A stretch of 64,000 nt of DNA from a bacterium. GTDB taxonomy: Bacteria; Bdellovibrionota_C; UBA2361; CALJRW01. Every line of letters begins with the position of its first letter. The first letter of the stretch is position 1. A model generated the notes under the pieces. The model saw nothing but the letters and a program-made list of their open reading frames with translations. It did not search any database and had not been told where the DNA came from. The position numbers were made by a program, and so were the translations under genes. The stretch is from NCBI GenBank assembly GCA_031385045.1, contig JANNBC010000006.1, forward strand, positions 32,001-96,000. The letters are read 5' to 3'. Below are positions 1 through 64,000 of this stretch, in pieces.

Positions 1-463
1 TACTAAAATTGCCAATCGCACATCAGCAATTGTTCCCTTAGCTGTTATGGAAGAAGACCGAGCCAGCTTAAGTACGCTTGATGTTAATAGTATTGAATCT
101 AAAAATTTTGAATTTGCATTTGCCCATTTGGAACAAAATCAGTTTGCCAATGCTTGGAGAGCATTAGAGGAGTTAACGGGTGTTAGCTTAAATTCTAGTT
201 GGCAAGCAAAATTAATATTTTGGAAAGCAATTTGTTTTGAGGCAATGCATGAAGAGAAAAAGGCGGTTAGTCTTTACAATGAACTACAAGCAAACTTTCA
301 TAAAGAAGAACGTGCTCCGTTGGCATTGTTAAGACAAGCCTCGCTATTCTTAAGATTAAATGAGAAGGATCTTAGTAAACTAACACTACAAAAGTTGGTT
401 AAGGATTATCCTCGAAGTAAGGAAGCACTTCAAGCTCAGAGTCGTTTAAAAGAAATGAGATAA
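1..463 (+). CDS. TPR protein, CpoB/YbgF-like (5'-truncated by window edge)
   Basis: Frame is open from base 2; helical TPR-like repeats ending in LVKDYPRSKEA, typical of YbgF/CpoB C-termini. Confidence 0.6.
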   Translation, partial: TKIANRTSAIVPLAVMEEDRASLSTLDVNSIESKNFEFAFAHLEQNQFANAWRALEELTGVSLNSSWQAKLIFWKAICFEAMHEEKKAVSLYNELQANFHKEERAPLALLRQASLFLRLNEKDLSKLTLQKLVKDYPRSKEALQAQSRLKEMR

Positions 464-467
464 ATTT

Positions 468-1394
468 GTGACTAAATTGATTCGGGGCTTTGCCGAGCTC
501 CCTGCAAGGCCCGAAGTTGTTGCAACAATTGGTAAGTTTGATGGATTGCATCTTGGGCACCAACAGATTTTAAATCAGATGCAGGGAGTTAAAAGTAAGA
601 CTGGAGCTAAGTCGCTTGTAATTTCTTTCTATTCCAATCCAGCAAGTTATTTTAAGCCTAATTTACCGAAGAAACGAATCACTAGCTTGCGTGAACAATT
701 AATTATTTTAGGTAAATTTTCCGTTGATTACCTCTTACTACTTCGTTTTAATCAAAGGTTAATGGAAATTTCGGCAGAGGTATTTCTAGAAGAATTTCTT
801 TTTAAAAAGCTAAATGTGCAAGAGCTGATTGTTGGCAGAGATGCTGTCTTAGGTAAGGATCGGGAGGGAGATGTTGAATATCTGAAAAAAAAATTTAGTA
901 GCACCGAAAAGAAGCTTAGCGTTTGTAGCTTTACGGAAAAAGATGGAGTTAAGATATCTTCTAGCTTATTAAGAACTTCGATTATTGAAGGTGATTTAGA
1001 GCTTTATGAAAATCTTACGAATCGTAAATATTCATTAACTGGTCTAGTAGTCTCTGGGCAAAAACTTGCTCGTAGCCTGGGATTTCCAACTGCAAATTTA
1101 AAGTATTCACGACTTCATCTTCCACCGACAGGTGTTTATGCTACCAAAGTAACGCTAGCTGGTAAGGAGTACCTAGGCATTACTAACATTGGATTTCGGC
1201 CAACTGTTATTGCCTTTGCCGATCATCCCCAAATTGAGACATATCTGATTGGATATCAAGGAGCTGATTTTTATAATCAGATAATTAAGCTAGAATTTTT
1301 AAGTTATATCAGGCCAGAGCAGAAGTTTGCCAGTCTCTTAGAATTAACTGAGCAAATCAAAGTGGATCTTGAAACAAGGCTTAAACTCAGCTAG
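468..1394 (+). CDS. ribF: Bifunctional riboflavin kinase/FAD synthetase
   Basis: IGKFDGLHLGHQ, KISSS, LGFPTAN, GVY and NIGFRPT motifs. Confidence 0.95.
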   Translation: MTKLIRGFAELPARPEVVATIGKFDGLHLGHQQILNQMQGVKSKTGAKSLVISFYSNPASYFKPNLPKKRITSLREQLIILGKFSVDYLLLLRFNQRLMEISAEVFLEEFLFKKLNVQELIVGRDAVLGKDREGDVEYLKKKFSSTEKKLSVCSFTEKDGVKISSSLLRTSIIEGDLELYENLTNRKYSLTGLVVSGQKLARSLGFPTANLKYSRLHLPPTGVYATKVTLAGKEYLGITNIGFRPTVIAFADHPQIETYLIGYQGADFYNQIIKLEFLSYIRPEQKFASLLELTEQIKVDLETRLKLS

Positions 1395-1426
1395 ATTATC
1401 CGATAGCATTTTTTTACCAATTCACC

Positions 1427-4162
1427 ATGGACAGCAATATTAGTAGTAATGAATTTGGCCCTAATCAGGGTTATATCAACGAGCTTTTTACACTTTATCA
1501 AATTGACCCAGAGCTTGTATCAGCGGATTGGCGACAATATTTTTCTAGGTATCAAGTTAATACAACAGAAGTTCAAGGACGGATTAACTTAAGTCAAACT
1601 GAAGACTGGAGATTACAAGAATCGGTCTTTAGGTATGTTGATGCTTTTAGAAAATATGGACATCTTAAAGCAGAAATTAATCCCTTAGCTCTAGGCATCG
1701 TGCCTCTACCAAGTATCTATCAGCTAGATAATAATTTCTATAATTTTACAGAAGAGCAGTTAAATCAGGAAGTACTTTGCTATCACTTTCAAAACAAGCA
1801 AAGTATGATCTTGAAAGATTTGATCAAAGAATTACACCGAGTATATTCTGGAAGTATCGGCTTTGAATATGAACATATTTTAGATCCAGATCGACGTTAT
1901 TGGTTAAGAGAGCGAATTGAGGATCGGCTTAACACTCAAGCTTTAACAATTGACGAATCAATCGCGCGCTTGAAAGATTTAATCGATGCTGAGGTCTTTG
2001 AAGATCAACTTCATAAAAAATATATTGGTCAAAAACGTTTTTCTTTAGAAGGTGGTGAGACATTAATTCCAGTTATTAAGACAATCATCAACGAAGCTTG
2101 TGGAAGTGATGTTCATGAAATCGTTTTGGGAATGGCACACCGTGGGAGACTTAATGTTTTAAGAAATATCCTTGGAAAACCTTTACAAGAGATCTTTTTT
2201 GAGTTTGAAGATAAAAATCCCAATGCCGTGATTGGTTCTGGTGATGTTAAATATCATTTAGGTTTTGAGTCAACTTTTTGTAATGCTAAAAAAGAAGAAG
2301 TGCAGCTATCATTAGCGCCAAATCCATCACACTTAGAGTTTGTTTATCCTGTTATCGAGGGAATGTGTCGTGCTAAGCAGGATTTAAATTATCAGCGTGA
2401 TCGAAAATCAGTACTGCCATTAGCACTTCATGGTGATGCTGCCTTTATTGGTCAAGGAGTTGTAGCTGAGACACTTAACTTTGCTAATGTTTCAGGGTAC
2501 TGCACGGGCGGGACAATCCACTTAGTAATTAATAATCAAATCGGATTTACTACGACTCCAGATGAGTCAAGATCTAGTGTTTACTGCACATCATTTGCCA
2601 ATGCTATTGAAGCTCCAGTGCTGCATGTTAATGCAGAGGATGTTGAGGCTGCTTGTTGGGCAGCTAAGCTAGCATTAGATTATCGTAATACATTTGGTCA
2701 AGATATCGTGCTGGATCTTTATTGTTACCGTAAGTATGGACATAATGAAGGTGATGATCCGAATTTCACGCAACCGCTGCTGTATCAGGGGATTAAGCAG
2801 AAGAAATTAATTTCCGAGTATTTCTTAGATTCTTTAACCAAAGATCATAAGTTAACTGCTCAGCAAATCATTGATTATCGCACTCAAATAATTGCCGATT
2901 TTGATCGTGAGCAGTCAGCCTTGCGACTTCCTCGAGTGAATGGCGATGCTTGTCCGATGCATGGGCGTCTGCGTTCATATCCTGTAGCTCAAGATATTTC
3001 TAAAGAAAAATTTCAAGAAGTATTAACTGCCGTTACTAACTTTCCTAAAAATTTTACTGTCTACCCAAAGCTTGATGCGATCCTAAAGAAGCGTGCTGAT
3101 ATCTTTGATGCCGAGCAGGGAGTAGACTGGGGTATGGCAGAAATCCTTGCTTATGGAACATTAATTCAAGATGGGATTAACGTTCGCCTAAGTGGTCAAG
3201 ATTGTGGTCGCGGTACATTTAGTCATCGGCATCTAATGTTAAATGACTCTAAGACTGGAGCACATTATTTAAGTGTGGAACCACTGATTAATCAATATCA
3301 TACTGATCTTGATGTACTTAACAGTACATTGTCGGAGACAGGTATTCTTGCTTTCGAATTCGGATATTCAACAGTTGCTTTAAACTCTCTTGTCATCTGG
3401 GAAGCGCAGTTTGGGGATTTTGGTAATGGTGCGCAAGTTATCATTGATCAGTTTATTGCTTCCTCTGAACAAAAGTGGAATCAGCTTTCTGGGATTGTAT
3501 TATTATTACCTCACGGCTTTGAAGGACAGGGGCCAGAGCATTCCTCTGCTCGTTTAGAACGTTACCTGCAACTTTGTGCCGACGGTAATATGGTAGTTTT
3601 CTATCCGACAACTACTTCACAGATCTTTCATTTGCTCCGAGCTCAAGCGATGTCCTCAATTAAGCGACCATTGGTAATTATGAGTCCCAAGAGTTTATTG
3701 CGTTCACCAAGTGCCAGCTCAAAGTGGGAACAGTTAGCTCAGGGAAGTTTTGAAACAATTTTTGTCAATAATTTTCCAGCTAAAAAAACTCGTAAGAAAA
3801 AGCAGTTAGTTTTTACAACTGGAAAGATTTACTATGATCTGGAGAAAGCTCTGCTGGCCAGAGAAGATCTGACTGTACAAGTAATTCGAGTGGAGCAACT
3901 GTATCCATTTCCACAGTTTGAAATCAAAAAAGCGATCAAAGACTTTGAATATACTGAATGTATTTGGATTCAAGAGGAACCACTTAATATGGGTGCTTGG
4001 CTCTATATTGAACCATATCTTCGAACTAAGCTTGATTTGGCCGTGACTTATATTGGTCGAGAAACTAGTGCTAGCCCAGCAACGGGTTCTCCGCGTCGTC
4101 ATGAATTTGAGCAAAAAGGCTTAATCTCAGAATTATTAGTTTGTTTAGAAGAGAATATCTAG
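1427..4162 (+). CDS. sucA: 2-oxoglutarate dehydrogenase E1 component
   Basis: KRFSLEG, GMAHRGRLN, GDVKYHLG, HGDAAF, WEAQFGDF and GPEHSSAR motifs. Confidence 0.97.
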   Translation: MDSNISSNEFGPNQGYINELFTLYQIDPELVSADWRQYFSRYQVNTTEVQGRINLSQTEDWRLQESVFRYVDAFRKYGHLKAEINPLALGIVPLPSIYQLDNNFYNFTEEQLNQEVLCYHFQNKQSMILKDLIKELHRVYSGSIGFEYEHILDPDRRYWLRERIEDRLNTQALTIDESIARLKDLIDAEVFEDQLHKKYIGQKRFSLEGGETLIPVIKTIINEACGSDVHEIVLGMAHRGRLNVLRNILGKPLQEIFFEFEDKNPNAVIGSGDVKYHLGFESTFCNAKKEEVQLSLAPNPSHLEFVYPVIEGMCRAKQDLNYQRDRKSVLPLALHGDAAFIGQGVVAETLNFANVSGYCTGGTIHLVINNQIGFTTTPDESRSSVYCTSFANAIEAPVLHVNAEDVEAACWAAKLALDYRNTFGQDIVLDLYCYRKYGHNEGDDPNFTQPLLYQGIKQKKLISEYFLDSLTKDHKLTAQQIIDYRTQIIADFDREQSALRLPRVNGDACPMHGRLRSYPVAQDISKEKFQEVLTAVTNFPKNFTVYPKLDAILKKRADIFDAEQGVDWGMAEILAYGTLIQDGINVRLSGQDCGRGTFSHRHLMLNDSKTGAHYLSVEPLINQYHTDLDVLNSTLSETGILAFEFGYSTVALNSLVIWEAQFGDFGNGAQVIIDQFIASSEQKWNQLSGIVLLLPHGFEGQGPEHSSARLERYLQLCADGNMVVFYPTTTSQIFHLLRAQAMSSIKRPLVIMSPKSLLRSPSASSKWEQLAQGSFETIFVNNFPAKKTRKKKQLVFTTGKIYYDLEKALLAREDLTVQVIRVEQLYPFPQFEIKKAIKDFEYTECIWIQEEPLNMGAWLYIEPYLRTKLDLAVTYIGRETSASPATGSPRRHEFEQKGLISELLVCLEENI

Positions 4163-4169
4163 AAAGCGG

Positions 4170-5219
4170 ATGAAGGAAATACGTACAATCTTAAATCGAA
4201 CAGGCTTAATTTCAGAATCAGAAATAATTGATATTCAATCTTTGGCAGGGGATGCTTCTAGTAAGCAGTTCTATCGTGTGTTGCTTAGAAATAAAGATTT
4301 TCGAAGTTTAATCCTGCTAAAATTAGTAGCAGCCAGTGGTCCTTTGCACACTGGTCAGACCATGACCCAAGATTTAGCTTTTCGTGAAATTGGTGATTAC
4401 TTAAGAGTAAATAATTTACCCGTACCAAAGCTTTATTGGTTTGATGGGGAATTGGGTTATGGGTTGGAGGAAGACTTGGGCGATAACCTATTAGCAAATT
4501 ATCTTAATCCTAATTTTATTGACTCAGTTAAATTACAATACTTCCAAAGGGCCACTACCCTAATCCCGCTGATTCAAAATTTACCTAACGATGGTCAGAC
4601 AATAATTTATAAAAGATTTTTTGCTGAAGAAAATTACCGTCAAGAAAGTAATCGTTTCCTAGAGTTTTATGCCGAACCAGGAACCCTAACTAATTCTGAG
4701 CAAGATTTAATTCGTGAAATGATTTCGCAATTGGCACGCTCAATCCCAACTCATCCCCAAGTTCCAATTTTCCGAGATTTAATGGCTTGGAACATTATGA
4801 TTGATGCCGAGGATCAATTACGACTAGTTGATTTTCAAGATCTCATTATTGGTTCTTATTCCTATGATTTGCTTTCTTTACTTCATGACCGAGATACCGA
4901 CTTTGCCTTGGGAGAGGAGATTCTGACGCAGTTATTTAAAAACTATCTAAAGGTAAATAATTTACCAGAAGTTTTTATTAAACATTATCTGGAATGTTTA
5001 CTACAACGGCATTTACGCTTAGCCGGACAATTTATCAACTTAACAAATCGAACTGGACGTAATTGTTACGCTTCTTGGGTACCTGGTAGCATGTACCGAA
5101 TTGGTCGGGCATTAGCCACGTTTAAAGATTGGCCAGAAGTTTTTAGTCAGTGCTTGCCAATCTTTTTAAAACTTAGCCCTGACTTTGAGAATGGTTATGC
5201 AAAACCCTACAACTTTTGA
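4170..5219 (+). CDS. Aminoglycoside-phosphotransferase-fold sugar kinase, AmgK-like
   Basis: LAGDASSKQFYR, EDLGD, RD...N and DFQD...YDLLSLL motifs of the AmgK family. Confidence 0.75.
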   Translation: MKEIRTILNRTGLISESEIIDIQSLAGDASSKQFYRVLLRNKDFRSLILLKLVAASGPLHTGQTMTQDLAFREIGDYLRVNNLPVPKLYWFDGELGYGLEEDLGDNLLANYLNPNFIDSVKLQYFQRATTLIPLIQNLPNDGQTIIYKRFFAEENYRQESNRFLEFYAEPGTLTNSEQDLIREMISQLARSIPTHPQVPIFRDLMAWNIMIDAEDQLRLVDFQDLIIGSYSYDLLSLLHDRDTDFALGEEILTQLFKNYLKVNNLPEVFIKHYLECLLQRHLRLAGQFINLTNRTGRNCYASWVPGSMYRIGRALATFKDWPEVFSQCLPIFLKLSPDFENGYAKPYNF

Positions 5220-5796
5220 AATTAATTGTTTAACAGTAAAGCCTAGTTGGGCAGATTTTTTTCAATTAGAATCCTTTCCCTTAACTTATGGCTGGAACTT
5301 AAAAGGTCAGTTAGCACCACAAGCTTATTTAGCAATGTCCAAAAAACAATTGTTTTTTGGATTAAAAGTTTTTACAACACCAAATTATAACGCAGATCTT
5401 ACAGTCGGTCAGTTTCAAGAAGGTTTATGGAATCAGGATGTAGCGGAGCTATTTATTGTTGATAATAATCTTCGTGCTTATCAAGAAATTAACTTGGCTC
5501 CCTCGGGTGCTTATTGGTCAAATTACTTTACAGATTATCGAAAGCCATTAAACAATAAGTATATTGATTTGCGACCACAAGATTTTTTTAAGGAAACAAC
5601 GGAAACTTCTTGGACTGTTGGAATGGCATTAGATCTTTCTAAATTTTCAGTAAAAATAAATCCTAATAATATGCGCTTAAATGTGACAGCAATTAGTAAT
5701 AGCCCTGAGCCTAGTTATTATAGCTTAGCCAAAACTAAAAGCGTCAAGCCCGACTTTCATGCGATTGTTGGTGGCAATGCTTTTTTAGTCAGCTAA
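5185..5796 (+). CDS. DOMON-like/CBM9-like sugar-binding domain protein
   Basis: GLWxxDVAELF...YQEINLAPSG.YW...PDFH pattern; true start may be ATG 5197. Confidence 0.55.
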   Translation: MRMVMQNPTTFEINCLTVKPSWADFFQLESFPLTYGWNLKGQLAPQAYLAMSKKQLFFGLKVFTTPNYNADLTVGQFQEGLWNQDVAELFIVDNNLRAYQEINLAPSGAYWSNYFTDYRKPLNNKYIDLRPQDFFKETTETSWTVGMALDLSKFSVKINPNNMRLNVTAISNSPEPSYYSLAKTKSVKPDFHAIVGGNAFLVS

Positions 5797-6515
5797 TTGC
5801 GAAAATATTGATTGGCCTTAGCCAAGTCTTCTGGTGTACCAATATCAATCCAATAGCTTTCACCAATATCAAGTCCACGAATAATTTTTTGTTCCTTAAT
5901 TGCTAATAACATTAAATTAAAGATACTAAATTTATTTGGTAACTTTGCAAAATATGAAAAAATCTTTGTACTAAAAACCGTCATGCAATTAAAATCATAG
6001 GGCAGGAGGTTGTTTTCTTCACTATAAACCTCACGGTAATTTGTAGTTTTTACTTCCCATCCAGCAAACTTCATTTCGGGCGTAAACCATAGAAAGCGAG
6101 GACTTTTATTCTTAGAAACAGCCATTGTTGCCAGTGATTTGTTTAGCTCTTGCTCCCTAATCAACTTCAGTAAATCAAAATCTGTTAAGACATCGCAATT
6201 ATGCAATAAAAAACTCTCCGAATCTTTTAGCAAGTTTTGAGCTTTCTTAATTGCTCCGCCAGTATCTAGTAACTCAGGTTCGTAAGAATAGGTAAATTTA
6301 CAGGCATAGTTTTGAGACTCAATGTAATCTTTAATCTGTTGAGGGTAGTAATGTAAATTCACAATAATTTCATTAATCCCAGCCTTATTTATTTTTCTAA
6401 TGACATGATCAATTACTGGGCGACCAGCAACTTCGACTAAGGCTTTTGGTTTATTGGCAGTTATTTCTTGTAAACGACTGCCGAGACCTGCAGCCAAAAT
6501 CATCGCTTTTTTCAT
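5793..6515 (-). CDS. Sugar-phosphate nucleotidyltransferase, MurU-like
   Basis: AMILAAGLGSRL...KPKAL, LLDTGG, HNCDV and WIDIGT motifs. Confidence 0.8.
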   Translation of the reverse strand: MKKAMILAAGLGSRLQEITANKPKALVEVAGRPVIDHVIRKINKAGINEIIVNLHYYPQQIKDYIESQNYACKFTYSYEPELLDTGGAIKKAQNLLKDSESFLLHNCDVLTDFDLLKLIREQELNKSLATMAVSKNKSPRFLWFTPEMKFAGWEVKTTNYREVYSEENNLLPYDFNCMTVFSTKIFSYFAKLPNKFSIFNLMLLAIKEQKIIRGLDIGESYWIDIGTPEDLAKANQYFRN

Positions 6516-8215
6516 TGATCTTTTTTCTTTTCCAAATTGCGACCCTGTTTTAGTTCCCAGAAAACCAGATATTTGAGAAAGGTATAGTAGCTTTCTAAGA
6601 TGGCCACAAAAAGCCCCACAAGTCCTTCCCGGTAGCCTTTCTTTAAAATATAAAATTTAAAGAATCTAAAAATAGGATTTAAGATCACATTATATAAGCG
6701 AAAAGGTTTACCATCTTTGTAGAGAGATCTGGCCATCATTAGGGCATGTTTCTGAAGGCTGGCAATTTGATGCTCCACATTCTTGTAAGTATAGTGAAAA
6801 ATATGACCATCTAGTTTTTTAATCTTGCCTTTAGTTAAAGCTTTTTCATGAGGATCATTTCCTCCCCATTTGATGTATTCCTTTTGAAAAAATCTTAGAC
6901 GATACTCCGGGTACCAGCCACCTTTGTCCCACCAACGATCAAAGTAGTAAATTAGTCGGGAGATATTATATGCTTGAGCATTAGATTTTTTACGGGTCAA
7001 GATTTCAATTAATTGTGAGCGGAGCACCATTGATACTTCTTCATCGGAGTCAATATTTAAAACCCAAGAGTTCTTACATTGGTCTAGAGCAAACTGTTTT
7101 TGATCTCTGTTTCCAGTCCAATCTCGATGATAAATATTATCGGTATATTCCTTGGCGATCTCTAAAGTACGATCTTTAGATCCACTATCAACAACAACAA
7201 TTTCATCACACCAAGCAATGCTTTTTAGGGCCCGTTTAATATTTCTTTCTTCATCACAGCAGATAATGAAAGCTGAGAGTTTTTTACGAAGTAATGGGTT
7301 AAGTTCGTCTGGGATTGTTTGGAAGCAATTATTAGCAACCACTTCCGGAGTTGGATTTCTATCTAATGAAATTACTTGAAGCTTACTATTAAAAGGAACC
7401 CAACGTCTTGGGTGCATGGAAAGTTTTTCTGGATACAGTGCAATCCCTGGGCAATCTGCGACTGCTGCTAAGTGTGTAACTCCAGTAGAAGTTCCAATAT
7501 AATAACTAGCCTTATTTAAGAAACCTAGAAGCTCTGGGAAATTTCCAAATTTTCGAACAACGATATTTTCAATGCCATAGTTTTGGAGTAAAATTTCCTC
7601 TTCTAATTTACTCTCTGCTGGGCCAAGTAGGAAAATAATTTTCTTTTCTGGAAACCTTTTGCTAAGTAAGCGGCCACAGATTAGCCAGTTTTCTAAGCTC
7701 CAACCGACAGCCGAAACGGTAACGCTGGGCATTAACACCATAAAATCAGAAAATTCTTGATATTCAACAACTTCTTTAAAGTCGTTTAAGTTTAATGACT
7801 CTTCAAGGGGAGAGTAGCGTAACTCTGGATCAACTAGACTTACTAGTTGCCAGTTATATTCGGCTTCATTCATTAGCGCCTTGGAGCGTCGTATATAGCG
7901 ACTTGTAGTATAGAGAAGAGAATGGATTCGAGCGGAGTTACCAATTCGTCTTTTAATACCACAATTATAAAACTTAGCCGCGTGTTTATACTTGGCCATT
8001 AAATCTACAACAACATCAAAATCAATGGAGTTGAGGGATTCTTCAGTTGAAACAATCCCAGTTACAAAACTAACATTTTCTACTAGTTTCCTAGTATATT
8101 CAGCTATATGCATGTAAATATTAGCTTCCGGTAGGAGCTTTTTTAGTTGTTTGGCGGCATGCAATGCTAAAATAACATCACCAATTTTATCTGGTCGGGA
8201 GATTAAAACATTCAT
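6512..8215 (-). CDS. Fused GT9 (heptosyltransferase-like) and GT2 (WaaE/KdtX-like) glycosyltransferase
   Basis: N-terminal SRPDKIGDVIL and STGVTHLAA (GT9); C-terminal DEERNI, DSGSKDRT, IDSDE, GWYPEYRLR (GT2). Confidence 0.8.
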   Translation of the reverse strand: MNVLISRPDKIGDVILALHAAKQLKKLLPEANIYMHIAEYTRKLVENVSFVTGIVSTEESLNSIDFDVVVDLMAKYKHAAKFYNCGIKRRIGNSARIHSLLYTTSRYIRRSKALMNEAEYNWQLVSLVDPELRYSPLEESLNLNDFKEVVEYQEFSDFMVLMPSVTVSAVGWSLENWLICGRLLSKRFPEKKIIFLLGPAESKLEEEILLQNYGIENIVVRKFGNFPELLGFLNKASYYIGTSTGVTHLAAVADCPGIALYPEKLSMHPRRWVPFNSKLQVISLDRNPTPEVVANNCFQTIPDELNPLLRKKLSAFIICCDEERNIKRALKSIAWCDEIVVVDSGSKDRTLEIAKEYTDNIYHRDWTGNRDQKQFALDQCKNSWVLNIDSDEEVSMVLRSQLIEILTRKKSNAQAYNISRLIYYFDRWWDKGGWYPEYRLRFFQKEYIKWGGNDPHEKALTKGKIKKLDGHIFHYTYKNVEHQIASLQKHALMMARSLYKDGKPFRLYNVILNPIFRFFKFYILKKGYREGLVGLFVAILESYYTFLKYLVFWELKQGRNLEKKKDQ

Positions 8216-8387
8216 AGAGTAATCAAACTAAGCGCTTTTTAAATGTGCTAAGTATTGATAAAATAAGACCAGATGTCAAAGCAACAAATTATGCTATTTT
8301 GGCATCAGTTTTATGTAAATGAGCATCATATTTCTAGATTTAAGCACTGGTTGTGCTGACAGGTTCTAATTAATAGTTAGGTTAAAT

Positions 8388-10106
8388 ATGGATAATAATC
8401 AAAGTTTCGCCAAAAATCTTTTTCTTGGAAAAATAACCGAAGAAAATCTTTTTCCTTATCCTAGCTTCTCACCTGAAGAGCAAGAGTTGCTCGGGATGCT
8501 TATAGAATCAATTGATAAATTTTTAGCTGGCAAGGAGGCTATGTTCAAGGAGTTTGATGAAAAAGCTCATCAATCACCAGAATATATTAATAATTTAAAA
8601 GAGCTGGGTCTTTTTGGGTTAATTATCCCAGAAGAATATTCGGGGATTGGCCTTGGAAGTAAGGCTTATTCTCGAACTATTCAACAACTTGGTCGTTACG
8701 ATGCTTCCACAGCACTAACAGTAGGGGCACATTGTTCAATTGGAATGAGAGGCTTATTGCTTTTTGGTAATTCCGAACAAAAGGAAAAATATTTTTCTAA
8801 GTTAGCTACTGGGGAAATGCTAGCAGCTTTTTGTTTGACTGAAGCAGGTGCCGGTTCTGATGCTGCATCTGTTAAGACTACAGCAGTTAAACAAGCTGAT
8901 GGGACTTGGATTTTAAATGGTGAAAAAATTTGGATTACCAACGGACCTTTTGCTGATTTTTTTACTGTATTTGCCAAAACGGAAAGTGGGGAATCTGGCA
9001 AAATGACAGCCTTTTTGGTGGAGAAGGCTTTTGCTGGCGTTACTTCAGGTCCTAAAGAAGACAAGATGGGAATTCGTGGGTCGGCTACTTCTACAATTAC
9101 TTTTAGTAATGTTAGGGTTCCTGCAGCTAACTTGCTGGGTGAAGAAGGTAAGGGTTTTAAGATTGCCATGCATATTCTTAATAGTGGCAGAACAGGTCTT
9201 GGCGGTGGTTGTATTGGAGCGATGAAAAACTGCCTCAAGCTGGCAACAGACCAATCAACTAATCGTAAGCAATTTGGTAAGAAGATTTCAGATTTCATGT
9301 TGATCAAAGAGAAGATTGCCATGATGACAGTCGATTGCTTTGTAACTGAGAGTTTAGTGAACTTTGTAGCTCATTTAAGTGACTCTGGTGTTCATGATTA
9401 TTCAATTGAAGCCGCCGCAAGTAAGATCTTTGCTACAGAAGCAATGTGGCGAGTAATTGATGAAGCTTTGCAGATTGCTGGTGGTAACGGTTTCATGAAA
9501 GAATACCCTTACGAAAGAATAGTTCGAGACTCTCGAATTAATCGGATTTTTGAGGGTACGAACGAAATCCTTCGTTTGTATATTGCCCTAACTGGATTTG
9601 ATACTGTTGGTCAAAAATTAAAAAGTGTTTCTAATCTGTTTGACGATCCAATTAAAGGTTTTGGAATTTTGAAATCTTATGCTGCTGATAAAGTTGCTCA
9701 AGTAACTGGTGTTGGTGTTAGTGAGCTGAATGTTGCTCCTGAGTTAGTGGAATTTGCTGAGATTTATACTGATTACGCACTTGCTTTGGCTAGAAGCTCG
9801 GAAGCATTGGTTAAAGAGTATCGTAAGGACATAATTGGTAAGCAGTTAATGAGTAAACGAGTTGCCAATGTTACGATCGATCTACTCGCTGGTTTGGCAA
9901 CACTATCTCGAGTTAATTCCATGATTAAAGCTAAAGGGGCAGAGGATTGCCATCAGGAAATCATGATCGTTGATCTTTTCACTCAATCGGCCAAGCGTCG
10001 AATGAATCAGTCGCTAAGAAGACTTGATAAAAATGAAGATCTGGAAATTCAATTACTTGCGGATGCCGTTCTGGAGCATGGGGCATATAAGTGGGATTTG
10101 TTTTAA
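8388..10106 (+). CDS. Acyl-CoA dehydrogenase, ACAD9/VLCAD-like
   Basis: FCLTEAGAGSD, NGEKIWITN, KMGIRGS and IFEGTNEI motifs plus a C-terminal extension. Confidence 0.93.
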   Translation: MDNNQSFAKNLFLGKITEENLFPYPSFSPEEQELLGMLIESIDKFLAGKEAMFKEFDEKAHQSPEYINNLKELGLFGLIIPEEYSGIGLGSKAYSRTIQQLGRYDASTALTVGAHCSIGMRGLLLFGNSEQKEKYFSKLATGEMLAAFCLTEAGAGSDAASVKTTAVKQADGTWILNGEKIWITNGPFADFFTVFAKTESGESGKMTAFLVEKAFAGVTSGPKEDKMGIRGSATSTITFSNVRVPAANLLGEEGKGFKIAMHILNSGRTGLGGGCIGAMKNCLKLATDQSTNRKQFGKKISDFMLIKEKIAMMTVDCFVTESLVNFVAHLSDSGVHDYSIEAAASKIFATEAMWRVIDEALQIAGGNGFMKEYPYERIVRDSRINRIFEGTNEILRLYIALTGFDTVGQKLKSVSNLFDDPIKGFGILKSYAADKVAQVTGVGVSELNVAPELVEFAEIYTDYALALARSSEALVKEYRKDIIGKQLMSKRVANVTIDLLAGLATLSRVNSMIKAKGAEDCHQEIMIVDLFTQSAKRRMNQSLRRLDKNEDLEIQLLADAVLEHGAYKWDLF

Positions 10107-10155
10107 GTTACTTGTAATCTCATGTTTTATCTGTTTTTGGTCGAATCAAAGTAGT

Positions 10156-10674
10156 ATGAAAGCATTTTCATTGGTTGAGTTATTAGTTACAACAGCTATT
10201 CTTGGTGTTTTGGCAACTGTCAGCATTGCTAATTATAGCTCTTACAGGGAATCAGCTAATGACGCTGCAACAAGATCTGCTGTTATTAATTCGCGAATTG
10301 CGCTCACTGCGTTTGAAGCAGATAATGTTCGAATCTCCAGCTATTCTGTTATTGCAACATTTAGTGATATTACAGGTTCCTGTTCTGGGAATTCAAATAT
10401 TAATGGGCAAATAGTTGCAGTTAATGATACTAATATCGGTACTTTTATGCCTGGCTACAAACACACAGCTGGCGTCAGGATACGTGCGCAGACAATGTAT
10501 AACATGCCAACTGTTGTTAATTTTAGTTTGATCACAGGTTATAACTGCAAAGGATCTCGTTCCACTCTTACTCCTGCATTTAAGAAATTCTTTGGCAATG
10601 GCCAAGGGTCTCGGGGAGCATTTGAGGTTCCTGCCATTCAAAATAATTTCACGCTTGGTTTAAATTGTTTATAG
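10156..10674 (+). CDS. Type IV pilin-like protein (prepilin N-terminal cleavage/methylation motif)
   Basis: MKA|FSLVELLVTTAILGVLA class III signal with E5; ATG 10156 preferred over the ORF-track TTG at 10024. Confidence 0.8.
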   Translation: MKAFSLVELLVTTAILGVLATVSIANYSSYRESANDAATRSAVINSRIALTAFEADNVRISSYSVIATFSDITGSCSGNSNINGQIVAVNDTNIGTFMPGYKHTAGVRIRAQTMYNMPTVVNFSLITGYNCKGSRSTLTPAFKKFFGNGQGSRGAFEVPAIQNNFTLGLNCL

Positions 10675-10690
10675 CGGTATTTACTAAATT

Positions 10691-12364
10691 TTAAGCACTA
10701 ACTTCACGTTCAATCTTAGTAAACAAAATCTCCGGTTGATTTAAGATTCGACCATTTGGAATTTGGTCCGAAGCCAAACTCCAAGATATCCCCTTAGAAA
10801 TTTCTTCTTGATTGTATCCATACATGAGTAACATTTTGGCAGAGGTAAACGGTAAGAATGGCTGGAGCATAATAGCAATCATTTGAATGACATTTAAATA
10901 TTCTAAAAGAATAGTTTTTGCTTTTTCTTGATTTGTTTTTAAGACTGTCCAAGGAGCATCCTCTGTAATGCAAGCATTGCCAGCGCGAATAAAGTCAAAT
11001 AATTTCTCTTGAGCCGCTTTGAAATTAAAATTATTAATTTCAGTGGATAGCTCTTTGGAAATATTAGGATTCATTCTCGATAAGAGCTTATTAAGATCTA
11101 ATTCTTGTTCGCAACTAATTTCAGTTCCAAAGTTCTTGATGTAAATACTAAAGATTCGGTTCACTAAATTTCCAAGAGTATTGGCTAACTCCGAATTATG
11201 TTTTTGGATTAAGTCATCTTCGGCAAAGATTGTCCGTGCCTTTTCTGGTGCGATTGATGTTAAGTAAAATCTTAAACTATCTGGGTTATTACCGTCAGCT
11301 AAAAAGTCTTTAATCCAAACTGCGGTTCCTCGTGATTTAGAGATTTTTTCAGCTTCTTCCCCTGGTTTCTTGAAATTTAGGAATTGATTCACAATTACTC
11401 CTTTGGGTAATTGAAAGCTACCCTCGGCCGAAAGCATCGCAATCCAAATTATGCAATGGAAGATTGTATTATCCTCACCAATAAAGTGGAAAATTTCAGT
11501 ATCAGGTGATTTCCACCAATCAACATATTTTTCACCGTCGCTATCGATTGCTTTACAAGAATTAATAGTATTACTGATATAGCCAATTGGTGCATCGAAC
11601 CAAACATACAATACCTTACCTTCCGCATCTGGATCTTCGATCGGTAGAGAAATTCCCCAATCCAAGTCTCTAGTCATCGAACGCTCAACTAGTCCTGTAG
11701 AAATTAAACCATTCACAAAGTTTTTAGTTTGCTCACGAGTAATGGCAGTCTCTAGCCAGTTGCATACCTCTGTTTGAAATTTACTAAGGTCTAAGTACCA
11801 ATGAAAGGTATCTTTGACTTGAGCAGGGAAGTTATTAAGAACGGAATAGGGATCTTTTAGTGTGTCGACATCTAGTACTTTCCCACATTCCTCACATTGA
11901 TCACTATTTTGATTTTTGGCATTACAGTAACCACAAGATCCTTTAACATAACGATCGGGTAGAAACATCTTCGCTTCTGGATCAAAGAATTGCTTGGAGG
12001 ACTTCTTCTTAAAATAGTTTTCCTTGTAAAGCTTTAGGAAGAAATCTTGGGAAGTTTTTGTATGAACGGGGTTCTCCGCAGTGGAGCCGTAGATATCAAA
12101 ATTAATACCCATACCTGAAAAATCAGCTTTTTGAGCTTTATTAAATTTATTAGCAACTGCTTCTGGCTTTATTCCTTCCTTGTCAGCAGTTAGTTTAATT
12201 GGCACTCCATGATCATCAGATCCACAAATGAAGCGAACATTTCGTCCATTAAGTCTTTGAAAGCGAACATAAATATCAGCTGGTAAGTAGCATCCAGCAA
12301 TGTGACCAACGTGAAGATTTCCATTAGAGTATGGTAAGCCACATGTAATTAGAAGGTTTTTCAT
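10691..12364 (-). CDS. metG: Methionine--tRNA ligase (lacks C-terminal tRNA-binding appendix)
   Basis: LPYSNGNLHVGH, CGYC/CEEC Zn knuckle, YVWFDAP and KISKS motifs. Confidence 0.97.
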   Translation of the reverse strand: MKNLLITCGLPYSNGNLHVGHIAGCYLPADIYVRFQRLNGRNVRFICGSDDHGVPIKLTADKEGIKPEAVANKFNKAQKADFSGMGINFDIYGSTAENPVHTKTSQDFFLKLYKENYFKKKSSKQFFDPEAKMFLPDRYVKGSCGYCNAKNQNSDQCEECGKVLDVDTLKDPYSVLNNFPAQVKDTFHWYLDLSKFQTEVCNWLETAITREQTKNFVNGLISTGLVERSMTRDLDWGISLPIEDPDAEGKVLYVWFDAPIGYISNTINSCKAIDSDGEKYVDWWKSPDTEIFHFIGEDNTIFHCIIWIAMLSAEGSFQLPKGVIVNQFLNFKKPGEEAEKISKSRGTAVWIKDFLADGNNPDSLRFYLTSIAPEKARTIFAEDDLIQKHNSELANTLGNLVNRIFSIYIKNFGTEISCEQELDLNKLLSRMNPNISKELSTEINNFNFKAAQEKLFDFIRAGNACITEDAPWTVLKTNQEKAKTILLEYLNVIQMIAIMLQPFLPFTSAKMLLMYGYNQEEISKGISWSLASDQIPNGRILNQPEILFTKIEREVSA

Positions 12365-12592
12365 TGAGTATCAAAATCGATAAATTTTTTGCCCAAGTCT
12401 AAATCATTAAGCCTATTTCATCAATTATCAAAGGTGTAGTTTCTTCCAATCACGGACTACTTAGTAAATAAAGTAAGGTGTTGAATTTTATTGGCATTTA
12501 GGCTTAAATCAGACGGCTTAGGATACTTTGTGGTATTCCTTCAAAGCCATCCAAGTGGGGTGGCTCATAATGTCTTTTGTCTTTACTAAAAT

Positions 12593-14104
12593 ATGCGTCA
12601 AAGAAACGAACAAGAACAACAACGTTTTGATAAATTAACTGCTATTCGACAAGTTCGAAATGCCTACCCAAATGATGTTAAAGTTACTGCTAAATCTACT
12701 ACTATTTTAGCTTTGGAAGATGTGGGTACTCCTGAAACTGCTCCACGCTTTACAATTGCGGGGCGAATTACTCAGCGTCGGATGATGGGAAAAGCGTGTT
12801 TCTTACACTTAATTGATATTGAAGGAAAACTTCAAGTTTACGTACGAAGTGATGATGTTGGCCTAGAGTCCTATGAGGAGTTTAAGGATGTAGACCTTGG
12901 AGATATTATTGAAGTTTCAGGTTATCCATTTGTAACTAAGACAGGAGAGAAGACGCTTTACGCCGAGTCTTGGAGATTATTAACTAAATCATTAATTCCT
13001 CTTCCCGAAAAATGGCATGGACTTAGTGATGTTGATACTCGCTATCGCTATCGTTATGTTGATTTAATTTCTAATCCTGAAGTTCGTGAAGTATTTAAAA
13101 AGCGTTCCGCCATTGTTCGCTATATTCGTAACTTCCTAGATGAACGCGATTACCTAGAAGTGGAAACTCCAATCTTAAGTGATGTCGCTAGTGGTGCAAT
13201 CGCTCGTCCATTTAAAAGTTTTTACAACGCTTTGGATACGGAAGTACACTTGCGAATTGCTCTAGAGTTACCACTTAAGAAATTAGTAGTTGGCGGACTG
13301 GAGAGAGTTTATGAGATTGGAAAGAACTTTAGAAATGAAGGACTTTCTAGGAAACATAATCCCGAGTTTACAATGTTAGAGTTCTATCAAGCTTATGCTA
13401 CATACAACGACTTAATGGATCTAACTGAAGAGTTATTAGTTGGTCTTACAAAGAAAGTTTGTGGAGATAGCACGATTACAGTTGGTGATAAAACTGTTAA
13501 TTTCGAAGGGCCATACTTACGTGTGACGATGAAAGATTCCATTCAGCAATTAGGTGGAGTTTCAAAGGAGTTTAATCTTGACTCGCTAGATGATGTTAAG
13601 AAGGTTGCTGAACAACATAAAATTCACTTATCAAATCCAAACGACTGGGGAGTTTCTATCGAAAATTTATTTGATGAATTAGTAGAAGATAAGATTGTTA
13701 ATCCAACATTTATCACGCAACATCCTTTTGCAATCTCACCATTTGCTCGTCAAAACGATCATGATCCTCGTGTAACCGACCGTTTTGAACTTTTTGTTGC
13801 TGGAATGGAAATTGCTAATGCTTTCTCGGAATTAAATGATCCCGAAGATCAACTAGCGCGACTTCTAAAACAAGCGGCTGATAAAGATGCTGGAAATCAT
13901 GAAGTGGCCGACATGGATGATGATTATATCAAAGCTCTAGAGTACGGATTGCCTCCAACTGCTGGGCAAGGAATTGGGATAGATCGTTTAACAATGTTAT
14001 TAACTAATTCTTCAACTATTCGTGAAGTAATCTTATTCCCACAATTAAAACCACTAGCTAATGGGGAAGAAGAAAGCATGGAAGCAACTAGCGAGGAGCT
14101 TTAG
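12593..14104 (+). CDS. lysS: Lysine--tRNA ligase (class II)
   Basis: PLPEKWHGL, FRNEG, HNPEFTMLEFY and GIGIDRL motifs. Confidence 0.98.
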   Translation: MRQRNEQEQQRFDKLTAIRQVRNAYPNDVKVTAKSTTILALEDVGTPETAPRFTIAGRITQRRMMGKACFLHLIDIEGKLQVYVRSDDVGLESYEEFKDVDLGDIIEVSGYPFVTKTGEKTLYAESWRLLTKSLIPLPEKWHGLSDVDTRYRYRYVDLISNPEVREVFKKRSAIVRYIRNFLDERDYLEVETPILSDVASGAIARPFKSFYNALDTEVHLRIALELPLKKLVVGGLERVYEIGKNFRNEGLSRKHNPEFTMLEFYQAYATYNDLMDLTEELLVGLTKKVCGDSTITVGDKTVNFEGPYLRVTMKDSIQQLGGVSKEFNLDSLDDVKKVAEQHKIHLSNPNDWGVSIENLFDELVEDKIVNPTFITQHPFAISPFARQNDHDPRVTDRFELFVAGMEIANAFSELNDPEDQLARLLKQAADKDAGNHEVADMDDDYIKALEYGLPPTAGQGIGIDRLTMLLTNSSTIREVILFPQLKPLANGEEESMEATSEEL

Positions 14105-14138
14105 TGTTTTTAGCTAAGTATTTTAGAAATTTATTGTA

Positions 14139-15392
14139 ATGAAATTTGTTAAGAAGATTGCAAATCGCTACCTCTGGTCTAGAAAGGGCGAGAACTTTAT
14201 TAATGCTGTTAGCGTTTTTGCTATTCTTGGTGTTGCTTTGGGGGTCGCCGTTCTAAATATTACCATGGCAATCATGACCGGCTTTGAACAGGAACTTCAT
14301 AAAAAGTTAGTTGGTAGTTCGCACATCTTTGTTGGCAATGTCTCTGGGCCAATTACAGATTGGCAAGGGATAGAAGGTAGCTTTCGCTCAATAGATGAGG
14401 TTGAAAATATTGTTCCCTACATTCAGGGACAAGTCATGATTACAGCAGGGCAAAATTCTTTTGGAATGATCTTAAAAGGCTTAGCTGATAATTCTGAAGT
14501 CTTAAAAGATTTTAAGTTAAGTGAAGCAGAGAGCTTTTCAAAACTTTGGAATCAGAATAAAGCGGCAAGTGAATCCACAAGTGAACCCCAGTTACCTAGT
14601 TTACTTTTAGGGGAAGGACTCAAAAAGCGTCTACCAATTTATCAACACCAAGTTATTTCATTACTTTCTCCAAAAGTAATTTCCGGACCTTTTGGTTTAG
14701 CACCGAGACAAAGTAGTTTTAATATCCTAGATTTTTATAGCACTGGGCAGTCAGGCTACGAAGAAAATTTTGCTTATACTAATATCACTACTGCACAGCG
14801 CTTTTTAAGAATGGGTGATGCGGTAAGTGGCTTAGAGATTAGCCTAAAAGATCCTAATCAGGCCCCTCGGATTAAGAATGTAATGATTGAGCTACTTCGG
14901 GAGCAGGGTAATCTAAATTACTATGTTCAAGACTGGACTGAAATTAATGCTGGGTTGTGGGAAGCAATTAGTTTAGAAAAAAGAGCCTATTTTATTATCT
15001 TAATGCTCTTGATTGTTTTAGCAAGCTTCTCGATTGTGACCACACTGATTATGATTGTTCTAGAAAAGCGTAAGGATATTGCTGTAATGCGAACCCTGGG
15101 AGCCAAGGCCAGTACAATTCGTCATATTTTTATTTATATTGGTGGAATGATTGGCTTGTTAGGGACTATTTTAGGATTAGTCCTTGGATTAATCGGAAGT
15201 TTCTTACTACAAGAGTTTGGTTTTCAATTACCTGAGAATGTTTTTCCAACAAATACTTTACCAATTGTAATTGATTTTCAAAACTTTTTAATCGTTGCAG
15301 TGATTGCTTGGTTAATTTGTTTACTAGCAACACTTTATCCAGCTAGACGTGCTAGCCTACTTAGTCCTTGTGATATTTTACGTTATGAATAA
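14139..15392 (+). CDS. lolC: Lipoprotein-releasing ABC transporter permease LolC/E
   Basis: AIMTGF, EKRKDIAVMRTLGA and YPARRAS...LRYE motifs; upstream of lolD. Confidence 0.88.
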   Translation: MKFVKKIANRYLWSRKGENFINAVSVFAILGVALGVAVLNITMAIMTGFEQELHKKLVGSSHIFVGNVSGPITDWQGIEGSFRSIDEVENIVPYIQGQVMITAGQNSFGMILKGLADNSEVLKDFKLSEAESFSKLWNQNKAASESTSEPQLPSLLLGEGLKKRLPIYQHQVISLLSPKVISGPFGLAPRQSSFNILDFYSTGQSGYEENFAYTNITTAQRFLRMGDAVSGLEISLKDPNQAPRIKNVMIELLREQGNLNYYVQDWTEINAGLWEAISLEKRAYFIILMLLIVLASFSIVTTLIMIVLEKRKDIAVMRTLGAKASTIRHIFIYIGGMIGLLGTILGLVLGLIGSFLLQEFGFQLPENVFPTNTLPIVIDFQNFLIVAVIAWLICLLATLYPARRASLLSPCDILRYE

Positions 15393-16069
15393 TGAAAATT
15401 AGATTTGAAAATTTAAACAAGGTTTTCCGTGACGGCCCAAAGGAGCTCTCGGTAATCAATCAATTGAACTTAGAGTTCAATGAGCCAGAGACAATTGCGA
15501 TTGTTGGTAAGTCAGGGATTGGTAAATCAACCTTATTACATTTGCTTGCTGGAATTGAGCGTCCTTCTGCCGGCAATATTTTTGTAGATGATTTAAATCT
15601 AGCTGTCTTGAATGAAAACCAATTAGCAGACTACCGACTAGAGCAGATTGGACTTGTTTTTCAGTTCCATCATCTACTCGGTGAGTTTACAGCACTAGAA
15701 AATGTTTCCTTACCACTTTTAATCAAAGGTTTTTCGGAAAAGGAATCTGAACAGCAAGCCTTAGAGTACTTAGATTTAGTTGGACTAAAAGATCGGGTGG
15801 GGCATCGTCCTGGTGAGCTTTCTGGTGGTGAGCAACAGCGAGTAGCTATTGCCCGAGCACTTGTTCACAAACCAAGAATATTACTAGCCGATGAGCCAAC
15901 TGGAAGTTTGGATTTTGAAACTAGTGAGCAAATTGGTGAGTTGATCTTAAAGATTAGTAAGGAACAAAAGATTTGTTTAATTACTGTAACGCATAGTCTA
16001 GAATTTGCTAAGAAATTTAAAACTGTCTATCAGATGGAAGCAGGGGGTCGGTTGAGTTATGAAAATTAA
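15392..16069 (+). CDS. lolD: Lipoprotein-releasing ABC transporter ATP-binding protein
   Basis: GKSGIGKS, VFQFHHLL, LSGGEQQR, DEPTG and VTH motifs. Confidence 0.9.
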   Translation: MKIRFENLNKVFRDGPKELSVINQLNLEFNEPETIAIVGKSGIGKSTLLHLLAGIERPSAGNIFVDDLNLAVLNENQLADYRLEQIGLVFQFHHLLGEFTALENVSLPLLIKGFSEKESEQQALEYLDLVGLKDRVGHRPGELSGGEQQRVAIARALVHKPRILLADEPTGSLDFETSEQIGELILKISKEQKICLITVTHSLEFAKKFKTVYQMEAGGRLSYEN

Positions 16070-18332
16070 TAAAATTTATTTTTTTATCTGTCTGTTGTTT
16101 TGTCCATTTTCAATTCTGGCGGAAACATATTCTGTTTCTCAGATTAAGATTGACGGATTACAAAACGTTTCCAAGAAAAAAGCTGAACAGGCTGTGGCTT
16201 TGAAACCTGGGCAGATTACCAGCGAAGAAGTTAATGCCTCACTTAAAAAACTTTATGCAGTTGGTGGAATCGATCAGGTCGTTGTTGATTATACTGGCTC
16301 GACTTTGACTTTTAAAGTTAGTGAATATCCAAGGATTAACAAAGTTTTTATTACTGGTAACAAGGCTACTGACAGTTCTGATATTTCTAAAGTGATTAAT
16401 TTAAAAGATCAGAAAAATTATGATCCCTTATTAACTAAAAGACTCAGTGAAGCGACTGAACTTTATTATCAAACACTTGGTTACTTAGATGCCCATGTTG
16501 ATGTTGAGGCTGAGCAAATTTCTGGTGGTAAGTATGATCTAACTTTTAAGATAAATGAAGGTAAGAAATTTAAAGTTAGTTCCATTGAAATTGTGACTTT
16601 AACAGATCAAGTTAAAACTCAGCCAATCTTGGATAAACTACAAAGTACTAAGTATAAGTGGTGGAGTTCTTGGATAACCGGCAAAGGCCGTCTAAATAAA
16701 GCTTATTTAGAAACCGATCGAACTGTCGTGCTACAAGGGATGCTGGATCAGGGTTATATTAATGCTCAGGTAAATGATGCGGAAGTTCGTCGTGAAGGTG
16801 ATCGATTGAAGGTGCTTTATCGGGTCAACGAGGGAGATCAGTTTCGCTTAGGAACTTACACTGTAAAAGGTGACCTTTTAGACAATTCTGTAGAAAAAAC
16901 TACAGAGGCACTTAACTTAGAAACTGGTGAGATTTTTAACACTTCAAAAATTCGGAACGAGTCCTTAGCTCTCAGTGATAAATTTGGAGACTTTGGTTAT
17001 GCCTTTGCTAACGTAACTCCCGAGAGTAATGTGAATATTGCTGATAAGACTGTAGATCTAGTTTTTAATACTAGCAAAGGTCGTCCAGTAAAAGTTAATG
17101 AAATTAAAATTACAGGAAATAACAAGACATATGACAATGTTATTCGCCGTGAAATTAGAGTACAAGAACAGCAGATTTTCAATAAAACAAAAGTAAATCG
17201 AAGTGAAGCATTACTGAAGCGAACAGGCTATTTTGAGGAAGTGACAATTACTCCGGAGAATATTCCTAATAAAGATGCTGAAATTGATTTAAATGTTAAT
17301 GTGAAAGAAGGATCTACGGGTTCATTTAGTATCGGTGGAGGTTTCTCGAGTTCTGATGGTGCATTATTTAATACTAGACTAACAGAAAATAACTTCCTAG
17401 GAACAGGTCGACGTTTTGTTGCCAATGCTGATATTGGACAGCGTAGTGAAAATCTTTATGTCTCACTAGATGATCCTAGAATTGCTGATACATTCTGGAA
17501 AGGCGGAGTTCAAGCTTTTAAACGGGAATTAGATTTTCGTGATTTTAATCGTAATACTGCTGGTGGTGCAGTTTCTGTTGGGTATCCACTGGAAGAGATT
17601 TTTTCTACATGGGCTCAAGATATTAACTTTTCGACCCAGTACCAATATATCAATATTGAAATTGATCATGTAGATCCAACCAATGCGGCACCATTAGTTA
17701 TTAACTCTGTTGGTAAAAGTACGGCATCAAGTATTACTCCTAAGTTAGTTCGTAATACAATTGATAACCCATTTAATCCAACTACTGGATCTCGCCAAAC
17801 GCTCTCAGTTGAGACTGCTGGTTTTGGTGGAACGGAAGAGTTCTACTTGGCAGAAGTGGCGAATGAGTATTTTGTTCCTTTATTTGATACTGAGTTTGAT
17901 AAGATAGTTTTCTCTTGGAGATTTAATCTTGGTTATGGAGATACGTTTAATGATAAACCTTTTCCACTATTTAAAAGATATTTTCCTGGAGGCATCAACT
18001 CTGTACGTGGTTTTAGAGAAAGAACCTTGGGACCAGAAGATGCTAATGGTAATGAGTATGGTGGTAATAAGCAGTTAGTTAATAACTTAGAGATGATCTT
18101 TCCATTAGTTAGTTCTGCAAATCTTCGTGGTCTAGTTTTCTTTGATGCGGGTGATAGTTTTGATGATAATCAAAATATTAGTGTTGCAGATCTTCGCCAG
18201 TCAGTAGGAGTTGGCTTTCGTTGGATTTCACCACTTGGGCCATTAAACATTGCCTTAGGACACCCACTTGATCGCCAAGGTGACGAAGGAAGCTTAGTTA
18301 CATTGTTTTCATTTGGTGGTGTAATTAATTAA
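16059..18332 (+). CDS. bamA: Outer membrane protein assembly factor BamA
   Basis: POTRA repeats (ITGNNKTYDNVIRRE), GGINSVRGF and RWISPLGPL motifs. Confidence 0.95.
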   Translation: MKINKIYFFICLLFCPFSILAETYSVSQIKIDGLQNVSKKKAEQAVALKPGQITSEEVNASLKKLYAVGGIDQVVVDYTGSTLTFKVSEYPRINKVFITGNKATDSSDISKVINLKDQKNYDPLLTKRLSEATELYYQTLGYLDAHVDVEAEQISGGKYDLTFKINEGKKFKVSSIEIVTLTDQVKTQPILDKLQSTKYKWWSSWITGKGRLNKAYLETDRTVVLQGMLDQGYINAQVNDAEVRREGDRLKVLYRVNEGDQFRLGTYTVKGDLLDNSVEKTTEALNLETGEIFNTSKIRNESLALSDKFGDFGYAFANVTPESNVNIADKTVDLVFNTSKGRPVKVNEIKITGNNKTYDNVIRREIRVQEQQIFNKTKVNRSEALLKRTGYFEEVTITPENIPNKDAEIDLNVNVKEGSTGSFSIGGGFSSSDGALFNTRLTENNFLGTGRRFVANADIGQRSENLYVSLDDPRIADTFWKGGVQAFKRELDFRDFNRNTAGGAVSVGYPLEEIFSTWAQDINFSTQYQYINIEIDHVDPTNAAPLVINSVGKSTASSITPKLVRNTIDNPFNPTTGSRQTLSVETAGFGGTEEFYLAEVANEYFVPLFDTEFDKIVFSWRFNLGYGDTFNDKPFPLFKRYFPGGINSVRGFRERTLGPEDANGNEYGGNKQLVNNLEMIFPLVSSANLRGLVFFDAGDSFDDNQNISVADLRQSVGVGFRWISPLGPLNIALGHPLDRQGDEGSLVTLFSFGGVIN

Positions 18333-18360
18333 GAGATCCCTTGTTTTCTTTAAATCCTAC

Positions 18361-18389
18361 CTGAGGACTGCACTGGATGCGGTCCTCAG
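18361..18389 (+). other. GC-rich 12-bp stem-loop after bamA (terminator or mRNA stabiliser)
   Basis: CTGAGGACTGCA-ctgga-TGCGGTCCTCAG with one G-U pair; no U-tract follows. Confidence 0.5.
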
Positions 18390-18420
18390 CTAATCTGCGA
18401 CTTACACTCCTCCGCCTTGC

Positions 18421-18449
18421 TTGATAATCCTGTTAAAAATAGCTATAAA
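18421..18449 (+). promoter_or_regulatory. Putative sigma70 promoter for skp-fabZ-lpxA-lpxI
   Basis: TTGATA-N17-TATAAA, 31 nt upstream of the skp ATG. Confidence 0.45.
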
Positions 18450-18480
18450 TCAACGATAATTTCTTATTCTAAAGGTACCA

Positions 18481-18987
18481 ATGATTAAATTTATAATGTT
18501 AGTTTTAACATTAATTCTTACAAATATTGCCATTGCTGACATCTATGTAGTGGATGTTGAGCGTGTGATTTCAGAATCTGATGCTGGAAAGTCTGCAAAA
18601 AAGGCCTTAGAGGGTAAATTCTCTGCTACCAAAAAGAGTCTGGAAGCACAGCGCGATAAGTTACAAGCACTGCAAGGTGAGATTAAGCAACAGTCTGCTG
18701 TTCTATCACAAGAAGCCATGCAAAAAAAGATTGTTAGCTACCGGGATGAGGAACAGTCTGCTGCCAAAGCTTTTCAAGACTATCAACAAGCTTATACTAA
18801 GGATAATAACGACAAAGTTTCTAAGATTGTTGCCGAAGTTCGTAAGATTTTGGAAGTCTTAGCTAAGGAGAAGAAAGCTCCAATGATTTTGGAGAAAACA
18901 CCACAGGTAGTTCTCTACGTCTCTGATGATTTAGATTTAACAAGCGAAGTGCTAACTCGTCTTAACAAATCAAGCATTAAATTTTAG
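18481..18987 (+). CDS. skp: Periplasmic chaperone Skp/OmpH
   Basis: Signal peptide, YVVDVERV, coiled coil and DLTSEVL end; follows bamA. Confidence 0.88.
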   Translation: MIKFIMLVLTLILTNIAIADIYVVDVERVISESDAGKSAKKALEGKFSATKKSLEAQRDKLQALQGEIKQQSAVLSQEAMQKKIVSYRDEEQSAAKAFQDYQQAYTKDNNDKVSKIVAEVRKILEVLAKEKKAPMILEKTPQVVLYVSDDLDLTSEVLTRLNKSSIKF

Positions 18988-19004
18988 TAATCTTAGATTT
19001 AACA

Positions 19005-19445
19005 ATGGAAACAATTTTTAATATTAATGATATTCAAGAAGCCTTACTGCATCGCTATCCATTTCTTTTAATTGATAAAGTGGTAGATTTTGTTGATAAT
19101 GAAAGCTTGGTGGCAATTAAAAACGTCACAATTAATGAAGAGTTCTTTAATGGACATTTCCCAGGTCGTCCGGTAATGCCAGGAGTTTTAATCCTAGAAG
19201 CTATGGCTCAATCTGCTGCTTTTTGTGCGGTTAAGTCGTCTCAAGGAATTGCCAAGGGCAAGGCTGTATTATTAGCTGGTGCTGATAATGTGAAATGGAA
19301 ACGAATGGTTCTTCCTGGCGATCAGTTAGAGATTCGGGTTAAATTTGTTAAATCAAGAAAGCCATTTTGGTATTTTGACGGCGAAGCTTATGTTGATGGT
19401 AAGTTAGTTGCTAAAGCAAGTCTACTTGCTGCCGAGACTGATTAA
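19005..19445 (+). CDS. fabZ: 3-hydroxyacyl-ACP dehydratase
   Basis: HRYPFLLID and [22 protein letters not shown] motifs. Confidence 0.96.
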
Positions 19446-19466
19446 TGATTCTTTTTTGTAAGCTGT

Positions 19467-20267
19467 ATGTCAAATAATAATATTCATCCAACCGCCATTA
19501 TTGCTGATGGCGCCGAGATTGCCGAAGGCACAACTATTGGTGCTTATACTGTTATTGGCTCGCAGGTAAAAATTGGTAAGAATAACAAAATTGGTTCACA
19601 CGTTGTAATCGAAGGTCGCACAACAATTGCTGATCAGAATAATATCTTTCAGTTTGCTTCGATTGGAGCAATCCCGCAGGATCTAAAGTTTCATGGTGAA
19701 GAAAGTTCCTTAATCATTGGAAGTCATAATCTAATTCGTGAGTTTACAACTTTACAACCAGGAACCGAAGGCGGTGGAATGATTACTAAGGTTGGTGATT
19801 ACAATCTGTTTATGACAGGTGCTCATGTGGCTCATGACGTTAAGATGGGCAATCATAATATTATGGTTAATAATGCTGGTCTTGCAGGTCATATTACTAT
19901 TGGTGATCATGTCATTATGGGTGGACAATCTGGTTATCATCAATATATCCGTTTAGGTGATTATTCGATCATTGGTGGTGGAGCTATGGTGACCAAGGAT
20001 GTACCTCCATACTGTGTCGCACAGGGTGATCGTGCTGGTTTAGCTGGTATTAATAAGGTTGGCTTAGAACGTGCTGGTTTTTCAGCTGAGGAGCAGCGCT
20101 TAATTCAAAATCTCTATCGGGATATCTTTTTAGCCGAAGGTACTTTTGCTAATAAATTAGCTGCCTTAATTGAAAAAAATAAAGGCAATCTGATTGCTGA
20201 AAAATTCTTATTATTCCTGAAAGATAGTGAACGAGGTATAGTTCTACCTAGGAAATCTTCTAACTAA
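19467..20267 (+). CDS. lpxA: UDP-N-acetylglucosamine O-acyltransferase
   Basis: Hexapeptide repeats, PQDLKF, HVAHD and KDVPPY motifs. Confidence 0.96.
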   Translation: MSNNNIHPTAIIADGAEIAEGTTIGAYTVIGSQVKIGKNNKIGSHVVIEGRTTIADQNNIFQFASIGAIPQDLKFHGEESSLIIGSHNLIREFTTLQPGTEGGGMITKVGDYNLFMTGAHVAHDVKMGNHNIMVNNAGLAGHITIGDHVIMGGQSGYHQYIRLGDYSIIGGGAMVTKDVPPYCVAQGDRAGLAGINKVGLERAGFSAEEQRLIQNLYRDIFLAEGTFANKLAALIEKNKGNLIAEKFLLFLKDSERGIVLPRKSSN

Positions 20268-20273
20268 AATCTT

Positions 20274-21107
20274 GTGGATAAATCCAAATTAATTGCTTTA
20301 GTTGCTGGAAACGGTCGTTTCCCAATAGAGTTTTGTCAGAATGCCAAGGAACAAGGTTACCAAATTCTCAGTATTGCCTTAGGTGGAGAGGCCGAAGCCG
20401 AGCTAGAGCAATATTCTGATTTTTATCATTGTATTAAAATTGGTGAATTTGGAAAATTATTAAAGCTCCTAGCGGACTATCAAGTAACAGAGGTAGCCTT
20501 TGCCGGTGGGATTAGAAAAGTTCGTCTCTTTGATGGGCTCTCATTAGACTTAACAGCGATTAATCTGATGGCGAAAGCCAGATCCTTAAATGATGATGTG
20601 ATCCTTCGTAAGATTGCTGAAGAAATTGAAAAGAAGGGGATCACTGTTGTTCAAGCAACCAAATTTTTAACTAAAAGCGTACCAGCGAAAGGACTACTCA
20701 GTAAGCGCAAGCCAAGTAACGAAGAACTTGCTGGTCTGGAGTTTGGATTACCGATCACTAAGGGGATTGGAGCCTTAGACTTAGGGCAATCAATCGTTGT
20801 TGCTGAAGGTATGGTTGTTGCTGTTGAAGCCGTGGATGGGACTGATGCTACAATTTTGCGTGGTGGGCGAGTAGCTAAGGCATTCGGCGATTTTAAAGCA
20901 GGCAAAGGAGCCATCTTAATTAAATTAGCCAAGCCTCAACAGGATTTACGTTTTGATTTGCCTACGATAGGACCAAAGACAATTGAGAATTGCTATCAAG
21001 CAGGAATTAGTGCCATCTTTCTTGAAGCCGATAAATCATTAATACTAGAGATTGAGGTAACAATTAGCTTAGTTAATAAATATCAACTTGCACTTCAGGT
21101 AATTTAG
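20274..21107 (+). CDS. lpxI: UDP-2,3-diacylglucosamine pyrophosphatase LpxI
   Basis: AGNGRFP, DLGQS, AVEAVDGTD and KPQQDLRFDLPTIG motifs; follows lpxA. Confidence 0.92.
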   Translation: MDKSKLIALVAGNGRFPIEFCQNAKEQGYQILSIALGGEAEAELEQYSDFYHCIKIGEFGKLLKLLADYQVTEVAFAGGIRKVRLFDGLSLDLTAINLMAKARSLNDDVILRKIAEEIEKKGITVVQATKFLTKSVPAKGLLSKRKPSNEELAGLEFGLPITKGIGALDLGQSIVVAEGMVVAVEAVDGTDATILRGGRVAKAFGDFKAGKGAILIKLAKPQQDLRFDLPTIGPKTIENCYQAGISAIFLEADKSLILEIEVTISLVNKYQLALQVI

Positions 21108-21120
21108 ATTAGAACTGCTT

Positions 21121-22623
21121 CTAATTCGCCTTAGCATACATAGCAAAACCACTATCAATATAAATATTTTTCCATTCAGCTTGAAAAAAAGGTAAGACAT
21201 GGGCGAGGGGAACCTCTCTTGAGGCTAAGATAAAGTCCGGATTCCATTCGGCAATTGATTTATTCCAACCTTCTCTAACACCATATATTTGATAGGATGT
21301 TCGGTAATCTGCAATGGGTACGCCTTGAGTGCGACCATCTGTTGTTACTTGAAAGTTAGTAATTCCTTTCTCAAAAAGAGACCAATAACACCAACCCCCA
21401 TAGGTAAACTCGGTAAGAATTTGAAATTTTTTCCGGGGCAAATCAAGGCTTGCTAGCTGCGAGCAAGCTAATGATGGAGTGAATAAGGCGATATCATCGG
21501 CCACTTTTTCTTTACTCTGTAGTCGGTTAAGTACTCCCAGAGTCAGCGAAAGATTAAAAGATATTAGTAGGATTACTAATAGTTTTTGATTTGGTCGGTA
21601 GGAAATCGGAGGTAGTATTTTAATCCAAGAGACTAATGCTAGAATCGCAAAGATGCTCGAGAATTTTACTGACTCAAATAGCAAGTAAAGACTAATCGCT
21701 CCTGCTAAATGAATGCCAAGATCTCTAGATAAACTTTTTTTATCAACAAAGCGAACTAAGCAAATTAGATAGGCAAAGCAGATATAGCTTGTCGGTTCCC
21801 AACCTTGAAAACCACCTAAGAACTCTGTAATAAATTTTTTAAGGAAAGCGTCCGTTTGGAGATACTCTAAGATTAATGAATAGTTTTGAAAGTAATCATT
21901 AAAGTTTTCTCCATTTGTAAAAATACCGTATGGAGAAATAAAACCAGCAAGTGAAATGAGGCAAAGAATTAAAAGATTTTTAAGAACTAAATCTTTAGTT
22001 TGATAGTTAGTCAGAGTTGGAATGACACGGTAACAAAAATAAAGAAAAGGAATAAAAATCCAATAGACATGAACATTAACCAAAATGATGGCTAACAAGA
22101 ATAATATAAGCCCTTCTAGCTTCAGCGCTGGCTTAAGTAATAGGTAACAGGTGTAGCTGATCATTAGAAAAGAGATCAGTTGAGGGCGAACCGAGGAGAC
22201 ATCTTTTAATAAATAACAGCTGGCAAAAGATGCAACAAGGGCAATCAAAATGGACTGACTTTGTTCCTTGGTAATATTAAGTGCAATCTTAAAGAGTGTT
22301 AAACAAGTTAAGCTAAAGATTGTTGAATAAAAACAGATTAGCTCTAAGTAGCCATAATTTTTATAAATCTGATACATGACTAGCTGAATTAACCAGTGAT
22401 AATCATGCCAGAAGTTTTGTCTGGAATTAATAAAATCAAAGGGAGGAACTAGCATGGAAGCGGATAGATTATTTTGTTGCCAGGCCAAGGCAATTTGCCC
22501 AGAGATCCATTTTCCACCAGCTAAATGCCAAGCCAGATCGGGATCGTAAATTGGTCTTTCCCAAAAGAAAAGGGAATATAAAAATACTGCTAGGTAGGCA
22601 AGAAATAGGGTTAATTTTGACAT
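21121..22623 (-). CDS. Polytopic membrane protein, probable GT-C-type glycosyltransferase
   Basis: Many TM helices; DPDLAWHLAGG loop after TM1, VRPQL, NVH and DGRT motifs. Confidence 0.5.
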   Translation of the reverse strand: MSKLTLFLAYLAVFLYSLFFWERPIYDPDLAWHLAGGKWISGQIALAWQQNNLSASMLVPPFDFINSRQNFWHDYHWLIQLVMYQIYKNYGYLELICFYSTIFSLTCLTLFKIALNITKEQSQSILIALVASFASCYLLKDVSSVRPQLISFLMISYTCYLLLKPALKLEGLILFLLAIILVNVHVYWIFIPFLYFCYRVIPTLTNYQTKDLVLKNLLILCLISLAGFISPYGIFTNGENFNDYFQNYSLILEYLQTDAFLKKFITEFLGGFQGWEPTSYICFAYLICLVRFVDKKSLSRDLGIHLAGAISLYLLFESVKFSSIFAILALVSWIKILPPISYRPNQKLLVILLISFNLSLTLGVLNRLQSKEKVADDIALFTPSLACSQLASLDLPRKKFQILTEFTYGGWCYWSLFEKGITNFQVTTDGRTQGVPIADYRTSYQIYGVREGWNKSIAEWNPDFILASREVPLAHVLPFFQAEWKNIYIDSGFAMYAKAN

Positions 22624-22830
22624 CGAAATTTGGAGCTACAGACTGTGTAAATATAGCGGTATTACTAAAGGTCGCCAATAGGTTTATTAAGAGGTACTCA
22701 AAAACTTTCCAACTGAGAAGAAGTAAGATAAATCTTACAAAAAGTACTCCTGACTTGATATTTTCCCAAGGTAATCTATACTTCTTACACTTAGAATCAG
22801 CATTTTTACTGATATTTTTATTCTCCACTT

Positions 22831-25800
22831 ATGCCAGGAATTAGTTATAAAATCACCCATAAAAGTCCAAAGATAGTCTCTTACTTTGAAGTAGGTTTTT
22901 CTAAAGAAGCTAATTTAACCAAAGAAGTTAATCGTTTTCTACAGCTTAGCTTAAGTACAATTTGGAAGAGTCGTACCTACTGCTTTGTGCACGAGGCAGA
23001 TGTTAATCTAGCGAATTTAGAAAATGGCAAACCTTTTCTTGATCCAGCACTAAGCTCTTGTAGTTTTAATTCTAGCTTGGCACTGAAAATTTCTAAGGAT
23101 TTACCTTTTGATTACATTATTCAAGCTGGTCTAAAACCGGGAACAAGTGATGCTGAAGGAATGACCGCATTAGAGCAAGCATTTTCTGCTAGCGGTTCAA
23201 AGTTAATTGGAAATGAACAGGGATTTTTAATTACCAGTTATTACATTGATGGACAATTAGATGAGCAACAAAGAATCGGTCTAAGTAAGTTCTTATTTAA
23301 TCCTGAGCTATTTGAGAGCCAAATTATTACCAAAGCACAGTTTCATCAGGGACAATCGGTCATTTTACCCATCGTAGAATTAGAAAATTTGATGGAAGTT
23401 CAAGAGCTCCCAATTGCTGATTTTTCTGATCAGCAGTTACTAGAGCTTAATTCTAAACGTAAATTAGCCGCAACAATTGAAGAGCTAAAGTACTTTCAGT
23501 CTGTCTATCAAAATCCAGAATTTGTCCAACTACGAGAATCATTAGGCTTAAGTTCTAAAGCAACGGACGTAGAACTAGAGACTTGGTTTGGTTTAAGATC
23601 AGAGCATTGTTTTCATAAAGAGTTTAATGCTCGCATAATTCTAGATGTTGAGGTTGATTCTGTTTTTCAAAAGGCAATTGATCAAGGGTGGTTAAAACAA
23701 GTTGCTGGACAATTGGTTTTAGAGCGGGGAATGTTCAAGACTTTTATTAAAGATCCAGCATATGCAGTAAATGATCGCTTAACTGCTCGGGGCTGTAACT
23801 GGATTGCTAGTATGTTTTCCGATAATTCTGGGGTGGTCTATTACGATCAGGATTTCATGTATTGTCTAAAGGTTGAGACACATAACTCACCATCCAATAT
23901 TGAACCTGTGCAGGGTGCCAAGACAGGCTTGAATGGAAATTTTCGCGATATTATGGGTACGATGCAGGGTACTTTTGATATTTTAATGGGATTCTTTTGT
24001 TACTGTACTGGAAATCCTAATTACCAAGGATGGCTTCCAAAAGGAGTTAAGCATCCATATTTAATTCTAAAAGGAATTACTCGCGGAATTCGTGAAGCCG
24101 GTAATGAAATGCAAATTCCAACACTTAATGGTTTAGTCTTTAGTGACCCTAGATATATTGCTAAATGTTTAGTCTATGCTGGAGCTGTCGGTTGGTCACC
24201 AGTTAAGTCAGTTACTGGATATGATTACCGAACAAAAGAGCCTAGTCCGGGCGATCAAGTTTTAATTGCTGGACAGGCTGTAGGAATTGATGGAATTCAT
24301 GGTGCAACAGAAAGTTCTTTATCCGCCAGTAGTGAAATTAGTTTAGGGCATGTTCAAGCTGACTTTTCTTTTATTCAGGTCAAGGTTAAAGAATTTATTT
24401 TGGATGCTTCACGCCAAGGACTCTTTACTGCCGTAACAGATTTAGGAGCAATGGGACTAGGCTCTGCTAGTCATGAAATTGCTCGAAGCACTAATGGTTT
24501 AGTGATGGATTTGGCGAAGCATCCCGTGAAGTATCAAGGTATTCAGCCTTGGCAAATTAATTGCTCGGAAACTCAGGATCGGATGTTACTAGTTAGTCAT
24601 CCTAAAAATCTAGTTAAGATTCAAGAGCTAGCCAAATTTTATGAAATTGAATTATCTAATGTTGGTCATTTAGAGAACAATAATTTAATTCAACTTAAAT
24701 ATCAGGATAAGTTAGTTGGTTTGTTTCAAATCAATTATCTATTCTCATCTGAACCACGAAAAGTCCTTCAAGGTAAATGGCAAAAGCTAATTCCTGCTAA
24801 CAATAAAACAGTTAATGAAGTTACGGATTTAAATAAAGACTTAGCTGAAGTTTTGAAGCATCCAGACGTGGCTTCGAAGGAATGGTTTTTCCGTCAGAAA
24901 GACTTTTCTGTAAAAGGTGGAACAATCATTGCCCCACTATTTGGTAAAAAGTTAAATATTGATTCCGACGCAACATTACAAAAACCATTAGATACAATTG
25001 ATCGCGACTTAGGGGCCTTGGCATTTGCCATGGCTTGTAGTCCAAAGTTAGCGGACTTAGATCCATATTATTCTGTTCAAAAATCTTATTATGATTTACT
25101 TGGAAAAATTTTAGCAATTGGGGGAGTCCTTCCAGATTTAACTAGTCCTAGCTGGGACGCTTGGGCCGTTTGTGGAAACTACTGTCAGCCAAACTCCGAT
25201 GCGGAATACACCATGGATCGTGATAGTGGACTTAAAAATTGTGCGGATTTAGTTCGTGAGGGAATTGCAGTTGCTGAACTCGTCCAAGAATTTAATATCC
25301 CAATTATTTCTGGTAAGGATAGCATGAAATGCTCCTGTACTTACGAAGTTGATGCCAGTTTTGATCTTAATCAAGTCCCTTATAATTTAAGAAATCAAAT
25401 CAAAATCAAAACTCTGGCTAATGGACAGAGAAAGATTGAGATTCATGACCCTGCAACTTATTTAATCTCTGGAGCAGTTAAGATTAATGACTATCGTAAA
25501 TGCCAAAATCCAAGTTTTAAATTTGCGGGAGACTTAGTTTATCTGTTGCAAGTTGCGCCAGCAGAAGGCCTGGCGGGAAGTGCCTGGGAAGAAGTATTAA
25601 ATGATCGTGTGCAAGTTAGTTCTATTGGAACTTACGCACCAATTATGACTGAGGATTTCAAAGCACTAGCTGGAAAATTAGCAGAATGCTTTACTCAGGA
25701 ACTGCTAGCTTCCTGTGCCTATGTTCATGCTGGTGGACTACTAACTAGCATTTACAAGTCAGTTGCTGCATCCGAGCTAGGGATTAATTTGAAGTTAAAT

Positions 25801-26040
25801 TCTAAGGGCAGAAAACTTAGTGAAGAGTTATTCTCGGAACGACCTGGTAGATTTGTAGTTAGCATTAATCCCGAAAACCAAGCGACATTTGAAAAAATAT
25901 TTTCCAAGGAAGAATTAATCCCAATTGGTGAGGTGACCTCCTCAGAATTCCTTGTGAATTCAGAACAAGGAAGTTGGCAGTTAGATTTAACAAGCCTAGA
26001 TAATTCTTATCACCAAACTTATAATTTTGGAGCGAAATAG
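22831..26040 (+). CDS. purL: Phosphoribosylformylglycinamidine synthase synthetase subunit with N-terminal PurS-like region
   Basis: SEHC.HK, KVETHNSPS, DGIHGAT, SETQDRM and ISGKDSM motifs; LKPGTSDAEG PurS-like motif. Confidence 0.9.
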   Translation: MPGISYKITHKSPKIVSYFEVGFSKEANLTKEVNRFLQLSLSTIWKSRTYCFVHEADVNLANLENGKPFLDPALSSCSFNSSLALKISKDLPFDYIIQAGLKPGTSDAEGMTALEQAFSASGSKLIGNEQGFLITSYYIDGQLDEQQRIGLSKFLFNPELFESQIITKAQFHQGQSVILPIVELENLMEVQELPIADFSDQQLLELNSKRKLAATIEELKYFQSVYQNPEFVQLRESLGLSSKATDVELETWFGLRSEHCFHKEFNARIILDVEVDSVFQKAIDQGWLKQVAGQLVLERGMFKTFIKDPAYAVNDRLTARGCNWIASMFSDNSGVVYYDQDFMYCLKVETHNSPSNIEPVQGAKTGLNGNFRDIMGTMQGTFDILMGFFCYCTGNPNYQGWLPKGVKHPYLILKGITRGIREAGNEMQIPTLNGLVFSDPRYIAKCLVYAGAVGWSPVKSVTGYDYRTKEPSPGDQVLIAGQAVGIDGIHGATESSLSASSEISLGHVQADFSFIQVKVKEFILDASRQGLFTAVTDLGAMGLGSASHEIARSTNGLVMDLAKHPVKYQGIQPWQINCSETQDRMLLVSHPKNLVKIQELAKFYEIELSNVGHLENNNLIQLKYQDKLVGLFQINYLFSSEPRKVLQGKWQKLIPANNKTVNEVTDLNKDLAEVLKHPDVASKEWFFRQKDFSVKGGTIIAPLFGKKLNIDSDATLQKPLDTIDRDLGALAFAMACSPKLADLDPYYSVQKSYYDLLGKILAIGGVLPDLTSPSWDAWAVCGNYCQPNSDAEYTMDRDSGLKNCADLVREGIAVAELVQEFNIPIISGKDSMKCSCTYEVDASFDLNQVPYNLRNQIKIKTLANGQRKIEIHDPATYLISGAVKINDYRKCQNPSFKFAGDLVYLLQVAPAEGLAGSAWEEVLNDRVQVSSIGTYAPIMTEDFKALAGKLAECFTQELLASCAYVHAGGLLTSIYKSVAASELGINLKLNSKGRKLSEELFSERPGRFVVSINPENQATFEKIFSKEELIPIGEVTSSEFLVNSEQGSWQLDLTSLDNSYHQTYNFGAK

Positions 26041-26883
26041 ATGTTAGCTAAAAATATAAAAGTTTTAATTATTCACGGCTTGGGAATCGGGTGTCATGAG
26101 GAGAGTAAGCAAGCCTACCTGCAATCTGGTGTGCAAGTCGACTTGATTCACTTCAATCAATTACTAGAAAGCAAAGAGAAGCTTGCTAACTATCAGATTA
26201 TTAACATTGCTGGTGGTTTTATGCATGGAGATCTTTTAGGTTCGGCAATGTGTGCTGTTAATCAATTAAATATTCATGGCCTGACTGATTCTTTTTGGGA
26301 TTTTTCAGAAAAAGGTGGAGTGATTTATGGCCAATGTAATGGATTCCAGTTGCTAGTTAAATCAGGATTATTGCCCGCGGCAGACGGTAATTATTCTCAG
26401 CAATTAGTAACTTTAGCACATAATGATTGTGGAAGTTACCGCGTTGCCTATGTTCCACATCGCCTAAAGAATAAACATTTTGCTTTTGCTGGCCTTGAAG
26501 ATCAGGTCTTTCATTTATGGTGTCGACATGGGGAAGGGAAGCTTCAGTTTAATGATCAGTTTAGTACCTTAGGCCAAGCTAAAACGCAGACCGTTGACCA
26601 GATTATGGCAGAACATGTTTTATTAGAATATGCCAATCCAGAAACTGGTAAGAGTACTGAAGAATTTCCGCATAATCCAAATGGCTCTTACTTAGGAATC
26701 GCTGGACTAAAAAGTAGCAACGGAAGAATTTTTGGCCAAATGGCACATCCGGAAGTTTCGGTCTTTGATTTCACAGATCCACAAGTCTTTGAAAAGAAAG
26801 AGGCACTAAAGCGAGGCGTTAAAACACAAGAGAAGCTAGTTGGAAAAACTATTATCAATAATTTAGTAAATTATTTTGCCTAG
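26041..26883 (+). CDS. purQ: FGAM synthase glutaminase subunit
   Basis: GGFMHGD, GQCNGFQ, HGEG, NPNGS and MAHPE motifs. Confidence 0.92.
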   Translation: MLAKNIKVLIIHGLGIGCHEESKQAYLQSGVQVDLIHFNQLLESKEKLANYQIINIAGGFMHGDLLGSAMCAVNQLNIHGLTDSFWDFSEKGGVIYGQCNGFQLLVKSGLLPAADGNYSQQLVTLAHNDCGSYRVAYVPHRLKNKHFAFAGLEDQVFHLWCRHGEGKLQFNDQFSTLGQAKTQTVDQIMAEHVLLEYANPETGKSTEEFPHNPNGSYLGIAGLKSSNGRIFGQMAHPEVSVFDFTDPQVFEKKEALKRGVKTQEKLVGKTIINNLVNYFA

Positions 26884-26897
26884 AAAGATATTGGTCG

Positions 26898-27479
26898 TTA
26901 GTAGATTATACCTTGGTATTTTCGCATTATTTCTGATGCTTGCTCCCGCATCAGATCTTTGACTACAATAATGTTTCTTTTTTCGTATTCCTCGATCCAA
27001 TTAGGGTGAATGGGACCTTCATCAAATCCTAGTATTTCCTCCGTGTCTGCGGCAGAACTAGCGACCAGTAACTTGCCAATTCCAGCCCAAACTCCGGCTC
27101 CACAACATTGAGCGCAAGGTTGGCTAGAACTAGCAAGAGTACAACAGCCAACGCTACTTAGGGAGTAATTATTGATATTTTTTTGAGCCAGTTGCAAAGC
27201 TAACATTTCCGCATGAGCAGTTGAATTATTTTCTGGTACAACTAGATTAACACCAACTGATAAAATCCAGCCATCTGCGTCAAAAACAATTGCAGCAAAG
27301 GGCCCACCTGTCTTAGAAGTGATTTGTGATTCTAAAAGCTCCAAAGTAAGAGTCATTTGTTCCTTTTCATCTAAATAATTTTTAGAGATTTTATCGGCAA
27401 GAAAAATACTAGTCCATGCAGGCAATTGCAATTCTAGTTTTGTAATTAGTGGATAGGGATTAACTTGTTTCTTATTCAT
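26898..27479 (-). CDS. Zn-dependent nucleoside/nucleobase deaminase
   Basis: GGPFAA, HAE and PCAQC deaminase motifs. Confidence 0.85.
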   Translation of the reverse strand: MNKKQVNPYPLITKLELQLPAWTSIFLADKISKNYLDEKEQMTLTLELLESQITSKTGGPFAAIVFDADGWILSVGVNLVVPENNSTAHAEMLALQLAQKNINNYSLSSVGCCTLASSSQPCAQCCGAGVWAGIGKLLVASSAADTEEILGFDEGPIHPNWIEEYEKRNIIVVKDLMREQASEIMRKYQGIIY

Positions 27480-28062
27480 AGTTGATTATTTTTTTAGGTG
27501 TGAAGTATTTATAGACAAGTATTGCCACAAAATCATAAAGAGCATGAATGGCAACACAAACCAAAACTGAATTAGTCACTAAATAAACCAATGAAAAATA
27601 AACTCCAACTAGTGTATAGATTAGAATTAACTCTCTTGAATTTTTAAAATGTCCAATAAAATGAATACTGGCAAAGGCAAAACTACTTGCTAGTACTCCA
27701 ATGATTAGACCACAGTTATCACTAAGGATGTTTAAAAGTAAATCTCTAAAAAACAGTTCTTCCCCAATACCAGCCATTACAGAGATAGCTAGAGCTAAAG
27801 GTATATTTAAAACCTGGCATAGCGGATAAACTTTAGTTGTCACAAAATCCTTTCTGTTTTGATTAGGAAAGAAAATAAAAAGTAGGTAATTTAATAAAAG
27901 TAGCGGAATTACTAGGAATAATACTATGCAAAGAAATACGTCAAGGGAATATGGCTTACTAGCTGGAGTTATAAAATCAAAAAAATAAGCCAAAAACCAT
28001 AGTAAGGATAAGACTCCCTCCGTTAAAAAACCGACTAAAAGAATTAAAGATTTGGCTGACAA
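27472..28062 (-). CDS. CPBP (CAAX protease-like) intramembrane metalloprotease
   Basis: EELFFR, FASIH and HALYD motifs. Confidence 0.85.
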   Translation of the reverse strand: MSAKSLILLVGFLTEGVLSLLWFLAYFFDFITPASKPYSLDVFLCIVLFLVIPLLLLNYLLFIFFPNQNRKDFVTTKVYPLCQVLNIPLALAISVMAGIGEELFFRDLLLNILSDNCGLIIGVLASSFAFASIHFIGHFKNSRELILIYTLVGVYFSLVYLVTNSVLVCVAIHALYDFVAILVYKYFTPKKIINYE

Positions 28063-28066
28063 GGTT

Positions 28067-28654
28067 TTATATTCTAAGTTGATTTAATAAGTCCCTAATG
28101 GAGGCATCAATACTCTTATCAAGGATCCTCTGTAATTGAGCCTGAAATGGCATTGTTTTATATTCCGAATAAGCACTACTCATTGTATATGTAATTGGAA
28201 TATTAACCCGCAGTGAATCAAATTCGCCACGTAACTTTACTTTAGAGACTACTTTTCTAGTCATTAGTAAGTCATAAGCAGTCAGTTGAATATTGCTTAA
28301 ATCTACCTTGATTTGATCAATTTTTAGGTTATTAGGTTTTCGTTCTAGGTCAATCCTTGGGCGATATCCCCTAAGAGTTAGTTCAGTATAGAGTTTTTGA
28401 AGCAAGGATTGCTCTAAAAGTTCGTGTCGAATGTTACCCATGGGAAACAAGATTCCTAAATATTGATGCCCAAGCGAATCTAAATTAAAGGAATTCGTAA
28501 CTTTTAAGATTATTTCACGATTATTGCTATTAGCTAGCGCAATAACTTCCGGTTTAACTCCAGAGGGGTAAAGATTGCTGGTTGTGCAGGAACACAAAAA
28601 AATAGCCAGAGAAAGGCAAAATTTGGATATTATTTGAAGATATTTATTAGCCAT
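28067..28654 (-). CDS. Hypothetical lipoprotein
   Basis: Signal peptide with lipobox-like LCSC. Confidence 0.5.
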   Translation of the reverse strand: MANKYLQIISKFCLSLAIFLCSCTTSNLYPSGVKPEVIALANSNNREIILKVTNSFNLDSLGHQYLGILFPMGNIRHELLEQSLLQKLYTELTLRGYRPRIDLERKPNNLKIDQIKVDLSNIQLTAYDLLMTRKVVSKVKLRGEFDSLRVNIPITYTMSSAYSEYKTMPFQAQLQRILDKSIDASIRDLLNQLRI

Positions 28655-28840
28655 TAGGGTTCCTGTGTTATATTTGGCTATGTTCAGGCCAAATATTTAT
28701 TTAAATATAAAAACTTACAAGTTGCCACTAAGGCAACATAACATTACTATAGTGTAGTGAACATTGTATTTTCGGTAATTTTCAATGTCACTGAGGATAT
28801 TTTTAAACGCTGGATTCTTTTCCAACTAATGTAGTTAATC

Positions 28841-30322
28841 ATGAGCGAACAAATCGATATTGGCTTAAATAAGCTTTTAAAGGGTGCTTTGCCAGATTAT
28901 GGGTTTGAAAGTTCGTCTAATGTTGGAAATGTATCAAGAGAGGATCCTCTCCCTAATCCAAAGTCCCACCTAACTTTTGTATTGGGGGAAGAAGTTAGTA
29001 CTACTTCTTTTGTTCTAACTTCTCTGCCAAGTGATCTTAATCAAGCTAGTGAGGATAATAACAGTCCACTGATTACTTCTGATTCAATAACTATTAATCC
29101 TTTAGCCTTAGCCTACCGAGAATCACAGTGGTTAAAGCTTTCCTCCCTTGCGGAAGAAGAGTTAAATTCTAATCCTCAAAATTTTCAAGCAAAATGTTAT
29201 TGGTCATTTTCGGCAATTAAATTAAAAAGCTTGCGAGCTGATTTGATTGGCTTTGGAATTATCAGTATTTGGCAAGATGAATTAGAGAATTTAGCAGAAG
29301 ATGAAAAGATTGAATTAAAGAAGATACTTATTCCAACAACTGAATTAGTCAGCACGGAATGTGTGGAAATTGATGCTGAATTAGGCAAAAAACTGGCCAA
29401 CTTTTTACCAATTAAAGAAGTTATCCTTCCTGCAGAAGTTACAAAATTATCCGAAGATTTTATTATTAAAAATGAAGTTAAGGAAGTTGTCCCTGATAAT
29501 CAACTTGATCAGTTTCAAAAATATCTAAATTCTTTAAATGTTCCTGTTGATTCCCAAGTAACTGATTTAGCGGATCTTAATTCTGAAGATACTGAGACTT
29601 TTCAAAGTTATAAAAATTCGAACTATACTAATGCTAAAAAGTATTCTTCATCGACTATTGTATTATTACTAATTTTCTTACTCCTTTTAAGTAGTAGCAT
29701 TTATTTCTACGCTTTTCAGCAGAAAGAAACACCGATTAGTCTAGTCACCGAGCCAAGTTTTGTTTTGGAATCAACGAATGTATTGAAGCCAAAGCCTAAA
29801 ATGGTGATTAAGACTGATGCCGAGGTTAAGCCCGATCCCAATAGCCCACTAGCAAAGATTATTGATCAATTAGAAAATCCAGATCCTGCCTTACCGGCCG
29901 CTGCCAAGCAAGATTTAGATCAGCTAGTAGAACCTCAAAATGTTAATCTTGCTGGGCCAGTAGAAACTCAAGAATTAAAGGATTTACTTGACGGGCATAC
30001 ACCAGAAGATACCCCAGTAGCAGAGGAAGCTGCTGGACCAGGAAATCAAGGCAATAATGTGATGGATGAGTATCTGCGTACCACTCCTATTGTTGATGAG
30101 CGCGTCGGCCAAGCTAGGCCAAAACCAGTTCCTTTTCAACATTATCAAGTTAGGGTTATGCAAGACACAAGTCTTTACAATCATCCCAGTACTTTTGAGG
30201 CTGAGTTAATGAATCTTTATTATGGAGACCGTCTATTGGTATTGGAAGACCTTGGTGATTGGTTAAAAGTAGATGTCTTTGGTAGAGTAATTGGGTATGT
30301 CGAAAAAAATAAAGTTCGTTGA
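28841..30322 (+). CDS. Single-pass membrane protein with C-terminal SH3b-like domain
   Basis: Central TM helix, acidic linker and LYYGDRLLVLEDLGDWLKV...GYV ending. Confidence 0.6.
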   Translation: MSEQIDIGLNKLLKGALPDYGFESSSNVGNVSREDPLPNPKSHLTFVLGEEVSTTSFVLTSLPSDLNQASEDNNSPLITSDSITINPLALAYRESQWLKLSSLAEEELNSNPQNFQAKCYWSFSAIKLKSLRADLIGFGIISIWQDELENLAEDEKIELKKILIPTTELVSTECVEIDAELGKKLANFLPIKEVILPAEVTKLSEDFIIKNEVKEVVPDNQLDQFQKYLNSLNVPVDSQVTDLADLNSEDTETFQSYKNSNYTNAKKYSSSTIVLLLIFLLLLSSSIYFYAFQQKETPISLVTEPSFVLESTNVLKPKPKMVIKTDAEVKPDPNSPLAKIIDQLENPDPALPAAAKQDLDQLVEPQNVNLAGPVETQELKDLLDGHTPEDTPVAEEAAGPGNQGNNVMDEYLRTTPIVDERVGQARPKPVPFQHYQVRVMQDTSLYNHPSTFEAELMNLYYGDRLLVLEDLGDWLKVDVFGRVIGYVEKNKVR

Positions 30323-31022
30323 TTTAACCTATAATAATAACTTCTATTATTACCCTAAGTGGATGGAAAGTGGGGTTAAACATTGTTTTTTTAATGAACA
30401 ATATAACTTCAATCTGGCAAATCGAAAAAACACCCAGCAGGTCTTTGTTAAAGAGCAGGGCGTTTCTGACTTAATTCTTCTTAATCAACAGCATACGGAT
30501 AATTTCCTGGAATTTAATCAGGAAGATTTAGGTTCCTTGCCTAGTAGTACTTGGGCAGAACCAGCCGATGCAATCATTGTTAAAAATATTACTAAGTTTT
30601 CTAACATTGCCTTAGGTGTCATGACAGCAGATTGTCTGCCAATCTTAATTTACAGTTCAAAAGTTGTCGCTGTTATTCACAGTGGCTGGCAGGGCTTACA
30701 AAATAGAATTACTAATAAAGTACTTACGCGCCTAAAAGAACTTGGTGTAAGTAACTGTCAGTTATTAATAGGACCTCATGCCGGTAAGGATTTATATGAA
30801 TTTAAGCAAAATGAGTTGCAACTAATTGGTGCAGAGGCAATTACTTTAGAAAAAAACGGCCAGTTTTATCTTAATATGGCGGAAACACTAGCCAAACAAG
30901 TTACCCAGTTTCCTGCGGAAATAATTTCCTGCAAAATTTGTACTATTAATACTTTAGATTTCTCATCATATCGTCGACAGTCAAATGAGTCGGGTAGAAA
31001 CTTAAGTTTAATGTTAATTTAG
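30297..31022 (+). CDS. pgeF: Polyphenol oxidase/purine nucleoside phosphorylase family PgeF (YfiH)
   Basis: QQHT, ADAI, TADCLP, HSGWQG, CT and SYRR motifs. Confidence 0.85.
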   Translation: MSKKIKFVDLTYNNNFYYYPKWMESGVKHCFFNEQYNFNLANRKNTQQVFVKEQGVSDLILLNQQHTDNFLEFNQEDLGSLPSSTWAEPADAIIVKNITKFSNIALGVMTADCLPILIYSSKVVAVIHSGWQGLQNRITNKVLTRLKELGVSNCQLLIGPHAGKDLYEFKQNELQLIGAEAITLEKNGQFYLNMAETLAKQVTQFPAEIISCKICTINTLDFSSYRRQSNESGRNLSLMLI

Positions 31023-31257
31023 CTATTAAAAACCTAATGGGTTTTAGTATTTTAAAAGTTAGGGCTAGAATAGGTATTTTAGTTATTCTGATTTAACTTG
31101 AATTATCATTACCAAATCACTTAAGCTAAACGCTAGACGTTAAAAACAACTATTGATTCTGTTACTTATTCATTCTTTTGTAGTCATAAAATAAGCATTT
31201 TATTGTTTGTCTACAGATCTATATTTAAGCAGAACTATTTAAACGGAGAATTGATTA

Positions 31258-31497
31258 ATGAATAAAAGGCAAAAAGAAATATTACTTAGCTTACTTGCAA
31301 ATAATTTTGAACTTAACAAACTGCATAAAGAACATAAAGCGCTAGAAGATCGTCTCTCTCGCTATCAAGCAAGAAATTTCTTAACACCCCAGGAAGAATT
31401 GGAAGTAAAGCAACTCAAAACAAAAAAACTGAAAGGGGTAGATCGCATTATGAGTATTATTGAAGCTAGCGATCAAGCTTCTGCTACCATTCAGTAG
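31258..31497 (+). CDS. YdcH/DUF465-like small coiled-coil protein
   Basis: LHKEHKALEDRL...LKTKKLKGVDRI pattern; GGAG RBS upstream. Confidence 0.7.
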   Translation: MNKRQKEILLSLLANNFELNKLHKEHKALEDRLSRYQARNFLTPQEELEVKQLKTKKLKGVDRIMSIIEASDQASATIQ

Positions 31498-31509
31498 CAC
31501 AACGTTTTC

Positions 31510-31540
31510 TAGTAGAGATGCCATGAATGCATCTCTACTA
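31510..31540. terminator. Stem-loop between convergent genes (probable bidirectional terminator)
   Basis: Perfect 12-bp inverted repeat TAGTAGAGATGC-N7-GCATCTCTACTA. Confidence 0.6.
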
Positions 31541-31557
31541 TATCTAATTATAATATT

Positions 31558-31869
31558 CTATGCTGCCCGACGACGTGTGCTAATTCTTTGATTAGCATAG
31601 ATTATGGCATCCTTAGTTTTGTTTGGGTCTAGTCCCAAATGTAAGCAAATTGCACGAAAAGAGAAAATGTATTCTTCATCTTGATCTTCCATATATGTAA
31701 GTGCTTCTTGCTTAAACTCTGCCTTATTATGGAAATCATCCACGCAGCGTAAAATTATTGCCCGCATTAATTCTGTTAAAGAATCATATCCTAAGGTATC
31801 TAAGTACGCTACATCCCACTGGGGCATTTTACTAGCTGAGGTATCACCACTTTGCATAAACAACTCCAT
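31558..31869 (-). CDS. Hypothetical helical protein
   Basis: LMRAII..CVDD...EA...FSFRAICLHLGLDP pattern; plausible 103-aa ORF. Confidence 0.65.
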   Translation of the reverse strand: MELFMQSGDTSASKMPQWDVAYLDTLGYDSLTELMRAIILRCVDDFHNKAEFKQEALTYMEDQDEEYIFSFRAICLHLGLDPNKTKDAIIYANQRISTRRRAA

Positions 31870-31949
31870 AATCGCTAAAGTATACCAATGTTATGTAGTC
31901 TTTAGAAAATGTGTGCTTAAAAAAGCAATCAGTGGGATAAATTTTAGGC

Positions 31950-32061
31950 TATAGAGAGCCCAAAAAAGGATCTCCGTTAAGGAAATTATTTTTTGGACTC
32001 GGGCTTTTCAAATCCTGGCTAAGGACAGGTTTAAATGCCTAAAAACAACAAATATAGTAAA
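31950..32061. repeat. Dispersed structured intergenic element, copy 1 (core)
   Basis: About 85% identical to 41061-41173 by manual alignment; two adjacent hairpins then AAAAACAACAAATATAGTAAA. Confidence 0.9.
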
Positions 32062-32075
32062 ATAGAATTTGGGTA

Positions 32076-33059
32076 CTATTTTGTTCTGATTAGAATAAAA
32101 TCTAATAGGGAATCTAGTATCTTTTTTGTATCCGAACAGTGATTTGGAAGTAGTTTTGCCGATTCATTCAGTAAGCTCCGAGCATCGCTAATAAAGCTTT
32201 CTGCTAACTGTTGGCTAGCGGCTAAAATGCCATCCTCCTTGATTGCCTGTAAATGAATATCAATCGCTAATGTGTGAGCTTCAGGCTTAGTTTTTAGTTC
32301 TTGTGCTAGTGAATTTCCAGAATTAAGCCAAAGAACATTAACAACTGAAGGCTTACGCTCCTTTAGATCTGTTCCTAAATTTTTACCAAACTGAGCAACA
32401 TTAGCAGAAACATCTAGAATATCATCTAGAATTTGAAAAGAGATGCCTAGCTTTTCACCAAATTCGGCAAACTGACGGCAAATCTTAGGATCGCAACCTG
32501 CAATTTTAGAGGCACTAAAACAACCAAGACGAAAAAGGGCAGCCGTTTTTTTCTTAGCAATTAAAAGGCTACTTTCTAAGGTATGGGCATGGCTAAATAG
32601 GGGAGTTTCTAAGATCTCGCCTTCCGTTAAGTCCATGCAAGCAACTTCAGTAGCTTTAACAATCTCTGGATCTAGCAAGCCGCAAAGGCCAAAAGCCTTC
32701 ACCAATAAAAAGTCACCAGTAATAATTGTATCGTTTACTCCAAATTTACGGCAGGCTGTTAATTGATTTCTACGGAGCTCTGATTGATCGATAATATCAT
32801 CATGAAGAATGGTTGCGAGGTGAATCATTTCAATACCAGCGGCAACATTAATTAGCTCTGGTTTTAATTCACTTAGGCCACAAAACTTGGCGACTAATAA
32901 GGTAAGTATGGGGCGAATCTGTTTTCCCTTTTGGGCAAACGAGTAGTTAGCGATTTCTGAAATCCGAGGCGCCTCGGACTCTATTGATCGGCCGATCATT
33001 TGGTTTACATCAGCAAGTCCTGGTAACTCTTGGAGGGTTTTAAAGTCAAAAATAGTCAT
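32076..33059 (-). CDS. ispB: Polyprenyl diphosphate synthase (octaprenyl-type)
   Basis: GKQIRP, LHDDIID...RR, KKTA and FQILDDILD motifs; ATG 33059 preferred. Confidence 0.88.
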   Translation of the reverse strand: MTIFDFKTLQELPGLADVNQMIGRSIESEAPRISEIANYSFAQKGKQIRPILTLLVAKFCGLSELKPELINVAAGIEMIHLATILHDDIIDQSELRRNQLTACRKFGVNDTIITGDFLLVKAFGLCGLLDPEIVKATEVACMDLTEGEILETPLFSHAHTLESSLLIAKKKTAALFRLGCFSASKIAGCDPKICRQFAEFGEKLGISFQILDDILDVSANVAQFGKNLGTDLKERKPSVVNVLWLNSGNSLAQELKTKPEAHTLAIDIHLQAIKEDGILAASQQLAESFISDARSLLNESAKLLPNHCSDTKKILDSLLDFILIRTK

Positions 33060-33067
33060 AATACAGA

Positions 33068-34600
33068 TTACTCCCAGCCCAAGCCCTCGGATACCCAAGA
33101 GATAGCTGATAAATACTTACTTTCCATCGGGAAAATTTTGCAAAAACCATTTGTTTGAGCAAGGCTAGCATCAGTTAGACGTTTAGAATCACCAACAGTC
33201 ACGACTTTTGCTTGGGGATAAATTGAAAGGATTTCTTGAAGATCTTGTAAGCAATTGTCCGGCTTTTCATCAGCCAACATAATCAGGTCAACTCGTTTAA
33301 AGTTAATTTGATACCAAGAAAGCGCCTCTGTGGAATCCATAAATACTCGAGAATCTAGGGCAGCTGCAGAAAAGTAAAGTTTGCAAACTTCGATTTGCGA
33401 AGGATCTGGCTCTATTACCATGACTAATCCTTTACAATCAGATTTTCGATTATGTTTTAGATTTTCTTTGGATAAAGGTAGGAAGATCTTAAAAACAGTG
33501 CCTTTGCCTAGTTTGGATTCAACTGTAATAGATCCTTGATGAGCTTTAATAATTGAGAAAACAATACTTAAGCCCAGACCCATTTTATTGGCACGCTTTT
33601 TAGTTGTAAAGGTTGGATCAAATAATGAATTTAAATGTTCTGGCGCAATCCCCAACCCCTGATCACTAACAGTAATACAGGCGTACCTAGTATCATTATT
33701 TTGAAGCTTTGGAGGTAAGTCCCAACTATTTGGCACAGAAAGTGCTAATTTAATTTTACCACCACTTGGTTGCGCCTCAGTTGCATTAATAACTAAGTTT
33801 GCTAATGCCTGGCGAATCTCGGAAGGATTAAGATCCACAAAAATTGGCTCACTAGAATCCACCATAGAAACAACTCTACTCTTGGCGTCACTAGCTTCAT
33901 TCAGAAAATTTGTGGAATCGATAATCAAATCAACGAGATTACACTGCGGAATAATCTTAATTTCAGCGGGAGAGAAGGCTAGCAGGTTATTAATAAACTG
34001 CTGAGATTTATTTAGTAAGGTCTGACATTTATTGATTTTTTTGCAACACTTATCTTCTTTTAAATCTTTCTCAATATGATTTAGTAGATCGGAGATTTTC
34101 TCTAGGTTTGTTCCAAGTCCATGAGCAACATTAGCTGCTAAGGCTCCTAAAGATAAAAGTTTTTGATCCCTTAGTTGATCTTTTTCAATACTCTGTAAAC
34201 TTTTCTGAGACTTTCTTCTTTCACAAGCATAGTAGATTGAACGGTAGAGGAAGTCTGGCATAATCTTGCCAAGGATTAAGTAGTCAGCTGCTCCGGCGCG
34301 AAGTAATCTTAGATCTCGATCTTTAGATTTACCATCAGAGAGAATAACCACTGGAAGCAAAAGTGACTCTTCTTTAATTAATTCTAAAATTGCAAAAGTG
34401 TATTTGCCGAGACTTTGATCATCAAAAAGACAAACATCAAAAGTATTTTGTAATTGCTCTAAGCCAGATTGATAATTTCTAGCCCAAAAGATTTCAGATT
34501 TAAATCCTTGAACTCGGTGCAAAAGCTGAGTGATTTGAAAGTAAGTCTCCTCAGATTCGGAAATAAAAAGGATCTTTCTGGGCTTAAAGTTTTGAATCAC
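33068..34600 (-). CDS. Receiver-histidine kinase-(pseudo)receiver hybrid with degenerate H-box
   Basis: N-terminal REC (GAADYL), N/G1/F/G2 boxes (NLVINA, DQGLGI, FTTK, GLGL) and H-box AHGLGTNL. Confidence 0.85.
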   Translation of the reverse strand: MIQNFKPRKILFISESEETYFQITQLLHRVQGFKSEIFWARNYQSGLEQLQNTFDVCLFDDQSLGKYTFAILELIKEESLLLPVVILSDGKSKDRDLRLLRAGAADYLILGKIMPDFLYRSIYYACERRKSQKSLQSIEKDQLRDQKLLSLGALAANVAHGLGTNLEKISDLLNHIEKDLKEDKCCKKINKCQTLLNKSQQFINNLLAFSPAEIKIIPQCNLVDLIIDSTNFLNEASDAKSRVVSMVDSSEPIFVDLNPSEIRQALANLVINATEAQPSGGKIKLALSVPNSWDLPPKLQNNDTRYACITVSDQGLGIAPEHLNSLFDPTFTTKKRANKMGLGLSIVFSIIKAHQGSITVESKLGKGTVFKIFLPLSKENLKHNRKSDCKGLVMVIEPDPSQIEVCKLYFSAAALDSRVFMDSTEALSWYQINFKRVDLIMLADEKPDNCLQDLQEILSIYPQAKVVTVGDSKRLTDASLAQTNGFCKIFPMESKYLSAISWVSEGLGWE

Positions 34601-34905
34601 AGGATCTAAGTAAACTGGGGTGCTGTAAAATTAACTGAAAAATCAGGCAACAATTTAAGTCAATTCTAACTAGTCACTGACTTAAAGATGCTTCAGGAAG
34701 TTTTATCATGAACGGAATATTCTGTAAATTTTTACAGAAAGAGCAAACTTTGATTACTAGAGGCAATCTAAAACAACAGCAGTCAGTCTGGAAAGAACTA
34801 AGTGTACCTACCAAGAAGTTGTGAACAGAACAGCAAGAGCCTGAAGTCTTATTTGTAAACTATCATTCTATGTAAAGTAACAGAGAGTTTTTATTCTCTG
34901 ATAGT

Positions 34906-37293
34906 TTATTTAGAAAGCCTAACAATGTCATCAGCAATTTTTCCAAAAGCATCAACGATCGAAAAGTTTTCGTCTGCTGCTGAGTAAGAACCTTGTCTGA
35001 CACTATCCGCCGCATTAGTATTTGGAAATGCAGGGATTTCAACTTGTAGCTCGTTAGTTTTTCCAGTTCCATCATCAACATTAATTAAGATGCTATTTCG
35101 ACCAGCTATTCGACCAAGCAATAAATCTTTACGAGAGATGGCATCTAGATAATTTTGATAAGGTGAGCCATCTACTCCATTACATCCGGGGTAAGTAATT
35201 GTTACACCAACATTTACAGGACGACAGGGATCGGCCTCTCCAAATCCAATTGTATGCACAGTACCGTTATTGGCTCTCATTACATCAGAATAAAAGATTG
35301 GCACATTATAGAAAACCTTCATCCAACCATCTTTAATTGTTGTTTTATTTTCTGCAGCTGTACAGCTTGGGATTGTGCCAAGTGGGGGGTTAGTAGTTCT
35401 TTTATTGGCAACAATTTCTTTTGGATCGCTAATAGGAGGGATGCAATCAAGGGTTCCGTCAGAAGTTATATTTGCTTCGTAAATACTACTTCCTTGAATG
35501 AAATCATTAAAGTTAAAGGTATTACCTTTTAAATCCTTCATAGTAATATTGGTATTAATAGAGCCTGGGCTCCAAAAGTCGGGATATGTACTAATTTCTT
35601 CCGGATCAGGGTATCCAGCACCACCAAAAAACAAATTTGAAAAGGCACTAGTTTTAGCATCATTTACTTGTAGACCATAAAGCATATTAGTACTTAGTAG
35701 TAATGGATCTTCTATCAGTTTTTGCGACTTTAAGAATGTACTTGGAGACCAGACTGTCCCACCAGCACCTAGACGCGGAGTTTTTCCCGCATTGGGACCA
35801 GAGGGAACATATCTTCGATAGGAACTTAAGTTACTAAGTAGTGTTACGTCATAGTCCATTGGAACTTGCGCCAGTTTACTAGGAATATGGCGGGTATCAT
35901 TGGCAAAATTTACTCCAGGTAAGTTGGGATTTTGTAATAAAATCCTCGTAGCACTTGGGGCACCATCAGTAAATAAAACATAGTGAGTTTTTACCCGAAT
36001 TTTACCTGTAGAATCTGAGTTATATTGTAAATTATGGATGTAAGCACTAAGCAAGGCATCCGAAGGATTTGTCCAATCGCCTAATTTTAAATTTCCACTT
36101 TTAGTAACAATACTATTAAAGATAGTATCAAGTTTAGCACTATTATGTACTTCTCGTTCTCCACTAGTACTTCCGCTAACTTGCCTTCCAACATCCCATT
36201 CATTTACAAGGGCACTGTTGAAAGGAATGGCCATTGATTTATAGACAAAAGAAGCTGAGTTAAAGGGGATAATTGCAATGTTATCTTTGTTGGGACGAAA
36301 ACGCTCCATAAAGGCATCGACCCCTTGAATTAATTGATTCATCTTATTATCAAGACTGAATTTTGTAGCTACAGTGTTAATGATATAGTTTCCACTTTGG
36401 GCGTTAGCAGCAATTGCAAAATCGAAATTATTGGGACACTTAGTGGCGTCTGTAATTAAACAACCGCAATAACAGTTCTTATTTATGGCAAAGGCAACAT
36501 CCTTGTGAAGCTGGATATCAAGTGCATTTCCAGGTATTGGAAAACCAAAAATTCTAGCTTGTTGTCCATAGGACATACCGATACTATCTATACCAAGTTC
36601 AATATCATGCTTTTGTTGCATGGCAACCTCACAATCAGCTAATTGAGTGGACTGCTGATAATAACTATAACTTACTGGGCACATCATTGAATTGGAAAGA
36701 TCGACCATCAAAACAACTTGGACTGGAGAAATATCACCAATTGAAGCACTGGAAGTTTTGAATGTATCGGCATTGGTAGTACTGCCACCCAATAAGTTAG
36801 AAAGTCCCGTAGTCATTAAGAGATTGTTTCGGACTAGATCTTTAAATTCTACCTGTAGAACTTCACTACTGTTATTTGCAGGAGTAGGGCCATAAAAATT
36901 AACATAGACATCCTCTTCTGTTAATTTACCTTTAAAGCTTGGCATACTAAAAAGCGCGTTATCGCGCGCAATTTCTCGAGCTCTTTGAATTACAGATTTC
37001 TGCATTGGCCCCATTGGCTCACCATTAAAAACTTGGGCGTGGTTTTTAGTATTTTGAAAACCTGCTTGATCGTAGCTTGTGTGTAAACTGGCATCATAAC
37101 CTTTATTAACTCGGTATTCTAAGGCAGCAACAACCGCAGCATCAGTCGCTTTTTTGTACTGAAGTTTAGTATAAAACATATTGGCAGAGTCGATACTAAG
37201 GGCAGCAACACCAAGTAGGGCGACAATTCCTAGAGCCATAAGTGGTAGGTAAGCTCCAGCCTGATTATTTCTTTTAGATAATAGTTGCATCAT
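34906..37293 (-). CDS. TadG-like protein: Tad N-terminal pilin-like domain plus vWA domain
   Basis: G|AYLPLMAL...SID...ATDAAVVAA N-terminus; MIDAS DLSNS, TN and FTDG. Confidence 0.8.
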   Translation of the reverse strand: MMQLLSKRNNQAGAYLPLMALGIVALLGVAALSIDSANMFYTKLQYKKATDAAVVAALEYRVNKGYDASLHTSYDQAGFQNTKNHAQVFNGEPMGPMQKSVIQRAREIARDNALFSMPSFKGKLTEEDVYVNFYGPTPANNSSEVLQVEFKDLVRNNLLMTTGLSNLLGGSTTNADTFKTSSASIGDISPVQVVLMVDLSNSMMCPVSYSYYQQSTQLADCEVAMQQKHDIELGIDSIGMSYGQQARIFGFPIPGNALDIQLHKDVAFAINKNCYCGCLITDATKCPNNFDFAIAANAQSGNYIINTVATKFSLDNKMNQLIQGVDAFMERFRPNKDNIAIIPFNSASFVYKSMAIPFNSALVNEWDVGRQVSGSTSGEREVHNSAKLDTIFNSIVTKSGNLKLGDWTNPSDALLSAYIHNLQYNSDSTGKIRVKTHYVLFTDGAPSATRILLQNPNLPGVNFANDTRHIPSKLAQVPMDYDVTLLSNLSSYRRYVPSGPNAGKTPRLGAGGTVWSPSTFLKSQKLIEDPLLLSTNMLYGLQVNDAKTSAFSNLFFGGAGYPDPEEISTYPDFWSPGSINTNITMKDLKGNTFNFNDFIQGSSIYEANITSDGTLDCIPPISDPKEIVANKRTTNPPLGTIPSCTAAENKTTIKDGWMKVFYNVPIFYSDVMRANNGTVHTIGFGEADPCRPVNVGVTITYPGCNGVDGSPYQNYLDAISRKDLLLGRIAGRNSILINVDDGTGKTNELQVEIPAFPNTNAADSVRQGSYSAADENFSIVDAFGKIADDIVRLSK

Positions 37294-37834
37294 ATAAAAA
37301 AGATCCCTGAACGTACGGTAGTGTAAAAATCGAATTAATAAAAACTAAGATTGGGGAAAAAGGCACAAAACATTCGGCAAAAACTATTGCCTCATGTCGG
37401 TCTAGATTAGAGAATTCCGGTCTGATTTTATTAACATCAAGTAGGAGATTTAATCTACTTTGGGAGATATTTCCTTTATGGAAAGGTGTATTCCATGTTG
37501 CTCTGTCTCCGGGAGCAATTGGGTCACCAGTGGGTTTCAGATATGTTACCGCTAATTTTGTGCCCGTCACAATTGTTTGTAAATACTCTTGGAACTGAAT
37601 TAATTCAGAGTCTAAACAACTGGGTAAAAGTTGGGGATCGTCAGGACATTCCCGCTTAATTATATTAGCAAACTCTTTACTGGCACTGGAGGCAATTGTT
37701 AAGTGGTGAATTGCTCTAGTAAATTCAAAAACAGTCAGCGAAATTACAAAAATAATTGGTAAGATAAGAGCTAGCTCTACTAGCACGGAACCATTATTAG
37801 AGTTTAATTTATTGAATTGATTTATGCTTAACAT
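37274..37834 (-). CDS. TadE/TadF-like pseudopilin
   Basis: G|SVLVELALILP followed by a hydrophobic helix. Confidence 0.8.
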   Translation of the reverse strand: MLSINQFNKLNSNNGSVLVELALILPIIFVISLTVFEFTRAIHHLTIASSASKEFANIIKRECPDDPQLLPSCLDSELIQFQEYLQTIVTGTKLAVTYLKPTGDPIAPGDRATWNTPFHKGNISQSRLNLLLDVNKIRPEFSNLDRHEAIVFAECFVPFSPILVFINSIFTLPYVQGSFLYDATII

Positions 37835-38434
37835 CTACGTACCCCCCAGAAGATCAGACTGATAGCGAAAGTATTCATTTCTACCAAAGACAATAAAGTC
37901 CATTTGAGCACTGGTTTGAAACCATGAAAAAATTGAGACATTAGTTCTAATACAAATCGCTACTATTTCTCCACGTTCGCCCGCGTTTGTCGGACCAAAA
38001 GTTGTTGGCAATGCTGGATCACAACGCCATTTTGCTTGCGTTGGTGCAGTCTCTGCTGGCTGGCTGACTCCATTTACCATTCTTGCTGGCCTTACAGGCC
38101 TAGTGACTGAAATCATTGCTGGGGTAATAGTTAAATCTAGACGTTGCGCAATTTTAACTATCTCCGTTTTAATACAAGTTGCGCGAGCTGATTCACTATT
38201 CAAGCTATCAACAACAACTCCACTGTTTGGTAAATTACAACCACCTGTAGCTGTAAAATTAGATTTCGTAGCTGCTTCTAAACCTTCTTGCAGGGTATGC
38301 TGAATTGACACTGTGACGAAACTAAATTTAAGTAATTCCAACACGGAAACAATAATCATCATAAAGACAATAATCGAAATTGACATCTCCACATAAGAAG
38401 CACCAAGTTGTTGTTGGAAGGAATCCTGTTTCAT
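37835..38434 (-). CDS. TadE-like pseudopilin
   Basis: G|ASYVEMSI followed by a hydrophobic helix; ATG 38434 preferred. Confidence 0.75.
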   Translation of the reverse strand: MKQDSFQQQLGASYVEMSISIIVFMMIIVSVLELLKFSFVTVSIQHTLQEGLEAATKSNFTATGGCNLPNSGVVVDSLNSESARATCIKTEIVKIAQRLDLTITPAMISVTRPVRPARMVNGVSQPAETAPTQAKWRCDPALPTTFGPTNAGERGEIVAICIRTNVSIFSWFQTSAQMDFIVFGRNEYFRYQSDLLGGT

Positions 38435-38556
38435 GAAATATTTATACAATAGGAAGGGAATTTAACCTAACGTCCTATACTAAAACCAAAAACTCTAAAA
38501 TGAGCTAAAAAACAAAAAGCTTAGCCTAACCTTAAAAAGCTAACTTTTTAAGGCAA

Positions 38557-39054
38557 TTACATTCTTGTTTTACTATAAACCTTATCTTTTAGATGCAAAA
38601 GAAACTCTTTTGGATTTAAAAATCCTTCAATTCGTGAATCTGTAATCTCATCTCCTTGGGAGTCGATAAAAATAATAGTTGGTAGTCCTAATACATTGTA
38701 TTTATTAGAAAAATCTTCATTCTCAGAATTTACTAGGTTGAAATCTAAGCGAACAGTAATTAGGTTTTTAAGGGCTAGTTGAACTTCGCTGTTAGAAAAT
38801 GTTACCTGTTCGAATCTCTGACAGGGTTCACACCAATTAGCAGAAAGATCAACTAGGACAATCTTATTTTGCTCTGTTGCGATTCTGAGAGCTAAGTCCA
38901 GGCTGCTTTGCCATAAAATACCATCAAGATTAACCTGAGGTTTATTAAGAAAAAGGTAATCCTTAAATTTGAAGCTAAAGGAAATTAGAAATAGTATTCC
39001 TAGGATAGCAACAAGCATCATCTTATATTTTGAACCAATCTTAAGCACACTCAC
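38557..39054 (-). CDS. Membrane-anchored thioredoxin-family protein
   Basis: N-terminal TM, ANWCEPC and GLPT cis-Pro loop. Confidence 0.8.
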   Translation of the reverse strand: MSVLKIGSKYKMMLVAILGILFLISFSFKFKDYLFLNKPQVNLDGILWQSSLDLALRIATEQNKIVLVDLSANWCEPCQRFEQVTFSNSEVQLALKNLITVRLDFNLVNSENEDFSNKYNVLGLPTIIFIDSQGDEITDSRIEGFLNPKEFLLHLKDKVYSKTRM

Positions 39055-39212
39055 TTTAAAATTAAAATTATCATTAAGCTTTAAGCTATAATAAGGGATT
39101 TTAAGGATTAAGGAAAAAAATAAGATTTAATAGCCAATTTGCAAGTTTAGAGGCAAAGATTGCAGGATTAAGATTATTTTACATTTAAAGGGTCATTTGA
39201 TAACTATCTCCC

Positions 39213-39713
39213 ATGCCAAACAATCAGAAATCCGCTGTTTTTCCAGGTTCATTCGATCCATTTACAAATGGTCATATTGATATTGTAGAACGTTCACTAG
39301 AGATTTTTGAGACTGTCCATGTCGCAGTTTTAGAAAATTTTTCCAAGAATGCCCTTTTTTCACCTGAAGAAAGAGTCGCCTTAATTGAAAAAATATTTAA
39401 GAAGCAGAAGCAAAAAGTTATTGTGGAAACTTTTAGTGGACTATTGGTCGATTATGTAAAGAAGGTCAAGAGTCGGGTAATTATTCGCGGACTGCGAGCA
39501 ATCAGTGACTTTGATTATGAAGCCCAAATGGCTTTAATGAATCGGCAGTTAGATCATCGAGTAGAAACATTGTTTATGATGACCAGAGAAGAGAACTCAT
39601 ACATTAGTTCAACACTTGTAAAGCAGGTAGCACCCTATGGTGGAGATGTTTCCATGTTGGTGCACCCAATCATTGCTAAAGCATTACAAGCAAAATATTC
39701 CAAGAAGAAGTAA
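39213..39713 (+). CDS. coaD: Pantetheine-phosphate adenylyltransferase
   Basis: FPGSFDPFTNGH, RGLRAISDFDYE and ISSTLVK motifs. Confidence 0.97.
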   Translation: MPNNQKSAVFPGSFDPFTNGHIDIVERSLEIFETVHVAVLENFSKNALFSPEERVALIEKIFKKQKQKVIVETFSGLLVDYVKKVKSRVIIRGLRAISDFDYEAQMALMNRQLDHRVETLFMMTREENSYISSTLVKQVAPYGGDVSMLVHPIIAKALQAKYSKKK

Positions 39714-39743
39714 CTCCTCAAAATTTTATACATTAAATAGAAA

Positions 39744-40940
39744 ATGAAACTTATTAATAATTTAATTAAATCACAAAAACCAAGTGCCACGCTGGCAATC
39801 AAAGCAAAGACTTTAGAGCTAAAAGCTAAAGGCTTAGACATTATTGATTTTAGTACGGGAGAGCCAGATTTTGACACTCCCGATTTTATTAAAGATGCCG
39901 CAAAGCTAGCGCTTGATCAGGGACATACGAAATATACAGCGGTGCCCGGTATTCCAGCACTTCGCAAAAGACTAGCTGAGAAATTTACGATTGATAATAA
40001 AATTAAAACTGATGCTGAAGGAGTTATCGTTTGCAATGGTGGTAAACAAGCAATTCATAATTTTTTAGAAGTCGTTTTAGAACCAGGTGATGAAGTTATT
40101 ATTCCAGCTCCCTACTGGGTAAGTTATCCTGCAGAAGTTGCTTTGGCTGGTGGTGTTCCGGTGATCTGTAAAAGTAATCCAAAGAACCAGTATAAATTGA
40201 CTCCAGCAGAACTGGAGTCCTACATAACGCCTAGAACAAAAGTGTTAATTCTAAATAGCCCCTCAAATCCCACTGGTGCTGGCTATACTAAAGAGGATTT
40301 TCAAGCATTATCTAAAGTATTAACTAATCGCGAAATTATTATTATGTCAGATGAAGTTTATGAAAAAATTACCTATGGTGATTTTAAGTTTGTTTCCTTT
40401 GCGGAAGCAGTTCCAGAGCTTGCCGATCGCACTGTCACAGTTAATGCTTTTTCTAAAGCTTATTCAATGACAGGCTGGAGAGTAGGTTATGCAACAGGTC
40501 CACAAGAAATTATCTCAGCAATGTCTAAGTTTCAGAGTCAAACAACTTCTAATGTTTGTTCCTTTGCGCAGCATGCCGCCCTGGCTGCGTTAAACGGATC
40601 CCAGGATTTTATTCCCAAAATGAATCAAGTTTTTTGGACACGATTGCAGTCGGCAGTCAAAGTTATTGAAGAAACACCGGGATTAAGTTTGGCGGGAATT
40701 CCGGAAGGAGCCTTTTACTTATTTATCAGACTGGAGGAGTTCTTTGCTAAAAATTCTAAGATAAAAAATTCAACAGATTTTTGTAACTTCCTACTGGAGT
40801 CAGCCCAAGTTTCTGCAGTACCAGGAATTGAATTTGGGGATGATGGTGCTTTTAGAATAAGTATTGCCGTTTCGGATCAAGAATTAGCAACAGGAATGTC
40901 TCGCATTTCTAAAGCTTGCCAAGAGGCACTCACTAATTAG
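39744..40940 (+). CDS. aspC: PLP-dependent class I (aspartate) aminotransferase
   Basis: GEPDFDTP, NSPSNPTG, DEVY and SKAYSMTGWRVG motifs. Confidence 0.88.
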   Translation: MKLINNLIKSQKPSATLAIKAKTLELKAKGLDIIDFSTGEPDFDTPDFIKDAAKLALDQGHTKYTAVPGIPALRKRLAEKFTIDNKIKTDAEGVIVCNGGKQAIHNFLEVVLEPGDEVIIPAPYWVSYPAEVALAGGVPVICKSNPKNQYKLTPAELESYITPRTKVLILNSPSNPTGAGYTKEDFQALSKVLTNREIIIMSDEVYEKITYGDFKFVSFAEAVPELADRTVTVNAFSKAYSMTGWRVGYATGPQEIISAMSKFQSQTTSNVCSFAQHAALAALNGSQDFIPKMNQVFWTRLQSAVKVIEETPGLSLAGIPEGAFYLFIRLEEFFAKNSKIKNSTDFCNFLLESAQVSAVPGIEFGDDGAFRISIAVSDQELATGMSRISKACQEALTN

Positions 40941-40957
40941 TCAAGCCTTAGCTGATT

Positions 40958-40986
40958 TTGCTTAAATTTCAATTACTTGCTATAAG
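40958..40986 (+). promoter_or_regulatory. Putative sigma70 promoter upstream of the structured element and ndk
   Basis: TTGCTT-N17-TATAAG with an extended -10 TG. Confidence 0.45.
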
Positions 40987-40999
40987 AGCTTCCGAATAA

Positions 41000-41244
41000 G
41001 ACTTGCTTTTCGCTCCCTCCGTGGAGTTTCGAGGATAGCAAGTTGGGAAAAACTAACAGATATAGAGAATCCAAAAAAGGATTTCCTTTAAGGAAATTCA
41101 TTTTTGAGGTTCGGGCTTTTCAAATCCTGGATTTATCCAGGTTTGAATGCCTAAAAACAACAAATATAGTAAATCCAGCAGGAATTCCGAAAAAGTTTTT
41201 CGGAAATTCATTCTTGGGTTTACTATATTTTTCCCCAACTTGCT
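41000..41244. repeat. Dispersed structured intergenic element, copy 2 (core 41061-41173); candidate ncRNA
   Basis: Core matches 31950-32061; four hairpins plus a long-range inverted repeat AGCAAGTTGGGAAAAA / TTTTTCCCCAACTTGCT. Confidence 0.85.
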
Positions 41245-41326
41245 GAATTTGAATGCTTATTATGACCTCAACATGAGTTAGAGGTTTTAAGCTAGTCTCT
41301 GATTGTTTAAACTTTACAAAGAAATT

Positions 41327-41734
41327 ATGGAAAAAACACTTTCAATCATTAAACCTGATGCCGTTCAAAAAAATGTTATTGGTAAAATCCTAAGCCGATT
41401 TGAAGACAGTGGCTTAAAGGTAGTTGCCATGGAATTGATGCAACTTAGCGAAGAGCAAGCACAAGAGTTCTATTCTGTTCATAAAGAGCGACCATTCTTT
41501 GCTGAACTTTGTGACTATATGGTTACAGGTCCAGTTGTAGTTTCTGTTTTGGAAGGCAAAGATGCTGTTTCTAAGAACCGTGACTTAATGGGTTCTACAA
41601 ATCCGAAAGAAGCAGCTGCTGGGACAATCAGAGCTGATTTTGCTGATAGCATTAGTGCTAATGCCGTTCATGGATCTGATAGCCTTGAAAATGCTAAGAA
41701 GGAAATTAGCTTTTTCTTCCCAGAACTAATTTAG
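41327..41734 (+). CDS. ndk: Nucleoside diphosphate kinase
   Basis: [17 protein letters not shown] and NAVHGSDS motifs; ATG at 41327. Confidence 0.97.
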
Positions 41735-41750
41735 TTTTGTTCTGAGTCAG

Positions 41751-42878
41751 ATGTCTGAGCTAGTTAACTTCTTCGACTTTAGTCGCAAAGATCTCGCTGA
41801 CTATTTGTCGGAGAAGTTTTCTCTGCCTGCCTTTCGAGCTAATCAGCTTTTTGATTGGGTGTACAAAAAAAATGTCTGGGATATTTCTCAGATGAGTAAT
41901 CTTTCCCAAGAACTACGTGATCAACTCTCTGGTCAATTCACCTTTCTAGCAGCTGAAATTAAGGACAGGCAAATTAGTAACGATGGAACTCGTAAGTATC
42001 TATTCAAAGTTCCAAGCGGTCGAACGATCGAGACTGTCTTAATCAAGCAACCAAAGCGTCAAACAATTTGTGTTTCCTCCCAGTATGGCTGTGGCATGGG
42101 TTGTAAGTTTTGCCGAACAGGTACGATGGGCTTTATTGCAAACTTAAAACCTTCAGATATTGTTGCTCAGGTTTTAGGTATTCTAAAAGATGCCAAAGAA
42201 TTTGGTGATGGTTTCCAGAATATAGTTTTTATGGGGATGGGTGAACCTCTTCATAACTATAAGACAATCATAACTACCGTTAGAATCTTAACGGATCCGC
42301 TAGGTCTGGCAATCTCACCAAGGCGGATCACTGTTTCCACGGTTGGTTTAGTGCCTGCAATTGAAAAGTTTGCGGAAGCTGACTTGGGTGTTAACTTAGC
42401 AATTTCACTTAATGCAACTGATGACTTAACCAGAACGGAGATTATGCCAACAAATAAGGCATTTCCCATTGATTTACTTCTAAGTACTTTGAGAAAATAT
42501 CCTTTAACAGGACGTAAGAAATTAACTATTGAATATGTAATGTTAGCAGGTGTAAACGATCGAGATGAAGATCTGAAACGCTTACCAAAGTTACTAAAAG
42601 ATATTAAGTGTAAGGTGAATTTGATTCCTTATAATGAGAATGCTGGATTAGGTTTTAAGTCTCCAACTGAAGAAAAAGTATACAGGTGGTATAAAGCTCT
42701 AAATGATCAGTTAATTTTTACAAGCGTGCGTTGGTCAAAAGGAAGAGACATTAATGCCGCTTGTGGCCAGTTGGTCACAGAAAAAATTACAGAGAAAAAA
42801 GGTTCTAAGGAAGCAGTGGATCAAAATGATTTACAACAAGCCGAGAAAAGTAGTTCTAAACTTGCTGTAATTCAATAA
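41751..42878 (+). CDS. rlmN: Dual-specificity rRNA/tRNA methyltransferase RlmN
   Basis: CVSSQYGCGMGCKFC, MGMGEP and AACGQL motifs. Confidence 0.96.
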   Translation: MSELVNFFDFSRKDLADYLSEKFSLPAFRANQLFDWVYKKNVWDISQMSNLSQELRDQLSGQFTFLAAEIKDRQISNDGTRKYLFKVPSGRTIETVLIKQPKRQTICVSSQYGCGMGCKFCRTGTMGFIANLKPSDIVAQVLGILKDAKEFGDGFQNIVFMGMGEPLHNYKTIITTVRILTDPLGLAISPRRITVSTVGLVPAIEKFAEADLGVNLAISLNATDDLTRTEIMPTNKAFPIDLLLSTLRKYPLTGRKKLTIEYVMLAGVNDRDEDLKRLPKLLKDIKCKVNLIPYNENAGLGFKSPTEEKVYRWYKALNDQLIFTSVRWSKGRDINAACGQLVTEKITEKKGSKEAVDQNDLQQAEKSSSKLAVIQ

Positions 42879-43172
42879 CTACTCGTTAGTTTCTTCAGCA
42901 GTAGCTGGTTCAACTTTTTCAACAGTTATTTTAGATTTCAAACCACAAGTAACTCGTACTGCATGTAAGCCCTTGGGACCTTGTTCCATTTCATAACAAA
43001 CATCATCACCATCTTTAAGGGTTTTAAAGCCTTCACTTTCAATTACAGAGTAATGAACGAAGACGTCAGAACCATCAGTATGCTCAATAAAACCAAAACC
43101 TTTGGAGTTATTAAACCACTTTACCTTACCAGCGTAAGTTTCTGATGACGAATCAGATGAAGAACTAGACAT
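42879..43172 (-). CDS. Cold-shock domain protein
   Basis: [15 protein letters not shown] and DVFVHYS motifs. Confidence 0.92.
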
Positions 43173-43353
43173 AACTTAATTAATAAAATAAACAACATAA
43201 GCAATTTAGCTAAATTATAGTTCTTTGTCTACAACAAATTAACAGTAGATAGATATTGAGGATAGCTGACGGTTCTGACTTATCCGCTATCAAGATAATC
43301 ATGCTACTTAATGTCTTGCCCGAAATTATGCCAGAATTTATGCTAATTAAATA

Positions 43354-44823
43354 ATGTACACCGACCTTTCCTTAAAAATCCTGGATCATCTACCTTACTC
43401 ACTTTTGGTAATTGACCGTAAATTTACTCCTCTTTACTGCAACCTTGCTTTCCTAGAGCTAATTGAACAGTCTGAAGTTGTTAATGCCTTTAAGCTAACT
43501 AGTGTTTTTCAAGACTTAAATCTTTTAATTAGTGAACAAGGACCACGCTTTTCTAAGATTAATACTGTCAATAATAAATCAATTAATGTCTTCATCTCAA
43601 TTTCACCATTAGAACAAGACATCTTTTTGATTGAGCTCTGTAGGCTTTCTTCTACTGCTCATGACTATCAAGGCAAAAGATTAGAAACACTAGGACTCCT
43701 TGCAAGTTCGATTGTTCATGATTTTAATAATTTCCTAGCTGGGATTATTGGACATGTTTCCTTTTTAAAAAACATCCTACCTAAAGATGGTCGTCATGCG
43801 GCTTCGCTTGAAGCTATAGAACAGGGGAGTATTAATGCCTCAGAGATTACTAAGGAGATTTTAAGATTTTCTAAGCAAAAAGATTCTGCGGAAAGTCAAA
43901 ATATCGAATTAAATAATTTAATTCAAAGAACTATTAAGATCTTATTAGCGTCCATTAATCCTAAAATTAAAGTCATATTTGAATCAACGGTGCCAGATGT
44001 GCGCGTCAAGTGCGTTGATGTTCGGATTACTCAGATTTTGGTTAACTTAATTATTAATGCTCAAGATGCCATCTTAGAGTCTAATTGTATTGACCAAAAA
44101 ATATTGGTTAACTTAGACATTATTGATAATCCAGAAATCAACCTCAAGTTAATTAACAACAATATCGCCAAAGGTCGTTTCGCCAGGCTTTCTGTCAAAG
44201 ATTTTGCCGCTGGCATCCCAGTAGAACTTCAAGAAAAAATCTTTCAACCTTATTTTTCTACTAAAGGGGACAAGGGAACAGGTCTTGGCTTAACAACAGT
44301 TGCTTCGATTGTCTTTGAGCTAAAAGGATTAATTGATATTTACTCCGGGAGTGGCCAAGGAACTGAGATTCGAATTTTATTACCACTATCGGACTCCTCA
44401 GTTGAAAAAGCTAGCGAAAAGCATTCCCCTCAAGCCCTAGCCGCTAATAGTCTTAAAAATCAAAAAATTTTGGTTGTTGATGATGAAGATGTTGTTAGAA
44501 ACGTACTGGGTCTAAACTTAGAGCAACTTGGATATTCCGTTCAACTGGAAGCCTCGGCGCTAAAAGCAATCGACTATTATAAAGATCATAGAAATGATAT
44601 AAGTCTAGTGATATTAGATATGTTAATGCCAGAACTTTCTGGTGAGGAAGTTTTCGAAATTATTCGTGAAATTAATCCAAAACAAAAGATCTTAATTATC
44701 AGTGGTTTTTGTTCTGACGATCTAATTCAAATGATGTTAGAATCAAAAAATTGTGATTTTTTAGCTAAGCCATTTATGATTGAGGAGCTTAGCTTAAAAA
44801 TTAATAGTTTAATGCTCAGCTAA
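43354..44823 (+). CDS. PAS-like/histidine kinase/receiver hybrid (CckA-like)
   Basis: HDFNN H-box, GTGLGL G2 box and REC with VVDDE...LDMLMP...KP. Confidence 0.9.
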   Translation: MYTDLSLKILDHLPYSLLVIDRKFTPLYCNLAFLELIEQSEVVNAFKLTSVFQDLNLLISEQGPRFSKINTVNNKSINVFISISPLEQDIFLIELCRLSSTAHDYQGKRLETLGLLASSIVHDFNNFLAGIIGHVSFLKNILPKDGRHAASLEAIEQGSINASEITKEILRFSKQKDSAESQNIELNNLIQRTIKILLASINPKIKVIFESTVPDVRVKCVDVRITQILVNLIINAQDAILESNCIDQKILVNLDIIDNPEINLKLINNNIAKGRFARLSVKDFAAGIPVELQEKIFQPYFSTKGDKGTGLGLTTVASIVFELKGLIDIYSGSGQGTEIRILLPLSDSSVEKASEKHSPQALAANSLKNQKILVVDDEDVVRNVLGLNLEQLGYSVQLEASALKAIDYYKDHRNDISLVILDMLMPELSGEEVFEIIREINPKQKILIISGFCSDDLIQMMLESKNCDFLAKPFMIEELSLKINSLMLS

Positions 44824-44854
44824 CTAAGAGCATTCTCTTTTACCTTAGTTCAAA

Positions 44855-45604
44855 ATGAAAAATTCAATTCTAAAAGTTGAAAATTTATCGAAGTTTTTTG
44901 GAACGAATCACGTTTTAAAGAATCTGAGCTTTGAAGTTGAAGAAGGACAAGTTATTGGACTACTTGGACCCAGTGGTGGTGGTAAGAGCGTGTTACTTAA
45001 AATCATTGCTCAAGTTCTTGCACCCGACCATGGTCAAATAATTCTTAATGATATTTCTAGTGATGATATTGGCTTAATGTTTCAAGAAGGAGCACTTTTT
45101 GATTCATTAACAGTTTTTGATAATGTTGCATTCCCCTTGGTTGATGGTTGTGTTCCTTCAACTTCTTTGACCCTAAAAGTCCAAGAAGAGATTGCGCCAA
45201 AAGTAATGAGCATTTTAAAAAGAGTTGGTCTAGGAGTTGCCTTTAAGAAATTCCCAGCTCAATTATCAGGTGGAATGAAGCGTCGTGCTTCATTAGCACG
45301 AACTTTAATTGCCAATCCCAAGTTATTATTGCTAGATGATCCAACCTCGGGACTTGATCCAATCGCGAGTCGAGTCATTATGGAATTAATTAGAGAAATA
45401 CAGCAGGAGACTAAGGCAACTACAATTATTGTGAGCCAAGATTTACGTCGCTTAATACCTTATGTCGATCAAGTTATTGCGCTCTTTGATGGTCAACTAG
45501 CTTATTATGGAAAGGTTAGTAAAGATTCCTTAGCCCAAGAGCCAATTGTGGCTGATTTTATTAATTGTCGTTATGACTTGTTTGAACAACCAGTGAACCA
45601 TTGA
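44855..45604 (+). CDS. MlaF/Mkl-like ABC ATP-binding protein with degenerate catalytic residues
   Basis: GPSGGGKS, FQEGALFDSL and LSGGMKRR; Walker B reads LLLDDP and the H-loop VSQD. Confidence 0.85.
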   Translation: MKNSILKVENLSKFFGTNHVLKNLSFEVEEGQVIGLLGPSGGGKSVLLKIIAQVLAPDHGQIILNDISSDDIGLMFQEGALFDSLTVFDNVAFPLVDGCVPSTSLTLKVQEEIAPKVMSILKRVGLGVAFKKFPAQLSGGMKRRASLARTLIANPKLLLLDDPTSGLDPIASRVIMELIREIQQETKATTIIVSQDLRRLIPYVDQVIALFDGQLAYYGKVSKDSLAQEPIVADFINCRYDLFEQPVNH

Positions 45605-45609
45605 TTAAA

Positions 45610-45749
45610 CCCACCTTCATTCATTTTTGACAAAAAATGAATGAAGGTGGGCGAGCAAAATAATGGCTTTGCCATTTTTTGCCGTAGAAAATAACACCAA
45701 ACCCTCTTTATGATGTTTATTATTTTCAAAAATGATGAGCGGAGGGTTT
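45610..45749 (+). other. Three-hairpin intergenic cassette
   Basis: Perfect 19-bp inverted repeat 45610-45651, hairpin 45652-45684 and G-U-rich hairpin 45699-45749. Confidence 0.7.
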
Positions 45750-45783
45750 ATTTGCTAGTCCAAAAATAGGAAGGAAAATATAG

Positions 45784-46569
45784 ATGAATTTTTTTGAAAA
45801 GATAAAGAAGGATAAGGAGGAATTCCTTGCTGGAATTGGTCTACCTGAACAAGGTGTTTTTAAGCCTGATAAATTTCAGTTAGATGCTATTGAAAGTGCT
45901 GTCTCTGGTGTTGATACTTTGGTTGTAGCACCAACAGGTTCTGGAAAAACTTACATAGCACTGCAGGCAATCGCGGCAACCTTAGCACTTGGCTGTCGAG
46001 CAATTTACACTACTCCGCTAAAAGCCTTATCTAATAGTAAGTACAATGATTTAAAAAATCGCTTTGAGCCTCAATATAAAGTTGGTATTTTAACTGGCGA
46101 TCGAAAAATTGATACTGATGCCAGTGCCGTAATTGCCACGACTGAAATTTATCGTAATGAGCTTTATAATGGGAATACAAATTATTCTTTAGTTGTACTT
46201 GATGAAGTACATTATATTGCCGATGCTCAAAGGGGTGCAGTTTGGGAGGAAGCAATTTTACTTACACCTCGAGATACTACTTTATTAATGCTTTCTGCTT
46301 CAATTTCTAATCATCAGGAAATTGCCGCTTGGTTAAAAAGTGTTCGTGGTAGAGAATGCCGTGTTGTTATTGCAACGGAAAGACCCGTAGCACTGCGCTT
46401 AGGTTTTCTTCATCCTGAATATGGAATTTTACCACTTCGTGATTCTCATCAAAATGTTAATAAGTTAGTGGCAGACTATTATGGCAGTTCAAAGTTAGAT
46501 TCCAAAGGGATGAGACTTAAACCAAAGCAAGGATTTCGTGGCCCTCGTCGTCAAAAATCACGTCGATAA
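45784..46569 (+). CDS. HelY/Ski2-like DExH helicase, N-terminal RecA1 half
   Basis: APTGSGKT, TPLKALSN, DEVH and LSAS motifs. Confidence 0.85.
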   Translation: MNFFEKIKKDKEEFLAGIGLPEQGVFKPDKFQLDAIESAVSGVDTLVVAPTGSGKTYIALQAIAATLALGCRAIYTTPLKALSNSKYNDLKNRFEPQYKVGILTGDRKIDTDASAVIATTEIYRNELYNGNTNYSLVVLDEVHYIADAQRGAVWEEAILLTPRDTTLLMLSASISNHQEIAAWLKSVRGRECRVVIATERPVALRLGFLHPEYGILPLRDSHQNVNKLVADYYGSSKLDSKGMRLKPKQGFRGPRRQKSRR

Positions 46570-46587
46570 TTTAAACCAATATTCTCT

Positions 46588-47997
46588 ATGTATACAGATT
46601 ACCCAGTAAGTAAAATACTTCGACAGTTAGATCGTGATAATTTACTACCAGCTATTATTTTTCGTTCAGCTCGCAAGCAGTGTGATCAAGACTTAACTCA
46701 ACTAACAAAAAAGAGTTATTTACAAATTAAACCTGAGCATCAAAAAGATATTGAAAATCGTATTGCTGAATTAGTACTGCAATATTCTTGGGATTTTGAG
46801 ATCCTTAAAAATCACGAGCAATACAAAACTCTAATTCATTTTGCTGCTGGTGCTCACCATGCCGGCCAATTATTAACTTGGAGACTTATGCTGGAAGAGC
46901 TAATGACTTCTGGTTTATTAAGAATGCTAATTGCTACTGGGACTGTCGCTGCCGGAGTAGATTTTCCAGCTCGTACTGTTGTAGTTACTGCTCATAGTAA
47001 GCGTGGTCATTTAGGATTTAACACCCTTGCTTCTTCTGAGTTTCAGCAAATGTCTGGTCGTGCTGGTCGCCGAGGCAAAGATTCCGTGGGTTTTTGCCTT
47101 GTCGCTCCCAATCCCTATGCCGATGCCCGAGTAATTTCAGAAATTGATAAATCTCCTCCCGAACCCTTGCGATCGGCCTACTTTGCTTCGCCATCAAGCA
47201 TTTTGAATCTACTTAAATATCGTTCAATTGAGGACTTAAAATTTATTGTAAAAAATTCTCTGGGCGGTTTCGTTGATCAAACAGAAGCATTAAAGATAAT
47301 TGAAGAAGCAGATAAGGAAGAGTTAAAACTTGCCGGAATTCCGGAGAATGATGCTAATTTTAAGCGAATCGTCAAGAAGGTCCGTCGCCTAAAAAGAAAT
47401 GCCGAAGAGCTTGTTAATAAGCAAATGACCGAGCTAGAAATAACCTTGCAAGCTCTTAAAAACTTAGGTCATGTTAATGCTACTGGCGGCTTAACGGAAA
47501 AGGGGACTTGGACTGCCGAGCTATGTACTAGTATTGTTTTAGAACTTTCTGAGTTTATTGAAGACTTTTTGTTAAATGACTGTTCCACCTTAGAGTTAGT
47601 TGGGATTGTTGCTTCGATCTCTGGAGATGCACATCGGTCATATTTGAGAATCAAGAACACCGTTGTCAAAAAAGATAAGCTAGAAGCATTAGCTAGTAAG
47701 GTTCAGCTGGTCAAGGACATGTACCAAGTGAAAAATTTTGAAAGAGGAATTGAAGTTTTACCAGATGCGGCATCAACGGTTGAAACTTGGGTTCAAGCAA
47801 GTAGCTGGGGTGAATTTTCTGCTCTGTTAAAACTTTCAGGAGTAACGGAAGGTGACGCTGCTAGACTAATCACCCAAACAGCGGATCACCTGCAACAGAT
47901 TTCCAGACTTGGCACAACGCACTTTGAGCTTGCCCAGCAAGCAAAAGAAGCCCGAGACTTACTTCTAAGACCCCCCTTGTCCGAAGTAATTATCTAA
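46588..47997 (+). CDS. HelY/Ski2-like helicase, C-terminal half (RecA2 plus C-terminal domains)
   Basis: LLPAI, HHAG, ATGTVAAGVDFPARTV and QMSGRAGRRG motifs. Confidence 0.85.
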   Translation: MYTDYPVSKILRQLDRDNLLPAIIFRSARKQCDQDLTQLTKKSYLQIKPEHQKDIENRIAELVLQYSWDFEILKNHEQYKTLIHFAAGAHHAGQLLTWRLMLEELMTSGLLRMLIATGTVAAGVDFPARTVVVTAHSKRGHLGFNTLASSEFQQMSGRAGRRGKDSVGFCLVAPNPYADARVISEIDKSPPEPLRSAYFASPSSILNLLKYRSIEDLKFIVKNSLGGFVDQTEALKIIEEADKEELKLAGIPENDANFKRIVKKVRRLKRNAEELVNKQMTELEITLQALKNLGHVNATGGLTEKGTWTAELCTSIVLELSEFIEDFLLNDCSTLELVGIVASISGDAHRSYLRIKNTVVKKDKLEALASKVQLVKDMYQVKNFERGIEVLPDAASTVETWVQASSWGEFSALLKLSGVTEGDAARLITQTADHLQQISRLGTTHFELAQQAKEARDLLLRPPLSEVII

Positions 47998-48031
47998 CTT
48001 ATATTTTTTTGGTCTTTGAGAAATTAAATAA

Positions 48032-48781
48032 ATGAAAGTATTAGTCCCAGTTAAAAGCGTCCTTGATTATGCTACCAAAATAAAAGTTAAAGCTGATGGA
48101 AGCGGTGTAGAAAAAGATGGCATCAAGCAAATTGTCAATCCTTTTGATGAAATTGCCGTAGAAGAAGCTGTGAGATTAAAAGACGCCGGTAAGATTTCTG
48201 AGATCACAGTAATTGGGGTCGGCACTGAAGAGACAGCAACACAATTGCGTTATGCCATGGCTATGGGCGCAGACCAAGCAATTCTTATTAAATCAACGCA
48301 AGGTATTGATTCAGATTTAGCAGCTCGGGCCTTGGCTGAGATTTTTAGAAGAGGCGAGTATCAACTAATAATCATGGGCAAGCAAGCAATTGATTCTGAT
48401 TCTGGACAAACACCTCAATTACTAGCTGGATATTTAGATCTGCCACATGCTTCTTTTGCATCTAAGATTGAATTAAGTTCTGATAGTGTAAAAGTTACCC
48501 GAGAAGTTGATGGAGGTCTTGAGATTGTAGAAGCAAAACTACCAGCAATCATTTCCACAGATTTGCGCCTGAATGAACCTCGTTATGCCTCACTTCCCGG
48601 AATTATGAAAGCAAAGAAAAAACCATTAGAAGAAATCGAGCTTTCAGCAGTTGTTTCCGATCTGGCGGAGAAGGTAAAGTTTGTTAAGTATTTTGCACCA
48701 CCAGCTAGAAAAGCAGGTCGTAAAGTTACCTCTGTTGATGAGCTTATCGGAGTACTAAGAAACGAAGCTAAAGTTATTTAA
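48032..48781 (+). CDS. etfB: Electron transfer flavoprotein beta subunit
   Basis: NPFDEIAVEEA, GKQAID and NEPRYASLPGIMKAKKK motifs. Confidence 0.96.
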   Translation: MKVLVPVKSVLDYATKIKVKADGSGVEKDGIKQIVNPFDEIAVEEAVRLKDAGKISEITVIGVGTEETATQLRYAMAMGADQAILIKSTQGIDSDLAARALAEIFRRGEYQLIIMGKQAIDSDSGQTPQLLAGYLDLPHASFASKIELSSDSVKVTREVDGGLEIVEAKLPAIISTDLRLNEPRYASLPGIMKAKKKPLEEIELSAVVSDLAEKVKFVKYFAPPARKAGRKVTSVDELIGVLRNEAKVI

Positions 48782-48792
48782 GAATCATTAAA

Positions 48793-49752
48793 ATGAGCAA
48801 AATATTACTATTTATTCAACACGAACAAGGGAAGCTTAGCCAAGCAAGCCTTTCCGCACTGTCAGCAGCATTGGAAATCAAAAATAAACATGGTGCGGGG
48901 GAGATTTTAGCTATTTGTTTAGGCGCAGGTTCTAAAAATATCGCGGATCTTTTTTCAAAATATGATGTTAATAAAGTCCTCTATTCAGAAAACTTAATTT
49001 TTGAAAAATATGTTGCAAGCAGTTTTGCTAAAGCTTGTCTGCAAGTCATGAAAAATGAAAGCTGTAATTACTTAGTCGCTGCGGCAACAAGTACTGGAAA
49101 AGATTTCCTTCCTTATGTGGCATCAAAACTCTCTGCTGGCCAAGCATCTGATATTATTGCAGTGAATTCTGATCTGACATTTAGACGCCCAGTCTATGCG
49201 GGAAATGCCTTAGCAGATGTGCAAGTAACAACAGAGAGAAAGGTAATTACCGTGCGCGGTGCTAGCTTTGATCCAGCCTTAGAAAATGGAGTGAATGCTA
49301 CCGTAATAGAGTTGTTAGTTGATTTTACCCCTAGTGATTCACTTACAGTTTTAGAGTATCAAATCCCTGAAAAAGAGCGCCCTGAACTGACAGAAGCAAA
49401 GATTATTGTCAGCGGTGGACGGGGAGTTGGTACTTCGGCAAATTTTGAGAAGGTTATTTTTCCACTGGCAGATGTTCTTAATGCTGCCGTTGGTGCTTCT
49501 CGTGCTGTAGTTGATGCCGGAGAGGTTCCTAATGATTGGCAGGTAGGTCAAACTGGTAAAATCGTAGCTCCTAATTTATACATTGCTGTTGGGCTTTCTG
49601 GGGCGATTCAACACTTAGCTGGTATGAAAGATTCTAAAGTTATCGTGGCGATCAATAAGGATCCCGAAGCACCAATTTTTGAAGTAGCCGATTATGGATT
49701 AGTGGGGGATCTTTTTCAGATCTTACCGGAATTAACTGAAAAATTAAAATAA
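48793..49752 (+). CDS. etfA: Electron transfer flavoprotein alpha subunit
   Basis: VSGGRG, QVGQTGK and [10 protein letters not shown] motifs. Confidence 0.96.
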
Positions 49753-49757
49753 AAACA

Positions 49758-50246
49758 TTGAGCAATCGAAAGAAAAAAAGAATAAATCAAAAACAAATTC
49801 TGTTCCTATTTGTTTTCATCTGCTTTTTAGTTGCAGGAAGTTTTTACTATTTAGATTTGAAGCGTATCTCCCATCTAAAATCTGCTGAATTCCTTAATCC
49901 ACAAGGAGTAGCGTACACCAAGCTCTTTTTGGAAATCGCCGACACTCCTGACAAACGTAGAACTGGTTTAATGTACCGCCAGGAACTTCCGCTAGATCAA
50001 GGGATGCTTTTTAAGTTTGACGAGACGGAGATCCATTCGATTTGGATGAAGAACACCTATGTAAGTTTAGATTTACTCTTTCTAAATTCTAATCTAAAAA
50101 TTCTTGGAATTATTGAAAAGGTTCCTGTTTTAAATGAAGTTTCAAGAAAAATCGATCAACCTTCCAAGTATGTGATCGAACTTAATGCTGGGACTTCAGA
50201 AAAACGTGGAATTAAAGTTGGTGATACACTTAAACTTCAACCTTAG
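49758..50246 (+). CDS. DUF192 domain protein
   Basis: EIADT...GLMYR...GMLF...WMKNT...YVIELNAG pattern. Confidence 0.88.
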   Translation: MSNRKKKRINQKQILFLFVFICFLVAGSFYYLDLKRISHLKSAEFLNPQGVAYTKLFLEIADTPDKRRTGLMYRQELPLDQGMLFKFDETEIHSIWMKNTYVSLDLLFLNSNLKILGIIEKVPVLNEVSRKIDQPSKYVIELNAGTSEKRGIKVGDTLKLQP

Positions 50247-50402
50247 CATTAGCTAGCTTTTATTGTTTTTACCTTTTCAAAGTTGATATTTATCAAAGAT
50301 TTCAGTTGCTCGATTCGCTAGACCCCCTTTACATAAATTTTTAATAGTGTAAATTATTCCGCAACTTCAAATGCGAATATTTCGCCCTAAAAGTTAACTT
50401 GC

Positions 50403-50477
50403 TGGCCTGTCGCCAAGTGGTAAGGCAACTGGTTTTGGTCCAGTCATCCGGGGGTTCGAATCCTCCCAGGCCAGCCA
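50403..50477 (+). tRNA. tRNA-Gln(TTG)
   Basis: Cloverleaf with TGGCCTG/CAGGCCA acceptor, ACTGG-ttTTGgt-CCAGT anticodon arm, GTTCGAAT T-loop and encoded CCA. Confidence 0.97.
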
Positions 50478-50629
50478 AATTAAGAATTGTTTAATTTCAT
50501 CTATTTTTGTACTTGGCACTAATTTCTGATTAGCCTAGCTACTAAAATGAATTATTAAATCAGCTCTTAACATCCTAAGGTTAGTTTTAATTAGCTGGGG
50601 TATCATTACCTCAGTAAAAAGTTGATTTT

Positions 50630-51574
50630 ATGAATCGTAACCTCTTAGTTTTCTCAGGACGTTCTTCCCAGTCCTTCACTTCCAAAATTACAAAAATATT
50701 GAATGTCGAACTTGGTAAACTAGAAGTTACCCGTTTTAGCGATGGAGAACTTTCCGTTGATATCGGTGATAACGTTCGAGGTCGGGACGTTTTTATTGTA
50801 CAAAGCACCTGCAATCCCGTTAATGATAATTTGATGGAATTACTAATTGTGATGGATGCACTTAAGCGTGCCTCAGCATCACGAATTACAGCAGTAGTAC
50901 CATACTTTGGATATGCTAGGCAGGATCGCAAGCTTAAACCGCGTGTTCCAATTACAGCCAAGCTTGTTGCTGATATCTTAACAACGGCTGGAGCACACAG
51001 GATGCTCACAATTGATTTGCATTCTGGCCAAATTATGGGATTTTTTAATTCGCCTGTTGATAACTTGAATGCACTTCCAGTTATTCTCCCGTATGTAAAA
51101 AATAAATATAAAAAGGAAAATATTGCCATTGTTTCTCCTGATGCTGGGGGAGTAGAACGTGCTCGAGAATTCTCAAAAAGATGGTCAGAATCTAGCTTAG
51201 CAATTATTGATAAGCGCCGACCTGAGCCAGGCAAGATCGCTGAGATGAGAGTTGTCGGTGATGTTAAAGATCGTTGCTGCATTATTGTGGATGATATGAT
51301 CGATACTGCGGGAACTTTAGTAAAAGCAGCTGAGGTTCTAAAGAAAGCTGGAGCATCAAAGGTGATCGCCTGCTGTACTCATGCGGTGCTATCAGGAAGT
51401 GCCATGGAAAGAATTAACGAAGCCGAAATTGAAGAAGTAATCATTACTGATACAATTCCACTTAAACATATTGAAGTAAGCCCTAAGATTACTGTTCTAT
51501 CAGTTAGTTCTCTCTTTGCAGAAGCAATTAGAAGGATCCATAAAGAGGATTCTATTAGTAGCCTCTTTAGCTAA
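50630..51574 (+). CDS. prs: Ribose-phosphate pyrophosphokinase
   Basis: FSDGE, YFGYARQDR, VSPDAGG and DDMIDTAGT motifs. Confidence 0.97.
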   Translation: MNRNLLVFSGRSSQSFTSKITKILNVELGKLEVTRFSDGELSVDIGDNVRGRDVFIVQSTCNPVNDNLMELLIVMDALKRASASRITAVVPYFGYARQDRKLKPRVPITAKLVADILTTAGAHRMLTIDLHSGQIMGFFNSPVDNLNALPVILPYVKNKYKKENIAIVSPDAGGVERAREFSKRWSESSLAIIDKRRPEPGKIAEMRVVGDVKDRCCIIVDDMIDTAGTLVKAAEVLKKAGASKVIACCTHAVLSGSAMERINEAEIEEVIITDTIPLKHIEVSPKITVLSVSSLFAEAIRRIHKEDSISSLFS

Positions 51575-51619
51575 TTTTTATATTAACTAGATCCATTCTC
51601 GCATTCTTCTTGTTAGTAT

Positions 51620-52720
51620 TTATTTAAATTGATAATTACTAATTTTTCGATCTTGAATAATCTTTAGTTGAGCTGGTGATTTTATTTCCATACCACTTTC
51701 GCTTGTCTCACTGAAAGAATACTCTCCAGCGACACCAGGGCTAGGTTGGATATTTTTGATCTTATTAATAATTTCCTCGGCAGTTAGATTCTTTGTTTGA
51801 TTAAAGAGCTCGGCAATTAATAGGGCATTATCATATCCAACCCCAGCAAATCCAATCTGCAGATCGTTTTGAAAATTTTCAATATATAACTTTCGAAAGT
51901 CGTCAGTCACAGCAATCGAAGAAAAAATAGCCCCGTTAATTAAATCGCTAGACTGGTTAACTTCATTTTGACTATCAAAAAAATCAGTCCCAAAAGTTGG
52001 AATCTTAAAATTTTGATTACTAGCTTGATTATAAAACTGGGCAATTTGACCTGAGATCAAAAATATCCCCAAAGAGTCAATTTCTTTGCTTTGAACTTTG
52101 GTAATAATACTCTTAAAATCATTGGAATCTAAAGGAACAACTTCTGTATATGAGATAATCTTCGGATCTAATTCAGCGATAATTGAATTGAAATAGGTCA
52201 GCTCGTTTTTTAGAATTCCAATTTTAGAAATATTATTTTGATCAAAATATTTTTGTAAATGAAAAGCAAAATCCTTACTGCTTGGCATGGAACGAATTGA
52301 AAAATTTTTATTTCTTACTATCTGAGTATCAACCGTTGTCACAATATTTGGGATATGCTGTTTTTCTGCTAGGGGAATTACAGCTTCATTGGGCCCAGTG
52401 CCCCAATTATAGATTAAATTAACTTTGTTTTGATTAACTAATTTTTGAAAGGCAGCGACTGCTTGAGTACCCTGATAAGCAGAATCCTCATAGAACAGTT
52501 TGATTTGAGAAAACTTTTCCGGATTAGTTTTTTTTGCCAGCTCAAATGAGTTTTTAACTGCAACACCGTATTCAGCTAAAGATCCAGAAAGTGGCAAGAT
52601 TAGTCCAACCTTAAATTCAGCTGGAGTTGTTAAGTTTCTACCTTCGCTCTGGCAGGAAATAAATACAAAAAGTAGCGTACAAATGATAATTCTATAAAAC
52701 ATAGGATACTTAATAATCAA
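51620..52720 (-). CDS. LivJ/LivK-like periplasmic substrate-binding lipoprotein
   Basis: Lipobox FISC, KVGLILPLSGSLAEYG and YEDS type I PBP motifs. Confidence 0.8.
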   Translation of the reverse strand: MIIKYPMFYRIIICTLLFVFISCQSEGRNLTTPAEFKVGLILPLSGSLAEYGVAVKNSFELAKKTNPEKFSQIKLFYEDSAYQGTQAVAAFQKLVNQNKVNLIYNWGTGPNEAVIPLAEKQHIPNIVTTVDTQIVRNKNFSIRSMPSSKDFAFHLQKYFDQNNISKIGILKNELTYFNSIIAELDPKIISYTEVVPLDSNDFKSIITKVQSKEIDSLGIFLISGQIAQFYNQASNQNFKIPTFGTDFFDSQNEVNQSSDLINGAIFSSIAVTDDFRKLYIENFQNDLQIGFAGVGYDNALLIAELFNQTKNLTAEEIINKIKNIQPSPGVAGEYSFSETSESGMEIKSPAQLKIIQDRKISNYQFK

Positions 52721-53071
52721 TTAAGTATCCTATATTACATAAGATTTTTACATTTAATAGTGAATTATTAATCTAAATTGCCTACTGCAAAAGATAACTT
52801 GTAAGAAAGCATTTGTTAAAAGTTTACAAATTCTTTAAAAACATATAAATTACGCACCCTTAGTATTACGTTGGGTATGTTATAGCCATAATATGGTGTG
52901 ATTAGAAATCAATGAATTGGAAACATGTTTTCTAGAGTGCTATTTTTGGTTGTTTTTTGCGGTTCAAACTTGGAAAAGTAAACCAAGAATTGCTCTCGCC
53001 GTTGACTTAAAAAATGCTCGGCAGATTTTTGAGTTTACTGTAATTTTTAATGTCTGATTGAAGGAAGTATC

Positions 53072-53740
53072 GTGGAAGAAAAAGTTTTAAATATCGAATC
53101 AAGAACTAGTAATGGTTCAGCTGAAAGTCGTCGTTTACGCCGTACAGGAAAAGTGCCTGTTTCTATTCTTTACCCTGATGCTACAAGCGCTTCTGGTATT
53201 GTGATTGAAAAAGATTTTGTTCATTTGGCGGAAATGTCTAAGTATACAGATATTTTTCATTTTAAATCTGACAACCAAAAATTGAATGGTCAGAAAGTAT
53301 TAGTAAAAGACTTACAGAAAGAGCCAATTAAAGGTAATGTATTGCACGTAGATTTCTTGGCGCTTGACGACAAAAAAGCTATTACTGTGAAGGTTCCAGT
53401 TTCTTTAGTTGGAACACCTGTTGGAGTTAAAACTCAAGGTGGTATCTTAACAAAATCTGCTCAGTTTTTATTAGTTTCTTGCTTACCAGCAGTTATTCCT
53501 AGTGAAGTTGAAGTTGATGTTACTGAACTCAAAGTTGGCGATCGTGTTGTTGCCAGTCAATTAACATTAGCTAGTGGCCTAACGCTTAAAAGTAATGAGC
53601 GTGAGACTATTGCTTCAGTTGTTGCAAGTAGAGCTACAAGACTCCAAGAAACTGATGCTAAAGTACCTGAAGTTGCAGGAAAAGCTCCGGCTGGTAAGGC
53701 ACCTGCTGCGGCACCGGCTAAAGCTCCAGCTAAGAAATAA
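53072..53740 (+). CDS. rplY: 50S ribosomal protein L25/Ctc
   Basis: SRRLRRTGKVP, LHVDF and GVKTQGG motifs; Ala/Pro/Lys tail. Confidence 0.93.
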   Translation: MEEKVLNIESRTSNGSAESRRLRRTGKVPVSILYPDATSASGIVIEKDFVHLAEMSKYTDIFHFKSDNQKLNGQKVLVKDLQKEPIKGNVLHVDFLALDDKKAITVKVPVSLVGTPVGVKTQGGILTKSAQFLLVSCLPAVIPSEVEVDVTELKVGDRVVASQLTLASGLTLKSNERETIASVVASRATRLQETDAKVPEVAGKAPAGKAPAAAPAKAPAKK

Positions 53741-53748
53741 AGTTTTAA

Positions 53749-54351
53749 GTGAAAGAAGCCAGCAATAACAAATTTTTGCTTGTTGGCTTAGGAAATCCAG
53801 GATCTAGATATCAGTCTACAAGACATAATATCGGATTCATGTTTCTTGATTTTTTGTTAAAATCAAAAAGCAAAGATTCTTTCAAGGTTGATCCTCAGTA
53901 CAATGCTGAGATTGCCAGAGTTAGAATCAATGATTGTGATTGTATGTTGGTAAAACCTCTAACATTCATGAACTTGAGTGGTGAAGCGGTTGCTAAAGTG
54001 GCAAGGTTTTATAAGATTGCCACTAGTCAAATTATTGTTTTTTACGATGATTTAGATTTAGCCTCTGGGAAGCTTCGTCTACGAACGAAAAGCGGAGATG
54101 GTGGGCATAATGGGATTAAATCCATTAAACAGCATTTGGCAACAAATGATTACATCAATTTTCGCTTTGGCATTGGTCGTCCAGAGAATTCTGGTTTTGA
54201 GATCAGTGACTGGGTGCTTAGTAAACTAAGTAAGTCAGAGCAGGAAACTTTTCAGGAGACTTTTTCTTTAGCGGAAAAGACACTGGGGGATTTGCTGAGT
54301 GGTGGTTTGAGCGTAGCTCAGAATAGGCTGGCTGAGCGTAGCTCAGAATAG
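53749..54351 (+). CDS. pth: Peptidyl-tRNA hydrolase
   Basis: VGLGNPG, TRHNIGF, KPLTFMNLSG and GGHNG motifs. Confidence 0.97.
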   Translation: MKEASNNKFLLVGLGNPGSRYQSTRHNIGFMFLDFLLKSKSKDSFKVDPQYNAEIARVRINDCDCMLVKPLTFMNLSGEAVAKVARFYKIATSQIIVFYDDLDLASGKLRLRTKSGDGGHNGIKSIKQHLATNDYINFRFGIGRPENSGFEISDWVLSKLSKSEQETFQETFSLAEKTLGDLLSGGLSVAQNRLAERSSE

Positions 54352-54377
54352 ACTAGCCGAGCATAGCTCGGGATAAG
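54308..54377. repeat. About 2.8 tandem copies of a 25-bp unit with an internal palindrome
   Basis: TGAGCGTAGCTCAGAATAGGCTGGC / TGAGCGTAGCTCAGAATAGACTAGC / CGAGCATAGCTCGGGATAAG. Confidence 0.9.
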
Positions 54378-54448
54378 TTTTTAATAGATAGCTTTGGTAA
54401 TTTACTCCATAGTTATACAAATTGAAGTTATAGGTAATTGAGGAAAAT

Positions 54449-54805
54449 ATGAATAAATACGAGACTATTTTGGTAGTAAATCCAAAACTAGATGACGAAG
54501 GCTTACAAACACTAGCTGATAAATATCGTAAGCTTGTTGAAGCTAATGCTGGTCAAGTTGATGAAATTGAAAGCTGGGGCAAGCGTGAGATTGCACAAAC
54601 TTTAGGAAACGAAGCCTACGGTTATTACTTAAACTTTAACTATCAGTCGGATAATTCTAAGCTAATTACAATTATCAACCAACAGTTCCGTTTAGATGGT
54701 GATATCTTGAAATTTCAAACTCACCGTGTTGGCGAAGCTACAAAAAAATTCAAAGTGAATCGAAGATTCCAAGCACTTGGTGATGACTACACAATTGGTG
54801 GTTAA
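54449..54805 (+). CDS. rpsF: 30S ribosomal protein S6
   Basis: MNKYETILVVNP, WGKREIA and GYY motifs. Confidence 0.9.
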   Translation: MNKYETILVVNPKLDDEGLQTLADKYRKLVEANAGQVDEIESWGKREIAQTLGNEAYGYYLNFNYQSDNSKLITIINQQFRLDGDILKFQTHRVGEATKKFKVNRRFQALGDDYTIGG

Positions 54806-54843
54806 TTTTTGTAGATACAAAAAGATATTTTAAGGAGAATAAA

Positions 54844-55359
54844 ATGGAAGTTATTTTAGAGAGAGATTATCCACAACTAGGGTTTGTTGGAGATCGAGTA
54901 CAAATCAGTCGAGGCTTTGGCCGTAACTATTTAATCCCTCAAGGGATTGCAGTAGAAGTTAATGCTCGTAATGAAAAGTTTCTTAAGAATAAAATGCAAG
55001 CAATTGCAACTCAACGTGCTAAATTAAAAGCTGACGCACAAGCATTAGCTGATAAAATGAAATCTGAAACTTGGGAATTTACATTAAAAGTAGGTTCAAA
55101 AGGAAAGAGCTTTGGTTCAGTTTCTGCTAAGGATGTCTATGAGCTGGTAATTGCTCGTGGTTATGAAGTCGACAAAAAGCAAGTTTTATTAACTGATGCA
55201 GTTCGTTCTTCTGGTGATTATAAGTTTTCAGTTAAACTTCACTCTGAAGTTACGGCAGTTGTCCCTTTGAAAGTTCTAGCTGATATCACAGCAAAATCTC
55301 AAAAAGCGGAAAAGAATGATGCTGAGTCCGAGACTCAAACTGACTCAACAGAAGAGTAA
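54844..55359 (+). CDS. rplI: 50S ribosomal protein L9
   Basis: MEVIL, GFGRNYLIPQG, FGSV and LHSEV motifs. Confidence 0.95.
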   Translation: MEVILERDYPQLGFVGDRVQISRGFGRNYLIPQGIAVEVNARNEKFLKNKMQAIATQRAKLKADAQALADKMKSETWEFTLKVGSKGKSFGSVSAKDVYELVIARGYEVDKKQVLLTDAVRSSGDYKFSVKLHSEVTAVVPLKVLADITAKSQKAEKNDAESETQTDSTEE

Positions 55360-55370
55360 GAGACAAAACT

Positions 55371-55503
55371 CTGAGCTATTCATGTTTGGATTATTCTAAA
55401 TATGAATAGCTACAGATGATATTAACAATGAGTCCTAATAAAAATTCTGAGGTCTAAAGAATGTTTTTGGGACTCATCAAAGACTTAGTTTAGATAAGCT
55501 AAG
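55371..55503 (+). other. Tandem stem-loops after rplI
   Basis: 17-bp stem 55374-55411, long stem 55428-55477 and 8-bp stem 55484-55503; G-U pairs read on the + strand. Confidence 0.6.
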
Positions 55504-55542
55504 AAATATTTCCTAGTTAAATTCCCATTCACTGCTACCGAT

Positions 55543-56310
55543 ATGAAGAAGTGGCTAGTTCTATTAACACTAATTGCCTCAATTGGAACTGCATTTCTTT
55601 TTAAAGATTCAATTAACCGTCAAGCGCCAGCATTAGTTTCTAGTCCCAAACACATCTTTAGTGAATTTCAAAACTTCAAACTTGGGCAAGGTATTGACTA
55701 TCAGGATCGACCAGAATTTAATCCCGAAATTGATCAGAATTTTGGGATACTAATTTGGTTAAAATTTAAAGCAATAACGAATATCGATCAAAGAATTTTT
55801 ATTCTTCGGAAATATAAGGGCGAATCAGATACTGGTTATGCTTTAGCATTTAATCAATTCAATGATGGATTTTATCCGCAAGTCTTTTGGCCCACAAAGG
55901 CTGATAGTAATTGGTTAACTTTTCAAAAATTCAAACCTGTACAAAATCGTTGGTATGGATTCTTACTAACATTCACTGATAATAAATATTTAGGTCTACA
56001 AATCCTAAAACCAAATAAGGCTCGTCCCGGAATTACTCTTGAAAATCTTGGTGGGTATATCTTAAAAGACTCTCTGCCCGTTAATTCAGCTAAATTAGAG
56101 ATTGGTTCAATTGGAACGCATATCTTTAATGGTTCCATCGCTAAAATTTCGTTCTTTAAATCACCAACCAAAGATTTTAAATTAATTGATTTAATTGATG
56201 CTTTGAAAACATCATCCCCAGCAACATCCTTAAAAGATTATCATAGTTTTGATATTGAATTAAAAAGCCTCTCCAAGAAAAAAAAGCGCTCTAATCCTTT
56301 GATCCAATAA
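55543..56310 (+). CDS. Exported hypothetical protein, LamG/concanavalin-like fold suspected
   Basis: Signal/TM; FGILIWLK, RWY and IGS...FNGSIAKI pattern. Confidence 0.5.
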   Translation: MKKWLVLLTLIASIGTAFLFKDSINRQAPALVSSPKHIFSEFQNFKLGQGIDYQDRPEFNPEIDQNFGILIWLKFKAITNIDQRIFILRKYKGESDTGYALAFNQFNDGFYPQVFWPTKADSNWLTFQKFKPVQNRWYGFLLTFTDNKYLGLQILKPNKARPGITLENLGGYILKDSLPVNSAKLEIGSIGTHIFNGSIAKISFFKSPTKDFKLIDLIDALKTSSPATSLKDYHSFDIELKSLSKKKKRSNPLIQ

Positions 56311-56411
56311 ATTTAGAATGAGATGAGACGCTCAAAAATACAATGTGGTTTAAAGAAGGATTCTCTCCTAGAATATAAGAGTATTCTTTTCTTTCCAGAC
56401 AACACGGCAAA

Positions 56412-58196
56412 TTGCTCTATTCTTCAAATGCTATGGTAATTATTACATTACTTTTTTTATCCCTGAGCTTTGCACTTCAACTAAAGCTGTTAACTTTTAC
56501 GATCGCCTTTTTTGTAATTATCCTTTTAAGGTTTCAACCTAGATTAATTCTACCTGCACTCATAATAAATGGGGCGATCTTAGGCAATCATTTTCAAATC
56601 TTTGTTTTTAGCCTTTTTTTAATAGGCCAAATTTATCAAAAGAAACTAGAGGTGGAGCGGCTAGGAAGATTTAAGTATTTTTTAATTCTACTGTTTGGCT
56701 GGTTAAGTGTTGAGTTCTACCAACAGTTCCAACTTTCTTCCCTAATTAATTACTGGAAGATATACGGATTTGTTAATTACTCGGGATATTTCAATTCAGA
56801 ACTTAGTCATTTTATTCAATCATTAAAAATTTTTGCCAATCTATTTCTAATAATTATAAGTTTTGAGTACTTTAAAAACTTTAAAGTAGGAGATTTTAAA
56901 AATGGGATGCTTCTTGGAATAGGATGCTCTCAGGTCTTAACGATCTATCAAATTTTCTTCAATCCAATTTTTTTAAACAACCAAAGCAGTTTTTGGGACA
57001 TGCAACAACGCTATCCTAGCACTTTTAGTGATCCAAATGCCTTTGGTATTTGCTCTTTTTTCTTAATTGGGTTTCTTATTGCTTTTATTTCCGAGCGAAA
57101 ATTTGATTATAAAATCTTTTTACTAGTTAGTATTCAATTTATATTAACACTATATTCGGGCTCTAGGACATTCTTATTGGCAATGGTTGTTTCCTTAGCT
57201 TGTTGGAGTTACCTAAAAAATAAGCGATATTTTTTAATTGGCACCAGCGCAGTATTCCTACTAGTACTATTAATCAATCTAGGATTTTTTATAGCTAATC
57301 CAGACATTGACTCACAACTACCTTTTTTACCTGCTGGCTTAAATCGTTTAGTTTCCAGCTTGAGGATTGATAATTTGAGTCAAACTTTTTTTTCTAGACA
57401 AGTTTTTAACCAATTAAATCTGTTAATTTTTAAAGACTATCCAATCTTTGGAGTCGGTTTAAATCAATTCGATCAAACATTACCACTCTATAAAGATTTC
57501 TTAACTAAGAGCATTGGTAGTTGGGTCGATAATAATAATAATTTCTATTTTGGACTTTTAACTGAACTTGGCCTGGTCGGCTTTCTTACTTTTATTTGGG
57601 GTTGCTCTAGCTTTTGTTATAAGCAAACAGCAAATAAATTATTAGCAATCTTTTTTTTCGTTTTTTTGAGCTTACTATTTCTAGGGCCACACTTTTACTT
57701 TACTGAAGTCAGTTTATTATTTGGATTATTACTAAGTCAGATAGTTACTAGAAATAAATTTAATGAAAAAGCAGTACCTCCTTTCTATAAATTATTAATT
57801 ATAGGAATACTGTTTATTGGTATTTGGAATAATTCTCGCTATCGTTCTATAGGAACGTATGCTTTAGAAAAGGATTTAACTGAGGAATATTATTGGTCTA
57901 AACAAGAATCGAATTTGTTTCTTGATTGTAGCAAGTTTCAAGGTCTGCAATTAAAAGAGGTTTCAGACAGCTCGCAAATCACAGAATTAAAAATCTATCG
58001 TTTTTCTGAAATTCCTTTCTTCCCTTTAACCTCAAGTAGCCAAGACTTAATTAGTGGTCAATTTGAGTGCCCAAATAAGCTCAACAAGTATAAGATCTTT
58101 TTTAGGCTATCTGGAACCTGGCAACCAAATTTAGTCCTAAAAAACTCCTTAGATCCGCGATTCTTAGGGCTAAAAATTATTCCTAAAGCTTATTGA
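56412..58196 (+). CDS. O-antigen ligase (Wzy_C)-family membrane protein
   Basis: STFSDPN, SGSRT, YPIFGVG and N.Y..LLTELGLVG motifs. Confidence 0.8.
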   Translation: MLYSSNAMVIITLLFLSLSFALQLKLLTFTIAFFVIILLRFQPRLILPALIINGAILGNHFQIFVFSLFLIGQIYQKKLEVERLGRFKYFLILLFGWLSVEFYQQFQLSSLINYWKIYGFVNYSGYFNSELSHFIQSLKIFANLFLIIISFEYFKNFKVGDFKNGMLLGIGCSQVLTIYQIFFNPIFLNNQSSFWDMQQRYPSTFSDPNAFGICSFFLIGFLIAFISERKFDYKIFLLVSIQFILTLYSGSRTFLLAMVVSLACWSYLKNKRYFLIGTSAVFLLVLLINLGFFIANPDIDSQLPFLPAGLNRLVSSLRIDNLSQTFFSRQVFNQLNLLIFKDYPIFGVGLNQFDQTLPLYKDFLTKSIGSWVDNNNNFYFGLLTELGLVGFLTFIWGCSSFCYKQTANKLLAIFFFVFLSLLFLGPHFYFTEVSLLFGLLLSQIVTRNKFNEKAVPPFYKLLIIGILFIGIWNNSRYRSIGTYALEKDLTEEYYWSKQESNLFLDCSKFQGLQLKEVSDSSQITELKIYRFSEIPFFPLTSSSQDLISGQFECPNKLNKYKIFFRLSGTWQPNLVLKNSLDPRFLGLKIIPKAY

Positions 58197-58222
58197 CTTA
58201 ATCAGTAGCTCTCTAGTATCAT
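58193..58222 (+). promoter_or_regulatory. Putative sigma70 promoter of the pyr operon
   Basis: TTGACT-N18-TATCAT immediately before the PyrR-like loop. Confidence 0.45.
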
Positions 58223-58229
58223 CGATATG

Positions 58230-58260
58230 CCTTTAAGGAGTGCCTGTGAGTTCTCCAAGG
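58230..58260 (+). promoter_or_regulatory. PyrR-binding RNA loop (variant)
   Basis: CCTTTAA-GGAG-TGCCTGTGAG-TTCTCC-AAGG upstream of pyrR, resembling the UUUAA...CCNGNGAG consensus. Confidence 0.7.
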
Positions 58261-58376
58261 AAACGAAACCTTTCTTTTGTCAGACAAATCAATTGTTTGC
58301 TTCCTTGTGTCTACCGCCAGCTTTCCTATCGTGCATTTTTCTATGTTAATTTATCTATGTTTTTTAAGGTGTACAC

Positions 58377-58958
58377 ATGTCCGAGCAAAAAAAGACGATT
58401 CCTAAGGATTGGATCAAACTAATCGATGCTGAAATAATTAAAAAATGTATTACTCGAATTTCCTATGAAATCTTAGAGAAGGGGATTCCACTAGACCGCC
58501 TAGCAATTGTTGGTATTCATACTGGGGGAGAATATATCGCTCGTAGAATTCACCAATCGATTCAAGAAATTGAAAATCGTGAGATTAACCTAGGAGTGAT
58601 TGATATAACTCTTTATCGGGATGATTTAAGTCATGCTTCTGCTCACCCCGTAATTAAAGCCACTGACCTACCATTTAATGTCGATGATTCTCATATCATT
58701 CTCGTCGACGATGTCTTTTATACTGGAAGAACCATTCGTGCTGCTCTGGATGCAATTATAGATTTTGGTCGTCCAGACTGCATTGAGCTTGCGGTCTTAA
58801 TGGATCGTGGCCATCGTGAGCTTCCGATTCGCGCTGATTATGTTGGGAAAAATATTCCAACGAAGCGAAATGAATTTGTCAGAGTAAGACTAGAGGAACT
58901 AGGTTACGAAGATGCTGTCTACTTAATTTCTGCTGAACATAATCGTGATAACAAATAA
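58377..58958 (+). CDS. pyrR: Pyrimidine operon regulator/uracil phosphoribosyltransferase
   Basis: DITLYRDD, LVDDVFYTGRTIRAA and DRGHRELPIRADYVGK motifs. Confidence 0.97.
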   Translation: MSEQKKTIPKDWIKLIDAEIIKKCITRISYEILEKGIPLDRLAIVGIHTGGEYIARRIHQSIQEIENREINLGVIDITLYRDDLSHASAHPVIKATDLPFNVDDSHIILVDDVFYTGRTIRAALDAIIDFGRPDCIELAVLMDRGHRELPIRADYVGKNIPTKRNEFVRVRLEELGYEDAVYLISAEHNRDNK

Positions 58959-59928
58959 AAAAAATCCGACACATTTACTTGGGCTGGAATATATTACAGC
59001 TGATGATTTTTTTAAGATAATTAATAATTCATTAGCTTTAGCAGAGATTTCTTCCCGAGATATTAAGAAGACACCAGCTCTTCGTGGCAAAACTATTATT
59101 AATTTTTTCTGTGAGCCAAGTACTAGAACTCGCACTAGTTTTGAAATTGCCGGTAAGTGGCTTTCTGCTGATACTATTAATGTCACTGCGGCTGATAGCT
59201 CATTTAAAAAGGGGGAATCCTTCGTTGATACAATTCGAACCTTACAGGCGATGCATCCCGATGCTATTGTTGTGCGTCATCAAGATGGTGGAATTCCCAA
59301 TTTGATGGCCAAACATTTAAAGAATGTCGCTATTCTAAATGCTGGTGATGGAACACATGAACATCCGACTCAAGCCCTATTAGATTGTGTTAGTTTAATC
59401 CAACATTATGGCCAAGGTATTGAGGGAATTAAGAATAAAACAATTGCTATTGTTGGTGATGTCTTACATTCTCGCGTTGTGCGTAGCAATCTTTGGGCGC
59501 ACTATTTTTTAGGAAATAAAGTCCGACTTGTCGGGCCTAGCACTCTTGTGCCAAAAGAATTTGAAGATCTAACACCTGGGGATGTGTCTGTGCATCATGA
59601 TTTAAAAACAGGAGTAAGTGGGGCAGATATTGTCATGTGCTTGCGTCTGCAATTAGAACGACAAAATAATTTCTTTATCCCTAACTCCCAAGAATATACT
59701 AATGAATATTTTGTAAGCAGAAAATTATTAAATCAATATGCCAATCCTAATTATGTAGTAATGCATCCTGGGCCAATTAATCGTGGTATCGAAGTAGAAA
59801 CCGACTTAATTGATTCTCATTCCTCATTAGTAGAAAGTCAAATTTCTGCAGGCTTAGCAGTTAGAATGGCTTGCTTAATTCGCTCGTGCATAGGAGAAGA
59901 TACTAATAATGCTAAGCACTTTTTGTAA
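58945..59928 (+). CDS. pyrB: Aspartate carbamoyltransferase catalytic subunit
   Basis: EPSTRTRTSF, HPTQALLD, RLQLER and HPGP motifs. Confidence 0.97.
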   Translation: MITNKKNPTHLLGLEYITADDFFKIINNSLALAEISSRDIKKTPALRGKTIINFFCEPSTRTRTSFEIAGKWLSADTINVTAADSSFKKGESFVDTIRTLQAMHPDAIVVRHQDGGIPNLMAKHLKNVAILNAGDGTHEHPTQALLDCVSLIQHYGQGIEGIKNKTIAIVGDVLHSRVVRSNLWAHYFLGNKVRLVGPSTLVPKEFEDLTPGDVSVHHDLKTGVSGADIVMCLRLQLERQNNFFIPNSQEYTNEYFVSRKLLNQYANPNYVVMHPGPINRGIEVETDLIDSHSSLVESQISAGLAVRMACLIRSCIGEDTNNAKHFL

Positions 59929-59940
59929 TAGATTATAAGC

Positions 59941-61239
59941 ATGGAAGAAACAAAAATTTTAATTAAGAATGCTCGAGTCCTTGATGCCGAATCCAAAACA
60001 GATTCAATCTTAGATCTCTTAGTTGAAGGAAGCACAATTAAGGCAATCGATAAGCCAGGTTCGTTTAGCACTTTATCTAATTTACAGATAATTGATGGCA
60101 CTGGTCAGTGGTTGTTGCCGGGTCTGATCGATTTACATGTTCACTTACGGGAACCAGGTCAAGAATGGAAGGAAACAATTCATAGCGGCTCAGCGGCCGC
60201 AATCAGTGGTGGGTATACTACAATTTGTGCCATGCCCAATACCAAACCAGTTAATGATTCCTTAGAGATTACTAAATATATTAAAGAGAAAGCGCTACAA
60301 GCAAATTTGGCTAAGGTTGTTCCAATTGGTGCAGTTTCTCACAACTTGGAAGGCAAACAAATGTCTTCATTATCAGAGCTTTATCATGCGGGTTGTCTGG
60401 CATTTTCTGATGACGGCCAACCAATTTATGATTCAGGCTTAATGCGTCGTGCTTTGGAATGGTGTCGCATGACAGATGCTGTTATTTGTTGTCATGAAGA
60501 AGATAAGTGCCTGAGTTGCTCTGGGGCGATGAATGAATCTGCCATCTCTTATAAATTAGGCTTACCAGGAATGTCAACTATTGCAGAAGATGTAATGGTA
60601 GCAAGAGATATTGAATTAGCCAGGTTCACAGGAGGGCGAGTTCATATTTGTCATATCTCCAGTGAACGAGGAGTCGAGTTAATTCGTCGTGCTAAAAATG
60701 ATGGAATTAATATTACCTGCGAAGTAACTCCACATCACTTAACACTTACGGAAGACTGCTTAAAAGATTATGACACTAACTATAAGATGAGTCCGCCACT
60801 TCGCTCAGAAAAAACAAGACAAGCGCTAATTGCTGGAATTAAAGATGGTACAATTGACTGTATCGCTAGTGATCATGCTCCGCATGAGTTTGATAGTAAG
60901 AATACTTCCTTTCCTCAGGCCTCGATGGGAATTCTTGGTCTCCAAACTAGCCTACCATTAATGCTAGAATTTTGTGAACAAAAAATAATTACACCACTGC
61001 AGCTTGTAAGCTTACTGGCAACTAATCCAGCAAAGATTTTTAAGATGAGCCAAGGTCAAATCAAGGTTGGTGCTCCAGCTGATCTAATTTTATTAGATCC
61101 TAAAAAAGAGTGGGCCTTTACTCGCGATAATAATTTTTCCAAGAGCTTTAATAGTCCATTTTTAAATCGTAAATTAAAAGGGGAGTGCTCAGTGGTATTG
61201 GTTGATGGTCAAATTAAAAACGTACAGAAAGATAAATAA
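59941..61239 (+). CDS. pyrC: Dihydroorotase
   Basis: DLHVHLREPG, MPNT, EVTPHH and SDHAPH motifs. Confidence 0.96.
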   Translation: MEETKILIKNARVLDAESKTDSILDLLVEGSTIKAIDKPGSFSTLSNLQIIDGTGQWLLPGLIDLHVHLREPGQEWKETIHSGSAAAISGGYTTICAMPNTKPVNDSLEITKYIKEKALQANLAKVVPIGAVSHNLEGKQMSSLSELYHAGCLAFSDDGQPIYDSGLMRRALEWCRMTDAVICCHEEDKCLSCSGAMNESAISYKLGLPGMSTIAEDVMVARDIELARFTGGRVHICHISSERGVELIRRAKNDGINITCEVTPHHLTLTEDCLKDYDTNYKMSPPLRSEKTRQALIAGIKDGTIDCIASDHAPHEFDSKNTSFPQASMGILGLQTSLPLMLEFCEQKIITPLQLVSLLATNPAKIFKMSQGQIKVGAPADLILLDPKKEWAFTRDNNFSKSFNSPFLNRKLKGECSVVLVDGQIKNVQKDK

Positions 61240-61240
61240 T

Positions 61241-62392
61241 ATGAAAAATAAAGCCGTACTTGTTTTAGCAGATGGTCGTTACTTTGAAGGGGAATCTTTT
61301 GGAGCTAATATTAGCCCTGAAAAGCCAGTCGTTGGAGAAGTGGTTTTCAATACTTCAATGTATGGTTACCAAGAAATTATTACAGATCCAAGTTATGCTG
61401 GACAGCTGATGTGTTTTACTACAGCACAAATAGGTAATGTCGGTTGTAACGAACTAGACGTTGAATCAAGTCATGTTCATGCCATGGGAGTTATTGTTAA
61501 GAATTATTCCGATTTCTATTCTAATTATCGAGCTAAAGAATCGCTTGGCAGTTATCTAAAGAAAAATAATATTCCTGGCATTGCTAAAATTGATACTCGT
61601 TCCTTGGTTCAACACCTAAGAGATCATGGTGCACAAATGGGTGCAATTGCCTGTGGGGAGAACATTGATATTAGTTTATTAGTAGCAAAAGCTCGTGAAG
61701 CTGGAAGCATGGAAGGCAAGAATTATGTTCGTGCTGTCAGTTGCCAAGAAGCGTATTCTTGGTCTCAGCTTCCTTGGGATCAGACAAGTGAATGCTATCC
61801 AGAGCTAACAGCATCAGAACTCCAAAAAAGACCGCACCTAGTCGCTTTAGATTTTGGAATAAAATTTAATATCTTACGACTGTTAAGTGAAATTGGATTT
61901 AGAGTTACAGTGCTTCCAGCCTATAGCACTGCTAAGGAAATTAGAGCCCAAGCTCCCGATGCTCTTTTTTTATCAAATGGCCCAGGAGATCCGGCAACTC
62001 TAATGGAAATTGTTGCTGTTACAAAAGAACTGATATCCGAACTACCAATTTTTGGAATTTGTTTAGGTCACCAAATACTTTGCCAAGCACTTGGTGGCAA
62101 AACTTATAAGCTTAAATTTGGCCACCGTGGTGGGAATCACCCAGTACTTGATTGTTTGACCAGAAAAGTAGAAATCACTTCGCAAAATCACGGTTTTGCA
62201 GTACAGCAAGGAAGTTTAAGCAAAAATGTTTTAATTAGTCATGTAAATTTAAACGATCAAACAGTCGAAGGTTTGGCTGATGCTAAATTGAAAGTGTTTT
62301 CTGTTCAGTATCACCCAGAAGCTTCCCCTGGACCTCACGATTCCAATTATCTTTTTCAAAATTTTTATAATCTAGTTGTTAACAATGCCTAA
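61241..62392 (+). CDS. carA: Carbamoyl-phosphate synthase small subunit
   Basis: [21 protein letters not shown] and [10 protein letters not shown] motifs; ATG 61241 preferred. Confidence 0.97.
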
Positions 62393-64000
62393 AAGAACTG
62401 ACCTTAAATCAATATTAATCATCGGCTCCGGTCCAATTGTGATTGGACAAGCTTGCGAATTTGACTACTCCGGTGCTCAAGCTATTAAAGCCTTAAAAGA
62501 AGAGGGCTATCGAGTGATCTTGGTTAACTCTAACCCAGCAACCATCATGACCGATCCTGACTTTGCTGATGCCGTATACTTGGAGCCGATTACTCCAGAA
62601 TTCGTCAAAAAAGTAATTGCCAAAGAACGACCTTGTGCGGTGTTACCAACGATGGGTGGTCAGACAGCTTTAAACATTGCGATTGCCCTTGATGAAGAAG
62701 GTGTCTTTGAAAAATATGGCTGTGAATTAATTGGAGCAAAAATCCCTTCAATTAAAATGGCGGAAGATCGCAAGCTTTTTCGCGATGCAATGGATGACAT
62801 CGGTCTAGAATCAGCCAAAAGTTTTGTTGTTAATTCTGTGAATGAAGCACGAGAGTTAGTGGATCAAATTGGTTATCCGATGGTGCTGAGACCATCTCGA
62901 ACTCTTGGAGGCACTGGCGGAGGAATTGTTCGTAACGAGCATGAACTTCAAGCAAAAGTTCATATGGCATTAGCTGCTAGTCCTAATCATGAAGTTCTAA
63001 TTGAAGAATCCTTATTGGGATGGAAAGAAATTGAACTAGAAGTGATGCGTGATTTGAAGGATAATGTTGTGATTATCTGCGGAATTGAGAATCTTGATCC
63101 GATGGGAGTGCATACTGGAGACTCAATTACGGTTGCACCAGTTCAAACGTTAACCGATAAAGAGTATCAAGTTCTAAGAGATGCTGCCATCAAAGTTATT
63201 CGTAAAATTGGAGTTGATACCGGAGGTTCAAATGTTCAATTTGCAATTAATCCTGAAAATGGTCGAGTAATAATTATTGAAATGAATCCCCGAGTTTCTA
63301 GGAGCTCAGCTCTAGCTTCTAAAGCTACGGGATTTCCAATCGCTAAAATTGCTGCCAAATTAGCAGTTGGGTATTCACTGGATGAAATTCCCAATGATAT
63401 TACCAAAGAAACACCAGCGAGCTTCGAACCGGCAATTGATTATGTTGTTGTTAAAATTCCACGTTTTAACTTTGAAAAATTTCCCTTAGCAGAAGCGGTA
63501 CTTGGAACTCAAATGAAATCTGTCGGTGAAATCATGGCCTTTGGTAGTAGTATGCAAGAAGCACTACAAAAAGCACTTTGTAGCATGGAGATTAATTCTG
63601 CAGGTTTTGACAGAGAAAAATTAGTTGCGGGATTAAGTAAACAAGATATCCTCTTAAAAACAGCAATTCCGGCACCAGATCGTATTTATTATTTAGCAGA
63701 AGCCCTAAGAGCTGGCGGAGAAATTGCTGAAATCTATAAAATGTCCGCAGTTGATCCTTGGTTCTTAAATCAAATTAAAGAAATTATTGATTCCGAGAAA
63801 AGTCTAACAGATCAAAAACTCGAATCACTATCTGCAGCGAGACTTTGGAGTCTTAAACAACAAGGATTTTCTGATGAGCGTTTAGCAAAGCTTTTAAAGA
63901 CTTCTGAAGCTACTGTTCGTAATTATCGGATCTCCCTAGCTGTTAAACCTAATTACAAAGCTGTGGATACTTGTGCTGCAGAGTTTAAAGCTAACACTCC
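62385..64000 (+). CDS. carB: Carbamoyl-phosphate synthase large subunit (3'-truncated by window edge; absent from ORF track)
   Basis: Translates [30 protein letters not shown] and reaches VDTCAAEF near the window end. Confidence 0.97.

Follow-up and report, generated by a model that had tools for sequence, protein, structure and literature searches.

MITEs are short elements (50–800 bp) that carry no transposase (PMC11602168), and among those catalogued MITEEc1_IS630 is described as the commonest ISfinder match (PMC11602168). RUP was assigned to IS630-Spn1 on two grounds, both of which also hold for the repeats described below, and according to the same source this link between a MITE and IS630 rests on indirect evidence (PMC2229807). 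For other bacterial repeats, TIR partners had for the most part not been sought or not been identified by the time of that 2007 review (PMC2229807). ISY100, a member of the IS630 family, is reported to insert at TA and to duplicate it (PMC2170065).

The window analysed here is the whole stretch of 64,000 nucleotides from contig JANNBC010000006.1 of the source genome (G000), which was compared with a genome of the same genus (G001, the congener) and with a relative in the same family (G002). A preliminary description had noticed two copies of a multi-hairpin non-coding element in the window and had proposed either a trans-acting sRNA or a non-autonomous palindromic DNA element. The second alternative is supported and can be given a name. 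We consider it very likely that the repeats are an IS630-type MITE, of the known kind of RUP, Correia and ERIC, mobilised by a borrowed transposase, as indicated by their TIRs, by IS630 genes with similar TIRs in relatives, and by an empty allele of a sister element. The claim of an undescribed family was right in one part: the sequence family is undescribed within the searches made. The plasmid and phage collections gave no match to copy 2, and a literature search found no publication describing these repeats. The kind of element is well known.

Anatomy and Gene Context of the Two Copies

The copies at 31950–32061 and 41061–41173 align in the same orientation over 113 nt with 85.8% identity and 16 differences (BLASTN, E=7e-31), which bears out the extent and divergence given before. 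Hairpins A and B and the AAAAACAACAAA-TATAGTAAA segment are present in both copies as claimed, and the compensatory change at the base of hairpin A was confirmed as a double change from G-C to A-U. The gene context, taken from a simple gene caller, likewise agrees with that description: on the plus strand, copy 2 precedes ndk and copy 1 precedes no CDS, and on the minus strand the reverse holds. No ORF of at least 80 aa lies inside either copy.

Other parts of the preliminary description had to be revised. The family is far larger than two copies, with many more in the genome. In copy 2 the element reaches 41227, so that hairpin C, which had been regarded as a variable flank, forms its right end; in copy 1 this end is damaged, which leaves hairpin C short. 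The 5' TGCT...AGCA stems, which had been described as flanking stems of constant position, lie outside its boundaries and are not common to the other copies. The features are listed in Table 1.

Table 1. Features of the two family-I copies, with positions in the window.
Feature	Position	Strand	Evidence
Copy 2, complete family-I MITE, 167 bp with TA at each end (163 bp without)	41061..41227	+	Inward-facing TIR pair; sharp boundaries among six complete copies; absent from the orthologous G001 spacer
Left TIR of copy 2 (TATAGAGAATCC...), whose first TA is presumably the target duplication	41061..41087	+	Profile score 29.4; 18–22 of 27 positions identical to nine IS630 ends
Hairpin A, formed by the left TIR and an inverted inner copy without the terminal CTATA	41067..41112	+	
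Hairpin B, central stem with variable tip	41113..41152	+	
A-rich linker AAAAACAACAAA	41153..41164	+	Similar A-rich linkers before the inner TATAG/TATAC of other subfamilies
Hairpin C, inner TIR-like copy starting with TATAG, paired with the right TIR (a TIR-only mini-element)	41165..41227	+	
Right TIR of copy 2 (minus strand: TATAGTAAACCC...)	41201..41227	-	Profile score 35.4; 18–23 of 27 positions identical to nine IS630 ends
Copy 1, family-I MITE; left TIR, A, B and linker intact, right end damaged and most of hairpin C missing	31950..32079 (right limit approximate)	+	
Left TIR of copy 1	31950..31976	+	Profile score 29.8; 17–21 of 27 positions identical to nine IS630 ends

The length of copy 2 lies within the range of a MITE, and the TIRs at both of its ends, at about 27 bp, exceed the minimum of 10–15 bp asked of such an element; copy 1 keeps only the left TIR intact. 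The right-end remnant of copy 1 overlaps the stop codon of the polyprenyl synthase gene (32076–32078, minus strand), and in the congener the stop codon of this gene falls at the matching position. Both copies in the window are older, diverged insertions. Elsewhere in the source genome, the tip of hairpin B carries a 32-nt palindromic insert in two cases (C24:64030 and C24:111134), and TIR pairs of 55–65 bp also stand alone, for example at C45:24617-24681.

A Family of Elements Sharing One TIR

Family I, to which both copies belong, comprises six complete and at least five partial copies on six contigs of the source genome, in both orientations, and related copies also occur in the congener. 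Its TIRs, one at each end, are imperfect, about 27 bp long and start with TATAG. Among the six complete copies, the 27 bases inside the left and right ends are 93% and 98% majority-identical, as compared with 47% and 53% for the 40 bases beyond each end; TA stands at both ends in four of the six and at one end in two. This number and distribution of copies, together with the relatives in the congener, all but rule out that promoter DNA was duplicated by chance or in a single event, even though both window copies are intergenic.

This TIR is not confined to family I: in the source genome, some 40 elements from several subfamilies end in it. A TIR profile found 99 sites of at least 19 bits, versus none in either of two Markov-resampled genomes, and most of these sites form inward pairs 55–270 bp apart around different interiors. 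Of 64 paired elements, 57 had TA at both ends and the other seven at one, a count to be read with the profile's own preference for TA. Matches to the exact TIR pattern numbered 20, 94 and 16 in the three genomes of the family, nine in one other genome and 0–2 in the remaining 87; the two in G021 are the ends of its own IS630. A second family ends in TATAC, and the arrangement of a TIR with an inverted inner copy, a central stem and an A-rich linker is kept there and across subfamilies of unrelated interior.

IS630 Transposases in Relatives

The relative G002 encodes a 319-aa IS630 transposase (L075; NF033545 206 bits, cut-off 100; PF13358) between two identical 27-bp TIRs, forming an element of 1,174 bp. 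An IS630 of the congener (L074) is 70% identical to L075, and its right TIR agrees at 30 of 31 positions with the end of a subfamily in the source genome. The partner transposase has N-terminal HTH domains and DDE motifs at 158–161 (FGDE/FSDE), 238–241 (LDNA) and 268–273 (PIENLW). Among the 12 best-matching plasmid-borne relatives listed, identity to it is only 26–32%, and it thus forms a clade of its own.

Twelve related transposase loci were retrieved and 11 entered the comparison of ends; L081 (28% identity, partial) was omitted and gave no match to the TIR profile. The TIR described here was found at both ends in five loci, at the right end in three and, with the TIR body only, at the left end in one, and it was not seen at the two most distant of the 11 (38% identity). 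The ends of L082 show the same left/right asymmetry as family I. The window TIRs of family I agree at 17–23 of 27 positions with nine IS630 ends, which were taken from G001, G002 and metagenome contigs, and other subfamilies match better, up to 30 of 31. As these TIRs resemble IS630 ends in relatives, the element is most likely an ordinary miniature transposon and not a new RNA gene.

The source genome itself contained no IS630 gene or remnant (no tblastn match at E≤1; best PF13358 match below cut-off). Its assembly is 95% complete and is broken at these repeats, with a TIR within 300 bp of 23 of its 122 contig ends; thus, the IS630 gene may be unassembled or may have been lost.

Insertion Sites and Empty Alleles

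The preliminary description had proposed a comparison of orthologous empty sites. The site of copy 2 is empty in the congener, where the aspC–ndk spacer measures 239 bp versus 396 bp in the source genome. Over about 1.15 Mb of the 3.3 Mb of G001, orthologous spacers lacked a TIR match for 11 of 14 elements of the source genome and for 24 of 28 elements of the congener, and some of those listed as lacking a TIR hold degenerate repeats. The other three of the 14 spacers in G001 also had TIR matches, once with a family-I-like element (C54:320060). The flanks in G001 are too diverged for a family-I target duplication to be read.

A duplication of TA, as in IS630, was seen for a sister subfamily. 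Contigs of four runs were compared over a stretch of about 17 kb (G000 C54:304500-321800), which lies apart from the window copies. One contig from run X3, which belongs to another study, skips exactly TA plus 143 bp of the sister-subfamily element at C54:315332-315478 and keeps a single TA, with two letters that fit either side of the joint; this allele rests on one contig with a depth of 4.2 and 48 letters on the short side. For the two family-I copies in the same stretch, the four runs gave no contig joint removing either of them.

Proposed Mechanism

We infer mobilisation by an IS630 enzyme from the comparison of ends. By analogy with the biochemistry of IS630/Tc1-mariner elements, the HTH domains of the transposase would attach to the outer pair of TIRs and its DDE domain would excise the element, which would insert at TA and duplicate it. 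Judging from the anatomy, each end of the element would be a TIR with its inverted inner copy, and this would be why the hairpins exist. Such ends probably arose from TIR-only mini-elements landing side by side, which would then move as one unit between the outermost TIRs. Any effects on ndk or on other neighbouring genes would be incidental.

Alternative Explanations

As an addition to the MITE origin, both copies might have been co-opted as cis-regulators, serving as attenuator, processing site or promoter for ndk–rlmN and for a gene encoding a 103-aa protein. The ndk ATG follows copy 2 at a distance of about 100 bp, and copy 2 has two terminator-like stems on the ndk strand (0.4 expected). 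In Neisseria, enterobacteria and pneumococcus, transcripts of MITEs are reported to act on nearby mRNAs (PMC3049150, PMC2229807). However, the congener has no element before ndk, copy 1 is decaying, and in tandem spacers the elements show no strand bias (eight on the gene strand versus nine on the opposite strand), which also bears out the earlier remark that a single cis-leader role does not account for the two copies. Co-option is regarded as unlikely.

Slightly less probable still, and clearly doubtful, is an IS630 clade whose ends must fold, in which a structure of single-stranded RNA or DNA would contribute to transposition or to its regulation. A role of folding in transposition was not found described for IS630/Tc1-mariner in a limited literature search.

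Observations that would fit this reading are the TIR with inner copy, stem and linker kept across subfamilies, the better folding of the linker strand, and the end of L087, an autonomous relative that shares both its hairpin end and the CCCTCCGGGGG motif with a subfamily of the source genome.

A multi-copy, independently transcribed structured sRNA, with its fold kept by selection, is very improbable. All strands of the window copies fold better than shuffles (z-scores of -2.2, -5.4, -5.1 and -3.5 for two copies on both strands), and the full copy 2 folds at -65.4 kcal/mol on the plus strand versus -51.0 kcal/mol on the minus strand. Of 47 oriented, non-independent elements of at least 120 bp, 35 fold better on the linker strand (nine of 56 were left out as unorientable). 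Mild signs of structure beyond the TIRs are thus seen in the internal stems, a point that counts against the MITE reading. Paired cells (95.7%) and the covariation score exceed all 500 shuffles, as related sequences often do, but pairs changed on both sides amount to only four of 64, none of them in hairpin C, a level reached by 106 of 500 shuffles, and the RNAalifold covariation term is +0.47. On the plus strand, G-U cells outnumber A-C cells by 45 to 8, although many of the G-U cells stem from a few fixed positions. Promoter-like matches are at shuffle level. A search of Rfam, also proposed earlier, gave only a tRNA at 50403 at the gathering score over the window and thus no family at either copy; at E≤1, all seven matches around copy 2 were far below cut-off. 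Moreover, the position of the supposed sRNA is not kept between congeners, its site before ndk being empty in G001, and the element boundaries coincide with transposon-type TIRs. The trans-acting sRNA of the preliminary description is therefore not supported.

Equally improbable is a repeat of the REP/BIME/REPIN type, spread through single-stranded hairpins by a RAYT-like HUH tyrosine transposase. The modular hairpin architecture would suit it, and the source genome has two Y1_Tnp genes resembling RAYT (NF047646 68 and 36 bits, with a cut-off of 80), with six further Y1_Tnp matches in G001 and three in G002. Yet none of these 11 loci carries the element or its TIR within the roughly 1.5 kb fetched on each side, unlike the three PF13358 matches over cut-off, all of which have TIRs beside them, and a 2-bp TA duplication fits a DDE enzyme. 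RAYT/IS200 was thus rejected as the mobiliser. An IS200/IS605 pair in G002 has ends unrelated to these TIRs.

Implications

With the IS630-type MITE as the preferred reading, a candidate new RNA is removed and filed as a known kind of selfish DNA. The repeats break the assembly, and searches for structured RNAs in this family of uncultured Bdellovibrionota will go on turning them up as false candidates. Mobilisation in trans can be put to a direct test here, since intact transposases whose TIRs match occur along with several MITE subfamilies and one empty allele.

Comparison with Known Systems

The partner transposase belongs with the IS630 family (ISY100, IS630), passing NCBIfam NF033545 and PF13358, whereas the MITE encodes nothing. 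RUP resembles the present element as a short, intergenic, tightly folded multi-copy repeat with TA termini and IS630-like TIRs (PMC2229807, PMC3049150). It is a single 107-bp unit whose TIR is given as 9 bp in a review table and whose termini pair with each other, whereas the element described here has 167 bp and TIRs of about 27 bp, its ends fold separately, each with an inner copy of its TIR, and one TIR is common to many interiors; the two sequences were likened by description.

Similarly, Correia/NEMIS of Neisseria and ERIC/IRU of enterobacteria are described with TIRs, a target duplication, TA termini, a length of 100–200 bp and stable stem-loops (PMC2229807). They come from a different host phylum, and in the present case relatives carry an intact transposase whose TIRs match closely. 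CIR of Caulobacter/Brucella also has two hairpin arms joined by a linker, but is listed with neither TIRs nor a known mobiliser (PMC2229807). BOX of pneumococcus shares the modular interiors but has been linked to ISSpn2 and not to IS630 (PMC3049150). The kinship meant here is that of the same kind of element as RUP, Correia and ERIC, and not membership of those families.

Repeat family and its boundaries

The assembly (2.83 Mb, 36.8% GC, 61 contigs) contains six complete copies of the family-I repeat, five of 167 bp and one of 198 bp with an insert, as well as the partial copies listed in the table. The preliminary description had aligned two segments of the window, and this alignment was reproduced (85.8% identity over 113 nt, E=7e-31), with the hairpins, the linker, and the compensatory change present in both. 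Similarity among the six complete copies ends abruptly at TATAG...CTATA, with majority identities of 93% and 98% in the 27 bases inside the ends versus 47% and 53% in the 40 bases outside, so that copy 2 spans 41061-41227. The 5' TGCT/AGCA stems, previously described as flanking stems that keep their position, fall outside these boundaries, and the proposed length variation of hairpin C reflects a damaged right end in copy 1. The remnant, which is a degenerate terminal inverted repeat (TIR) or else a deletion junction, reaches over the stop codon of the polyprenyl synthase gene; a same-genus genome (G001) has this codon at the same place.

Further copies were found genome-wide and among 40 relatives: 44 matches in G001 and 9 weak ones in a same-family genome (G002), while one of the remaining 38 genomes gave a single 19-nt match (E=0.0066). 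No Rfam family matched at copies 1 and 2.

The 103-aa gene beside copy 1 is conserved in G001 (82-83% nucleotide identity) with a MITE (miniature inverted-repeat transposable element) upstream in both genomes. A separate 16-bp inverted repeat encloses copy 2 in its loop; the empty site of G001 lacks this inverted repeat, which may be a small element of greater age.

Features of the window and of related loci (Cnn, contigs of the genome under study; L0xx, fetched loci)
Feature	Position	Strand	Remarks
Copy 1 (partial)	window 31950-~32079		neighbours: 103-aa gene and 3' end of polyprenyl synthase gene, both minus strand
Copy 2	window 41061-41227		neighbours: aminotransferase gene and ndk, both plus strand
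Other partial family-I copies	C48:11643; C24:111134; C27:36465		
Partial copies cut by contig ends	C60:1-162; C43:1-77		
103-aa gene	window 31558-31869	minus	no Pfam match
16-bp inverted repeat	window 41037-41052 and 41228-41244		
TATAC group, examples	C51:7054-7270; C31:27025-27239		
TATAC group, fragments	window 28764-28808; 31028-31061		
~160-bp repeat	window 45592-45755		between ABC ATPase gene and helicase-like gene
Helicase-like protein	window 45784-47997		seen as consecutive ORFs of 261 and 469 aa; identified only by motifs in their translations
GCTTTAGC-loop palindrome	C24:64111; C24:111170; C2:33967; others		27 pattern matches
CCCTCCGGGGG subfamily	C54:315332-315478; L077:668-822		this genome and G002
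IS630 relative, end	L087:850-1000		
RAYT-like Y1 genes	L031:357-1322 (C28); L032:898-1824 (C26)		321 aa; 308 aa

Terminal inverted repeats and modular interiors

Read inward, both family-I ends fit one 27-bp profile starting TATAG, which at a score of at least 19 bits matched 99 sites in the genome versus none in two Markov-resampled genomes. Most matches pair up facing inward at a spacing of 55-270 bp and enclose several different interiors. Together with a second, TATAC-ended profile, 64 paired elements were obtained (10 clusters and 6 singletons), and unpaired matches of this two-profile search gave 62 further clusters. In hairpin A the left TIR pairs with an inverted inner copy that has no terminal CTATA, and in hairpin C the right TIR pairs with an inner copy starting TATAG. 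TIR pairs of 55-65 bp also stand alone, and in G001 copies a further hairpin separates A from B. The ends are thus kept and the interiors vary, which indicates that interiors are exchangeable.

A second large group of about 20 paired copies (~215 bp) has TATAC-starting TIRs and the family-I layout of hairpin, core stem, A-rich linker, and hairpin; no transposase bounded by TATAC-starting ends was seen. A further subfamily of ~160 bp, with several more copies in the genome, has ends like TAAACCC...GGGTTTA and a central GCGAGC...GCCGT with an A-rich linker. The ~30-nt palindrome with a GCTTTAGC-type loop occurs alone or at hairpin tips within several MITE subfamilies; two family-I copies have it at the tip of hairpin B.

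Empty sites and the probable target duplication

The suggested comparison of orthologous sites revealed an empty site for copy 2, as the aspC-ndk spacer of G001 is without the element. For elements of this genome 11 of 14, and for those of G001 24 of 28, orthologous spacers gave no TIR match in the other genome. Some of the spacers without a match contain degenerate repeats, and at one family-I site both genomes have a family-I-like element. At the copy-1 gene (window 31950) and at C24:64030, the MITE of G001 (L072 and L104) belongs to a different subfamily and lies at most about 20 bases from the corresponding point; hot spots for insertion, or replacement by homology between TIRs, are suggested.

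Contigs of four sequencing runs were compared with a 17-kb stretch of the genome. In run X3, from a study other than that of the probable source run, one joint skips 10833-10977, with TA at start and end and two letters fitting either side. It removes the sister element at C54:315332-315478 and leaves one TA. The joint falls on the predicted bases, but a single contig of depth 4.2 carries it, and an artefact of assembly could have produced it.

Probable partner transposase

The first lead, RAYT-like Y1_Tnp genes, was rejected, as none of 11 Y1_Tnp loci had the element within the ~1.5 kb covered on either side. Downstream of the L031 gene lies a tandem short repeat containing GTGCCAGGC, unrelated to the MITE. 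At locus L053 (G002, C5), a TnpA of 164 aa and a divergent TnpB-like ORF of 446 aa belong to an IS200/IS605-type element; TTCGAA-rich repeats and a ParA-like gene come after it.

A PF13358 search gave three matches over cut-off across G001 and G002, all three with TIRs beside them, and none in the genome under study, which also gave no tblastn match to the transposase at E<=1. The G002 IS630 transposase (319 aa, NF033545 206 bits) is flanked by a pair of identical 27-bp TIRs, and the whole measures 1,174 bp from end to end. The G001 enzyme is 70% identical to it; its end TIR matches a subfamily end of the genome under study at 30/31 positions and shares its TATA with an adjoining MITE end.

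Twelve related transposase loci were fetched and 11 examined for ends. Five carry the TIR at both ends (L078, L080, L082, L083, and L084; 1.17-1.23 kb), three at the right end (L079, L085, and L087), and at the left end of L088 the TIR body is present but TATAG is not. Neither of the two loci at 38% identity showed the TIR (L089 is partial, and L086 has a different one). The three outer TIRs of the window match nine IS630 ends at 17-23 of 27 positions. Among 91 genomes of the order, the exact TIR pattern had 20, 94, and 16 matches in three genomes of the family, 9 in G045, and 0-2 in the others. Transposases of at least 59% identity occur in G001, G002, and G021; G045 gave no match at E<=1e-30.

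In the autonomous relative at L087 the terminal TIR hairpin follows CCCTCCGGGGG, as it does in one MITE subfamily of this genome and G002.

RNA and cis-regulatory readings

Family-I folds are stable, and stable folds are described for bacterial MITEs generally (PMC2229807). Changes on both sides affected 4 of 64 named pairs in 15 copies, and 106 of 500 shuffles reached as many. Paired cells and the covariation score exceeded all shuffles, as is often the case for related sequences. G-U outnumbered A-C (45 vs 8), and in 35 of 47 elements it is the linker strand that folds better. Given the G-U excess, linker-strand folding, and covariation measures, a structure-dependent reading keeps a small probability; its boldest form, in which the ends of an IS630 clade have to fold, is improbable. 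A cis role is opposed by tandem-spacer orientation (8 vs 9) and by the positions of the 64 elements (24 tandem, 23 divergent, 11 convergent, and 6 at edges).

Mechanism and comparison with known elements

Family I is very probably an IS630-type MITE, which an IS630 enzyme would mobilise in trans and which may have been built up as a composite. The observations behind this reading are the TIRs, the dispersed copies, the differences in occupancy between congeners, IS630 elements of relatives that look cognate, and one empty allele of a sister subfamily with TA only. Established IS630 biochemistry, with TIRs bound by the HTH, cut-and-paste movement, and TA duplication in ISY100 (PMC2170065), points to an enzyme that would act on the outer TIRs in trans. 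TIR-only mini-elements may have inserted at the TA-rich ends of earlier ones, a case observed directly in the G001 IS630 that adjoins a MITE end.

Family I shows the testable features of a MITE, apart from a transposase within its own assembly and a target duplication read directly at its sites. A limited literature search, with PMC2229807, PMC2170065, PMC11602168, and PMC3049150 among its sources, showed no description of this repeat family. On this search the sequence family is new, and the kind of element, very probably an IS630-type MITE, is already known. Without claiming membership of those named families, the family-I element can be said to work like RUP, Correia, and ERIC.
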